DNA from: Eledone cirrhosa | Lineage: Eukaryota | Reading direction: 5' to 3' | Length of the DNA stretch: 64,000 nucleotides | Assembly: GCA_964016885.1 (NCBI GenBank) | Contig: OZ024763.1 | Location: 11,656,001-11,720,000, forward strand | Shown here: piece by piece, positions 1 to 64,000 of the stretch | Layout: every line of letters starts with the position of its first letter | How positions within the stretch are numbered: position 1 is the first letter of the stretch | Notes under the pieces: model-generated | Databases searched by the model: none | Seen by the model: the letters and a program-made list of their open reading frames with translations, nothing else | What the model was told of the DNA's origin: nothing | Position numbers and translations under genes: made by a program

Positions 1-227
1 GCGCTGGTAAGGTATTGTCAGCCATTGAAATGAACCATGGAGAGTGGATTTAACAAGGAGCAGTCTGGTTGTTATGACTTTGCTGGTTTAGAGGGAGGGC
101 CAGTGGATGATGGATCAGCTGTCTCTGAGACAAATATATCTTGGGAATTTTACCTGCCCTAGATAAACAGTGTATAACAAGACTGTCCCCTTTGTATTAC
201 AGGTATAATTCAATATTACCAACTGAG

Positions 228-760
228 TGGACTAGAGGGGTGTGAACGGGTCTTGCCCATACTAGAAAATGTGAAATAAAGGGTCTTGTCCATACTAGAA
301 GGGTGTAAAAGGGTTTTGCCCATACTAGAGGGTGTGAAATAAAGGGTCTTTCCCATATTAGACTAGAGGGTGTGAAATAAAGGGTTTTGCCCATACTAGA
401 GGGGCATGAAATATATGGACTTGCCCCTACTAGAGGGGTGTTAAATAAAGGGTTTTGCCCATACTAGAGGGGCATGAAATATAGGGTCTTGCCCCTACTA
501 GAGGGGTGTTAAATAAAGGGTCTTGTCCATACTAGAGGGTGTGAAATAAAGGGTTTTGCCCATACTAGAGGGGCATGAAATATATGGACTTGCCCCTACT
601 AGAGGGGTGTTAAATAAAGGGTTTTGCCCATACTAGAGGGGCATGAAATATATGGACTTGCCCCTACTAGAGGGGTGTTAAATAAAGGGTCTTGTCCATA
701 CTAGAGGGTGTGAAATAAAGGGTTTTGTCCATACTAGAGGGGTGTGAAATAAAGGGTCTA
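228..760. repeat. 33-34-bp minisatellite
   Basis: About 16 units of CCATACTAGAGGGG..TGAAATAAAGGGT.TTG. Confidence 0.9.
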
Positions 761-892
761 GACCAAGGACATAACACATCGCTGACATTTGAACGTGAGA
801 TTTTACTTTCAAGAACTGTACACTATAAACCTTAAGCCATGTACCTCCACTCAGACACACATTAATCACACCTACACTCACATTCACACATG

Positions 893-943
<51 letters not shown>

Positions 944-1057
944 TATGGGCAAGACAAGGTCAGCCGACTGGACACTGCCCACAACAGGACAACCTGTCTA
1001 ACCCATGCTAGTGTGGAAGAACGGACGTAAAACAATGATGATGATGATGTGTGTGTA

Positions 1058-1614
1058 TGTGCTTGTGGATTGGGAATACAGAAGATGATGTGGTTGAGAG
1101 GAAGAGCAAAGCCTGGGCGGCGTGCCACAGCTTGAGATCAGTGTGGAAGTCGGACCTTCGTAAAGACCTGAAAATCCACCTCTTCATTGGTGTAGTGGAG
1201 TCTGTGCTGCTGTATGGGTCTGAGACTTGGACACTGACCAAGAAACTCACTCAGATGGTGGATGGGGGCTACACGAGAATGCTGAGGATGGCTCTGAACA
1301 TTAATCAGTATACACTGAGGATGAATAACTCAGAGCTGTACGGGAGCCTCCCTAAAGTCACCTGGAGAGTAGCACAGAGGAGACTGAGGTTAACTGGACA
1401 TGCTCACCGACATCCAGAGTTGACACTGCACTCAGTGCTCCTGTGGGAGCCCCTACATGGACACACTGGAAGCGGAAGACCAAGGTTAACATATGTTGAT
1501 GCCCTAAGGACAGACACTGGTCTGTTTGTGACGCAGGATATGGCAGCGATAATGAGGGACAGAGACTGCTGGAGAGAACTCGTCCATGGATCTCGGGAAT
1601 TTTACCCGCCCTAG
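1058..1614 (+). mobile_element. 3' end of an RTE-like LINE ORF
   Basis: VESVLLYGSETWTLT...YTRMLRMALNI...RRLRLTGH...WEP.HG...GRP...DRDCWR. Confidence 0.85.
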
Positions 1615-2092
1615 ATAGATATATATATATACTCATATGTGTCTGACTTTACCCAACTGCACCTCACAAAGGTGATGACACAAGACTGAGATCTCTGGTG
1701 CTACATAGCAATACAGAACACCCGACTTCCCACAGGCAGAGGCCGTAGCTGAAGCATATGTACAGTATGCCCCCACCCCAACCTCCAACTATAAAGTGGT
1801 TGTGTAGGTGTCGCGACAGAAAGCACCCAGTAAATGAGATTAGCATTAGGAAGGGCATCCTGCTGTAGAAACCAAGCCAAATTCAGTTCTGTATGAGTAA
1901 GACATGGTCACCTGACCTAGCATTGCCTACAGCAGGACAACTCGTCTAACCCATGCTAGCATGGAAAATGGACATAAAACAGTGATGATGATGATGGTAT
2001 ATAACAGAGTATTGTAGTTTGCTTGACGCCTTTAATTTTCTAATGCATTGTATGGTTTTTAAATTATTTAAATATATATGTATATATATGGA

Positions 2093-2435
2093 GGCACATG
2101 GCTTAGTGGTTAGAGCATTGGCCTTGCAATCAAAAGGTTGTGAGTTCAATTCTCAGACCGGGTGATGTGTTGTTTCCTTGAGCAAGACACTTTATTTCAC
2201 ATTGCTCCAGTTACTCAGCTGTAGAAATGAGATGATAGGGACTGGGGTCCCTATCATTCCACTGCAAAGTGGTCGTGGAGGCGCCACGGCAAAAAAGCAC
2301 CCAGCACTCACTGTAAATGAGGTTGGTGTTAGGAAGGGCATCCAGCTGTAGAAATCAAGCCAGAATCAGTTCCCGTCCCACCCTTGGAAGCAGGGAAAAG
2401 CGGACGTAAAATGAAATGATGATGATGATGATGAT
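2093..2435 (+). mobile_element. tRNA-derived SINE family A with RTE-type 3' tail (also 6760-7155 +, 58019-58313 -, 58878-59154 +, partial 46975-47085)
   Basis: A box TGGCTTAGTGG, B box GAGTTCAATTC, shared body, ends GGACGTAAAA(GAT)n. Confidence 0.85.
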
Positions 2436-3134
2436 ATGTCTGTGCATATAAGTATATGTATATATATCTATCTATACCAATTGTGTTGTTATTTCTGTTT
2501 ACCTTTTACATATATATATATATATATAAATATATATATATATACACATATATACATATATATATATGTGTGTGTATATATATGTGTGTGTATATATATG
2601 TGTGTGTATGTATATGTATACATACATATATATAAATGAAATATATTATTTTCTATACAAAACATCTATTGTTTCTCAAACCATATTTCACATTAACATA
2701 TTTCAATATTATATTATATTTATTGTTTATTGCAAATTCCAATTCAGACATTTAAAAAAAAACTGATTTTATGTCAGTTGTTTCCAAGTTTACATATTTG
2801 AGATGATTTGTCTATTGAAATATTTGTTTTTATATCTCACTGATACCTTATCTACTAAGTTCTCAAGTTGGGTGTAATTAGAGGCCTAAGTAGATGCCAA
2901 AACAATGTTTGTGCATGCAGGGCCTCCAAGAGAAAATTTGCAAGTTGGTACCAGATCCCCTTGGGGTCTGAAACAGGCAAAGATATTTCTCAAAATATAT
3001 ATAGTTTGGTTGCTGTGGGGCTTTCTTAGCTCCTGGGCCCCAGAATAAAGTACCGGTTAGACCCAACTCTCATAGGCCGTGTGTGCAGGTAAACTGAAGT
3101 TAATAGAAGGAGTTGGTCTAATATCAAATGAAGT

Positions 3135-3520
3135 AAATTGGTGTGGAGTAGTAGGTCTAATGTTTCAAACTCTTGTCCTTCATCAGAGAAGAGAGATGAC
3201 AGAGTTTGTCTAAATTGATGAGAAGTGTTGTAGGTCTGATGTTTCAGACTTTTGTCCTTAATCAGAGAAGAGAGATAACAGTGCTGATTTAAATTGGTGT
3301 GAGGAGTAGTATGTCTGCTGTTTCAGACAATTGTCCTTCATCAGAGAAGAGAGATGACTGAGTTTGTCTAAATTGATGAGAGGAGTAGAAGGTCTGATGT
3401 TTCGGATTCTTGTCCTTCATCAAAGAAGATATGACAGTGTTGATTTAAATTTGTGTAAGGAGTAGTATATTTAATGTTTCAGACAATTGTCCTTCATCAG
3501 AGAAGGTGGATGACAGATTT
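3135..3520 (-). repeat. Tandem array of five approximately 79-bp units, each with a degenerate hammerhead core
   Basis: Minus-strand consensus TCT-CTGATGA-AGGACAAnnGTCY-GAAAC-ATC-AGA. Related monomers at about 27688-27725 and 46791-46828 (+). Confidence 0.65.
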
Positions 3521-3819
3521 GTTTCCATAGCTGGCTGTATGGCCTGACAACTCCGTCATCTCTAGTCATGTTAGAGCTCTACATGACAGTGGGTGGCTAA
3601 CCTAACCAGATGTCTGATGTTCTACCAATCCTGCCAATCCACTGCACCATTTCACAATAGTAACTAAGCAGGATATGCCTTCTTCAGACACCATTTTATA
3701 GGTAAACAACCTGATGATATATATATATATATATATTTAACATGTTTTAGCTGGTATATAGAAGTGACTCTTACAGAACTCATACTGTTTTCATTCAGTG
3801 AGGAAATAGAATTAAGTAA

Positions 3820-4170
3820 CTTCTTCTTCTTCTTCTTCTTTTTTTCTTTTTTTCTTTCTTTTTCTTCTTTTCTTTCTTTTTCTTTTTTTTCTTTCTTTTT
3901 CTTTTTTTTCTTCTTCTAGTCATGGGGTCAGTGTTTTCAGACGCTCCTTCCACCAGGTCCTGTCAGAAGCAACCATCTGCCTGGATCCCCAAGCAGGACC
4001 AGCCATGCTCATGGATGTTATCCAACCCTCTATCTCGGAGTCTACCCCTGGCTCTCCCGCCGGTAAGTCCTGTCCTGAGACATTCTAACCACATGCTGTA
4101 ATATTGGAGTTGTGGTCTCTCAATTCGGAGAAGTAGCGGCTTTACCTGATCTCTGACCTATGCATTCTAT
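3820..4170 (-). mobile_element. 3' end of the same LINE family as 44800, with an AAG-rich tail
   Basis: Reverse complement resembles 45240-45530. The CTT/T-rich tract at 3820-3917 is the tail. Confidence 0.6.
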
Positions 4171-4229
4171 TGAGTAATGTTACATCTTTTGTGTACTCAT
4201 AGTTTGCATTTGGGACATAGGGTGGAATT

Positions 4230-6330
4230 TCTACCCACTCCTTTCCTACACACTGAGCAAGGGAGTCTGGGCCTTGCTGTCCTTTCTACTTACTAAGACT
4301 TTAATCTTTGCCAAGTTGTCTTTAAGACCTTTTGATTCCAGGTTGTGCTTACAGGTCAAGAATTTTTCTTTAGTTCTGTCATAGATTCAGCTGAGAATTA
4401 GATCACCAGCATACAAGAGTCCCCATAGGCAGCCTGTTATAGCCTACAGAGTGATAGTAAACAGGTGAGGGCTAAGAACGGAGCCCTGGTGAATACCCTC
4501 TTGCACTATAGTCATTGTTCATTCTAACCTTGCTGACTGCTCCTCTATACATGGCTTGTACTGCCTTTACAAGTCACTCATCCACCCCTAGTTTTTTTTC
4601 AGAGCCCACCAGATTAGAGAATGTGGGACTCTGTCATAAGCTTTCTCCAGGTCAACAAATGCCATGGAGAGGGGCTTATTTTTAACAAGGTACTTCTTGG
4701 GTTGCCTCACAAAGACAAGGGCATCATTGATATTTTTACCTGGCACAAATCCAAATTACATCTCATCTAGGTTAACTCGGTCCCTTATCAGCTGTGCTAT
4801 AACTCTTTCTGTGACCTTCATGACCTGGTCCATTAAGTTGATGCCTCAATAGTTTTCTCTGCCTAGTGCATCACCTTTGCCCTTGTAGCAGTTGACAATG
4901 CTGTTGCTATGCCAGTTATTGGGTATGACACCATTTTATATTACTTGGTTTACAATACGTGCAATTAAGGTGTGACTCAGCACCTCAGCAACTATCCCCG
5001 GTGGACCAGCTGCTTTTCCATCTTCATATCTTTAATTGTCTTACTTACAACACTGCTGCTGACTTGTACGACTGGACCCTCTGATGGGTCCACTTGGGGT
5101 AGACTAACTTCCTCCTAAGCATTCTCCTCATTCAGTATTCTTTCATAATGGTACTTCCATGCTACTTTCTGTGAGGACAAGAATGCCATTATTATCTCAG
5201 ACACACTTGTCCCCCAAAACAAGACAATTATATCAGACACATTGCCTCACAATCCTGAACACCTCGCGTCTTTGGTCCTCACATTGCACAACATGCATAC
5301 ATTTTTTATCTTCTGCTTCCCTCCTTGCAATGTATACTTGTCACTTAACCTCTCTTCTAGTCTCTTGTTAATGTTCTCTACTTCTCCTTTTCTGCCATGC
5401 CTGTCCCTTGATCTTAATTGTCTCATCCACCCTACTGTTCAACCACCAAGTCACTCTCCCTCTCCCTGGAGCCCTTCTCCAACCACAGATTCATTTGTCA
5501 CAAATTTTCTTTCAGGAACTCCCACTGCTCCTCTATATTGTATGTCTCCGTTTGTTCTTCCTTGCTGGCACAAGCATCAAGAAAAATAGTTCTAAATTTG
5601 TTTCTGACTGAGAGTTCCTTCAGCTTCTATATCCTTCTCCTTCAGGTTGCCCTCTGCCCTGAGCCAGTCTAGCTGAAACTATGAAGTCACTAATTATTAG
5701 GTTATGTGTTTTCAACTGTCACTCTGTCTCTTCTTCTGGTGAGGATAAGATCTATCTGACTTGTATGCTCACCTGATCTATAGGTGATCAGGTGGTTGTC
5801 AGGTTTTTTAAGATCTGTGTTGCAGATAGATAGATCACTTGTGTTGTAGAATTATAAAAGCCTGGAACCTTCATTTCTCACGTCAAACCTGTAACCTCCA
5901 TGGACCCTATAAAAGCCACAGTGTTGTCCAACATTTCCATTAAAGTCCCCTGCAATGATTAAGATGTCACTGTCATTTGTTAAGGAATTAGTGTACATTA
6001 GGGAGTCACAAAACCTATCTTTTAGGTTGTCTGACAGTCCATGTTGAGGTGTATATGTAGATATAATAGTTACAATGCTTCTAATTAGGAATAGTTTTAT
6101 GATTCTAACATTCACTCTGTTTACAGTAATTACCTTATCTTCCCATTTTTCTGCTAACATAATACCTACTCCCTTCAGCCCATTGTTATTTCCCACCCAG
6201 AAAAGATTTGTAGCACCATTTTTAGCCCACATGGAGTCTAGCTGACGTTCCTCGCCATCAAGTCTCTTGTACACAACATACATCAACTTTCTTTCGTTCT
6301 AGCATCTCTACAGTCTCTCTTGATCTTTAT
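4230..6330 (-). mobile_element. Decayed RTE-type LINE (APE endonuclease plus RT), same superfamily as 53975
   Basis: Minus-strand motifs GVGIMLAEKW and IIAGDFNGNVG (5852-6286), AFVDLEKAYDRVP (about 4625-4665), HQGSVLSP (about 4470-4495). Confidence 0.85.
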
Positions 6331-6340
6331 TTCATTCTGC

Positions 6341-6388
<48 letters not shown>

Positions 6389-6493
6389 CAGAAGGGATAT
6401 TTAATTTGTTGAATTTCCAACAAATTAAATTTGTTGGAAAATCAACAAATATAAATGTTTATAACTGATTCAGAGCACTCAACAGTTTTGGTG

Positions 6494-6555
6494 TATTTTA
6501 TCTGATGAAAGCGTACCAAAGTTTTTGGTACCCTTGAAATATATATAATAGAATA
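6494..6555 (+). ncRNA. Minimal type-I hammerhead ribozyme motif
   Basis: TATTTTAT-CTGATGA-stem II (AAGcGTACCAAA/TTTGGTACcCTT)-GAAA-TATATA-TA^-ATAGAATA. Stem I is 8 bp with one G-U. Confidence 0.75.
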
Positions 6556-7831
6556 AATATGGTTTTATAAATATAGTTTCCATTTATTTAATACCATTAT
6601 ATATATATATATATATAGAGTATAAATTATATATATAGAGATTATAAGCACTCTACAGTAGGTTTTCTGGAGCTATTAATATTACTTCAAAATATTATAT
6701 ATATATATATATAATATATAATAATGATGATGATGATATATATATATATATATATAGAAGGCGCATGGCTTAGTGAGTGGTTAGAGCATTGGGCTTGCAA
6801 TCAAAAGTTGTGAGTTCAATTCTCGGACTGGGTGATGTGTTGTTTCCTTGAGCAAGACCCTTTATTTCACATTGCTCCAGTTTACTCAGCTGTAGAAATG
6901 AGATGATAGGGACTGGGGTCCCTATCATCTCATTTCTACAGCTCATCTCATTTCCACTGCAAAGTGGACGTGTAGGTGCCACAGAAAAAAAGCACCCAGC
7001 ACTCAATGTAAATGAGGTTGGTATTAGAAAGGGCAACCAGCTGCAGAAATCAAGCCAGAATCAGTTCCCGTATAAGCAAGACAAGGTCAGCTGACCGGAC
7101 AATGCCCACAACAGCTAACGTGGAAGAACGGACGTAAAACGGTGATGATGATGATACATCATCATCATCGTCGTTTAACTTCTATCCTCCATGCTAGCAT
7201 GGGTTTAGACGTGAATTGTCCCACTTGAGGCAAGATTGGTTGTCTGGCGGGTTTTCTACGGCTGGATGCCCTTCCTAAGACCAACCATGTTTACAGTGTG
7301 GACTGGGAGGTGTTTACCATGTTACCTACATAGCCACATTACAGCATGGACTGTGTGTTTTTTTTTTTTTTGTCGTGACACCTGCACGACCTCATTTATT
7401 TAGGACTGGATGTTGTGGCACCAACATAACTTTAGGTGTAGATGAGGGTGGGGGTAAGGTAGTGGGGGTGGGGGTAAGGTAGTGGGGGTGGGGGTGTATT
7501 TTTGGTTAGGAGGTGCCTACTGACTGTAGGTTTCACTTTGTACTTAGGCAAGGCGGGTCTTCTGTATTACTGCGTAGTGCCAAATATATATCAATTATTA
7601 ATACTAATAATAAATATTTGCTCTACAGGCTTATTTAGGCTTTTTTATTTTATATATATGTATATTTATATATATATAATCCTTATTGAACGCTCTGTGG
7701 ATTTTGTCTTTGGATTTTGTCATTATTGCTATATATATATATATATATATTGATTTTTTATATGGTTAATTATGCTAATTGGGAAAGGAAATGGTATATA
7801 TTTTATCTAATAATTCTAAGGACATGATTTA

Positions 7832-7880
<49 letters not shown>

Positions 7881-7921
7881 CAAAACATAAGTCAATTGCA
7901 TGAACTCATAATCCTTTATCT

Positions 7922-7977
7922 ACTGCTATATATATTTCGATGATAGCCATTGAATGGCTATGACCTCATCAGGCAGT
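7922..7977 (-). ncRNA. Minimal type-I hammerhead ribozyme motif
   Basis: Minus strand: ACTGC-CTGATGA-GGTcATAGCCAT tca ATGGCTATcATC-GAAA-TATATA-TA^-GCAGT. Confidence 0.8.
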
Positions 7978-8102
7978 TAGTCAGTTCTTAGATATGCCAG
8001 CTCTGTGTTTATAGTGTTGATGGTATCAGAGCCTTGTATATATATAATAGAAAAAAACAAGGAAGTTTTGTTTACATATGAAAAATATTTATTGTGTATC
8101 GA

Positions 8103-8192
8103 CGTGTTACACATGTTTCACAGAGGATTGGCTCAAGGTCACCCATAGGAGTTATGGACCTGACTCCAGTATCGATCTGCTCCTCAGACACG
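8103..8192 (-). ncRNA. Hammerhead motif with extended stem II
   Basis: Minus strand: CGTGT-CTGAGGA-GCAGA...TCTGT-GAAA-CATGTG-TA^-ACACG. A related degenerate copy lies at 16076-16162. Confidence 0.65.
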
Positions 8193-8329
8193 CGTAACAG
8201 GTCGATACGTAATAAATATTTTTCATATCTAAATAGAACTTCCTCGTTTCTTTCTATTATATACACTCTTCTTGTGCATAGAACGCTTGATTTGGTACCA
8301 ACACCAGTATTTCATCATACTACCTACAC

Positions 8330-8378
<49 letters not shown>

Positions 8379-8629
8379 GTCATCATGATTATCAATATAT
8401 GTGTGTCTGTGTGTGTGTGTGTGAGTGCATGTGTGTGCATCTCAGTATGCGAGTCTGTGTGTGTCTGTGTGTGTCTGTGTGTGTGTCTGTGTGTGTCTGT
8501 GTGTGTCTGTCTGTGTGTGTGTGTGTCAGCTGAAGCCACAAGCAGCTGGTAAAGTTGATATTTTTCCAATGTTTATCTATTCTGAGCTGTAAATTATATT
8601 GAAAACTCAAAATATAATGTACTCACTGA

Positions 8630-10650
<2,021 letters not shown>

Positions 10651-11354
10651 ATATGTAACATATGTCAGGTCACCAGTTGGTGCTACTGGTAACATGTATC
10701 CCAGTACAACCTGTCTCATGGTCGGGTCGTTAGCGACTAAACTGGCAACCCCACCAAGGTTTCTTGGTGAGGAGGGTGACTTTGGACATGCTGCAGGACT
10801 AAAAACAAAACCTGTCAAAAGGCAAAGGAGCTCTTAAGAGTCAATAGCCATCCAAAATCACCAGGAGAGATGACCCCTTAGCCTTTGTCAAGGCAGAATT
10901 CTAGGAGAAGGAAAACTCTGATATAACACCTGCAACCCTGATGGTATCCAATGATGTTGACTTCTTCTTTTTGGTAAATATCATCTTGTTTAAGAGAGTG
11001 GGACTGGCTTTGTGCAGTGCCTTTGCTCACTATAAAAGCTTCATGGCACAGGCATTGCTTTATATCTGGAGATCTCTCTGCACTTGTCGTCACATGGTAC
11101 CATGGGCCCAGCACTATGTGTCAATAATTGTCACAAGTGTAGTGTTTGTACCAGAGTTTTCAAGTCGCTGGCTGGACTAAAAAGTCACAATTGTTCAGCG
11201 CATCGGTAGGGGTTCTCCTACATGGATATAAAGTAGTGGCCGTACTTGTAAACGAGTTGGCAGCCACCATATATGTAACTATGTGTATGTATATATGTAC
11301 ATACATATATAAATACATATGCATATACATATATACATATAGATATACATGCAT

Positions 11355-11391
<37 letters not shown>

Positions 11392-11629
11392 AAATAATTA
11401 TATATATATAATTATATATATATATATAAAATAATTAAGTCAAATTTGTAAAATTTGGCTTCATCATCATCTCATCGTTTTTGTTTAACGGCCATCTTCC
11501 ACGAAGATGATGAGATGATGATGATGAAGCCAAATTTTACACATTTGACTTAATTATTTTATATATATATATATATATATTTGTGTTTGTGTTCATGAAT
11601 ATGTATAGTTTATTATAAATTATAGATAT

Positions 11630-11703
11630 ACTGCTATATATATTTCGGTGACAGCCATCATGTGACCTCTTCAGACAGCCATCATGTGACCTCTTCAGGC
11701 AGT
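11630..11703 (-). ncRNA. Hammerhead motif of the 7922 family with a short internal duplication in the core/stem II
   Basis: Minus strand: ACTGC-CTGAAGA-GGTCACATGATGGCTGT (core segment duplicated)...CACC-GAAA-TATATA-TA^-GCAGT. Confidence 0.6.
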
Positions 11704-11833
11704 CCGAATTGGTGTGGGAAAGACAGGTACACATGTTGCTGAAGTGTGTTTTACTCCGTCAATACATCGATATGTCCAGCTCCTGGTTGTGTTGTTATTC
11801 CTCTGAGGAACTGGAAACATATACTCAAAAAAA

Positions 11834-11888
<55 letters not shown>

Positions 11889-11909
11889 ATATATATATAT
11901 GTGTATATA

Positions 11910-11961
<52 letters not shown>

Positions 11962-12689
11962 TCTACATCAGTGGTTCTCAGAGACCCTAGTCATATGCCT
12001 CCCCTTTGAAATCCCAGATCTTGCCAATTCCCCCCCCCCCTCCCCCCATTTTGCAATCCCAGATATTTTCAATTGTCCCCCTTTACAATTCCAGATCTTT
12101 TTAATTCCCCCCTTTAAAACCCCAGATCTTGTCAATTTGACCCCCTTTGCAACCCCCCCTTGAAATCCCAGGTTTTTCAATTCCTTCCCATTTTCAGTTG
12201 TTCCCCAGTAATTCTATTACCTCAGTATTTACATCAGCAATCTTTCCAAACATCAATAATTGTTTAATCCATCATCTTTTTTGTGAACAGTTAATTAGTA
12301 GCCTTGCTATATTGGTATTTTATATGATGTATATATCATCATCATCATCATCATTTTACGTCCATTCTTCCATGCTAGCATGGGTTAGACAGGTTGCCCT
12401 GTTGTGGACAATGCCATGTTGGCTGACCATGTCTTGCTCATACAGGAACTGATTTTGACTTAATTTCTACAGCTGGATGCCCTTCCTAACACCAACCTCA
12501 TTTACAGTGAGTACTGGGCGCTTTTTTACTGTGGCGCCTACATAACCACTTAACAGTGGGAGGGAGTTGGGCATATTGTCGATATGCTTCAGCTTCGGCT
12601 TGTACTTGTGGGAAATCGGATCTTCTATATATATATATATATACAATGTACACTATAGTTGGATATATTATATTTTAGTTGATATATAA

Positions 12690-13160
12690 ATGGGTGTCAT
12701 GACAAAAAATAACCAGTTCACACTCTAAAGTGGTCGCATAGGTGTCGCGACAAAAAGCTCCCAGCCCACACTGTAAAGTGGTCATGTAGGTGTCACAATA
12801 AAAATCACCCAGTCCACACTGTAAAGTGGTTATGTAGGTGTCGCGACAAAAAGCTCCCAGCCCACACTGTAAAGTGGTCGTGTAGGTGTCACAATAAAAA
12901 TCACCCAGTCCACACTGTAAAGTGGTTATGTAGGTGTCGCGACAAAAAGCTCCCAGCCCACACTGTAAAGTGGTCATGTAGGTGTCACAATAAAAATCAC
13001 CCAGTCCACACTGTAAAGTGGTCATGTAGGTGTCACAATAAAAATCACCCAGCCCACACTAAAGTGGTTATGTAGGTGTCATGACAAAAAGCTCCCAGCC
13101 CACACTGTAAAGTGGTCGTGTAGGTGTCATGACAAAAAGCTCCCAGCCCACACTGTAAAT
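12690..13160. repeat. 48-bp tandem array (96-bp dimer) derived from the SINE/LINE 3' region
   Basis: Unit GTGTC.CGACAAAAAGCTCCCAGCCCACACTGTAAAGTGGTCATGTAG matches the SINE body. Confidence 0.85.
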
Positions 13161-13309
13161 GTTAGGCTTCTGGTAAGATGATTGAACAAGGAAGCCACTT
13201 TTTCAACAGGTTTTTGTTCAATGCTAATACAAGGATTGACTATTACTTACCCTACGTGGGGATCGGCAACGGAGGCAACCCCTATATCAGGTGAATGAAT
13301 TCAGTTGTG

Positions 13310-13348
<39 letters not shown>

Positions 13349-14412
13349 AACCATATGTCTACACACCTTACAAACATACATATGCACACATATATACATA
13401 CACACACACATATATATACATACATACACACATATATATAAAACATATCTACACACATATACACATATACACATACACACATTTATTTAAAACATATGTC
13501 TACACACCTTACAAACATCCATTTGAAATAAGTAATTGCTTGTTAACGATCTCTGATTAATTAATTAATTATTAATTTAATAATACAAACTCTAACTCCT
13601 AATTAAGTGCAGCTCTAACGAACTAGGTGATGGAATATTGTAATATGGTGGTGGTGGTGGTGGTAGGAGTGGTGGTGGTGGTGGTAGGAGTGGTGGTGGT
13701 GGTGTTGATGATCATGGATGTGGTGATTGTAGTGGTGGTTGTGGTGATGGTGGTGTTGGTGTGTTAGTATTGGTGGTGGTGGTTGTGGTGTTGGTGTGTT
13801 AGTATTGGTGGTGATGGGGGCAGTGGTGCTAGTGGTGTTGGTGGTTGCAGTGTGGGTGATTGTGGTGGTGGTGACGGCGGCGGCTATGGTTACACTGGAG
13901 GTAGTGGTGGTGGTGGTGGTGAAGGTGCTTGTGATAGCTATTGAATCAATTAGCTCTGACAGGTAGCTCTGTCCCCTTTTTTCATTTTTAGGGTTACTTT
14001 ACCTGATTTTCTCAACTATTATTTATATGCACTCACACACACATATACAGATATATAATATACATACATACATATATATATATATATTGTTATATTTGGG
14101 GAGGGTCATGTTGTTATAATATTGCCAGAAATAATAATAAAACACACTCACTGTTTGGTTTGGATTGGTTTTCACTTCTGTATCTTTTATATCTCTATAG
14201 CTAATTTATCTGGCAATCAATGTTTATCATTGATTGACCAACGGTTAAATATATATAGTCTATCAAAGTTCTTTCATCACACACCTGTGACATCATCAGT
14301 GGTACTATTATGTTTCCTCCCGTTGTATTGTAATGTCTATATTATCATCAAGTATAATATAGAAGTTGCTTCACAAGACTAGAACTGTTTCATTTAAAAG
14401 AAATCATCAGCG

Positions 14413-14770
14413 GTGGTATATCAAGCAGAAGTGACCTCCACCAACCAGAACCACCAAACTGAAGCCTGGACTTATGTTGGACTGCCTAAGAACCACGAAA
14501 CAACCTTCAGACATCCTGACAAAAAACATACTATTCAGCTCATGAATCGTGTGTGGAACCTCAAAAATAACTGCTCAGCATTCTCTATTAAATGGAGTAT
14601 ACTAGAAAAATCCACCCCTATGTCAATGGGATGAAATTTTGTCAGCTGTGTAACTCGGAAAAGTGGAATATATTCTCAGAACCCTTCAAAGAAATACTTC
14701 TTAGATATTCGCCTCAACTGCTTTAGTCACTGTCCTCACCAACAAGATTCATTCTAGAAAAATGGTATAG
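14413..14770 (+). pseudogene. Decayed GIY-YIG endonuclease of a second Penelope-like lineage
   Basis: VVYQAEV...TYVGL...NHETTFRH...VWNLK...IKWSILEKSTP, then frameshifted CQLCNSEKWNI. Adjacent to HHR-like fragments at 14255-14410. Confidence 0.7.
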
Positions 14771-15205
14771 ACTGAATTAACTGAATTTATTTTCTTTGAC
14801 TTTTCAACTTTAACTTTGCACAACACAAGTAGACCCCTTTTGGTTTTTTCGATAATTACTCCCTTTACATTATTTAAAGATTTGTCTATTTATAGCTAAA
14901 TTGGAGATTACCTACCCTTAGAAATCTCACCTGTATTTCCTAAAAACTTCTAAATACTTTTGTGGGGGTAGCCATCTTTGTTTATATAACAGGGTGAATG
15001 AGTTGGGTATATAGCTCAACTAAACTTAAGAACCTGTATATGTCACTGTAGTAACTAATTATACTTAAGTCGACCTATGGACTGAGTGCTCTAACTCTTC
15101 GATATTTCTACCAAACTTGTACTAGAGTATATAAAGGCTTTAAAGATAAATAATCTAAGACTAAAAGCATGGAAGATGGACGTTAAATGATGATGATGAT
15201 ATATA

Positions 15206-15757
15206 TCTATATATCTAAAACAGAGAATGTCTGTCTTTCTGTCTGTCCCCCTAAAACTCGAGAACCACCCTCCCGATTTTTTTCAAACTTTACACATGTG
15301 AATGTTTTGAGCAAAAAATATTTCAAATTATCAATGCCCTAGGGACCACATTAGGCGCCGGTTAGCGATCTCTCTCTCTTTCTTAGTCTGTCTTTTTAGA
15401 TAGATACATAGCTATAAGGTCACACCCTTATAATATCTGTCTGTATGTCTGGCTATCTGCATTACGACATTATGAAAACATTGACTTCACTATCTGTGTG
15501 TGTGTGAGTGTGTGTATATATGTATATATAGTGTGTGTATATATATATATTGTTCTCATTGCTGACGTATTATCTTTGCTATTTTCCGTTCATTGCCAGG
15601 GAACATCTTCACGAACCAAAGTATCGTCTTCTGTCTTCCTTCGGTTGCAACGCTTTTCGAAATATTTACTTCTGTGTTCACAGATTGATTTTTTTAGTTT
15701 CAGAAGATCCCGTTAAGGGTGAAAGCAGCGATTCTTTGCTTAAACTTTAATCTGTTA

Positions 15758-15835
<78 letters not shown>

Positions 15836-16015
15836 TATATTCGTGTACAGATATTTTTGCATACACAAAAACAAAATATAAACAAAAGTATTTATTTCAT
15901 GAAAGCACAAAATGTAGCCAAGATATTCCGTACTTCTCTGTACTGTTTCAGAAAGGAGGGATAAACATGCCAATCTAAGTTTAGAATCCTGAGCAACGCC
16001 GGGCCATTCTGCTAG
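15206..16015 (+). mobile_element. Non-autonomous Helitron-like element, interrupted by TA tracts and an HHR island
   Basis: A|TC 5' end, internal GTCT repeats, subterminal GC hairpin CCTGAGCAACGCCGGG and CTAG|T 3' end. Similar 3' end at about 46658-46688. Confidence 0.55.
15696..15746 (+). ncRNA. Degenerate hammerhead motif (CUGA changed to CAGA)
   Basis: AGTTT-CAGAAGA-TCCC gttaa GGGT-GAAA-GCA...TGC-TT^-AAACT. The 3' half recurs on the minus strand at about 48125-48170. Confidence 0.5.
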
Positions 16016-17226
16016 TATTAACTATAACAAGATGAAGTTTCACATGAATGTTTTATATGTTTATTGATTATTGATCAGTTGTGTGTGTTTCACAGATGAT
16101 TAGCTGAAAGTCCATATTTATGTTATAGACCCAACTCCAAAATCAATCAGCTCATCAGACTTGTTAATCAAGCTAAGAACAAAATTATACAAGTATGTAT
16201 GTGTGTCTGTGTGTATATATATATATATATATATACACACAGACACACATACATACTTGTATAATTTTATATATATATATATATATAATTGTTTCTACTT
16301 TTGGCACAAGGCCATTTATATATCATCATCATCATATATATATATATATATATGATGATGATGATGATGATATATAAATGGCCTTGTGCCAAAAAATAGA
16401 AACAATTATATATATATATGTAATTGTTTCTACTTTTGGCACAAGGCCAGCAATTACCCAGTACATTACTGGTACTTTATTTTATCGACCCCGTAAGGAT
16501 GAAAGGCAAAGTTAACCTCGGCGGGATTTGAATTCAGAATAGCAAGGACCGTAACTCTATGCATCAAAGCATGGCGTCTGACCCTCTACCGATACTGCCA
16601 ATCATATATAATGTATATATATATATCATCATCATCATCAGCGTTTAACATCCATTTTCCCCTGCTAGCATGGGCTAGATGTGTTGCTCTGTTGTGAGCA
16701 ATGCCAGGTCAGGTGACCATGTCTTACTCAAACAGAACTCATTCTGGTTTCTACAGCTGGATGCCCTTCCTAACACCAACCTCATTTACAGTGAGTGCTG
16801 GGTGCTTTTTGTTGTGACACCTACATGACCAATGTACAGTGTGAGCTGGGTGCTTTTTGTGGTGTCACCATCACAACCACTTAACAGTATGGGCTGGAGG
16901 GTTCACTGGATGTATGCTCTAAATGGTGGCGGGGGGGGGGGGTACATTTGTATCCCTGCCAATTTCTAGATAACCAGTTCAACAGATCCACAAGTTTTTT
17001 TCCCTTGTTTTATCAGTTTCTGATTTTTTTTTCTGATCTCATTAAGGAGGCACAAAAGCAACCTCCATGTCGTTTGAGGGTACTATATTGGTATTTTAAT
17101 GTATGTAATGTGAATTTGGGGGCTGAAACATTTACATAAGAGTGGGTTTCCTCTCTGAAGACCTTCTGCTGTCCAGCTCACCTGTTTCTTATCACTATAT
17201 ATATATATATACATATATATATATAC

Positions 17227-17259
<33 letters not shown>

Positions 17260-18519
17260 CATACATATATACATATATATATAAGGTAGTGTTTACGCCG
17301 TATTTGACTACATAGAATTAGTCTGTTAGTTGGGATTTTAAAAAAACCTTCAAAATTTAACATAGAAATGGCTTCTACAGGACTAGAACGGTTTCATTCG
17401 GAAGAAATATACATGCAAACAAACATTTATATATATATAAATATATATATAAATGCACAAATCTCCGATATGCAAACATGTCAGCAGAAGGATACCCAGG
17501 AATCATGACCTGGATATGGCCCAGCTCCATTAGAGTGTAAGAAATTACAATTTTATCAGGGGTTACAGGAACATAGATATATATACACCCTGTAAACACT
17601 TTAATCCTTTTTCATTATCTCTGTTTCAAATACCATCTTTTCATAGAACAGACAAAGGATTGGATGTTAAAACTAGTATTAAAACATGAAGGGTCCAAAA
17701 AGTTACATTCTATTACAAAGGATGCAAAAAAATACCTGAGAAATGCAATAGTATGGCTAGAATCCAATGACATAAATGTTTCCCCTGTTGAAATGACTAG
17801 ACAAATAAAGAACAAGGCACAACAGACCAGCCTGCAATATACTAGAGGACAATTGGCACAAAAATGACTGCAAGGAAAATACCCAAACCAAGACAGTGGT
17901 TCAGATGTAGATCAAATCTTTATCCATTAGTGGCTGGAAAGCTTTCATTATAAGCCAGAAAAGGGGGTGGATTGGCAGTATCAGTTGGGTGTCAGACAAT
18001 ATGCTTTGCAGCATAGAGTTATGGCCCTTTATGTTCTGAGTTTAAATCCCGCCAAGGTTAGCTTTGAATTTCGTCCTTCTGTGGTCGATAAATAAAGCAC
18101 CAGTCATGCACTGGGGTCGATTTAATCGACTTTCCCTTCTCCCCAAATTGCTGGCCTTGTGTCTATAGTAGAAATCATTATAAGCCAGACAGTGAGGGGG
18201 CTGTGTCATTGCCTTCCTACCAAAAATTATGTCTCCCATTTTAAGAAAATGACACTAGACACTAACCTATTGTGTTGTGTATGTCAGGAAAGACCAGAGA
18301 CAACAGATGACATTATCACTGGCAGCAACTGATTGATACTGACTGGGTATTAGAAACAACATGATAGAACAGCTCAGTATATCCACTGGGTGATATGTCA
18401 TACAATCTCCTCCATAAAGAGAATTTGTGGCACTACAAACCACCATAACTCTACTGAAGTCTCGATCTTCTGCAATTTCAGTTTTCAAACAGAAAGGGAA
18501 ATCCAAACCAATCCAAGCC

Positions 18520-18960
18520 AATTGGTATATGTTGGTATATATTAGTATATACTGGTATACATTGGTATATACCTGTATATATTGGTATTTACTGGTATAT
18601 ATTGGTATATACTTGTATATATTAGTATGTATTGGTATATACTGATATATACTGGTATGTATTAGTATGTATTGGTATATACTGGTATATATTAGTATAT
18701 ATTGGTATATATTAGTATGTACTGGTATATACTGGTATATATTACTATATATTGGTATATACTGGTATATATTGGTATTTATTGGTATATATTAGTATAT
18801 GTTGGTATATATTGGTATATACCTGTATATATTGGTATTTATTGCTATATATTGCTATATATTGGTATATATTAGTATATATTGGTATGTATTGCTATAT
18901 ATTGCTATATATTGGTATATATTGGTATGTATTGGTATGTATTGGTATATATTGGTGTAT
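18520..18960. repeat. 10-bp satellite (TATATTGGTA)n
   Basis: Seen directly. Confidence 0.9.
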
Positions 18961-19106
18961 CACCTCTTAACACTGACGATCTTGCTCTCTCTTGAGGTTT
19001 CCAGATAAGACTTGCGGGCAGCTCATACAAACAAAAGCAAATGCAAAACATAACAACAACAACATAATAATAATAACAATGATAATAATAATTGTTATTA
19101 TTATCA

Positions 19107-19138
<32 letters not shown>

Positions 19139-19663
19139 GTCATCATTATTGGTGTTATTGTTGCTATTAATATTTATATTATTATTCATTGCTCGCTCTA
19201 TTTTCATTCCACAAACTCTGATTCTATCCCACCCCTGCTCCTATCCTTTCCTCAACCTCCTTTCTCCACCCTCCTCCCACTCTACCCCACCACCTCTTCT
19301 CTCCTTTCAAATTTATTTCCTTCTATTGTCATTTAAAACCATTCAATTGATTAATTATTCCATTGCAATGATAACAACTCATTATTGATTTCTGCTTCGA
19401 CTGTTATTTTTGTTTTTCTTTTATTAATTAATAACTGCATCGTTAAAAGTAACGAGCTTCACGCCATACATTGTGTAGCAAATTTTGTTGTGGTTTCTGT
19501 TCCCACAAAATAATCTAATGAGGGGGAAGGGGTGACCTGGTGTGAACCACGGCTTTCTGGGTTCAATCCTGCTGTATACCACCTTGGTTAAGTGTCTTCT
19601 ACTATAACCTAAGGTTGATCCATGCCACGGTAGCAGAATTTGGTAGATGGAAACTGCAAAAGA

Positions 19664-19726
<63 letters not shown>

Positions 19727-20899
19727 TAATAACATTAATAAAGATGCTGATGTAACATAAATCATTTATTCATTATAATTATTTCAACGGTTCTTCCATG
19801 CAATCAAGATGTAATTCATGCATTTGTTGTTGTTAAGCGAACAGTATCCTCAGATGAAATTCAATTTTGTGATATGCCGCTGGCAGGAAAAACCTTTTGC
19901 TCGCGCATCCAGCAGACATATATATATATATATATACAACGACAAAGCATAAATGAATTGAGAGAGAGACTGAGCATAAGAGGAATCAAATGCTGTGTGC
20001 AGGAGAGGCGGTTGCATAGGATGAAGTGATAAAAGCTGACCTTACACAGTTTATCCTCTCAAAGGAGATGACTCAGGATCAAGATCTTTGGTGATATGCA
20101 GTACTGCAGAAGACCTGCCTTCCCATGTGCACAGGATGAAGCAAACATCTTGAGAAAATTAGTATACACCAAATCTTCTCCTCCCTCCCCCACCCATTCA
20201 CCTCCTACATCTTAACACTCCACCCTTCACCAGCTCCCTACTCCACCTTAGTCCTACCTCTCTTATGTCCATCCTGCAGACATACACCACAACCCCACCC
20301 CAACCCACTACCATCCACATCTGATGCACCTCTCTTGTCCAACCCATGCATACAAGCATGGAAAGCTGGACATGCTCTTCCACAATGCTGCTGAAATGAC
20401 CAAAAGCTCTTACTCCACCCTGTAAGGTGGTCGTACAGGTGACATAACAAAAGTACCTACTTCAACATGTAAGGAGTTCATGCTGGTGATGTCACAAAAG
20501 AGTACTCAGTCTACTCTGTAAGGTAGTCATGCTGTGTGATGTGACAAATAAGCTCCCAGTCCACCCTGTAAGACAGCCATACTGGTGACATGATGAAAAA
20601 GTACCCAGTCCAACCTGTCAGTGGGTCATTTTGGTGCCACGATAAAAAGCACCTGGTCTATGCATTGGCATTAGGAAGGGCATCCAGTTATAGAAACTTA
20701 TCTGAGCAAGACACAGTCACTTGATCTGATTCATCTCGCTACAAGACAGCTCTTGTAACCCATGTTAGCATGGAAAATGGACGTTAAACAGTGATGATGA
20801 TGATGATGATGATGGTGGTAATGTTATTAAGTTAGTATTGGCCGAAGCCATGTCTATCAAAGATATAAAGAAGACAGGAGGTTAACACCATCAGAAAAG

Positions 20900-21095
20900 T
20901 GGCCTTGCTCACTGTCAGGAAGGGGTGGGTAGAAATTCCGTAAGGTACACACAATGTAAAGTATGGATACACAAGAAATGTAGTGGGAGTGCAGGTAGGC
21001 TAACAGAAAAGATAGACTTTATATGTGGCAAATGCACAGAGGAAGTAAGCACAAAGAACACATGTTAAAAAGATTCCCTCAGTTGCCAGGGGAGC
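20900..21095 (+). mobile_element. RTE LINE fragment, PHD-like finger region
   Basis: Resembles 54960-55150 (RKGVGRNS...CKVWIHKKCSG...DFICGKC). Confidence 0.65.
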
Positions 21096-21251
21096 AGAAT
21101 TATGATAATGAGGATGATGATAATAAGGATGATACATATATACAATATGATTTATTCATTCATACTTGTCTTCTATATATCCTTTATGTGAACAAATTCT
21201 CATTCCACTTTGAAAATTTATTGTAACTACATGTTATTATTTAAGTAGTTG

Positions 21252-21650
21252 TGGCGGTGGATTGGCAGTATCGGTAGAGAGTCGGACGCCATGCTTTGTA
21301 GCAAAGAGTTACGGCCCTTTATGGTGTGAGTTCAAATCCCGCCGAGGTTAACTTTGCCTTTCATCCTTACGGGGTCGATTTAATCGACTTTCCCCTCCCC
21401 CAAAATCACTGGCCTTGTGCCTATATAAGAAACCATTATTTAAGTAGTTGTGGCGGTGGATTGGCAGTATCGGTAGAGAGTCGGACGCCGTGTTTTGACC
21501 GCATAGAGTTACGGCCCTTGCCATTCTGAGTTCAAATCCCGCCGAGGTTAACTTTGCCTTTCATCCTTACGGGGTAAAGTGCCAGTAATAAAGTGCCAGT
21601 AATGCACTGGGGTAATTGCTGGCCTTGTGCCCAAAGTGGAAACAATTATT
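21252..21650 (+). mobile_element. Two tandem copies of tRNA-derived SINE family B (also 17965-18180, 50910-51020, 59297-59410 +; 16420-16600, 25630-25910, 56270-56455, 62274-62440 -)
   Basis: GGCGGTGGATTGGCAGTATCGG head, B box GAGTTCAAATCC, 3' end GGCCTTGTGCC...AGAAACAATTA. Confidence 0.85.
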
Positions 21651-22139
21651 TAAGTAGTTGGATTTTCAAAGCACTAGTGGCACATATCATCATCATCATC
21701 ATCGTTTAACGTCCATCTCCCAAGCTAGCATGGGTTGGATGGGTTTGTCCCACTTGAGGCAAGATTAGTCAGGTGACCGTGTCTCGCTCGTACAGAACTG
21801 TTTCTGGCCAGTTTTCTACGGCTGGATGCCCTTCCTAACACCAACCACATTTACAGTGTGGACTAAGAGCCCTTTTACTGTCTCCTACATGACCACTTTA
21901 CAGTGTGGACTGGGTGCTTTTTATCGTGTCACCTTCACATATAGCATCTGGATGGTGTCCTCTTGGCCTTGGACAAGAGGCTCCAATTTAGATAATAGGT
22001 GATATTTTTGTGATGGAGGTCCCAAATATGGCTAGACAGTGTTGTCACATTTAGCCAGGCCGGCTCTCTAAATGAATATTGATATATATATATATTTTTT
22101 TTTTTTTTAGTTATGTAATAAACAACATAAGATAGTTAT

Positions 22140-22201
22140 TTCATTTACCAGTGGTTTCTTGAAGGCAGATATTTATATCTGTCTTCAGTCGTCAGAATGA
22201 A
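22140..22201 (-). ncRNA. Type-I hammerhead ribozyme motif
   Basis: Minus strand: TTCATT-CTGACGA-cTGAAGaCAGATAT aa ATATCTGcCTTCAa-GAAA-CCACTGG-TA^-AATGAA. Confidence 0.75.
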
Positions 22202-22276
22202 TAAATAACATGGTGTATTTATTAAATATGGATTTATGTAGAGCACTCTTTTTTCCTGTACCTTTCCGACGGAAAT

Positions 22277-22331
<55 letters not shown>

Positions 22332-22579
22332 TCGAGTGAGGGGTGTGTGTTTAAAGAACAGTTATATAAATCAAAGTAATGAACAACCAGACACAGAATC
22401 ACGGCAGCGATCAAATATATTTAGTTCGTTTTATTTTTAAATGAGACAACAGCAAAAACATTCCAACAAAATATATAAAAACAATTCTTTTCATAATTTG
22501 TTGGAATTTATTTTGATTAATTATGAATAATTAAATTAGATCTTCTTATATCTTTCATAGCTTGCACCTTTTAGCCTCT

Positions 22580-24779
22580 CTCCACCACTACCACCAGCAC
22601 TACCACCACCACTACCACCACCACAACCACCAGCACTACCACTGGCACCCAACACTACCACCACCCTTACCATCACAACCACCACTACTATCAGCATTTC
22701 CATCACTACCACTGGCACCAACACTACCACCAACACTACCAGCAGCACAACCACCACTAATACCAGCACAACCACCACTACCACCACCACTAACACAACC
22801 GTCATCATTACCATCACTAGCACTAGCACCAACACTGCCAGCAGCATTACCACCACTACCATTATAACAACCACAACCACCACTACAACAATCACAACCA
22901 CAGCAACAACCACAACCACCATCACTACCACTGCAACCACCAACACCACAACTACAACCAACACCACAACCACCAACACCACAACCACCAGCAGCACCAC
23001 CACTACAACCACCACCACCACAACTACAGCCACTACCACAACCACCAACAAAACATCACCAGCAGTATGATTGTGGTATGGTGGTGGTTGTTGTAGTGGT
23101 GTTGGTGTTGTTGATTGTGTTGCTGGTGGTGGTGTTGGTGGTGGTGGTTTTGGTGGTGGTGTTGGTGGTGGTGTTAGTGGTGGTGATGTTGGTGGTCGTG
23201 TTTGTCGTGGTGGTGGAGGTAGTGGTGTTGGTGTTGGTGGTAGTGTTAGTGGTGGTGGTGTTAATGGTGTTGGTAGTGTTGTTGTTGGTGGTGGTGTTGT
23301 TGTTGGTGGTGGTGGTGGTGATGTTGTTGTTGTTGGTGGTGGTGGTGATGTTGTTGGTGGTGGTGGTGGTGGTGATGTTGTTGTTGGTGGTGGTGATGTT
23401 GTTGGTGGTGGTGGTGATGTTGTTGTTGTTGGTGGTGATGTTGTTGTTGGTGGTGGTGATGTTGTTGTTGGTGGTGGTGGTGGTGGTGATGTTGTTGTTG
23501 TTGGTGGTGGTGGTGATGTTGTTGGTGGTGGTGGTGGTGGTGGTGGTGATGTTGTTGTTGTTGGTGGTGGTGGTGGTGGTGGTGGTGGTGGTGGTGATGG
23601 TGGTGGTGGTGATGGTGGTGGTGATGTTGTTGTTGGTGGTGATGTTGTTGTTGTTGGTGGTGATGTTGTTGTTGTTGGTGGTGATGTTGTTGTTGTTGGT
23701 GGTGATGTTGTTGTTGGTGGTGGTGATGTTGTTGTTGGTGGTGGTGGTGGTGATGTTGTTGTTGTTGGTGGTGGTGATGTTGTTGTTGGTGGTGGTGGTG
23801 GTGGTGGTGGTGGTGGTGATGTTGTTGTTGGTGGTGGTGATGTTGTTGGTGGTGGTGGTGATGTTGTTGGTGGTGGTGGTGATGTTGTTGTTGTTGGTGG
23901 TGATGTTGTTGTTGGTGGTGGTGATGTTGTTGTTGGTGGTGGTGGTGGTGATGTTGTTGTTGGTGGTGGTGATGTTGTTGTTGGTGGTGGTGGTGGTGGT
24001 GGTGATGTTGTTGTTGTTGGTGGTGGTGGTGATGTTGTTGTTGGTGGTGGTGGTGGTGGTGGTGGTGGTGATGTTGTTGGTGGTGGTGGTGATGTTGTTG
24101 TTGATTGTGGTGGTGGTGGTGATGTTGTTGGTGGTGGTGTTGTTGTTGTTGTTGTTGGTGGTGATGTTGTTGTTGTTGTTGTTGTTGTTGGTGGTGAGGT
24201 TGTTGTTGATTGTGGTGGTGGTGGTGATGTTGTTGTTGATGGTGGTGGTGGTGATGTTGTTGATTGTGGTGGTGGTGGTGATGTTGTTGATTGTGGTGGT
24301 GGTGGTGATGTTGTTGGTGGTGGTGGTGGTGATGTTGATGGTGGTGATGTTGTTGTTGATGGTGGTGGTGGTGGTGGTGATGTTGTTGTTGATAGTGGTG
24401 GTGGTGATGGTGATGTTGTTGGTGGTGGTGGTGGTGATGTTGATGGTGGTGATGTTGTTGTTGATGGTGGTGGTGGTGGTGGTGATGTTGTTGTTGATGG
24501 TGGTGGTGGTGGTGGTGGTGATGTTGTTGATTGTGGTGGTGGTGGTGATGTTGTTGTTGGTGGTGATGTTGTTGATTGTGGTGGTGGTGGTGATGTTGTT
24601 GTTGTTGATGGTGGTGGTGGTGGTGGTGATGTTGATTGTGGTGGTGGTGGTGATGTTGTTGTTGATTGTGGTGGTGGTGGTGGTGATGTTGTTGTTGATT
24701 GTGGTGGTGGTGATGGTGATGTTGTTGATTGTGGTGGTGGTGGTGGTGGTGATGTTGTTGGTGGTGGTGATGTTGATGG

Positions 24780-24810
<31 letters not shown>

Positions 24811-25435
24811 GGGGGTGTTGGCCTTGTTGTTGTTGTTAGTGGTGATGATGTTATTGCTGATGCTGTTGATGATGTTGTTGTTGTTGTCAGTGTCGTCGTT
24901 GTTGTTGCTGGTGGTGGTGATGTTGTTGTTGTTGCTGGTGGTGGTGGTGGTGGTGGTGGTGATGGTGTTGTTGTTGCTGGTGGTGGTGGTGGTGGTGGTG
25001 TTGTAAAGTGATGCTGAGTCAGACAGTAGAGTGATGTGTGAGTGTAGGAGGGACAGAGTGGTAGGTGGAGTGGGTGGAGGAGCTATCATATAACAAGAGT
25101 GGTGGGGAGGGGGTACATTAAATCTCCTCCCATACCCACTACACACAGGAAACTAAAGATTTTTATCTATGATGGCAATGATGATGGTGGTGAGATTGGT
25201 GGTGGTGGTGGTGGTGGTGTGTGGGGGTTGGTGATGGTGGTGTTGTTGATTGTGTTGCTGGTGGTGGTGATGGTGGTGGTGATGGTGGTAGTGGTTGTGG
25301 TGACAATGATGATGAGCATCATGTTGGTGATGATGGTGGTGGAGATGATGATTTACCACCACCACCACCACCACCACTACTACAATGGTCACCACCACTA
25401 CCACCACCGCCACCACCACCACCACTACTATAATG
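22580..25435. repeat. Compound (ACC/AAC)n then (GGT/GTT/GAT)n trinucleotide field
   Basis: Seen directly; strand polarity flips at about 23068 and 25352. Confidence 0.95.
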
Positions 25436-27000
25436 ATCATTTTGATACTATCTATTTTGAGAACAATACCTCAACATCAGTATGAGCAACCAGTTACAGC
25501 CAGTTTGAACAGAAAGAGGTGAGAGAATCCTGGCCGGTTTAACTGCTAAAGGGTTAATATCTGGAATTTCTGAATTAGGCCCCACCTGTAGATACCTGGT
25601 CTTTTGAAAGAGGGGATAGCTCTATCAATAATTGTTTCTACATTATGCACAAGGCCAGCAATTTGAAGGAAAGGGGAAAGTCAACTAAATCGACCCCAGT
25701 ACATTACCGGTACTTTATTTTATCGGCCTCGTAAGGATGAAAGGCAAACCTAACCTTGGTGGGATTTGAACTCAGAACATAGCTCTATCAATAATTGTTT
25801 CTACTTTAGGCACAAGGCCAGCAATTACTCAGTGCATTACTGGTATTTTATTTTATCGACCCCCGTAAGGATGAAAGGCAAAGTTAACCTCGGTGGGATT
25901 TGAACTCACTATCAATAATGTTCCATGATATTGAATGACATTAATATCATTGATCCAGGAGTGTCCAAATAAATTGATACATCAAAGTTGAATTATTCAT
26001 GTTCCCTCAACTAAATGAGTGAAAGTGCTGGAGCAACAACCTTTGAATATGTTTGTAGTAAGCTGCGTATAAATCCTTGGAATAATGCCACGGATGTTAT
26101 AGAGGCTGGATAAACAACTCTTTCGGAAAAATAAATTATTTCTTTCTCAAGGAATTGTATATTGTCAGAAGGTTGGAAACAAAGTAACTCGGAGTAACCT
26201 TCTGTGATATATCATTACATGCGTGATTTAATGCAACAAATTCTCACTAGTCTAATACAACTGAAGTATTTGAAGGACATTCTCCCTGCTAAAGCATGGC
26301 TGAGCTTTGTAGGGATTCCATGTTATGATTCCTTTCTGAAGCAATGTTTTACAGCCAGATGCCTTTCTTGGCACCAAACATTTTAGTTATCACCTACGTC
26401 ACTCAGGAATACGGTCTATCTATCATATCTTCCCCCACCCCAGGCATACGCAGATAAATATTCCAAACAGTCTAGTCTAAAGTATAACAAATACCACAGG
26501 ATACTCAATAAATAGTTAACAATGAGAGGTGTTATGAGCCAACACGATAGATGTGGAAAAGAATCACAAACAGTTGGAAAAATAATTGTATTTGTGTGTG
26601 TGTATATATATATATATATGTGTGTGTGTAAAGGTGAAATTGGAAATAGCGCAGAAAATATATTTAAGGATCTGTTTTCCTTTTTTTTTGCCTTCTTTGA
26701 TTTGTCAAAGGGACATTATTGAAAGAATGAGAGGGACAATTCTTAAAAAAAAAGAGTTTTATAATGTATATAAAGTATATAAAGTATTACCGGTTTCGAT
26801 GTATCAGTGAAATCCATCTTATAAAATGTTGAGTATTACTATTAAAAAGAATTTAAAAGAATTAAAAAGTCATGATTTAAAATTAAGTGTTGATGCAAGT
26901 TTGTCCATCTTTCTTGTTGAGAAGAAGACTGGATATATACATATATATATAACAATATAAATGAAGACCAGTGGTGTAAATACAGCGTCCTTCAGCCAGT

Positions 27001-27107
<107 letters not shown>

Positions 27108-27816
27108 ATCAAATAATGGTAGTTAAGACAGGATTAAATCACTATAATTGTTTATTGCATTATACATATTTCTGCTACATGGTTATTCATGTGACTTTGT
27201 CAGATGCTTACACAATCATAGGTGCAGCTATGCAATCATGAACCACTTCACTACTGGAGAGACGTGCATGGCCACCGGCATATCACAATGATTGCATAAC
27301 TGCACCAATGATTTCATGACCATCTGATGGAGTCACGTCAATAACCATGTAACAGAAATATATATAATGCAATAAACAATTATGGTGATTTAATTCCATC
27401 TTACCTTGATAAATGAATACTCCGACACTCATTATCACCTACCTGGGATAAACTACTGATGTGTAATGCTTTGGTTTGCTAGGACCTGCTTATCATCAGG
27501 AAGTTACTATGTAACAACCAAGATAAACAACACTCATCTGTAATTATATATATATAAAGTATATCATACACAAAACGGCAGCATCAACAGTTTTACAAGA
27601 GAAGGCAACATGAATGGACCTGTTATTTTTTTTCCCGCCCTGCCCATCTCCACAATCTTTCTATTTCTTCTTTAATTTCTCATTCTATCTTCTGATAAAG
27701 GACAAGTGTCCGAAATGTTAAGACTCTTTTCCTACTATATCAAACGTAAAACTAATAATATATTTCTTCATTGTACTGTGTTCTTTGCTTTGTTATTTAT
27801 CTTTGTCCTTTACATA

Positions 27817-27853
<37 letters not shown>

Positions 27854-28273
27854 CAAATTTAAGATAGTAATGGCTTGAAAAGGACTAGAACTGTTTCATT
27901 CAAAAGAAATCATCAGGAAACCTGAAATGATGATGATATATATATATCTATATATATCTATTGTTATACTTTGGGAGGGTCATGTTGCCAATAAGAAACA
28001 CACGCACCAGTTGCTTTCACTTCAATTTAATTTAATATATATTTATAAATTTACAAATTTATAAATTTCTGGTTGGTTGGTTGGTTCCACAACCAGATAG
28101 TTGTTTATATATATATAGTCATAGTTCTTTCGTCACACACTCTGTGACCTCTTCAGTGACTGGGGATTTCTTTCTTCGTTTCTGTGCCTTTCCTTTCTTC
28201 TATTCTACGCCATTTTGCAAAATGGCGTAGAATAGAAGAAAGGAAAGGCACAGAAACGAAGAAAGAAATCCCC

Positions 28274-28318
28274 AGTCACTGAAGAGGTCACAGAGTGTGT
28301 GACGAAAGAACTATGACT
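28274..28318 (+). ncRNA. Hammerhead motif in the Penelope pLTR (minus-strand copies at 28117-28161 and about 28757-28799)
   Basis: AGTCA-CTGAAGA-gGTCACA gagtg TGTGAC-GAAA-GAAC-TA^-TGACT. Confidence 0.8.
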
Positions 28319-28983
28319 ATATATATATAAACAACTATCTGGTTGTGGAACCAACCAACCAACCAGAAATTTATAAATTTGTAAATTTATAAATATATAT
28401 TAAATTAAATTGAAGTGAAAGCAACTGGTGCGTGTGTTTCTTATTGGCAACATGACCCTCCCAAAGTATAACAATATCGGTTTCAACACGCGATTTCAGA
28501 TAAAGAATCTTGCTAAACAAATTCAGAAACGAAATATATATATCTATATATTTCGTTTCTGAATTTGTTTAGCAAGATTCTTTATCTGAAAACGTGTGTT
28601 GAAACCGATATTGTTATACTTTGGGAGGGTCATGTTGCCAGTAAGAAACACACGCACCAGTTGCTTTCACTCCAATTTATTATAAATTAAATTTATAAAT
28701 TTAAGAAATTTGTAAATTTCCAGTTGGTTCCACAACCGGACGGTTGTTCATATATTGTCAAAGTTCTTTCGTCACACATTCTGTGACCTCTTCAGTGACT
28801 GGGGATTCTTTTCTTTGTTTTGTGCCTCTCCTTTGTCCTGTCCTACGCCATCTTGTTTTTGTGTGTGTTGTGTGCTTAGTTTGCTCATGTGTTACATCCG
28901 GGTGTCTGTGTGTGTTTTTATTTGTTTATTTACATGTTACTAGTTGATTGTTTGTTCTATGTGTGTGTGTTTTCATTTTGTCC

Positions 28984-29374
28984 TTAATTGTAAGCTGTGA
29001 TGTTGCTATTCCATTCATGTTTTCTATTTAATTTTGGTTGGAGTTCATTTATGTTTATTGCCTCTGTGATTTGTCTAAACATTGCTTCTTTTCTGTGTGT
29101 AGATTTTATTTTTATTTCTATGTTCTCTAATTTGCCCTTATGTTCTATTTTAGCATGTTGGTGGAGTACTGATGATTCTTTTCTATCTTGAAGTTCTCGC
29201 CAGTGTTCATTTAATCGTTGTCCTATACTACGAGCTGTCTCACCTATGTACACTATATTCTTATCTTTACATTGTTCCTCAGTACATCTTATGCTATATA
29301 CTATGTTTCTAGTTTTGCAGTTAATATGGGGGCTTAGTTTACAGATTATGCATTTCTTATCTATACAGGGAGGT

Positions 29375-29376
<2 letters not shown>
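28984..29376 (-). pseudogene. Penelope-type GIY-YIG endonuclease C-terminal fragment with Cys-rich linker
   Basis: Open frame RPPCIDKKCIICKLSPHINCKTRNIVYSIRCTEEQCKDKNIVYIGETARSIGQRLNEH...RQITEAININELQPKLNRKHEW, cut off upstream by a TA tract. Confidence 0.85.
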
Positions 29377-29410
<34 letters not shown>

Positions 29411-30306
29411 TGGGGGTCAGTAGTCCCACTTCAGTACTGATTTCACCTATATATATTATCATCATCATTTAACGTCTGCATAGGTGAAATCAGTACTGAA
29501 GTGGAACTACTGACCCCCAGACATGGCAAGAGGTCTGCATCCTGTTTATGTATGGTCATACGGTATATTGAGGGCAGAGAGGTTGTCATGTCCCTTGACA
29601 CAAACTGAAGGGTCCTCCCAATCCTTGTTTGGCAAGCTTTCTATGACTGGATGCTCTTCCTAACATCAACCACTCTATAGTGAGTATTGGGTGCTTTTAT
29701 TGTGTAGATCACCAGCACTAGGGAGGGTGTCATGTCCTTGAGATAACTAAAGGATTCTTCCAACCCTTTGTTTGGCAAGCTTTCTATGACTGGATGTCTT
29801 TCCTATCACCAACCACTTTACAGCGTGTACTGGGTGTATTTATTGTGTAGATGACCAACACTAGAGAGGTTGTTACAGCTGGGTGCCCTTCCTGTTGCCA
29901 GCCACCCTTATAGAACATACTGGGTGAATTTTGAAGGTTCTATCACAAGAGAGGTCACAGGCCCAACTGTAGAGCCCTCTCTGTCTGGAGAGGGAGGTAG
30001 GTATGATGTTATAGGTGTATGTGGTGATTTGGAGGTGCAATAAGTAAGGGATAGGGGATGACTGATTAGTGTATGGGAGCTACTAGGGTGCAATGCTGAG
30101 GGTATCTAAGGGCTTTAGATGGGGATAGTTAATTAATGGTTCTGGAGGGGCATGGGTGGTGGGTACACACACACACACATATCAAAAGTCTAAAGTCTGT
30201 CTTAAGCTAGCAGGCTCATTTGGCCGGTGTTTATCCAGGTTTTATGGCGTGAAATGACTTAGAGTACAAGACTCCCCGCTGGACAGGACGTCAGCCCATC
30301 GCAGGG

Positions 30307-30353
<47 letters not shown>

Positions 30354-31278
30354 TGTATATATATATCTGTTTATCTTTTACATACATACACACACACACA
30401 TATATATGTTTACCTTTTACATACACACATATATATATATATATTAATATATATATATATATATAATATCTGTCTATTTATCTCTCTATATACATACATT
30501 AATCGTAGGGATACATACATCGATATGTCCATGTCAACTCGTCTATTTCTCTTCATATATATACAACATATATTTCAGCTGCTCCCTAACTTCATTCTAC
30601 TCGCACTCAAGACTCCCTCTCATTCTCTCACTCGAGCTCTAACCCCCTCCTTCACTCACTCTCCCATTCTATTACTTCCTCTTACCTACACTCTCCTTAT
30701 TTTAACTCTCCCGTTTTAAATCGCTCTCTGTCTTTCTCACACACTTTCTCTCTCATTTCCTATAGTTTTCAATCACCCCTCTCTTATTACTACCATTACT
30801 CTCTCTATCTAGATTTCTCTCTCACACACTCTATTATTTACTATATTTTTAAACTACCTCTCTCTTATTGCTATTACTCTCTTTAATTTCACAAACACTC
30901 TCTCTTATTTTCTATATTTTTAAATCTATAACTCTTTCTCTCTCTCTTATACAGCTACTACTCTCTCTATCTATATTCCCCCCTCTCTCCGTCTATACCT
31001 GTCTTTCTCTTTTCCTCTACTCATTTAATCTCTTGCACTCAAATCTTTTTTTCAATATTCGTCCATTTTTTCTTCTCTCTCTTTGACACTCTTTATTAAG
31101 TATCTAGACTTATATTTTCACTACTCCGTTTTCTTAACACATTTTATTGTATATACACGCATAAACACTATGTAGATAAGCATGTGTGTGTGTATATATA
31201 TACACACACACACACAGGGATATATATATATATTTATATATGATTCAAATTAAAAGATCTATGTATACCTTAAATTAG

Positions 31279-31309
<31 letters not shown>

Positions 31310-31772
31310 TTACACAAACACACACATATATAATGTATGTATATCGTACATGGCAACACTATGTCCGTTATTAAGCACTAATTCTATACATTATATATTT
31401 CTATCGCTATCTATTAAACTATCGGTCTTTCCAATTCGATCCACCTTACATAAAATATCCCCTCTAAATTATCTACACCAACTGTCCTCTTTCTCTCTAT
31501 ATATATACACACATATATATATATATATATATGTATATACACATATATGAGCTATGATTATTTCTATAACAGCTCTGTGTCTCTTTTTTATTTTCTTTCT
31601 ATCTATCTATCAATCAAGCCACTACCTTCCTCTCTCTCTATAACATCAATCTTTCTCCATTATCTCTCTCTATAACATCAACCTTTCTCCATTATCTCTC
31701 TCTATAAAACACTACGCTTACTACATCATGTCCCTCCCGCTTTCCTTTACATACACACATATATATGTATAT

Positions 31773-31810
<38 letters not shown>

Positions 31811-31846
31811 GTATACATACACACACACACATATATATATATACAC

Positions 31847-31893
<47 letters not shown>

Positions 31894-32959
31894 CATATAT
31901 AACATCTATACTACACTCTATTAATCAATTAAGTCTCCCTCTACTAAATACTCTCGTTCTCTCTACTGTACTATATATATATATACACACACACACAATC
32001 ATAGATGTGTATACAAATATGTATATAAATACATATATATGTATGATTGTGTATATATATATATTTATACACAGACATATACATATGTATATAAATATGT
32101 ATGATTGTATATATATATATATATATATACACACAAACATACATATGTATACAAATAAATATATATTTCTCTCGTCGTTCCTTTACACAACCGTGTGTAT
32201 ATATACGAAACTATGACTCTATCTATCGCCATCTAACACTAACAAACAACCTTTCTCTCTCTCTTTAATAAAATAAAATAAACCGTCTTTCTTCCAGTTC
32301 ATCTCTTCGTTATATTAAATAAATATTAAATAAATACACTCCCTCTCCTTCATTTTTCTCTCCCCCTCTCTCTTTATTTTACACCATCTTTTATTACTCC
32401 CTCTCTTTATCTCTCTATATATCGTCTGTTACTCTCTCTTTCATTATAGTTATACCGTCTCTCCCTCACCTCTCTTTATATTTATACCGTTTCTTATTTC
32501 CCTCTCTTTTTACATCTATGCTTTCTCTTGCTCCTCTTCCCATTTATATTATTTCTTACTCTCTTAGTCTTTCTCTCTCTTTGTAACTCTTACTACTCCT
32601 CCCTCTTTATTTCTATATACTCTACACCTCCCCTCATCATCCAATGTTTTTCTCGCTTTAATCTCTTAGTCTTTCTTTTCCTACTCCCCTCACATTATGT
32701 TTCTATACTTTCTCTGCCTGTTTCTCTCACTCCAGTTAGTTTTCAGCACGTTGAGTTAGTTCTCCCACTAGTTTTAGTTGGCGTGTAAAAGGAAAGAAAA
32801 GAGGCCCTCGTTAAAGAGGTCTCGAAACACACCATCACTCGCACAAAACACACCACAAATGACAGCAAATAGAACATAAGAAACGAAAGAGACAGAGATC
32901 TAAGTGAAAAAATGAAAGAAACAAACAGAATAAGAATTCAGTACGTAAAAGACGGGGGA

Positions 32960-33240
32960 GAAATTTTCAGGTGCTGCCCGCGGAAGAACATATGTTGAGC
33001 TTAATTGCGTTGTGCGGCCATCTTGCTACCACTCTCCGCCATTTGATCAGTCACTCGCTCGGTCAGGATCTGCTGCAATTAGATGAAATTTTACCCGGTT
33101 TCTTTACCTACATTTTTATCCACGGATAACCTTACCGGGATTTTACTTTCTAAAGGAGTACTTTTTATTGAAAACGGCCCGAGGAAATTCGTTCTAAATG
33201 TCGGGGATTTTGTTCGGTGTTGCATTAATCGGTTTGAGTG
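32960..33240 (+). promoter_or_regulatory. Probable promoter/TSS region of the AUTS2-like gene
   Basis: CpG-retaining unique island about 1 kb upstream of the ATG. Two YY1/Pho-type motifs, GCGGCCATCTTG (33014-33025) and CCGCCATTTG (33036-33045), plus Inr-like TCAGTC (33047-33052). Confidence 0.5.
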
Positions 33241-34053
33241 AGTAGTAAAAGAAGAGCGGGAGAGAGAGAGAGAGCGAGAGAGAAAGACAGACAAGAGTGA
33301 GTGAGTGAGTACGAAAGAAAGATAGAAAGGGTGTGAGTGAGTGAGTGTGTGAGAGTGTGAAAGAGAGTGAAAGAGAGAGAGATAGAAAAACAGCAGAAAA
33401 AATATAAATATATATTTAAGATTGTGTGTGAGTGTGATTGAAAGTGTGCAAAAGGAAAGAAAAAAGAAAAGCAGAAAGGAAAAAAAAATGTTCTGTAATT
33501 CTTCTCAGCCACTCTTTTTTATTATTATTTCTTCTTGAATTCCTGACACCAACCAACCATCTTCGGATTATTATTATTACCAATACAAGCACTACTACTA
33601 CTACTATTACTATTATTAATATTAATAGTAATAATAATATCATCATCGTCTCCGTTGTTGTTGTGTTGTTCGGTCGGCTTATTCCGGCCGCCTCCGCCAC
33701 TCACTCACACTCCACACTCTTACTCTTATCCGCTGTTGTCGCCTGCCCAACTATTACTATATATATATATATATATATATACATACACTACATACATACA
33801 CACACATATTTATATGTATATGTAAATAAATATTTATATATACATATATATACATATATATATATAGATAAGTTATCGTTTGTATATTTTCTTTAACAAA
33901 CAACACACACACACACAAACATATATATATATAAAAAAAAAAGAAATTTCATCATCGCCATCGCTGCCATCATCAGTTTTTTTTGTTTTTTTTTAATTAA
34001 AAAGATTTCAAAGATAAAAAAGAAGAATTTTATTAAAAAATTCTGAAATTTCA

Positions 34054-34710
34054 ATGGAATCGAAAGAGTCAAAGGCCCAGCAACGTACGCAGAGAAATAG
34101 GCGTCGTATGGTGAGAGGTCAACAGCAACTGCAGGAAAAACAACACCAGGCGGCTTCGGCCCCGATGGCCACCGCAGCGGCGGCAACGGCCGCGGCCACA
34201 GCGGCGGCGGCGGCGGCCGGAGCGGGAGGAGGCAGCGGCGGCGAGGACGACGACGACGGTGCGGCGGCGGCGGCGGACGACGAGTGCGTCGTGCCCCACC
34301 CGACCCAGTCCCACCACCCCCACCATCTTCCACCGGCGGCGGCACCGGCACCGCCGCCGCCGCCACCTCTACCGCCGCCTCCTCTACCGCCGTCGGCAGT
34401 GGCACCACCCCCTTCGGTGGTCGTGGCGGCGGCGGCGGCGGCGGCCCGAACCGCCAGCAAGGATAGCAATAATAGCCACAACAACAGTAATAGCAACAAT
34501 AATAATGCTAATAATAATAATAATAATGCCAATATAAATAATAATAATAATAATCATACAAATAATAATAATAGTAATAATAATAATAAGTCTAAACCAA
34601 AACCACCTCCGCCGTCCCAGCGCCGGAGGAGAAACAGTTCCAATTCTTTCGACGAGGATATTATCGATGGCTTTGCCATTATCAGCTTCAAAACACTTCA
34701 AGATATGGAG
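34054..34710 (+). CDS. AUTS2: First coding exon (219 codons) of an AUTS2/FBRSL1/tay-bridge family gene
   Basis: ATG at 34054. GC-rich ORF ending PPPPSQRRRRNSSNSFDEDIIDGFAIISFKTLQDME, which matches the AUTS2/FBRSL1 N-terminal motif (RRRxSxSxEEDIIDGFAxxSFxTxExLE) as recalled. It is followed by a phase-0 donor GAG|GTAAGG at 34710/34711. ORF read-through to 34821 is intronic 12-bp repeat. Confidence 0.85.
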
Positions 34711-34936
34711 GTAAGGCGCCTTTTCTTATTCATTCCGTTTCTGTATATATGTAATGATATATGTAATGATATATGTAATGATATATGTAATGATATATGT
34801 AATGATTTATGTAATATATAAGATCAAAAGATCTTTTGATCTTATATATTATGTATACTCCAGTCCGACAAACTGTAGAGTGCTTCTTATCCGATATCTG
34901 CATTGCTTTATTGTACGACAATAAAACTCACCTCCT

Positions 34937-34989
<53 letters not shown>

Positions 34990-35304
34990 AATCCTTATTG
35001 ACCAACATATGAACTTCTGACTTTATCATATAGCATGTATTCATTTTCTACTAGCATTTTAAGGGGTCCGTCGAGCTGCGGTTTACAGAGTCGGGTAAGA
35101 TCGATACAGATCGAACCTTGAGCTGATCGGTGACGAAAGGCGCGTCACCAACCAATAAATATGTAAAGAAGGAGTAGCCAGTCGTCCTTGTTATCTTTTC
35201 ACTATATATACACTCTGTCTAGCTCTACACCTCGACACAGAAGTGAACCTAAACATCGAGTGCTCACCCAGGTGACCTTACAGTAACTCCAAGTTACACT
35301 CCCT

Positions 35305-35347
<43 letters not shown>

Positions 35348-35759
35348 ACATGGGACTAAAACTGTTTCATTCATCATACGAATGAAACAGTTCTAGTCAT
35401 GTAGAAGTCTATATATATATATATATATATTAGCCTCTGTATATATGTGTATTGATTTTGTTTCAGAGTTTAGTTATGTTATATATTTATTGTGCCCTCA
35501 TTCAGGGATATACACGTGTATATACATATATGAATGTATATATGTGTGTGTGTGTTTATACATAAAGATCTACTTATCCAGTTTTGAATCTATATGTCTG
35601 CTGACTATCAACATGTTTATCTAGGTCTGTTTATGCTTGTGTGTTTATATATATATATGTGTGTGTAAACACAAGCATATATATATATATTATATATATA
35701 CATACTGTATGTATAACAGTACATTTATATATGTAATTGTCTTAATTATCTAACTAACC

Positions 35760-37700
35760 AAATACAGAGCTCGCTAGCTAAATAGACAAGCTAGCTGAGT
35801 ACCTAGCTAATCAGACACAGCTATTTAACTAAATAGACAGCTAGATAGCTAAACAGACAACCTGTGTATACTCAGCTAGTTAGAGAGCTACACAGCTAAA
35901 CAGACAAGCTGTGTATACTCAGCTAGTTATCTAAACAGACAAGCTGTGTATACTCAGCTAGTTATCTAAACAGACAAACTGTGTATACTCAGCTAGATGT
36001 CTAAACAGACAAACTGTGTATACTCAGCTAGTTATCTAAACAGAAAAACTGTGTATACTCAGCTAGATGTCTAAACAGACAAACTGTGTATACTCAGCTA
36101 GATGTCTAAACAGACAAGCTGTGTATACTCAGCTAGATGTATACTCAGCTAGATGTCTAAACAGACAAGCTGTGTATACTCAGCTAGTTATCTAAACAGA
36201 CAAGCTGTGTATACTCAGCTAGTTATCTAAACAGACAAGCTGTGTATACTCAGCTAGATGTCTAAACAGACAAACTGTGTATACTCAGCTAGTTATCTAA
36301 ACAGACAAACTGTGTATACTCAGCTAGATGTCTAAACAGACAAACTGTGTATACTCAGCTAGATGTCTAAACAGACAAGCTGTGTATACTCAGCTAGATG
36401 TCTAAACAGACAAGCTGTGTATACTCAGCTAGTTAGAGAGCTAGCTATCTAAATAGACAAACTATGAGTACTCAGTTAATGCAATAGAGAGCTAGGTAGC
36501 TAAATAGACTATGTGCGAGTACTCAGTGAAATAGAGAGTTAGGTAGCTAAACAGACAAGCTGTGTGAGTACTCAGCTAGTCAGACAGCAAGTTAGCTAAA
36601 TAGGCAAGCTGTATGTGTACTTGGCTATTCAGAGCTAGGGAGCTAAATAGACAATCTGTGTTAGTACCCAGCTTGTCAGATAGAGCTGAGTAGCTAAATA
36701 GACAAGCTGTGTTAGTACTCAGTTAGTTATAGTTAGGCAGCTAAATAGATAGCTGTATGAGTACCCAGTTAGATAGCTAAATAGACAAGCTGTGTTAGTA
36801 CTCAGTCAAACAGACAAGCTGTATGAGTACCCAGTTAGTCAGAAAGAGAGCTGGGTAGCCAAGTAGATAAAGTTATATGAGTACTCAGCCAGTCAATTAG
36901 AGAACTAGCTAGCTAAATAGGCAGACAAGCTACATGAGTACTTTGCTAACTGGCTAAACAGGCCCACAGCTAATTAGTTAAATAGACATGTTATATGAGT
37001 ACCCAGCTAGCTAAATAGACAAGTTGTATGAGTACCCAGCTAATCAGACAGCTAGTTAGCTAAGTACATAGACAAGCTTCGTGAGTATTTTGCTAGCTAG
37101 CTATCTAGACACAGCTAGTTAGCTAAGTAAACAATATGAGCAGCCAGCCAGTCAGTCAGATACAGAGGTAATTAGCTCTATGAGTACTTAGCTAACCAGA
37201 CACATAGCTAATTAGATAGACAAGCAATATAAGTGGCCATCTAGCCAGGTACAAAGCTAGTTGGCTAAATAGATAGACAAGCCTTGTGAGTACCCAGCTA
37301 ATTAGACAGATGGCTAGTTAGCTAGATACATAGACAAACTGTGAGTACCCAGCTAATTAGATTGATAGCTAGGTACATATACAAGCCGTGTGAGTACTCA
37401 GCTAATTAGATTGATAGCTAGGTACATATATACAAGCCGTGTGAGTACTCAGCTAATTAGACAGCTAGTGTGAGTACCCAGCTAGCAAGAGAGCTAGCTA
37501 GTTAGCTCAATAGATAGACAGGCTGTATGTAGCCAGAGACAGGACTTGTTAGCTCAATAGATAGGCACGCTTATATGAGTACCTTGCTAGCTGGCTAACT
37601 AGATACATAGCTAGCTAAATAGCTAAATTAAACTCTGAGTACCTTGCTAGTTGGCTATAGCTAACTGGTTAGCCAAAAGTTCTGTGCTAGCCAAGTCATA
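35760..37700. repeat. 35-bp satellite with homogeneous core and decayed flanks
   Basis: Unit CTAAACAGACAARCTGTGTATACTCAGCTAG(ATGT/TTAT), near-perfect at 35900-36430. Confidence 0.9.
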
Positions 37701-38384
37701 AAATTATTTCATCTATCAATTGCTATCTAGCTAAACAACATAGTGTGATGTAGAGCTAGTTACTATTTGGCTATCTAGCTAGGTAAATACTTCATCTAGC
37801 GACCTTACTAGTTGGACGGCTATCTAGCTAGTGTCTTGTCAAACAATTTATCTGGGGGTAGCTGGCTAGCCTACCAATCTATCTGGGGGTAGCTAGCTAG
37901 CCTACCAATCTATCTGGGGGTAGCTGGCCAACCTACCAATTTATCCCAGGGGTAGATGGTTTGTCTATCTATTTATCTGGGGATAGCTGACTAACCTACC
38001 AATTTAGCTCACTAGCCTATCAATATATCTGGGGGTAACTGACTAACCTACAATTTATCTGGTGGTTGCTGACTAGCCAATCAATATATCTGGAAGAAGC
38101 TAACTAGCAATTTATCCGGGTAGCTAGCTAGCGTGCTATCTAACTAGACAAGAGATCTATCAATCTATAGATATTTTTCAAACCAGATATTTCACCTCGC
38201 TCTTATCAGCCACTTAGTTAGACTTTTATATTGCTAACTAGCTATCTGACTATTTATGTCCACATCTAGCTATCTCATCTTATCTTACCTATCTATAGGC
38301 AACTAGCCTGTTAAAATGTTAGCTAGGTAACTATCTGACTAGGAACCTACATAGCTACAGATGTATTCGTCCATCTTGGGTGCT

Positions 38385-38422
<38 letters not shown>

Positions 38423-38659
38423 TTTCTGACTATATATATATGTATATATATCTTTACATCTTCCTGTTCATATGTTTGTCTCTTGTTTTCTTTCTCTCTT
38501 TATCTATGCACACATGTATATATATAGTGCGTGTGTACATTTAATGTATGTGAGTGAGAGAGAGAGACTATATATAAATCTCTCTATGTGTAAAGCGACA
38601 GAAACACAAAGGCAAACTACTAGATGTATATATCCATATATATACCCGGTGATGGAGAT

Positions 38660-38694
<35 letters not shown>

Positions 38695-38778
38695 GGCTGC
38701 GAATGTATGAACATAATGTTGCATTAGTTGACCGACCTATGTGTACATCAGAAGTAGTATACATATATTAATACGCGC

Positions 38779-38815
<37 letters not shown>

Positions 38816-39391
38816 CATATATATACACACACACACACATATGTAATAGAATGCAAATACTTTCATATATATTCACAAAAGCCACAAGATGTACGCATGT
38901 GTGTATATATGCAACCAACTGTCTATATATACCGTTATCGTTGTATGTCGCCATATATATATATATATACACATACACACACACACACGATTACCATAAT
39001 GGACGTGTGTATAAAGTAGTCCACCTTTATAGCTCCAGATATAGGCTGTATATAGAGTGAATATATTGTGTATATATGTGTGTGTTTAAGACTAATTTTC
39101 ATACAAATTCTGTTTCGTTCTGTGTTGCTTTTGTAAGTATGTATATACCTGTATATATGTTCATTTATGAGTATATGTATGCATATATATACATATGAGT
39201 CCAAGTATATATATACGTAAATATGTATGTATGTGTGTGTGTGTGTATATATATATATATACACATATATATATACACATATATACATGATGTATATATA
39301 TATGTATATATACTTAGAGGACTCGTATAAGTACGTTTACCGTTATTTATGGGTATAGATGAGTAAAAATTTGTGCATATAAATATAGACT

Positions 39392-39437
<46 letters not shown>

Positions 39438-39861
39438 TAAACACACACACATCTGTCTATATATATTTATTGTGTTTGTGAGTACCTGTGTACATTTCCA
39501 TATATATATATACATTTCCACATTTCCATATATATATATATATATACACACATGTTATACATACACACTAATTCAGTAGGTTGGTTTTCTGTGTTCAAGA
39601 TACAAAGAACATATATAGGACGTATATGTGTGTGTATATATATGCAGGTATATATATACATATATATACACACATACACATTCAGATATTATACGTCCTG
39701 TGTGAAGAATGTAAATGGCTACCATTGAACTGGTTAGGGCTCGCCTACACCAGCCCACACCATGGTTATATTACAACTATACAGAGTGCTGTATATACAC
39801 TACTGATATATACATACATGTATGTATATATGTATAGTTGACACAAAAAGACAAAGGAGCA

Positions 39862-39902
<41 letters not shown>

Positions 39903-40088
39903 GAGAGAGAGAGCATCGAGTTACTGCTTCAATTGATGTATGTATACAGAAGCAAACACCGTACACATACACATATGTATATATACATCAATGGAAGCAG
40001 TGTGTATATATGTTTGCTTCTGTATATATACATCAATTGAAGCAGTACGTGTATATGTGCCACAGCTTATATTACGATTAATATTAGC

Positions 40089-40155
<67 letters not shown>

Positions 40156-40325
40156 TCACTCACTCATACATACATAATGTGTATGTATGCATCTGTATGC
40201 ATATATCAAGTGAAGTAGTAACTCAATGTTGAATTAGTATAGTATATGTATATGTATATATATATATATATGTGTGTGTGTGTACATATCGATGTATGTG
40301 TGTATATATATATATATATATGTGC

Positions 40326-40368
<43 letters not shown>

Positions 40369-40771
40369 TATGTGTATAAATATCTGAACGAATGTATTAT
40401 GTGTATATATATTTATGTGTGTGTGTGTATGTATATTTATATAAACTGTCTGGTGTATATATACATCCCGCATAAACAGATAGGCTTTTGTTAGCTTTGT
40501 CATCTAGAATTGGTTACACCAATCATTGAGTGTATATATTTATAAATGTGTATGTATATATGAATGGATGTGTATGTATATATGAATGGATGTGTATGTG
40601 AAGATGTATATGTGTACGCACATTTTTATATCTAAATATGTATATGTATGTATATATATGTATATAAATGGTATATGTATTTATGTATGTATCGTATATA
40701 AATGGTGTGTGTGTGTATATATATGTATGTGTGTACATGTAAATATATAAACATATGCATGTTAGTGTATA

Positions 40772-40816
<45 letters not shown>

Positions 40817-40825
40817 CCCTCCCTA

Positions 40826-40866
<41 letters not shown>

Positions 40867-40978
40867 GTATGTACATGTAAATATATGTAAATCTATGTAT
40901 GTGTATATATATATATAAACATATGCATGTTAGTGTATATGTGCATATATATATATATATATGACCCTCCCCAAATAT

Positions 40979-41022
<44 letters not shown>

Positions 41023-41194
41023 ATATATATATACATACTCACACATACATTATGTATGTCTATATGTTGTTAGCTGTGTTTATATATAGAAGTATATAGA
41101 CATTAATCTATATACACTCATGCCTACAGACCTCGTCTCCATATATAATAGCTAGTTCGTGCTGTATAACAGAATATTTCATTCTCATTCTATC

Positions 41195-42443
41195 TTTCAC
41201 ATCTCTCTCTCTAATATACCTCTATATGTCTATCACATCTCTCTTATATACCTCTATATATATATCACATCTCTCTAATATACCTCTATATATATATCAC
41301 ATCTCTCTAATATACCTCTATATATCTATCACATCTCTCTTATATACCTCTATATATATATCACATCTCTCTTATATACCTCTATATATCTATCACATCT
41401 CTCTAATATACCTCTATATATCTATCACATCTCTCTTATATACCTCTATATATATATCACATATATCTCTCTAATATACCTCTCTCTCTCTATATATATA
41501 TATCTCTAATATACCTCTCTCTCTCTCTATATATATATCTCTAATATACCTCTCTCTCTATATATATCTCTCTCTCTCTATATATATATCTCTCTAATAT
41601 ACCTCTCTCTCTATATATATATATCTCTCTAATATACCTATATATATATATATATATCTAATATACCTCTATATATATATATATCTAATATACCTCTATA
41701 TATATATATCTCTCTCTAATATACCTCTATATATATATATCTCTCTCTAATATACCTCTATATATATATATCTCTCTCTAATATACCTCTATATATATAT
41801 ATATATCTCTCTAATATACCTCTATCTATATATATCACATATCTCTCTCTAATATACCTCTCTCTCTCTCTCTATATATATATCTAATATACCTCTCTCT
41901 CTCTCTCTATATATATATATCTAATATACCTCTCTCTCTCTATATATATATATATCTAATATACCTCTATATATCTCTGTATATATATATCTCTCTAATA
42001 TACCTCTATATATATATATAATATACCTCTATATATATATATATATATATATATCTAATATACCTCTATATATCTTTCTTTCACATCTCTCTCTCTAATA
42101 TACCTCTATATATATATATATATCTCTCTCTCTCTAATATACCTCTCTCTCTCTATATATATATATCTAATATACCTCTATATATCTTTCTCTCTCTCTC
42201 TCTCTCTACATATATATATCTAATATACCTCTATATATATCTCTCACTCTCTAATATACCTCTATATATCTTTCACATCTCTCTCTCTAATATACCTCTA
42301 TATATCTATCTATCACATCTCTCTCTCTCTAATATACCTCTATATATCTATCACATCTCTCTCTCTCTCTAATATACCTCTATATATCTATCACATCTCT
42401 CTCTCTCTCTCTCTATCACATCTCTCTCTCTCTCTCTATCACA

Positions 42444-42474
<31 letters not shown>

Positions 42475-42635
42475 CATCTCTCTCTCTCTCTATCACATCT
42501 CTCTCTCTCTCTCTCTCTCTATCACATCTCTCTCTCTCTCTCTCTCTCTATCACATCTCTCTCTCTCTCTATCACATCTCTCTCTCTCTCTCTCTATCAC
42601 ATCTCTCTCTCTCTATCACATCTCTCTCTATCACA

Positions 42636-42666
<31 letters not shown>

Positions 42667-42940
42667 CTAATATACCTCTATATATCTTTCTCTCTCTCTC
42701 TCTCTCTCATATACCTCTCTACATATATATATCTAATATACCTCTATATATATATCTCACTCTCTAATATACCTCTATATATCTATCACATCTCTCTCTC
42801 TCTCTCTAATATACCTCTATATATATCTTTCTTTCACATCTCTCTCTAATATACCTCTATATCTCTCTCTCTATATCTCTTTCACATCTCTATCTCTAAT
42901 ATACCTCTATATATCTTTCTTTCACATATCGCTCTCTATA
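41195..42940. repeat. Compound (CT)n/(TA)n minisatellite with CTAATATACCTCT and TATCACATCT anchors
   Basis: Seen directly. Confidence 0.9.
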
Positions 42941-43205
42941 TATATACACACACACATACGCACACATCTAGGTGCCTAGTGAAATTTTTGTTCAACTCGG
43001 CTTTCTCTTTCTACACATTGAATATGTTATATATAATATATATATGTATGCACACTAACATGTGTGTAATGAGTGTATATAGAATATATAAACACCCAAC
43101 AGTATGTCTGTTTCTTTTCCTAGCGTCCTATATCTTCCCTCTCACCCCTCCCCTTATGTTTTGTTTCTCACTATGAAAATACAAAGCACTTCCCGTCTAC
43201 ATTGC

Positions 43206-43236
<31 letters not shown>

Positions 43237-43695
43237 CTATGTATGCATATATATACTTCTATATGGATTTATAAATATACACGCATTTGAGTGTGTATAT
43301 TTATATACATATATATTTATATATAAATAGGTGTGAGTCCCAGGTTCAATCGGGGGGGGTAACCACAGTAAGGTACTCAATACATAGCAGAGTATGTATA
43401 TATATATAATATAGAAATGGCTTCTACAGGACTAGAACTGTTTCATTCCTTTGAATGAAACAGTTCTAGTCCTGTAGAAGCCATTTCTATATTAAATATT
43501 ATATATATGTATGTGTGTGTTACCTTGTTCCAGCCGACTGGTCGAGGCCATTGTTGCTACACATTCTATAGCCAACCTTCTTTGGTTGGCCCATTGATGT
43601 AAAATGGATGAATGTATATAAACATGTAGCTATGCACTTCTACATAGGTATGTATATACAGCCAACTGGGGCACACACACATATAAATATATATG

Positions 43696-43731
<36 letters not shown>

Positions 43732-43909
43732 TATATATGTGCGCGCGCACACACACACATATAAATATATATACGCGCGCGCACACACACACACACACAC
43801 ATATAAATATATATACGCGCACACACACACACACACACACACACATATTTATATATGTATGTGTGCTCCTGTCGGCTGGAACAGATAAAGGAGTATATGT
43901 TTGTGTGTG

Positions 43910-43968
<59 letters not shown>

Positions 43969-44158
43969 GATAAATCTACCAAGAGTTTACGGTAGTGTCC
44001 AATCCGTATGAAGAACTCAATGTATTCCGGATATCATGGAAAGAAGAGATGTAATGAAAATCCAATTTCGGTGAAAGATAAACGGTATACAGAGTCAAGA
44101 TAAAATATTAAACAAATAATGAACAAACAATTCCTTATATTAAACAAAAAAAGTTCAC

Positions 44159-44303
44159 TATTTAACGATCGTTTCTAGGGTATATATGTGTTATAATTGG
44201 TATGCATATTTAACAGATCTATGTACAAAATTATACAAAATTATACAAATTATCAAGATTAAATATACATACCTAACTCATATATACGCCGTCTTCAGAA
44301 ATA
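44159..44303 (-). ncRNA. Hammerhead motif with an approximately 115-nt stem II
   Basis: Minus strand: TATTT-CTGAAGA-long imperfect hairpin-GAAA-CGATCG-TT^-AAATA. Confidence 0.55.
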
Positions 44304-44313
44304 ATATATATAT

Positions 44314-44347
<34 letters not shown>

Positions 44348-44394
44348 GTATGAATGGTTTTTAAAATCCAACGCCAATAAATACACCAGGATTT

Positions 44395-44456
44395 TTTCAT
44401 TCTGATGATTGAAAGCAACATTTTTTTTGCTTTTAAGAAACCACTGGTAAATGAAA
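44395..44456 (+). ncRNA. Type-I hammerhead ribozyme motif, apparently intact
   Basis: TTTCATT-CTGATGA-TTGAAAGCAA...TTGCTTTTAA-GAAA-CCACTGG-TA^-AATGAAA, with 7-bp stem I and 10-bp stem II. Confidence 0.85.
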
Positions 44457-44481
44457 TAATTGCCTTATGTTGTTTATTACA

Positions 44482-44547
<66 letters not shown>

Positions 44548-44799
44548 AAAATAGAATCAGGAGTGCACCAGGGATGCATCCTATCTCCGTTGTTTTTCAT
44601 AGCTGTTCTTGCCAACAACTGCACAGAAATGCTGACTTTGATAAATGACCTCGTTGAAATAACTGAACAGGTTGGCTTAAGTTGCCTGCAGTTTATCACT
44701 TCTGGCGGTACTCTTCCATGTGTCAGTTGCATAGGTTGTTGTTGAGGTAGCACTTGACAAGAATAACCTTAATTTTGTTTATGATGTGAGCTTGGGTTA

Positions 44800-45530
44800 T
44801 AACCGAAAGAAGACGAAATGGGATATAGATTGGAGATTGCAGATGAGAGAGTCACTCCAAGTAGAGCTGCTACTTCTCCGAATTGAGGGATCACAGCTTC
44901 GATACTATGGGCATGTGGTTAGAATGTCTCACGAAAGAATCAATGGAGTCACTCCAAGTAGAGCTGCTGCTACTTCGAATTGAGAGATCACAGCTTCGAT
45001 ACTATGGGCATGTGGTTAGAATGTCTCACGAAAGAATCAATGGAGTCACTCCAAGTAGAGCTGCTGCTACTTCGAATTGAGAGATCACAGCTTCGATACT
45101 ATGGGCATGTGGTTAGAATGTCTCACGAAAGAATCAATGGAGTCACTCCAAGTAGAGCTGCTGCTACTTCGAATTGAGAGATCACAGCTTCGATATTATG
45201 GGCATGTAGTTAGAATGTCTCACGAAAGAATCAATGGAGTTACTCCAAGTAGAGCTGCTGCTACTTCGAATTGAGAGATCACAGCTTCGATATTATGGGC
45301 ATGTGGTTAGAATGTTCGGGGAAGAATCGCTGGACAGATTTTACAGGCGAAACCAACAGGTAGGAGACCCGGAACAAGATGGTTTTATAACATCCATGAG
45401 CTTGGCTGGTCGTGCTTGGGGATCTAGCCGGATCAGTTGGAGACGGTTGCTTCTGACAGGACCCGCTAGAAGGAGTGTTTTAGGACTATGGCACCACGGC
45501 CCTCCCAGGAATAAGTGGGTGAAGAAGATG
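44800..45530 (+). mobile_element. 3' fragment of an RTE-like LINE containing 4-5 tandem 97-bp units
   Basis: Repeated LLRIERSQLRYYGHVVRM, with ORF starts spaced 97 nt apart. Confidence 0.75.
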
Positions 45531-45631
45531 TGAGTTTCATTGACTGGGGTTTGTTGAATAATCCAGCATCTGAAGACAATAGAAGAGGTTGGTAGTGTTC
45601 AGGATAGAAGATGGCAACACTGAAGCTTACA

Positions 45632-46108
45632 TACAGGGTCAGCTGAAAAGGTCATAGGTTGACCAAGATACTCTCATGGAATGACCAAATGAGGTCTATT
45701 TTTTAACATAGTCTCTGGAAAGAAACAATAGTGTTAAGAAGAAGAGTTGAAATTATTGCATGCAATATTTCTCCGCTCTAGCATCATTCCTTCATAGATT
45801 GACTAAGATACTCTCATGGAATGATCAAATGAGGTTTATTTTTCAACAGCGGTCCCTCAAAAGAAACAATGCAGTTATTAAGAAGTGTTGAAATTAATGC
45901 ATGCAAGATTTCACAGCTCTAGCATCATTCCTTCATAGGCTGACCAAGATACTCTCATGGAATGACCAAATGAGGTCTATTTTTCAAAAGCGGTCCTTTG
46001 AAAGAAACAATGCAGTTATTAATAAGAGATGAAAATGAACGCATGCAAGATTTCACAACCCTAGCATCACTCCTTCATAGCCTATGAACTCTTCAGCCGA
46101 CTCTTGTT
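45632..46108. mobile_element. Tc1/mariner-type non-autonomous element with three internal repeats of about 140 bp
   Basis: TIRs TACAGGGTCAGCTGAAAAGGTCATAGG / CCTATGAACTCTTCAGCCGACTCTTGT. Confidence 0.65.
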
Positions 46109-46136
46109 ATACAAAGGATAGACAAAGGTGCTGGAG

Positions 46137-46279
46137 CAGGGTTTTTCAAACGCGGAACCCTTTTTGGTTCAGAAACCTTTTTGGGGGAACCCCAAAGTCT
46201 AATACTGTTATATGGTCGTAATATAAATATATGCCTCTACCCAGACACTCCTTTGCGGAACCCATTTTAGGAACCACTG
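46137..46279. mobile_element. hAT-type MITE
   Basis: CAGGGTTTTTC...GGAACCACTG flanked by a perfect 8-bp TSD TGCTGGAG (46129-46136 and 46280-46287). Confidence 0.8.
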
Positions 46280-47270
46280 TGCTGGAGTCTTCAACAAACC
46301 CCAATCAACATGGCAACCAAAGAAGCTGACATCACAAACAAAAGTAAGTTTATTCTGGTCAATTGTTAAGTCAACAACAGCCTATGGATGTGTACAGCCA
46401 GAACTGGAAAACAAATTGATCCTTTCCAACAAAGAATCCCCTGAAAGATCCTGAGCATTAGATGGCAACACAAAACCACAAACGAGGATGTATTTCGAAG
46501 AGTCAGTGCTACACGTGTGAGTTTTATCATCAAGGGCAGAAAATTGTAGATGGCAGGACATGAGCTATGAATGAAGGATTATATACCAGCAAGAACTGCA
46601 ATGACATGGGCTACAAGTTGGTAGGAAATTACCAAAGAGTAAGCCAAGGTAGATCCACCCCGTGCAACGCCGGCTACCACTGCTCGTATCTATCTATATA
46701 TATATATGTATGACTGAATACATACGTGCTTTTCCTTCAAAATATTTTGTTTCTTCATCTATTTCTATTTCATCTTTTATTTCTCATTCTATCTTCTGAT
46801 AAACGACTAGTGTCCGAAACGTCGAGATTTTTCTACTATATCAAGCATTAAACTAATATAATTCTTCACTGTGCTGTGTTGTCAGCTTTGTTTTCACATA
46901 CTTATATATCAATGTACATATAAGTATGTACATACATACATAAATACGTGTGTGTGTGTGTGGGGGGGGGGTTCTTGGCTTAGTGGTTAGAGAATTTGAT
47001 TCGCAATCGTGAGGTTGCGAGTCCGATTTTCGGACCGAACGATGCGTTATGTCCTTGAGCAAGACACTTTACTTCACGTTGCGACCGGTAGATGATAGAT
47101 ATAGTAGTAGAGTTCTACCTCACTCGGTAACCGAGTGAGGTCTGGGGTCGTCTATAAATATATATATATGTATAAATGAAGTAATTCCGTCGGAAAAGTC
47201 CAGGAAAAAAGAGTGCTCTATGTAGGTAACAGAGCTTAATAGTTATTTAATAAACAACATAAGGCAATTA

Positions 47271-47331
47271 TTTCATTTACCAGTGGTTTCTTAAAAGCAA
47301 GAAAATTTTGCTTTCAATCATCAGAATGAAA
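47271..47331 (-). ncRNA. Hammerhead of the 44395 family, with a mutated inverted partner at 47338-47397 (+)
   Basis: Minus strand: TTTCATT-CTGATGA-TTGAAAGCAA...TTGCTTTTAA-GAAA-CCACTGG-TA^-AATGAAA. Confidence 0.8.
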
Positions 47332-47422
47332 ACATTTTTTTCATTCTGATGATTGAAAGTAAAATTTTCTTGCTATTAAGAAACCATGGGAAATGAAATA
47401 ATTGCCTTATGTTGTTTATTAC

Positions 47423-47471
<49 letters not shown>

Positions 47472-47778
47472 CTCTGTAACCTACATAGAGCACTCTTTTT
47501 TCCTGGACCTTTCCGACGGAATTACTTCATTCATACATATATATATATATTAAGTTGTTAAACAATATTCGATGATTATGTCAAAGAATGAGTTTTACAG
47601 TAGATTGGAAGCACTCAACAGTAAAATAATTTTCAGGAGTTATTAATATTAAAATATAAGTATTAATAAAATAGATGTTCTTTTGATCAATTACATTTTA
47701 TTATACATATTTCGGAAATATGTATAATAAAATGTAATTGATCAAAAGAACATCTATTTTATTAATACTTATATTTTA

Positions 47779-47824
<46 letters not shown>

Positions 47825-48216
47825 CCAAAGATTAATATGGTTCGTTGATTATTCAACGAATAAAATATTACAATAGATTAGAAGCATTCAACAAGATTTT
47901 TCGTAGAGTTTTTAATGTTATTCAAAATGTTAATAAATGAAAAATATTCTCATAATCAAAATATATATTTTATTATACATATTTCAAAGGTACTACACAC
48001 ACGGACACTCACACAAACACATACACACACATATATATATATATATATACACACATACACTATCACACACACATATATATACACATACACCATCACACAC
48101 ACACACACACACATATATATATTTATTAAAATAACAGATTAAAGTTTAAGCAAAGAATTGCTGCTTTCAGCCTTATCAAGCCCTCTTTGGATTTTAGTCT
48201 TCAAATTTATTATTAT

Positions 48217-48253
<37 letters not shown>

Positions 48254-49339
48254 CACTACCACACCCACACACACATATATATGTATATATATATGTATGT
48301 ATATATGTATATATATATACTCACCGACATCACTGGAAACTGTAGAATCTCATCACCATCAACCGTCACAAAGAAATTGATTTTATTACTTAACTCCAGC
48401 TGAAAGTGAAAACGTTTTTTTTCTTTCTTGTTTATGGAAAAAAATACACACACAAGGATGTATATGCACTTAATATGTGCACGTGTGTGTGTGTGTATAT
48501 ATATGTGTATATATATATAGGAACGAGTAGGACCCCGACATATATATACACATATATATACACGAGTGTGTATATATATGTGTATATATATATATAGGAA
48601 CGAGTAGGACCCCGACATATATATACACATATATATACACGAGTGTGTATATATATGTGTATATATATATATATAGGAACGAGTAGGACCCCGACGGCTG
48701 AGCTCAAGCCTTCGTTATATATGTATATATATATAACGAAGGAAATGTGGTAAGGAACCAGGTGGACCATAACGCACCAAAGTACTCAATACTTAGGGTA
48801 GTAGAGTGGGTAATATATATATATGTGCGTGTGTGTTTATATACACATACATACATGTAGCTAAAATACACGCATAAACTAGTCGTTTTTTAGTCATTGT
48901 GTGTCTCTGTCTGTCTGTCTGTCTGTCTGTGTGAATATTACACGTATATTCTTAACTCATATATCTATGTAAATATACATGCGTATGCGTTTTTTCCTGT
49001 CTGCTTATATATGTATGTATGTGTATGTATGTATATATATATATATATATATATATTTGTATGTAATACCTAAATGACGGCTGTGCTAAATACACACACA
49101 TACCCTTATGTGTGTATCTGTATGCGCGCGTGTGTGTGTGTGTGTGTCTCATTCTTTTAAATACACACATATATATATATATTATATTATATATATTTAA
49201 AAGAATGAGACATATATATATATATATATACAGCTATATGTGTGTATATATTCTACTGTATATAATGTTTCCAAAGTGAAGCGATGCCAGAAAGCGACCG
49301 TTGATGAGGGTGTTGAAATGGACGGATAAAGAAAAGTAG

Positions 49340-49700
49340 GACACACACTCATCTTACACACACTCATCTTACACACACACTCATCTTACACACACACTCA
49401 TCTTAGACACACACTCATCTTACACACACACTCATCTTACACACACACTCATCTTACACACACTCATCTTACACACACTCATCTTACACACACACTCATC
49501 TTACACACACACTCATCTTACACACACTCATCTTACACACACACTCATCTTACACACACACTCATCTTACACACACTCATCTTACACACACTCATCTTAC
49601 ACACACACTCATCTTACACACACACTCATCTTACACACACTCATCTTACACACACACTCATCTTACACACACACTCATCTTACACACACTCATCACACAT
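49340..49700. repeat. (ACACACTCATCTT)-type minisatellite
   Basis: Seen directly. Confidence 0.9.
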
Positions 49701-49889
49701 ACACATCTTACACACACGCCCTCATCTTATGCACACATCACACACACACACACGAAGAGAGAAATTGAGAGTGAGTGTGCTAGAGAGATATCGAGTGAAT
49801 GAGAAAGAGAGAACATTGTTGAGTGTGTGAGAGTGATAGAGATGTGGAGTGAGAGAGAGAGAGAGAATGGTTGAGAGAATTACAGAGAG

Positions 49890-50722
49890 ATAGACCAATA
49901 TTGAATGAGGGATAGTTAGAGAGAGAGAATATTGAGTGAGAGGTAGTTAGGGAGAGAATATTGAGTGAGAGGTAGTTAGAGAGAGAATATTGAGTGATAG
50001 GTAGTTAGAGAGAATATTGAGTGAGAGGTAGTTAGAGAGAGGGGGAGAATATTGAGTGAGAGGTAGTTAGAGAGAGGTTGTTGGAGAAAGAGCAATATTG
50101 AGTGAAAGATAGAGAGAGAGAGAGAACAATATTGAGAGATAGAGAGAGAAATATTGAGTGAGAGATAGAGAGAGAAATATTGAGTGAGAGATAGGGAGAG
50201 AAATATTGAGTGAGAGATAGAGAACAATATTGAGTGAGAGATAGATAGAGAGAGAGAGAACAATATTGAATGAGAGATAGAGTGAGAGTAATATTGAGTG
50301 AGAGATAGAGAGATAGTTACATCGGGATTGATAGAGAATAATATTGAGTGAGTGAGAGAGAGAGAGAGAGAGCAATATTGAGTGAGAGATAGAGAACACT
50401 ATTGAGTGAGAGATAGAGAGAGAGCAATATTGAGTGAGAGATAGAGAACAATATTGAGTGAGAGATAGAGAGAGATAGTTACATGGGGAGTGATAGAGAA
50501 TAATATTGAGTGAGAGAGAGAGAGAACAATATTGAGTGAGAGATAGAGAGAGAGAGTTACATGGGGAGTGATAGAGAATAATATTGAGTGAGAGAGAGAG
50601 AGAACAATATTGAGTGAGAGATAGATAGAGAGCAATATTGAGTGAGAGATAGAGAACAATATTGAGTGAGAGATAGAGAGAGAGAGTTACATGGGGAGTG
50701 ATAGAGAATAATATTGAGTGAG
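49890..50722. repeat. AATATTGAGTGAGAG/(GA)n compound minisatellite
   Basis: Seen directly. Confidence 0.9.
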
Positions 50723-51204
50723 CTCTCCTGATAACTTCACCTCAGTGTATCTAAATATTAAATAATTCTTCTCTCTAGCCAAGCTCTCTTCTTCAATATT
50801 GTGTCAGTCTACTACTGTTGAAGTAGTCGCCACCAACTTACCACTACTCTCTCTCTCTCTCTTTCTGTCTCTCTATCTCTCTCTCTCTCTCTCTCTCACA
50901 TTATATATCTCAAATCCCGCCGAGGTTAACTTTGCCTTCCATCCTTACGGGGTCGATAAAATAAAGTACCAGTAATGTACTGGGTAATTGCTGGCCTTGT
51001 GCCAAAAGTAGAAACAATTATTTATATCATCACCATTTTACGTCAATTTTTCCATGGGTTAGAAGGGTTGTCCTGTTGTGGGTAATGCTAGGTCAGGTGA
51101 CCATGTCTTGCACATACAGGAACTGATTCTGGCTTGATTTCTACAGCTGGATGCCCTTCCTGACACCAACCTCATTTACACTGTGTATATACACACACAC
51201 ACAC

Positions 51205-51286
51205 ACAGGGTGTGCTAAAAAATGTATACATACTTCAATAGTATTCTAATAAATGTGTGTATACATTTTGGGGGGACGCCCTGTAT
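51205..51286. mobile_element. Approximately 80-bp Tc1/mariner-like MITE (also 52822-52903, 59952-60033, 60629-60710)
   Basis: CAGGGTGTnnnnAAAATGTATA...TATACATTTT...CACCCTG inverted ends in TA context. Confidence 0.7.
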
Positions 51287-51658
51287 ATATATGTCTTTAG
51301 ACTGTGGCCCTGCTGGAGCATTACTCAGATTTAGTCAAGCAAATTGACCCCACTACTTATTTTTCAGATCTACTACGTTCCGGTCTTATTTTATCAATCC
51401 CTCTTTTGATGAACCGTTTTAAGTTATGAGACATACACAAGCTTGGCTACACATGTCCAACCCATGCAGGCATGGAAAAGCAGGTGTAATATATATAGAC
51501 CACGAAAAACATGGGTGGAGGTGGTGAGAGCAGACCTCAGATCGCTGAAACTCACCGAGGAGATGACGAAGGACCGTGACAAGTGGAGAGATGCTGTGCT
51601 GAATAGGACCCGTCCAACCCTTGGAAGCAGGGAAAAGCGGACGTAAAATGATGATGAT

Positions 51659-51701
<43 letters not shown>

Positions 51702-51879
51702 CAGTCTTCTACAGTTTCCATCTACCAACTTCCACTGACATGACATGGTCAATTGGTCAAGTCAAGACTGTAGCAAAAGAGACTTGCTGAAAGTACACAG
51801 CTGTAGGACTGAACCCAGAACCTACTGGTTAAAGAGCAAACTCCTTAACCACACAGCCATGCCCATAGATATTGCTGTT

Positions 51880-52487
51880 TACTCGAGAGAAGACTATGTT
51901 GGTATGGTCACGTGATGCGCATGAAAGATGACAGCTGTATAAAAAAGTGCAGGGCGATCAAAATAGACGGTAGCCACGGAGTAGGTGGACCCAGAAAAAC
52001 CTGGGACGACTTGATAAACTCCGACCTCACACACTTCTAAGACAATGTCACTGGACCGAGATCTTTGGTGCTACGTAGTAATACAGAAGACCCGCCTTGC
52101 CTAAGTACAAAGCGAAACCTACAGTCAGTAGGCACCTCTTAACCAAAATACACCCCCGTCCCACTACCCCTACCCCCACCGCCATCTACACCACCCCTTT
52201 CGATGTAAAGCTATGTTGGTACCACAACATGCAGTTCTAAATAAATGAGGTTGTGTAAGTGTCACGACAAAAAAACACACAGTCCACGCTGTAATGTGGC
52301 CGTGTAGGTAACACGGTAAAAACCTCCCAGTCCATACTGTAAATGTGGTTGGTGTTAGGAAGGGCATCCAGCCGTAGAAAACCCGCCAGACAGTCCTGAG
52401 CAAGACAACCAATCTTGCCTCAAGTGGGACAATTCCCGCCCAGACCCATGCTAGCGTGGACAATGGACGTTAAACGATGATGATGAT
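51880..52487 (+). mobile_element. 3' end of the RTE LINE (paralogue of 55530-56130)
   Basis: High visible identity to 55530-56130, ending in (GAT)n. Confidence 0.85.
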
Positions 52488-52897
52488 TATATATATGTAT
52501 ATATATATATAACCAGTATTAAACTAGTAAGACCATTATTCAACAGAATATTCAGTACTTGGAATAGTAGTGTGTGTATATTCTCTCTCTCTCTCTATAC
52601 CGAAGGAGGTGTGGTAAAGAACCAGGTGGACCATAACGCACCAGAGTACTCAATACTTAGGGTAGTAGAGTGGGAAATAGGAAAAAGTATGACCACCGAC
52701 GGCAGAGCTCAAGCTGTTTCGACGGCTATTTCTGGACTGAAAGAAATAGTCCAGAAATAGCCGTCGAAACGGCTTGAGCTCTGCCGTCGAGGTCAAACTT
52801 TTTCCTCTCTATATATATATATGCAGGATGTCCCCCAAAAATGTATATACACTTCAACAGCATTCTTATCAAAGTGTGTATACATTTTTTTGGCGAC

Positions 52898-52929
<32 letters not shown>

Positions 52930-53109
52930 GCCCACTATTGCTACTGCATTTAATATCATTGCTATCAGCAACAACTACCAGCAGAAATCTTACACTCTGC
53001 TCACACACATTGAGTGCTCATTCAGTCAATGTTTGAATGTTTTAAGTGGCATGGTATTTTAAACACCCACTTGAGCATATACCCGCATACACATACATAA
53101 TATATTGTG

Positions 53110-53444
53110 TGTCTCTCTCTCTCTCTCTTTCTCAATCTCTCTCTCAATCTCTCTCTCTCTCAATCTCTCTCTCTCACAATCTCTCTCTCTCTTTCTCAAT
53201 CTCTCTCTCTCTTTCTCAATCTCTCTCTCTTTCTCAATCTCTCTCTCTCTCTTTCTTTCTCAATCTCTCTCTCTCTTTCTTTCTCAATCTCTCTCTCTCT
53301 CTCTCAATTTCTCTCTCTCTCTTCTCAATCTCTCTCTCCCTTTCTCAATATCTCTCTCTCTCTCTTTCTCAATCTCTCTTTCTCTCTCTCTCTCTCTTTC
53401 TCAATCTCTCTCTCTTTCTCAATCTCTCTCTCTTCTCTCTCTCC

Positions 53445-53462
<18 letters not shown>
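53110..53462. repeat. CTCAAT(CT)n minisatellite
   Basis: Seen directly. Confidence 0.9.
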
Positions 53463-53475
<13 letters not shown>

Positions 53476-53974
53476 CACACACTCACATACGTGGGTGGGT
53501 GGATGAATGTATATATATATCCTGCTATTTCTTTACATTTAATCTCTCTCTCTCTCTCTCTACATACATACATAGAGAGATGTGTGTATATATACACACA
53601 CACACACACACATACACACATGGGTGGGTGGGTATATATATATATATATATATATATCCTGCTTTTCATTTAACATTTATTGCCATCGGCAACAGCCAGC
53701 ATCCTTCATGCCAGTGGACAATAAAGAAATTATTATTGTTGTATAATCTAGTGATTACACATCAATAGCCTTTATCATTGCCATCTCTATGCCATAGTCA
53801 ACACTGTCATCATCATCATCATCATCACCATTTTGATGCTCGGCTTCCTCCTCATCATCATCATCATTGTAAATATTGAATAGTGCATTTCTAGACCCCC
53901 CCCCCTGCCTCCACCTTTGCCTATCATATATATGTGCACATACAAGTATGTATATATAAGTGTGTGTATATGGT

Positions 53975-56131
53975 GTACTTGCGCTCACTGATACTGATAA
54001 GAAGATAGCCTGGAAGTGCCACTATGAGAGACTATTAAATGAGGAGAATAAATGGGAAAAAGATAGTCTGCTCCCAATCAATCCAATAGAAGGACCAGCG
54101 GTGCAAGTTAAAGGTAGTATAATAAGTAAGGCAATCAAAGATATGAAGACAGGCAAGGCAGCTGGGCCTTCGGAGATAGTTGCTGAGATGTTGAAGGCAT
54201 CTGGTATGGTGGGACACACTATGGTCACCCGTATAGTTAACCAAGTAATACAGAATGGGGGTCATACTGAAAGACTGGCGTAGCAGCATCATCATTAACT
54301 GCTACAAGGGTAAAGGGGATGCTCTAGATAGGGGAAACTATAGAGGCATTAAGTTAGTTGACCAGGTCATGAAGGTCACAGAAAGAATTATTGCGCAACT
54401 AATCAGAGAGCAAATTGATCTAGATGAAATGCAGTTTGGGTTTGTGTCGGGTAAAAGTACCACAGACGCGCTTTTCCTTGTACGACAACTACAAGAGAAG
54501 TACCTAGCTAAAAGTAAACCCCTCTACTTAGCTTTTGTAGACCTGGAGAAAGCTTTTAACAGAGTCCCCCGCTCCATTATCTGGTGGGCTCTTAGAAAAC
54601 TAGGTGTAGATGAATGGCTTGTGAGAGCTATACAAGCTATGTATAATAAAACAGTCAGTAAGGTTAGAATTAACAATGAATATTGTGAAGGATTTAGTGT
54701 AAAAGTTGGCGTTCATCAAGGTTCTGTCCTTAGCCCCCTCTTATTTATTAATGCCCTTCAGGCTATAACAGAGTAGTTCAAGACCGGCTGCCCATGGGAA
54801 CTCCTATACGCAGATGATCTAACGCTCATAGCTGAATCAATGGCTGAACTAGAGAAGAAATTTGAAACATGGAAGCATGGCCTAGAATCAAAAGGCCTTA
54901 AAGTTAACTTGTCTAAGACTAAAGTTCTAGTTTGTAGAAAGGAAAATAAGGCACAGGTGCCCTCAGGGAAATGGCTATGCTCAGTGTATAGGAAAGGAGT
55001 AGGCAGAAATTCCATTTTATGTCCCAAATGCAAAGTATGGGTGCATAAAAGATGTAGTGGGATCACAGGTAAACTATCTAAGAACGTAGACTTTATATGT
55101 GGCCAATGCTCAGGTGCAATAAGTAGCAAGTGTCCAAAGGATACTAGCTCCTTCTATTGCCCAGATGGTTCTATAGAAATAGTGGACACTTTCCGTTACC
55201 TGGGTGACGAAATCAGCAGTGGTGGAGGGTGTTCTGAAAGTACAGTCGCCAGAGTCAGAACGGGATGGAAAAAGTTCAGAGAGCTTATACCGCTGTTGGC
55301 CACAAAAAGTTTCTCTCTAAAAATGAAAGGCAGATTGTATGATGCCTGTATACGAACAGCAATGCTACATGGCAGTGAGACTTGGGCATTGTGTGCAGAG
55401 GACCTGCTAAGAATGGAATGGAACGAAGCATGCATGCTCCGTTGGATGTGTAATAGTAATATACGTGAACGGCAAAGCATAAATGAACTAAGTGAGAAAT
55501 TAGGAATAAGAGGGATCAGATGATGTTTACTTGAGAGAAGACTACGTTGGTATGGTCATGTGATGCGCATGAAAGACGACAGCTGCATAAAAAAGTGCAG
55601 GGCGATCAAAATTGATGGTAGTTACGGAATAGGTAGACCCAGAAAAACCTGGGACGATTTGATAAATTCCAACCTTACACACTTACATCTCTCTAAGACA
55701 ATGTCTCTGGACCGAGATCTTTGGCGCTACGCAGTAATACAGAAGACCCGCCTTACCTATGTACAAAGCGAAACCTACAGTCAGTAGGCACCTCTTAACC
55801 AAATATACACCCCAATCCACTACCCCTACCCTATCCTCCCACCAACAGCACGAGATAATGAGATCGAGTTCGTGTAGGTGTCACGACAAAAAACACACAC
55901 AGTCCACGCTGTAATGTGGCCGTGTAGGTAACACGGTAAAAAGTTCCCAGTGCTACACTGTAAATGTGGTTGGTGTTAGGAAGGGCATCCAGCCGTAGAA
56001 AACCTGCCAGATAGTCCTATATGAGCGAGACACGGTCACCCGACCAGCCTTGCCTCAAGTGGGACAACTCCCGTCTAACCCATGCTAGCCTGGAAAATGG
56101 ACGTTAAACGAATAGATGAAGATGATGATGA
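53975..56131 (+). mobile_element. 5'-truncated RTE-type LINE (RT, PHD-like finger, 3' UTR, (GAT)n tail), pseudogenised
   Basis: KGKGDALDRGNYRGIKL, FVDLEKAFNRVP, HQGSVLSP, LLYADDL (YADD at 54807-54818), LHGSETW. Frameshift near 54260, stops at 54774 and 55521. Confidence 0.92.
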
Positions 56132-57039
56132 TATATATATATGTATATATATATAAGTAGAAGTTGTATTTAATTTGTTGGAAGTCCGACAAACATAAAT
56201 GTTTATAACTGATTTAGAGCACTCAACATGATGAAAGCGTACCAATGTTGTCTTGGTTGCCCTTGAAATATAATTGTTTCTACTTTAGGCACAAGGCCAG
56301 CAATTACCCAGTGCATTACTGGTACTTTATTTTATCGACCCCGTAAGGATGAAAGGCAAAGTCAACCTCGGCAGGATTTGAACTCAGATCGTAAAGGGAC
56401 GTAACTATGCTGGAAAGCATGGCGTCCGACCCTCTACCGATACTGCCAATTCACCGTGAATGTGTCAAGCTTACTGCCCAATTTAGAAATAATTTGCATA
56501 ACACACACATACGCATGCTCCCCACCATCTCTGTTTGCTTTTCCATGCTGGCATGGGTCAGATAAAATTTTCTGAGGCACTTTTTTCTATAGCCAGATGC
56601 CTTTTTTGATAATAAAATAAATATAGTATTATAAATATAGTTTCCATTTATTTAATATCATTGTATATATATATATATGTATGTATATATATGTGTGTAT
56701 ATATATATATATATGAGAGAGAGAAAAGAAAATTTAATACAGAAATGGATTCTACAGGACTAGGACTGTTTCATTCGAAGGAAATCATCAGGTTTTCCTG
56801 ATATATATCAATAATTTAAAAGAATTATATCTATATATATATACATCTCATTCTTTTAAATTATTGATGAACCTGTCTATCAGTCTGTCAGTCTGTCACT
56901 ACATATCCACCTCCTCGTCTATCTATCTATTGATCTATCTGTCCATCAATCGATTGATTTCGATGTCAGTCTGTCTGTGAAATCATCTGTTCGGGTTTGT
57001 TTTACAAATATCTGTGTTCAGTCTATCTGACATATATGT

Positions 57040-57410
57040 CTACTTGTTTGTCTACATGTCTCTCTGTCTGTCTGTCTACATGTCTCTCTCTCTATCTACA
57101 TGTCTCTCTCTCTATCTACATGTCTCTCTCTCTCTATCTACATGTCTCTCTCTCTCTATCTACATGTCTCTCTCTCTATCTACATGTCTCTCTCTATCTA
57201 CATGTCTCTCTCTATCTACATGTCTCTCTCTCTCTATCTACATGTCTGTCTGTCTATCTACATGTCTCTCTCTCTATCTACATGTCTCTCTCTCTATCTA
57301 CATGTCTCTCTCTATCTACATGTCTCTCTCTCTATCTACATGTCTCTCTCGCTCTATCTACATGTCTCTCTCTCTATCTACATGTCTGTCTGTCTGTCTG
57401 TCTGTCTGAC
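57040..57410. repeat. TCTACATG(TC)n minisatellite
   Basis: Seen directly. Confidence 0.9.
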
Positions 57411-59406
57411 CATTTGTTGTCTATTTGTCCGGCTATGTATGTTCCTTGCTATTAGTATGTATGCACTCCCATCTTTCTTCCGCCTCCCTCTCCCATCTTA
57501 CAGTCCATATAATTGATTCACATGCCCCCCTCTCTATCTCCCTTGCTCTGTCAGTACCTCCCTCTCTTTCTCCCCTGCTCTCAGTCAGTACCCCCCCTAC
57601 TCTCAGTCAGTCTCCCTCTCCCTAGCTCTCAGTCAGTCTCCCTCCCCCTAGCTCTCAGTCAGTCTCCCTCCCCCCTGCTCTCAGTCAGTCCCCCCCCCCC
57701 GCTCTCAGTGTGCTCCCCTCTCTATCTCCCCACCTCTCAGCCAGCAATCAACAGACCAGTCACTCATATATTAATACACCATATACACAACCTGCAAATA
57801 GTCACCTATATTGTCTTGCTTACAGAGACAGAGAGAATCTATTATTGAGAGAGGGGTGGAAGGATATAGAGGAATTCTCTCCCTGTCCCCATATCTACTA
57901 CTACCACAGATCTTGTCTCCCTACTCTCTCATTCTTGTATATACCTACATGCTTGTGTGTATATATTCATATGTGTATGTATGTGAATATACATATTTAT
58001 GTGTCTATATGCATATGTCATCATTCATCATCATCATCATCATCATTTTACGTCCTCTTTTTCCTGCTTGCAAGGGTGGGACGGGAACTGATTCTGGCTT
58101 GATTTCTACAGCTGGATGCCCTTCCTAACACCAACCTCCACGACCATTTTGCAGTGGAATGATAGGGACCCCAGTCCCTATCATCTCATTTGTACAGCTG
58201 AGTAAACTGGAGCAATGTGAAATAAAGTGCATTGCTCAAGGAAACAACACATCACCCGGTCTGAGAATTGAACTTACAACCTTTCGATTGCAAGGCCAAT
58301 GCTCTAACCACTAATATACATACATATATATATCATCATCATCATCATCAACGTTTAACGTCCGTGTTCCACGCTTGCATGGGTTTGGACGGGGGTAGTC
58401 CCACTTGAGGCAAGAGTGATTGTCTTGCTCGCATAGGACTGTCTGGCAGGTTTTCTACAGTTGGATGCCCTTCCTAACACCAACCACATTTACAGTGTGG
58501 GTCTGGGAGGTTTTTACCGTGTTGCCTACACGGCCACATTACAGCGTGGACTGTGTGTTTTTTTGTCGTGACACCTACACGATCTCATTTGTTTCGGCCT
58601 GGATGGCGCGGCACCAACATAACTTTACATAGGACGGGGTGGTGTGGATGGGTGGGGGTGGTGGCGGGACGGGGTGTATTTTGTTAGAGATGCCTACTGG
58701 CAAGGCGGGTCTTCTCTGTTACTGAGTACCGCCAAAGGTCTCGGTCCAGTGACATTGTCATATATATTTATATATATATGTGTATAATAAGTAGAAAATA
58801 GTAACCTAAGTAAACATGAAAGAACACCTGAACTCCCAATTGCTGGCCTTGTGCCTAAAGTAGAAACAATTATATTAGGCGCATGGCTTAGTGGTTAGAG
58901 CATTGGCCTTGCAATCGAAAGGTTGTGAGTTCAATTCTCAGACCGGGTGATGTGTTGTTTCCTTGAGCAAGACACTTTATTTCACATTGCTCCAGTAAGG
59001 GCATCCAGCTGTAGAAATCATGCCAGAATCAGTTCCCGTATGAGCAAGACAAGGTCAGCCGACCGGACACTGCCCACAGCAGGACAACCCGTCTAACCCA
59101 TGCTAGCGTGGAAGAACGGACGCAAAACGGTGATGATGATGATGATGATGATGATATATATATATATATATACATGTGTATAATAAGTAGAAAATAGTAA
59201 CCTAAGTAAACATGAGAGAACAGCTGAACTCCCATTGTCATTGCCTCTATCTCTCCGTATGGTGAGCAAATGGGGTCCCATTATATATATATAAGGGGCG
59301 GTGGATTGGCAGTATCGGTAGAGGGTCGGACGCCATGCTTTCCAGCATAGTTACGTCCCTTTACGATCTGAGTTCAAATCCCGCCGAGTTTGACTTTGCC
59401 TTTCAT

Positions 59407-59447
<41 letters not shown>

Positions 59448-59751
59448 AAAGTTTTATTTAAAATTGTTGCGTTACAACAAGTAAATATTTTATAACTGAT
59501 ATAAAGCACTCAACAAGTTTTGGAGTAGATATACGATATTAAACAAATGGAAACTATATTTATAAAACCATATTTATTTGATTATACATATTTCGGGGAT
59601 ACCATATTAAAAATATGGCATGCCTTCTTCAGATAAAATACAATATATAAACAGTTTTATAAATAATTTTGACGTACCATAAATATTGATCAACTTTTAT
59701 GATCAATATTTATGGTACATCAAAATTATTTATAAAACTGTTTATATATTG

Positions 59752-59818
59752 TATTTTATCTGAAGAAGGCATGCCATATTTTTAATATGGTATCCCCGAA
59801 ATATGTATAATCAAATAA
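59752..59818 (+). ncRNA. Hammerhead of the 6494 family, with a mirror copy on the minus strand at about 59574-59640
   Basis: TATTTTAT-CTGAAGA-aGGcATGCCATATT ttt AATATGGTATcCCc-GAAA-TATGTA-TA^-ATCAAATA. Confidence 0.7.
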
Positions 59819-59857
59819 ATATGGTTTTATAAATATAGTTTCCATTTGTTTAATATC

Positions 59858-59907
<50 letters not shown>

Positions 59908-60053
59908 AAATATGTGTATATGTATGCGTGTATATGTGTACATGTATATATATAGGGTGTTCCCCCAAAATGTATATAGACTTTGATTAGAATGCTGTTG
60001 AAGTGTCTATACATTTTTTGGAGACACCCTGTATATGTGTATGTGAACGCGCG

Positions 60054-60100
<47 letters not shown>

Positions 60101-61217
60101 GCATTGGCATGGCTGTGTGGTTAAAAAGTTTGCTTTACTACCATGTTTTTTGGGGGGGTTTCATTCCACTCCGTGGCATCTTGAACAAGTCTCATGGTCA
60201 CTAATGCTGTGTTAGTGGAATTTGGTAGACTAAAACTGTAGAAGTGCTATATATATAAATATACACACATTAAGATTTGTGCTAAGCAGCCAAAGTGTAT
60301 GATAAGGTTATATCTGTGTGTGTATGTATATATATATGTATATACATATATAGACAGAGTGGGTAACTGAGACTGACAACGTATATCTAAATATAATATA
60401 GATATATGTCTGTATGTGTGTATATATATATATGTGTGTTTATTGTTTATTTTTGTCCCTAACTTAGCAATTTGACTATAAGAGATTGATGAAATAAGTA
60501 CTACCAGACTTGAAAAAAATTAAAGCACTATGGTTGATATGATCGACTAAATCCCTTTGATGCAGTGCCCCAGCATGGCCACTGTCTAATGACCGAAATA
60601 AGGGATAGATAGCCAGCTAATAACAAAATACAGGATGTCCCAAAGCATTGTATACATATGTTAATTAGAATGCTGTTGAAGTGTGTATACATTTGTTTGG
60701 GCACCCTGTATATATAAAAAAGAAAGGTTGTTGCATGGTGTGTCAGATAATCTGAAAGATCTGGAAGTCACCCCTGAGGAAGAGTCTAAAGGTCTGACTG
60801 TTTTTAGCAACTGTTGCATCTGTCTTATATAATTACAAGATATGAACACTTATGTAGAGACATGAGGATCAGTTAGTGGGAATATAGACTTACATCTTAC
60901 TGCTGGTTCTTAACTCTTTAGTATTTACATTACTCTATATTTACTATTGTATTTTCATAGTAGAGGCTTTACTTCACATAATACCGAATCTATGAGATTT
61001 TGATATTATTTACTTTGAGAACAATATCTTAACATCAGTATGGATGGCCAGTTTGAACAGAAGGAGGTGAGAGAATTCGGGCTGGATATGTTGGGTTTAA
61101 ATGCTAAAGGGTTTAATGTCACTTGTCAAATATTAACTACCACACCACAAATACACAACTTTATGATGGTGTGTTAATATTAATGGAAGAGACATCTCAC
61201 TGAAGATTGGTATTGAC

Positions 61218-61550
61218 TGGTGACATCTGGAAGAAATAGTCTCAGATCTGGTGTTGTGGTTGTTAATATATGGACAATGTGTGAGACAGCTAGAACAAAT
61301 AGTCTTAGATCTGGTGTTGTGGACAGAGACATAAGGTTAGTGTGTGAGACATCTGGAAGAAATAGTCTCACATCTGGTGTTGTGGTAGTTAATATATGGA
61401 CAGACATATGGTCAATGTGTGAGACATCTGGAAGAAATAGTCTCACATCTGGTGTTGTGGTAGTTAATATATGGACAGACATATGGTCAATGTGTGAGAC
61501 ATCTGGAAGAAATAGTCTCACATCTGGTGTTGTGGTAGTTAATATAATGA
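61218..61550. repeat. Approximately 75-bp tandem repeat
   Basis: GAGACATCTGGAAGAAATAGTCTCACATCTGGTGTTGTGG repeated. Confidence 0.85.
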
Positions 61551-61875
61551 CAGATTAACTGGGAGATTACTATTGACAGATCACTGAAGAAATAGCTTCA
61601 AATCTTGTGACTATGTCAACCACTACATGGACAAATTAACTAGGAATTAATCCATCAACTTCACTATCATAATGAGTGTATTCTATTGTGGTACTACCAC
61701 TTTACAGAGTGTACTGGGTGAATTTTATTGTATCAGCATTAGAGGTTCTCATGTAAAGCCAGACTGAAGAGTCCTCTCTATGATCTCTATTAACCCTTTA
61801 ATATCAACTTACCCCAAACCACTCCTGGTTCTATGAAACAAAACCAGATTTTAAAGGGTTTTATTTAAGCTTTAA

Positions 61876-62079
61876 CCCTTTAGCATTCACTATACTCTAT
61901 ATTTTCTATTGTATTTTCACAGAAAAGCTTTACCTCACATAATATCAAATCTACGAAATTTTGATATTATTTATTTTGAGAACAATACCTTAACGTCAGT
62001 ATGAGCGGCCAGTTATGACCGGTTTGAACAGAAAGTGAGAGAATTCTGGCCGGTTGTGACCGGTTTAAATGCTAAAGGG
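61876..62079. mobile_element. piggyBac-like MITE (other copies about 60910-61115, partial 25440-25557)
   Basis: TTAA|CCCTTTAGCATT...AATGCTAAAGGG|TTAA. Confidence 0.75.
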
Positions 62080-62683
62080 TTAACAAGCTGTCGGCGACAA
62101 TGGAGTAATCTCCCCTTAATACAAAGTGCAGTGTGAAGGGAAGCAATTCATAAAAAAAATTCAGCATGCTAAAGGTTAATTTAATTAACTGTAATTGAAG
62201 GGTCTAGCCTTGTCCCACAACAGTTATGTTAGGAACACACATGGCTATCGAATACTCAGCTACTTATACTATGATTGTTTCTACTTTTTGGCACAAGGCC
62301 AGCAATTACCCCAGTACATTACTGGTTCTTTATTTTATCGACTCCCGTAAGGATGAAAGGCAAAGTTAACCTCGGCGGGATTTGAACTCAGACTGTAAAG
62401 GGCCGTAACTGTATGTTGCAAAACTTGGTGTCCAACCCTCTAATGAATTGTACTATCTGTAATGTCTGAGAATTTTGTTGATGATACATGGATTTGGAAT
62501 ACTCAACCACGTATGCTATAATAGATGAAATGTACCTATAATTAATTCAAATGTTTAGTCTTATTACAGCACACACACCCCCATGCAGATTTAGCTGGTC
62601 TTACATGAGGCTGCATCTCAAATATGTGTGTGTAGTTATGTATATAATGTTTGTATATGAATGTGGATGTAATGTAATGTGTA

Positions 62684-62730
<47 letters not shown>

Positions 62731-63363
62731 TACATACATACATGAAGGAAGGAAGGATTCAGGACCCCGGCAGCTGAGCGCCTGCTGTTTCAACAGCTAG
62801 ATCCGAATGGATCTCAGCCATCGGGGTTCCGAACCCATCATATTATCCACTCTACTACCCCAAGTATTGAGTACTCTGGTGAATAATGGTCTAACTGGTT
62901 TTTTTACTGTATCCATTCCAATATATATATATATATATATATACAAAGAGAGAGGGTGTAGGTAAGTATATATGTGGAACAAGAAAGGTTTTACTTAGTC
63001 CATGATAGTCTGGACACATTCCAGAGTAGCTGAAAATTGTTTGTTTATGCATGTGTGGGAGGAAGGTAAGTGGTAAGGGAGGGAAAGGAAGAGAATTTAT
63101 GAGAGGGTCGAGAGAGAGTAGGGATGAGAATGGAGATGAGGTATGTGGTCAGTTTGATCCTTTTTATACCAAACTCCATAAAACCTCCACTGGTTGTATG
63201 TTGCAAGACTTTAATAAGAACTGTTTGCAATTATCTTCCATCATAATTTTATGTAAGAACCTTTGTTAAGTTATGTTCCAAACACCAGCTTAATAATGAG
63301 AAAGTTAGTTATATTACTAAATCCCTCCAAATTTTTGATTATTTTCAAAATGGTTTAAAAACC

Positions 63364-64000
63364 ATAGACAGTGTCTTTCATTAGAAATATGGCAATGAAA
63401 GGGTTAATGACATAGACAGTGTCTTTCATTAGAAATATGGCAATGAGAGGGTTAATGACATAGACAGTGTCTTTCTTTAGAAATATGGCAATGAAAGGGT
63501 TAATGACATAGACAGTGTCTTTCATTAGAAATATGGCAATGAAAGGGTTAATGACATAGACAGTGTCTTTCATTAGAAATATGGCAATGAAAGGGTTAAT
63601 GACATAGACAGTGTCTTTCATTAGAAATATGGCAATGAAAGGGTTAATGACATAGACAGTGTCTTTCATTAGAAATATGGTAATGAAAAGGTTAATGACA
63701 TAGACAGTGTCTTTCATTAGAAATATGGTAGTGAAAGGGTTAATGACATAGACAGTGTCTTTCATTAGAAATATGGTAGTGAAAGGGTTAAAGACATAGA
63801 CAGTGTCTTTCATTAGAAATATGGTAATGAAAAGGTTAATGACATAGACAGTGTCTTTCATTAGAAATATGGTAGTGAAAGGGTTAATGACTTAGACAGT
63901 GTCTTTCATTAGAAATATGGTAATGAAAAGGTTAATGACATAGACAGTGTCTTTCATTAGAAATATGGTAGTGAAAGGGTTAAAGACATAGACAGTGTCT
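63364..64000. repeat. 48-bp satellite running off the window end
   Basis: GACATAGACAGTGTCTTTCATTAGAAATATGG.A.TGAAAGGGTTAAT, about 13 units. Confidence 0.95.

Follow-up and report, generated by a model that had tools for sequence, protein, structure and literature searches.

Short repeats that carry a type I hammerhead ribozyme motif recur in a 64,000-nt stretch of the Eledone cirrhosa genome (contig OZ024763.1), hereafter the window, and the question they raise is what kind of element left them there. A preliminary description of one of these repeats had proposed an ORF-less element of approximately 170 bp and a candidate non-autonomous, retrozyme-like family. Our analysis indicates that the copies probably derive from a Penelope-like retroelement with an endonuclease, as its 3' ends (pseudo-LTRs) truncated on the 5' side, and that they are likely genomic debris of a known kind, not a new family of retrozymes. 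The features of the four copies, named A to D, are collected in Table 1.

Table 1. Features of the hammerhead copies and of the neighbouring GIY-YIG frame, in window coordinates.
Feature	Positions	Strand	Basis or remarks
Copy A, hammerhead arm	22108..22237	-	5'-truncated near 22237; (T)n/(TA)n run marks the 3' end; no tail on this side
Copy A, type I hammerhead	22146..22200	-	CUGACGA core 22195-22189; stem II 22188-22159, C.A at base, one internal A.C
Copy A, hammerhead, 3' part	GAAA 22158-22155	-	stem III ACCA-C-UGGU, a palindrome; cleavage predicted at 22146, after GUA; fold and core search
Copy A, inverted tail fragment, 5'-truncated, about 45 nt (the block of the preliminary description)	22239..22283	+	91-93% identity to tails of C and D over 45 nt
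(TA)n and T run at arm end of A, probable target	22082..22107		sequence
(TA)n run at tail end of A, probable target	22281..22318		sequence
Copy B, hammerhead arm	44357..44487	+	C3 44402, H17 44449; terminates in (TA)n, no tail
Copy B, 10-nt inverted match to last tail bases, beside (TA)n	44347..44356	-	exact match to 47528-47537
Copy C, hammerhead arm, left of head-to-head pair	47240..47336	-	C3 47324, H17 47278; 5' end about 11 nt upstream of core
Copy C, tail of about 70 nt, same sense as arm, terminates in (TA)n, two hairpins	47168..47238	-	fold
Copy D, decayed hammerhead arm, right of pair	47336..47432	+	C3 47346
Copy D, tail, same sense as arm, terminates in (TA)n	47468..47538	+	(TA)21 between arm and tail; 95.8% identity to tail of C over 71 nt
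3' end of GIY-YIG endonuclease ORF, other family	28984..29373	-	Pfam PF01541, E 2.6e-5, 24.8 bits against a cut-off of 22.6

The family has four type I hammerhead motifs in the window, with cores at 22195(-) in copy A, 44402(+) in copy B, 47324(-) in copy C and 47346(+) in the decayed copy D. The first three had been placed at 22140, 44395 and 47271 and said to share stem I; we confirm that they have the stem I core and GAAACCACTGGTA in common, and each carries the full set of core nucleotides (CUGANGA, GAAA, UH) in a three-helix junction. The reported variation at N7 is likewise present, with C in copy A and T in the other copies. Two features had been overlooked, namely copy D, which lies head to head with copy C, and a third copy of the recurrent block at 47220-47176(-). 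Copy D lacks U16.1, has a deletion in stem III and shows GGA in place of the GUA triplet. The arm of copy A is 80-83% identical to the other three, which are 91-96% identical among themselves.

In the window, 10 motifs satisfy a strict type I descriptor, whereas 100 local dinucleotide shuffles gave 0.1 on average (maximum 1). Copies B and C are two of the ten, and copy A fails the descriptor because of the C.A apposition at the base of its stem II. Local scans of copies A and B with the Rfam hammerhead models gave no match at E values up to 10, and the matches listed from an Rfam scan of the entire window (150 of 361) are all microRNA-type hairpins below the gathering score. The minimum-energy fold of the 129-nt arm of copy A is a hammerhead with a long, bulged stem I (-19.5 kcal/mol, z -2.46, equalled by 3 of 200 shuffles); its ensemble is diffuse and the opposite strand gives the same z. 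The fold of the copy B arm is not significant (z -1.25). The stem III palindrome is suited to pairing between two molecules, with a self-duplex energy of -8.2 kcal/mol and no stable monomer hairpin.

The G10.1-C11.1 pair is absent at the base of helix II, where copy A has C.A and copies B, C and D have U-A. In the reads aligned to copy A, C remains the majority letter at 22188. Possibly this base is the one that stays unpaired behind A9, in which case a U-A pair would close the helix, still without G-C. Because the usual G-C closing pair of stem II is absent, the predicted cleavage is uncertain, raising the question of whether these ribozymes still cleave.

The compensatory changes in stem II noted earlier are real but few. 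Of the 10 stem II pairs in the four-copy alignment, 2 differ at both partners (G-C versus A-U), 2 differ at a single partner and 3 contain a broken cell; stems I and III show no covariation. With four sequences and one lineage split, the stem II covariation score is reached by 27 of 500 shuffles. All of the compensatory changes separate A from B, C and D, and therefore count as one event, a single subfamily split. Variation among the reads points in a similar direction: at least 26 of the 129 arm positions vary, N7 and the base that follows A9 among them, and the variable sites listed include none of the 11 core positions. Calculated on those listed sites, a core free of variable positions has a chance of 0.07 when the arm is considered and of 0.03 for the 64-nt motif. 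Some of the listed variants break pairs, for example at 22177 and 22198. The proposal that the source elements were selected on RNA structure thus draws some weak support from two compensatory pairs and from read variation that spares the core while affecting N7 and the position after A9, and selection on the source RNA is plausible.

The same observations bear on a reading in which these repeats are fold-back DNA, their hairpins homogenised by template switching and the ribozyme core a relic or a coincidence that was never active as RNA. Covariation that falls short of significance, strands that fold equally well, the lack of an Rfam match and a stem II base without its G-C pair would all fit such a history. 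It is, however, extremely improbable, given that every core nucleotide occupies its correct place in the three-way junction, that ten descriptor matches occur where 0.1 is expected, and that N7 and the position after A9 vary and the core does not.

We then compared the copies in their extent. BLAST with copy A recovers three further arms in the window and the block in two further copies, and the recurrence of this block at 22239 and 47486 agrees with the preliminary description. In C and D the ribozyme is followed downstream by the block in the same sense; in A the block is upstream and inverted, so that the last 45 nt of the tail precede the arm in opposite orientation. The 5' ends of A, B, C and D fall approximately 42, 45, 11 and 10 nt upstream of the core. 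In contrast to these, two 3' ends are fixed: the arm end (TAACTA) and the tail end, about 70 nt beyond. The tail is optional, arm ends with and without it being found both in the window and in contigs. Copies are single or head to head, with no tandem copy in the window. An inverted, 5'-truncated partner accompanies A (the inverted tail) and C/D (an inverted pair with opposite-strand cores 22 nt apart); the inverted match beside copy B is only suggestive of such a partner because it is short (10 nt).

Of the six copy ends, five touch a run of at least (TA)5 and one lies 14 nt off, across a T run, in an AT-rich window that has 218 such runs and 16% of its length within 20 nt of one. The tail at 47168-47245(-) folds into two hairpins (z -2.89, equalled by 2 of 200 shuffles), which make it a candidate protein-binding or priming signal. 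The longest Met-initiated stretches in the three insertions are 24, 27 and 51 amino acids; the element is thus ORF-less as claimed, for these copies. A 25-nt motif of the family has no match in metagenome, viral or prokaryote contigs.

The inverted arrangement of copy A raises doubt as to whether its length of approximately 170 bp is that of a unit. Four runs were aligned to copy A at 80% likeness: X1 (1776 contigs) and X7 (2705 RAD reads) from one related organism, and X5 (9 contigs) and X6 (3 contigs) under two other labels. The organism of X1 and X7 shares only 0.25 of the query words, and RAD reads are a reduced representation that covers few loci unevenly; in addition, contigs are fragmented, and divergence can mimic truncation. 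Within X7, at least 772 of the 2705 reads (summed over the joints listed) connect the arm end (22104-22111) to the block (22235-22250) on opposite strands. Contigs show the same joint of arm end and tail, with 9 cases in X1, 2 in X5 and 1 in X6. The loose ends of contigs comprise 21 in which the arm end is followed by (TA)n, 17 in which it is followed by the tail and 46 in which the tail end is followed by (TA)n.

Conversely, none of the reads or contigs listed spans the junction of copy A. Position 22237 is covered by 8 X7 reads, none of which has the letter of the window, versus approximately 1560 on the block. Depth drops stepwise upstream of the core, from 485 (22188-22194) through 444, 352, 225, 212 and 200 to 145 (22230-22236) and 8 (22237), and this drop may partly reflect subfamily divergence. 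Upstream of 22235, 128 reads continue with an agreement of 0.6. The proposed element of approximately 170 bp is therefore a one-off inversion joint between an arm and a tail fragment, whose junction at about 22237-22238 is not amplified in the reads, and its apparent unit length is misleading.

Several further leads from these alignments were rejected. Read ends pile up at 22136 and 22274, and we considered them as RNA cleavage; the run is DNA, and both sites become AATT with common variant letters, which we interpret as a restriction cut. Truncation at the ribozyme cut site was suggested by a drop in contig depth across 22146 and by one X5 contig ending at 22145, but raw-read depth is flat there (approximately 1110 versus 1060). 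Contig depth is not a valid measure of copy number and was set aside as such. The block itself was considered as a second ribozyme, for which Rfam gave no support, and as RT-coding sequence, where the overlapping frame has no relevant Pfam match. The word AGCACTC was dropped as a family marker: AGCA[CT]TC has 24 matches, in unrelated repeats and in either orientation relative to the hammerheads.

These data also bear on the retrozyme-like label. Animal retrozymes are defined as tandem repeats (PMC7229834; bioRxiv 10.64898/2026.07.22.740005), and a non-LTR retrozyme origin would mean that a monomer of approximately 170 nt was freed by hammerhead cleavage of tandem transcripts, circularised and reinserted. 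The copies resemble the non-LTR retrozymes described by Cervera and de la Pena (2020, PMC7229834) and Li et al. (2026) in being non-coding and of low GC, in their type I hammerhead and in a probable Penelope-like origin; the absence of an ORF and a size near the described range of 150-450 nt (PMC7229834) add to the likeness, and solo monomers of retrozyme families have been described (bioRxiv 10.64898/2026.07.22.740005). Retrozymes as described, however, are head-to-tail arrays whose monomers each bear a ribozyme, and their expression takes circular form (PMC7229834), whereas the copies here are single or inverted, have ragged 5' ends and are known only as DNA. There is no tandem in the window and no head-to-tail joint among the 15 joints listed; tails run into (TA)n where another monomer would be expected, copy A alone has the 170-nt junction, and copy ends lie off the GUA cleavage site, across which RAD depth is flat at 22146. 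Two defining retrozyme features, tandem monomers and a 150-450-nt monomer bounded by cleavage sites, are thus absent from these copies. With its varied 5' ends, private junction, lack of tandems and tails running into (TA)n, the family lends the label no support, and we consider a retrozyme origin very improbable.

The shape of the copies is that of known Penelope-like insertions. Endonuclease-bearing members of this group are described as showing 5' truncation, an inverted truncated copy, a one-sided tail of 30-40 bp and a bias toward (TA)n (Craig et al., 2021, PMC8557442), with insertion into (TA)n known for Neptune, Hydra and Naiad (PMC8557442). We consider a Penelope-like source likely because the copies share a hammerhead arm with an optional tail of about 70 nt, ends in (TA)n and inverted pairs, and because unrelated hammerhead families in the window show the same layout, one of them after the end of a GIY-YIG ORF. 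Out of six Penelope-like features, five are present (5' truncation, inverted partner, optional tail, palindromic helix III and (TA)n), the sixth being a link to an ORF. Truncation of a longer coding element, which the preliminary description had given as the outcome that would count against it, fits the data best, although the coding parent was not found: in the window, no coding sequence lies beside A, B or C/D by tblastn, nor by Pfam on 137 of 326 complex frames, which gave no RT or GIY-YIG match.

Among the unrelated families, an inverted tail or inverted pair occurs in that at 6502, 56218, 59632 and 59760 and in that at 28156 and 28279. In the former, 59632(-) and 59760(+) are inverted partners (167 nt, 99%) with a one-sided tail, and the tail of this family stands inverted upstream in 6502(+), as in copy A. 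In the latter, 28156(-) and 28279(+) form a perfect inverted pair of 259 nt, and the hammerhead at 28795(-), a relative, lies 189 nt downstream of the stop codon of the GIY-YIG frame (Table 1). This frame has a CX4CxxC motif ahead of the domain, common to the frame and its one database match, P0001 (41% identity), the sole match among 85 candidates in a homologue search of longer proteins. Pfam finds no RT or GIY-YIG match on P0001, and tblastn with the GIY-YIG fragment gives no second copy within the window. A CX4CxxC linker before a C-terminal GIY-YIG domain fits Neptune-type elements (PMC8557442), whereas Naiads are described with an N-terminal endonuclease and without canonical hammerheads (PMC8557442).

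From known Penelope-like biology, we propose how such copies could arise. The GIY-YIG endonuclease of the element would nick both strands of a (TA)n target. The reverse transcriptase would start at one of two internal RNA sites, at the arm end or at the tail end about 70 nt further, and stop early, after which a head-to-head joint would unite the two short cDNAs. Copy A would accordingly consist of a 130-nt arm-start product and a 45-nt tail-start product, copy B of an arm and perhaps 10 nt of tail, and copies C/D of two tail-start products. In tandem transcripts of the parent, the ribozyme, residing in the pseudo-LTR, would cut after GUA, likely as a dimer through the palindromic stem III (dimer cleavage by hammerheads is reviewed in PMC6765202). 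The single and inverted fragments are likely inert. The copies themselves document the anatomy and orientation, the optional tail, the varied 5' ends and the (TA)n flanks, whereas we infer the coding parent, the priming scheme and any cleavage.

The two-site scheme has a parallel in PAc, a Poseidon element of Anolis carolinensis, for which both strands are cut and extended and two internal start sites bound the tail (Frangieh et al., 2024, PMC11167929). The likeness extends to two alternative 3' ends separated by the tail, AT-rich targets and products on both strands (PMC11167929). The start site of PAc is an AC-rich stem-loop lacking homology with its target (PMC11167929), whereas the first site here is TA-rich and could anneal to the target. 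The PAc ribozyme overlaps the start of the ORF and is dispensable for insertion in vitro (PMC11167929); the hammerheads here are known from copies without an ORF. With its two alternative 3' ends and tail of about 70 nt, the family provides a natural case beyond Poseidon in which to test the two-start-site model.

Insertions of elements with a C-terminal endonuclease (Neptune, Nematis, Hydra and Penelope/Poseidon) share with the copies strong 5' truncation, an inverted truncated partner, a tail at one end, (TA)n and a hammerhead near the 3' end (PMC8557442). Unlike them, the family here has a tail of about 70 nt, as against 30-40 (PMC8557442), and is known only from non-coding copies. The minimal hammerheads of metazoan Penelope-like elements are described as occurring mostly alone or paired on opposite strands, which is ascribed to truncation of the elements (Cervera and de la Pena, 2014, PMC4209133), and as having low in vitro activity and a highly conserved G10.1-C11.1 pair (PMC4209133). 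Our copies resemble them in the full catalytic core, the long helix II and the short palindromic helix III suited to dimers, as well as in occurring as single copies or opposite-strand pairs and in forming sequence families with compensatory changes (PMC4209133). They differ from those described there (PMC4209133) in lacking G10.1-C11.1 (Y.A and then U-A at the base of helix II), in a helix II of 10-13 bp, in the long bulged helix I predicted for A and B and in the spacing of the C/D cores, only 22 nt. The longer tail and the absent G10.1-C11.1 pair count against a Penelope-like source, as do the failure to link coding sequence in the window to this family and the GIY-YIG fragment belonging to a different family.

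The shortness of the copies may have another source. A short non-coding master RNA, non-autonomous and SINE-like, could have borrowed a Penelope-like protein and inserted in the same way with no ORF-bearing parent. This would agree with the very small size of the four copies and of most sister fragments, with a halving of depth, from 444 to 225, over the 7-20 nt before the core on its upstream side and with the lack of any ORF linked to the family within the window; non-autonomous Penelope-like families exist, such as MRC1 of Chlamys (PMC8557442). Such a master is nevertheless at odds with 5' ends that vary among copies and with the 128 reads that run upstream of the junction of A. In addition, a sister family in the window runs into the GIY-YIG ORF, and strong truncation is described as normal in coding elements (PMC8557442). 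We regard such an RNA as possible but unlikely. Its more specific form, a very abundant non-coding family of approximately 200-300 nt that parasitises a (TA)n-targeting Penelope-like protein through its structured 70-nt tail and whose hammerhead cleaves as a dimer without G10.1-C11.1, is more doubtful still; if true, such a family would stand midway between retrozymes and the pseudo-LTRs of Penelope, dispersed and not in tandem.

Returning to the truncated ends of a Penelope-like element, the most suitable annotation for short ORF-less hammerhead repeats in this (TA)n-rich animal genome is that of insertion stubs of Penelope type. In Octopus vulgaris, 31 recently active Penelope-like families are reported (PMC13282606), and the main text of that paper contains neither "hammerhead" nor "ribozyme". 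The literature searched yielded no study of hammerheads in repeats of octopus or other cephalopods, the matches being PMC8557442 and a paper on twister. The family may already be catalogued in the supplements of papers or in Repbase/Dfam.

The window holds further hammerhead repeats. The region 27959-29373 comprises the end of the GIY-YIG ORF, the hammerhead at 28795(-) and then nested inverted repeats that include the 259-nt palindrome with its hammerheads at 28156(-) and 28279(+); a more distant relative lies at 14299(-). The second family, at 6386-6700, 56161-56272, 56609-56671 and 59446-59866, has a long stem I, a one-sided tail of approximately 100 nt and an inverted pair. A tandem array at 3134-3522(-) consists of 79-bp units (4.8 copies, 76% matches, 158-bp dimer period), each with a hammerhead-like core (exact CTGATGA in 3 of 5), a stem II of 4-5 bp, GAAACA and only about 3 bp of stem I. 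This array failed the strict descriptor and is closer to the tandem definition of a non-LTR retrozyme than copies A-D.

Hammerhead or hammerhead-like motifs also lie beside (TA)n at 7972(-), 11674(-)/11698(-), 8187(-) and 16158(-); the pair at 11698/11674 reflects a 24-nt internal duplication of the core, and those at 8187 and 16158 have a very long stem II. A short repeat family with CTGATGA and GAAACAG cores, which failed the descriptor, occurs at 14410(-), 27916(-), 56791(-), 17353-17408 and 43404-43497, the last being an inverted pair truncated within the motif.

Outside the hammerhead families, a LINE-type fragment at 53960-55523(+) contains an RVT_1 match (54249-54773, E 1.9e-20), and translations suggest further LINE-type fragments at 5852-6298(-), 1048-1614(+) and 45210-45533(+). 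A low-complexity frame at 34018-34821(+) ends in a stretch whose best matches are AUTS2-like and fibrosin-like atlas clusters (score 0.86, a lead only); should this frame form exon 1 of a gene of that type, its intron may contain copies B, C and D. Finally, positions 22536-25150 are occupied by approximately 2.6 kb of CAC/CAA-type triplet repeats, the orientation of which flips near 23055.

Follow-up and report, generated by a model that had tools for sequence, protein, structure and literature searches.

Three pLTR copies of a Penelope-like element (PLE) lie next to one another in a 64,000-nt stretch of Eledone cirrhosa DNA (the window, that is, the whole stretch analyzed). The arrangement is probably the product of two insertions by sister subfamilies of one PLE with a C-terminal endonuclease (EN), which would have met tail-to-tail in one TA tract; the hairpin A+B would have arisen by two-nick priming or by snap-back.

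Anatomy of the locus

The features of the locus are compiled in Table 1. The copies A and B form a palindrome that spans positions 27959 to 28476, with arms of 259 nt each that are 100% complementary and are joined without a spacer (0 nt) at CATTTTG/CAAAATG (28217/28218). The 5′ ends of A and B coincide, and the two outer ends are both 3′ ends of the element, tailed in B and tail-less in A. Copy A ends at most 1 nt from the terminus of two other remnants in the window (14084 and 40986). As A has no tail and ends where these remnants end, A and B end at the two natural PLE termini. The motif at the start of the arms, CAARATGGCG, occurs in the window only at the three copies A, B, and C and is missing from the remnant at 14 kb; it resembles a YY1/initiator motif, a weak hint that the arms may begin at the 5′ end of the transcript.

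Table 1. Features of the locus, with positions numbered from the first letter of the window
Feature	Position	Strand	Remark
Candidate 10-bp TSD, left copy, ATATATATCT	27950..27959	+	further copy at 27940-27949
Copy A, inverted solo pLTR without tail	27959..28217	-	stops after codon 8 of the ORF start
Minimal type-I hammerhead motif in A	28118..28161	-	core at 28156
Copy B, pLTR identical to A, head-to-head, no spacer	28218..28476	+
Minimal type-I hammerhead motif in B	28274..28317	+	core at 28279
PLE ORF start, 28 codons across pLTR end and tail	28452..28535	+
PLE tail of B, ~59 nt	28477..28535	+	end blurred by the TA tract
TA-rich spacer between the tails of B and C, 14 nt	28536..28549		opens with right copy of candidate TSD (28536-28545)
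Tail of copy C	28550..28608	-	two synonymous differences from B
Copy C, pLTR of a putative sister subfamily	28609..28855	-	ATG of the ORF start at 28633
Minimal type-I hammerhead motif in C	28757..28800	-	core at 28795; loop 2 and H17 changed, fold kept
3′ UTR, AC-rich, 128 nt, from EN stop to pLTR	28856..28983	-
5′-truncated ORF end: CX4CxxC linker, 7-aa spacer, GIY-YIG EN (CCHH, R, E, N)	28984..29376	-
(TA)n tract where C is truncated at its 5′ end	29377..29407

A second, diverged fold joins B and C, with its center (28542/3) in the TA-rich spacer. Without gaps, its arms extend over 28375-28540 and 28545-28710 and are 93% identical; with gaps, the fold covers 28218-28855 at 86.5% identity (29 substitutions in 305 aligned columns and 4 indels), and the 46 bp nearest the center are perfectly paired. 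Both folds were found where the original prediction had placed them, that is, identical 259-bp arms around 28217/28218 and a diverged fold near 28543. Its further claim that the third copy continues into a GIY-YIG frame was right about the open frame and its Cys linker, but the copy does not run into that frame: on the minus strand, linker-EN, 3′ UTR, pLTR, and tail follow one another in this order, and 128 nt separate the end of the EN frame, which is upstream, from copy C.

Several features of the neighborhood were also recorded. Directly beyond the TA tract at the 5′ end of C, a different element is represented by a 45-bp inverted repeat with one mismatch and a 29-nt spacer containing a CAT repeat (29406-29524), and a MITE-like inverted repeat with 119-nt arms of 84% identity is located at 27121-27406. 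What is probably the first coding exon of a host gene begins 4.7 kb from the locus (34054-34711, plus strand) and runs up to a splice donor; the exon had no Pfam match, and its FDEDIIDGFAI motif resembles that of AUTS2/tay-bridge proteins. The plus strand also carries two LINE remnants, one with RVT_1 and a PHD-like finger, interrupted by a stop (54249-55523), and one C-terminal fragment with a weak match to DUF6451 (1048-1614).

The endonuclease and its relatives

The frame upstream of copy C is open for 130 aa and matches PF01541 with an E value of 2.7e-5, above the cut-off. Its translation contains C31, C36, H74, H79, R54, E104, and N117, most of which are conserved among relatives, that is, the GIY-YIG EN with CCHH and the conserved R, H, E, and N of EN+ PLEs. 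A CX2-5CxxC linker and the CCHH motif are described as PLE features (PMC8557442). The EN is followed by the stop codon and the 3′ UTR, and the copy is truncated before any RT; the window itself contains no RT of the element. A tBLASTn search of the 64-kb window found no second EN copy, so the full element is not recoverable from the window.

Word-index protein searches with the EN gave no match, but a full HMMER scan found relatives, with 1479 matches at E ≤ 0.001, the top listed one being XP_052825841.1 from Octopus bimaculoides. Among the best 150 of these 1479 matches, 19 are at least 400 aa long, and in 10 of the 19 the EN is preceded by a YxDD RT motif. In a tree of 36 of the 37 input rows (one row without a BLAST match was dropped), the query joins XP_052825841.1 and the O. 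vulgaris RT-EN protein CAI9736119.1 with support values of 97/81. The tree holds neither labeled clade references nor a non-PLE outgroup and can therefore only place the query with Octopus PLE proteins; within this scope, grouping with non-PLE GIY-YIG proteins, the outcome that would have spoken against the original prediction, was not seen. The AlphaFold model of CAI9736119.1 (pLDDT 85.8) has telomerase RT (TERT) as its best fold match (Z 13.0, rmsd 3.8, 325 aligned). Profile searches of the PDB were uninformative for the clade: the EN weakly matched I-TevI (E 0.028) and the RT profile retrieved DRT RTs. Another O. vulgaris protein, CAI9737557.1, is named dynein regulatory complex subunit 6-like, yet its ~150 N-terminal aa are the RT of this PLE family; it is probably an annotation chimera.

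Judged by its sequence, the element is a PLE, probably with a C-terminal EN, and the Penelope-like identity originally assigned to it is borne out by PF01541, the CX4CxxC linker, the CCHH motif, and the Octopus PLE relatives.

Hammerhead motifs

A descriptor of the hammerhead had five matches in the window, one each in A, B, and C and two of another family, and 0 matches in each of 100 Markov-resampled windows. The motif in B consists of a 5-bp stem I, CUGAAGA, a bulged G, a 6-bp stem II, and GAAA-GAAC-UA. With the core C3-A9, G12-A15.1, and U16.1-H17 and with helices I and II, it corresponds to a minimal type-I hammerhead, placed in the pLTR on the sense strand of this PLE. Rfam reported nothing at the gathering score over the whole window, and the 97 sub-threshold matches in the window included no hammerhead family; these matches, mostly miRNA hairpin models fitting the palindromes, were rejected. 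Folding z-scores of the hammerheads were unremarkable (−1.46 and −0.78), and the RNA structure of the tail was unremarkable (z +0.6 and +1.0). A scan for sigma-70 promoters was set aside as not relevant to a eukaryote.

The hammerheads may self-cleave, as dimers or assisted by a protein. In a read-through RNA, the cores of A and B would be fully paired within the long duplex, and because they are buried in these 259 bp, an active ribozyme pair from this locus is unlikely. The three hammerheads of the original prediction were thus recovered by the descriptor, with no Rfam match, and its proposed tie between a hammerhead family and a Penelope endonuclease holds, as the hammerhead sits in the pLTR behind the PLE EN. 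This link has been known since 2014 (PMC4209133). The second hammerhead family, with a 10-bp stem II and a 6-bp stem I, is present at 44402 (+) and 47324 (−); the latter copy lies head-to-head with a degenerate partner in a hairpin at 47284-47386.

The tail as the start of the ORF

In both B and C, a frame of 28 codons begins at an ATG 25 nt short of the arm end and continues through the extension, so that the locus has the pLTR with ORF start and tail (~59 nt) of EN+ PLEs. In a comparison with a profile built from the N-termini of six relatives, the peptide encoded by the pLTR end and the tail ranked first among the 840 stop-free, Met-started 28-mers of the window, with 12.4 bits versus 3.9 bits for the next best, a score that was reached in 0 of 2000 shuffles. 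Without the seed protein in the profile, the score was 8.7 bits, reached in 3 of 2000 shuffles. When the peptide was compared by BLASTP with one full-length relative, the similarity was weak (E 0.12; post hoc shuffle p = 0.025). The profile results show that the pLTR end and the tail encode the N-terminus of the element's own ORF.

Divergence between copies B and C

The divergence between B and C is uneven along the fold (chi2 p = 0.0035). Substitutions were found at 9/56 positions in the 5′ part, 2/43 in the hammerhead, 14/81 in the AT-rich spacer segment (plus 3 indels), 2/41 in the segment before the ATG, and 2/84 in the coding segment. Both coding differences are synonymous, and coding sites differ less than non-coding sites (27/221; Fisher p = 0.008); with just two coding differences, the chance that all of them are synonymous is ~4%. 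Two further changes in the remnants at 14 kb and 41 kb are synonymous, too. The tail behaves as selected coding sequence. The hammerhead, located 220-260 bp from the center, is also less diverged than its flanks (2/43 versus 23/137; p = 0.046), and the remnant at 14084-14301 conserves the same two blocks, the hammerhead and the ORF start. In simulations, the EN frame survived with a probability of 0.0002-0.01 if indels were included and of 0.07-0.26 if they were not; with C bearing half of the non-coding divergence, survival was ~1% and 26%, respectively.

As far as sequence comparison can tell, the patchy divergence and the intact EN are more in keeping with selection acting on active lineages than with decay at this site. 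Because the divergence is uneven, the hammerhead and the ORF start are spared, the changes are synonymous, and the EN is intact, we infer that two source lineages met tail-to-tail. Alternatively, a single insertion with a tail-to-tail inversion, by which B arose from C, could have decayed in place, A being a later fold-back of B. Such a history, which we consider unlikely, would account for the different identities of the two folds (100% versus 86.5%) and for the identity peak near the B/C center, and self-priming in the sense orientation would give tail-to-tail repeats (PMC3846280). It does not account for the sparing of a hammerhead more than 200 bp from that center, for coding changes that are synonymous next to an intact EN frame, for target-like TA DNA at the center of the fold, or for an arm A that ends at a natural terminus of the element. 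The 46 perfect base pairs at the center count against the reading as two insertions, as inverted-repeat gene conversion could also yield them, and so do the low numbers of differences counted. Of the original prediction, the two events remain likely, whereas the older inversion of the same insertion is not supported by the patchy divergence, the synonymous changes, and the intact EN.

Target site and mode of insertion

The sequence ATATATATCT directly flanks A+B on both sides. Since a third copy adjoins the left one, and 35 of the 618 tracts of at least four AT in the window (~5.7%) are interrupted alike, with CT next, it is only a candidate TSD, suggestive in low-complexity DNA. In A. vaga, TSDs of 8-10 bp have been described (PMC3846280). 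The 5′ truncation, the inverted pLTR, and the AT-rich target are as expected for a PLE, and a short TSD is ambiguous in a microsatellite.

Under the preferred reading, one (TA)n tract would have been the target of two retrotransposition events of opposite orientation; the numbers used here are labels and imply no order. In event 1, a tandem read-through RNA would have been reverse-transcribed by target priming from its tail end as far as the RT-EN linker, leaving linker-EN-3′ UTR-pLTR-tail as copy C. In event 2, the young solo-pLTR hairpin A+B would have been inserted. Most likely, reverse transcription of pLTR RNA was primed from each of the two staggered nicks, beginning at the internal start sites on either side of the tail, and the two cDNAs were joined at the 5′ end they share, which is that of the RNA. 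Two-nick priming is favored because PAc has been observed in vitro to nick both strands and to extend both, with two internal start sites between which the tail lies (PMC11167929). Snap-back of the cDNA, a self-priming that has been proposed for head-to-head palindromes (PMC3846280), would give the same product. The hammerheads would be passengers of the pLTR.

The tails of B and C are merely 14 nt apart and both units look young, which could also mean that a single concerted event produced the whole locus: a PLE RNP dimer, loaded with RNAs from both subfamilies, would have made A+B and C at one cut. For PAc, a dimer extending both strands is indeed predicted (PMC11167929). Three priming events would then be required at one site, and the candidate TSD brackets only A+B. 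Moreover, as the window has 329 TA tracts and such tracts are often targeted, independent hits are unsurprising, and we regard a concerted origin as quite improbable.

Fold-back chimeras have no differences and no spacer, and this is also the appearance of A and B, which show zero differences over 259 bp and a zero spacer. Arm A might accordingly be a fold-back artefact of assembly or library preparation, with B plus C as the true locus. Structures of this kind are known to trouble assemblies (PMC8557442). We nevertheless hold an artefact to be very improbable: A stops at the tail-less terminus common to two other remnants, lacks the tail as published for PLEs, and is flanked by the candidate TSD, and similar hairpins in the window have a loop of 7 nt or 1 nt, one of them with a mismatch. 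The presence of two other one-sided hairpins at TA tracts weakens this explanation further.

These hairpins are located at 47646-47782 (68-bp arms, 1-nt loop) and 59529-59863 (164-bp arms, 7-nt loop). Both abut (TA)n on one side and have extensions of 95 nt and 85 nt, respectively, to (TA)n on the other, and they share a 21-nt motif with each other (20/21); they are at most candidate PLE insertions. Older or tiny remnants of the same family as the locus are present at 14084-14301 (−), 40961-40986 (+), and 40813 (+); two of them stop within (TA)n at the tail-less terminus, and the hammerhead of the 14-kb copy is degenerate.

If the locus arose by two insertions, what looks like an old inversion can in fact come from two insertions that met in a microsatellite. 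The hairpin A+B would be a clean example in which both RT start sites, tail-less and tailed, are present in one structure, in agreement with the in vitro result for PAc.

A conserved insertion between RT3 and RT4

Among the EN matches listed, the RT4 motif G[GA][APS]IG is present in 9 of the 9 readable ones, and the spacing between RT3 and RT4 is 131-133 aa in all 5 that reach RT3, so that an insertion is conserved; in CAI9736119.1, the spacing is 131 aa. The RT-bearing relatives mostly have TDKSG. A spacing of 127-151 aa together with G[GA][APS]IG was observed in 57 of 59 measurable relatives, out of 69 examined, most of which were fetched as homologues of one such protein. By hand counts in Fig. 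S1, the Nematis row of C. remanei has GLAMG and an RT3-RT4 spacing of ~63 aa, compared with ~132 aa in the relatives here, and one Naiad has ~84 aa. The additional ~60-70 aa in the relatives are confidently modeled (AlphaFold, CAI9736119.1) and were placed at the telomerase IFD position by fold-search ranges, not residue by residue. In the published account, the IFD is present in N-terminal-EN PLEs and in some Coprina and is absent from canonical PLEs (PMC8557442).

It is conceivable, if rather doubtful, that C-terminal-EN PLEs include a large unnamed lineage with an insertion at the IFD position (ORFs of ~1,050 aa, a Nematis-like EN, TDKSG and G[GA][APS]IG, and an insertion of ~60-70 aa), of which the element is a member, and that the hairpins record two-nick priming at two start sites. 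A literature search, with Repbase, Dfam, Arkhipova 2006, and Lunse 2017 outside its scope, found no paper that names such a lineage, and GAIG/GPIG had 0 matches in the available text of the Craig supplement. If the insertion is the equivalent of the IFD in a C-terminal-EN lineage, it bears on the relationship between PLE and telomerase RTs; spacerless, one-tailed hairpins in octopus TA tracts would then be countable genome-wide as records of priming.

Comparison with known systems

The short CX2-5CxxC linker before the EN, the position of the EN at the end of the ORF, and the CCHH motif resemble Nematis. By hand counts, CxxC and the following Cys are 7 aa apart, as in three Nematis rows in Fig. 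S2, in contrast to 25-27 aa in four rows of Neptune, which has a long linker; the 7-aa gap is shared by 50 of the 82 measurable EN matches among those listed. The Penelope/Poseidon clade lacks a CxxC linker, whereas CX4CxxC is present here. Naiad and Chlamys have an N-terminal EN and no canonical hammerhead; in the present element, the EN is the last part of the ORF and there is a hammerhead. The Hydra clade, with a CxCX5C linker and without CCHH, differs as well from the CCHH and CX4CxxC found here.

Hammerheads in pLTRs have been on record since 2014, opposite-strand pairs at distances of 100-700 bp among them, and the present motifs share with those minimal PLE hammerheads the intact core, a helix I of 4-5 bp, the bulged base before helix II, the G10.1-C11.1 pair, and a near-absent helix III (PMC4209133). 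They differ from them in a helix II of 6 bp and in a loop 3 (GAAC) that is only partly self-complementary, so that a dimer helix would hold two A-A mismatches. The Poseidon element PAc of Anolis (PMC11167929) has in common with the locus the AT-rich target and a tail within the ORF start that is bounded by two RT start sites; it belongs, however, to the Penelope/Poseidon clade, and its ORF starts inside the hammerhead, whereas the ATG lies ~140 nt past the cleavage site here.

Canonical EN+ insertions have 8-10-bp TSDs, comparable to the candidate 10-bp TSD, and published tails of 30-40 nt, shorter than the ~59 nt here. In contrast to them, the hairpin contains no ORF body and has zero spacer or overlap, and a copy of a putative second subfamily abuts it tail-to-tail. 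The closest parallels are Pen2a_Av of A. vaga and Penelope of D. virilis, in which a head-to-head inverted pLTR, a one-sided tail, and an AT-rich target are likewise combined (PMC3846280, PMC8557442); in Pen2a, the first ORF codons number 12 for the pLTR and 22 for the tail, compared with 8 and 28 here. Penelope-like elements have already been cataloged in O. vulgaris (PMC13282606). PLEs typically target (TA)n and have inverted 5′ pLTRs with a tail on one side (PMC8557442, PMC8969392, PMC3846280), and the anatomy of the locus is known PLE behavior.
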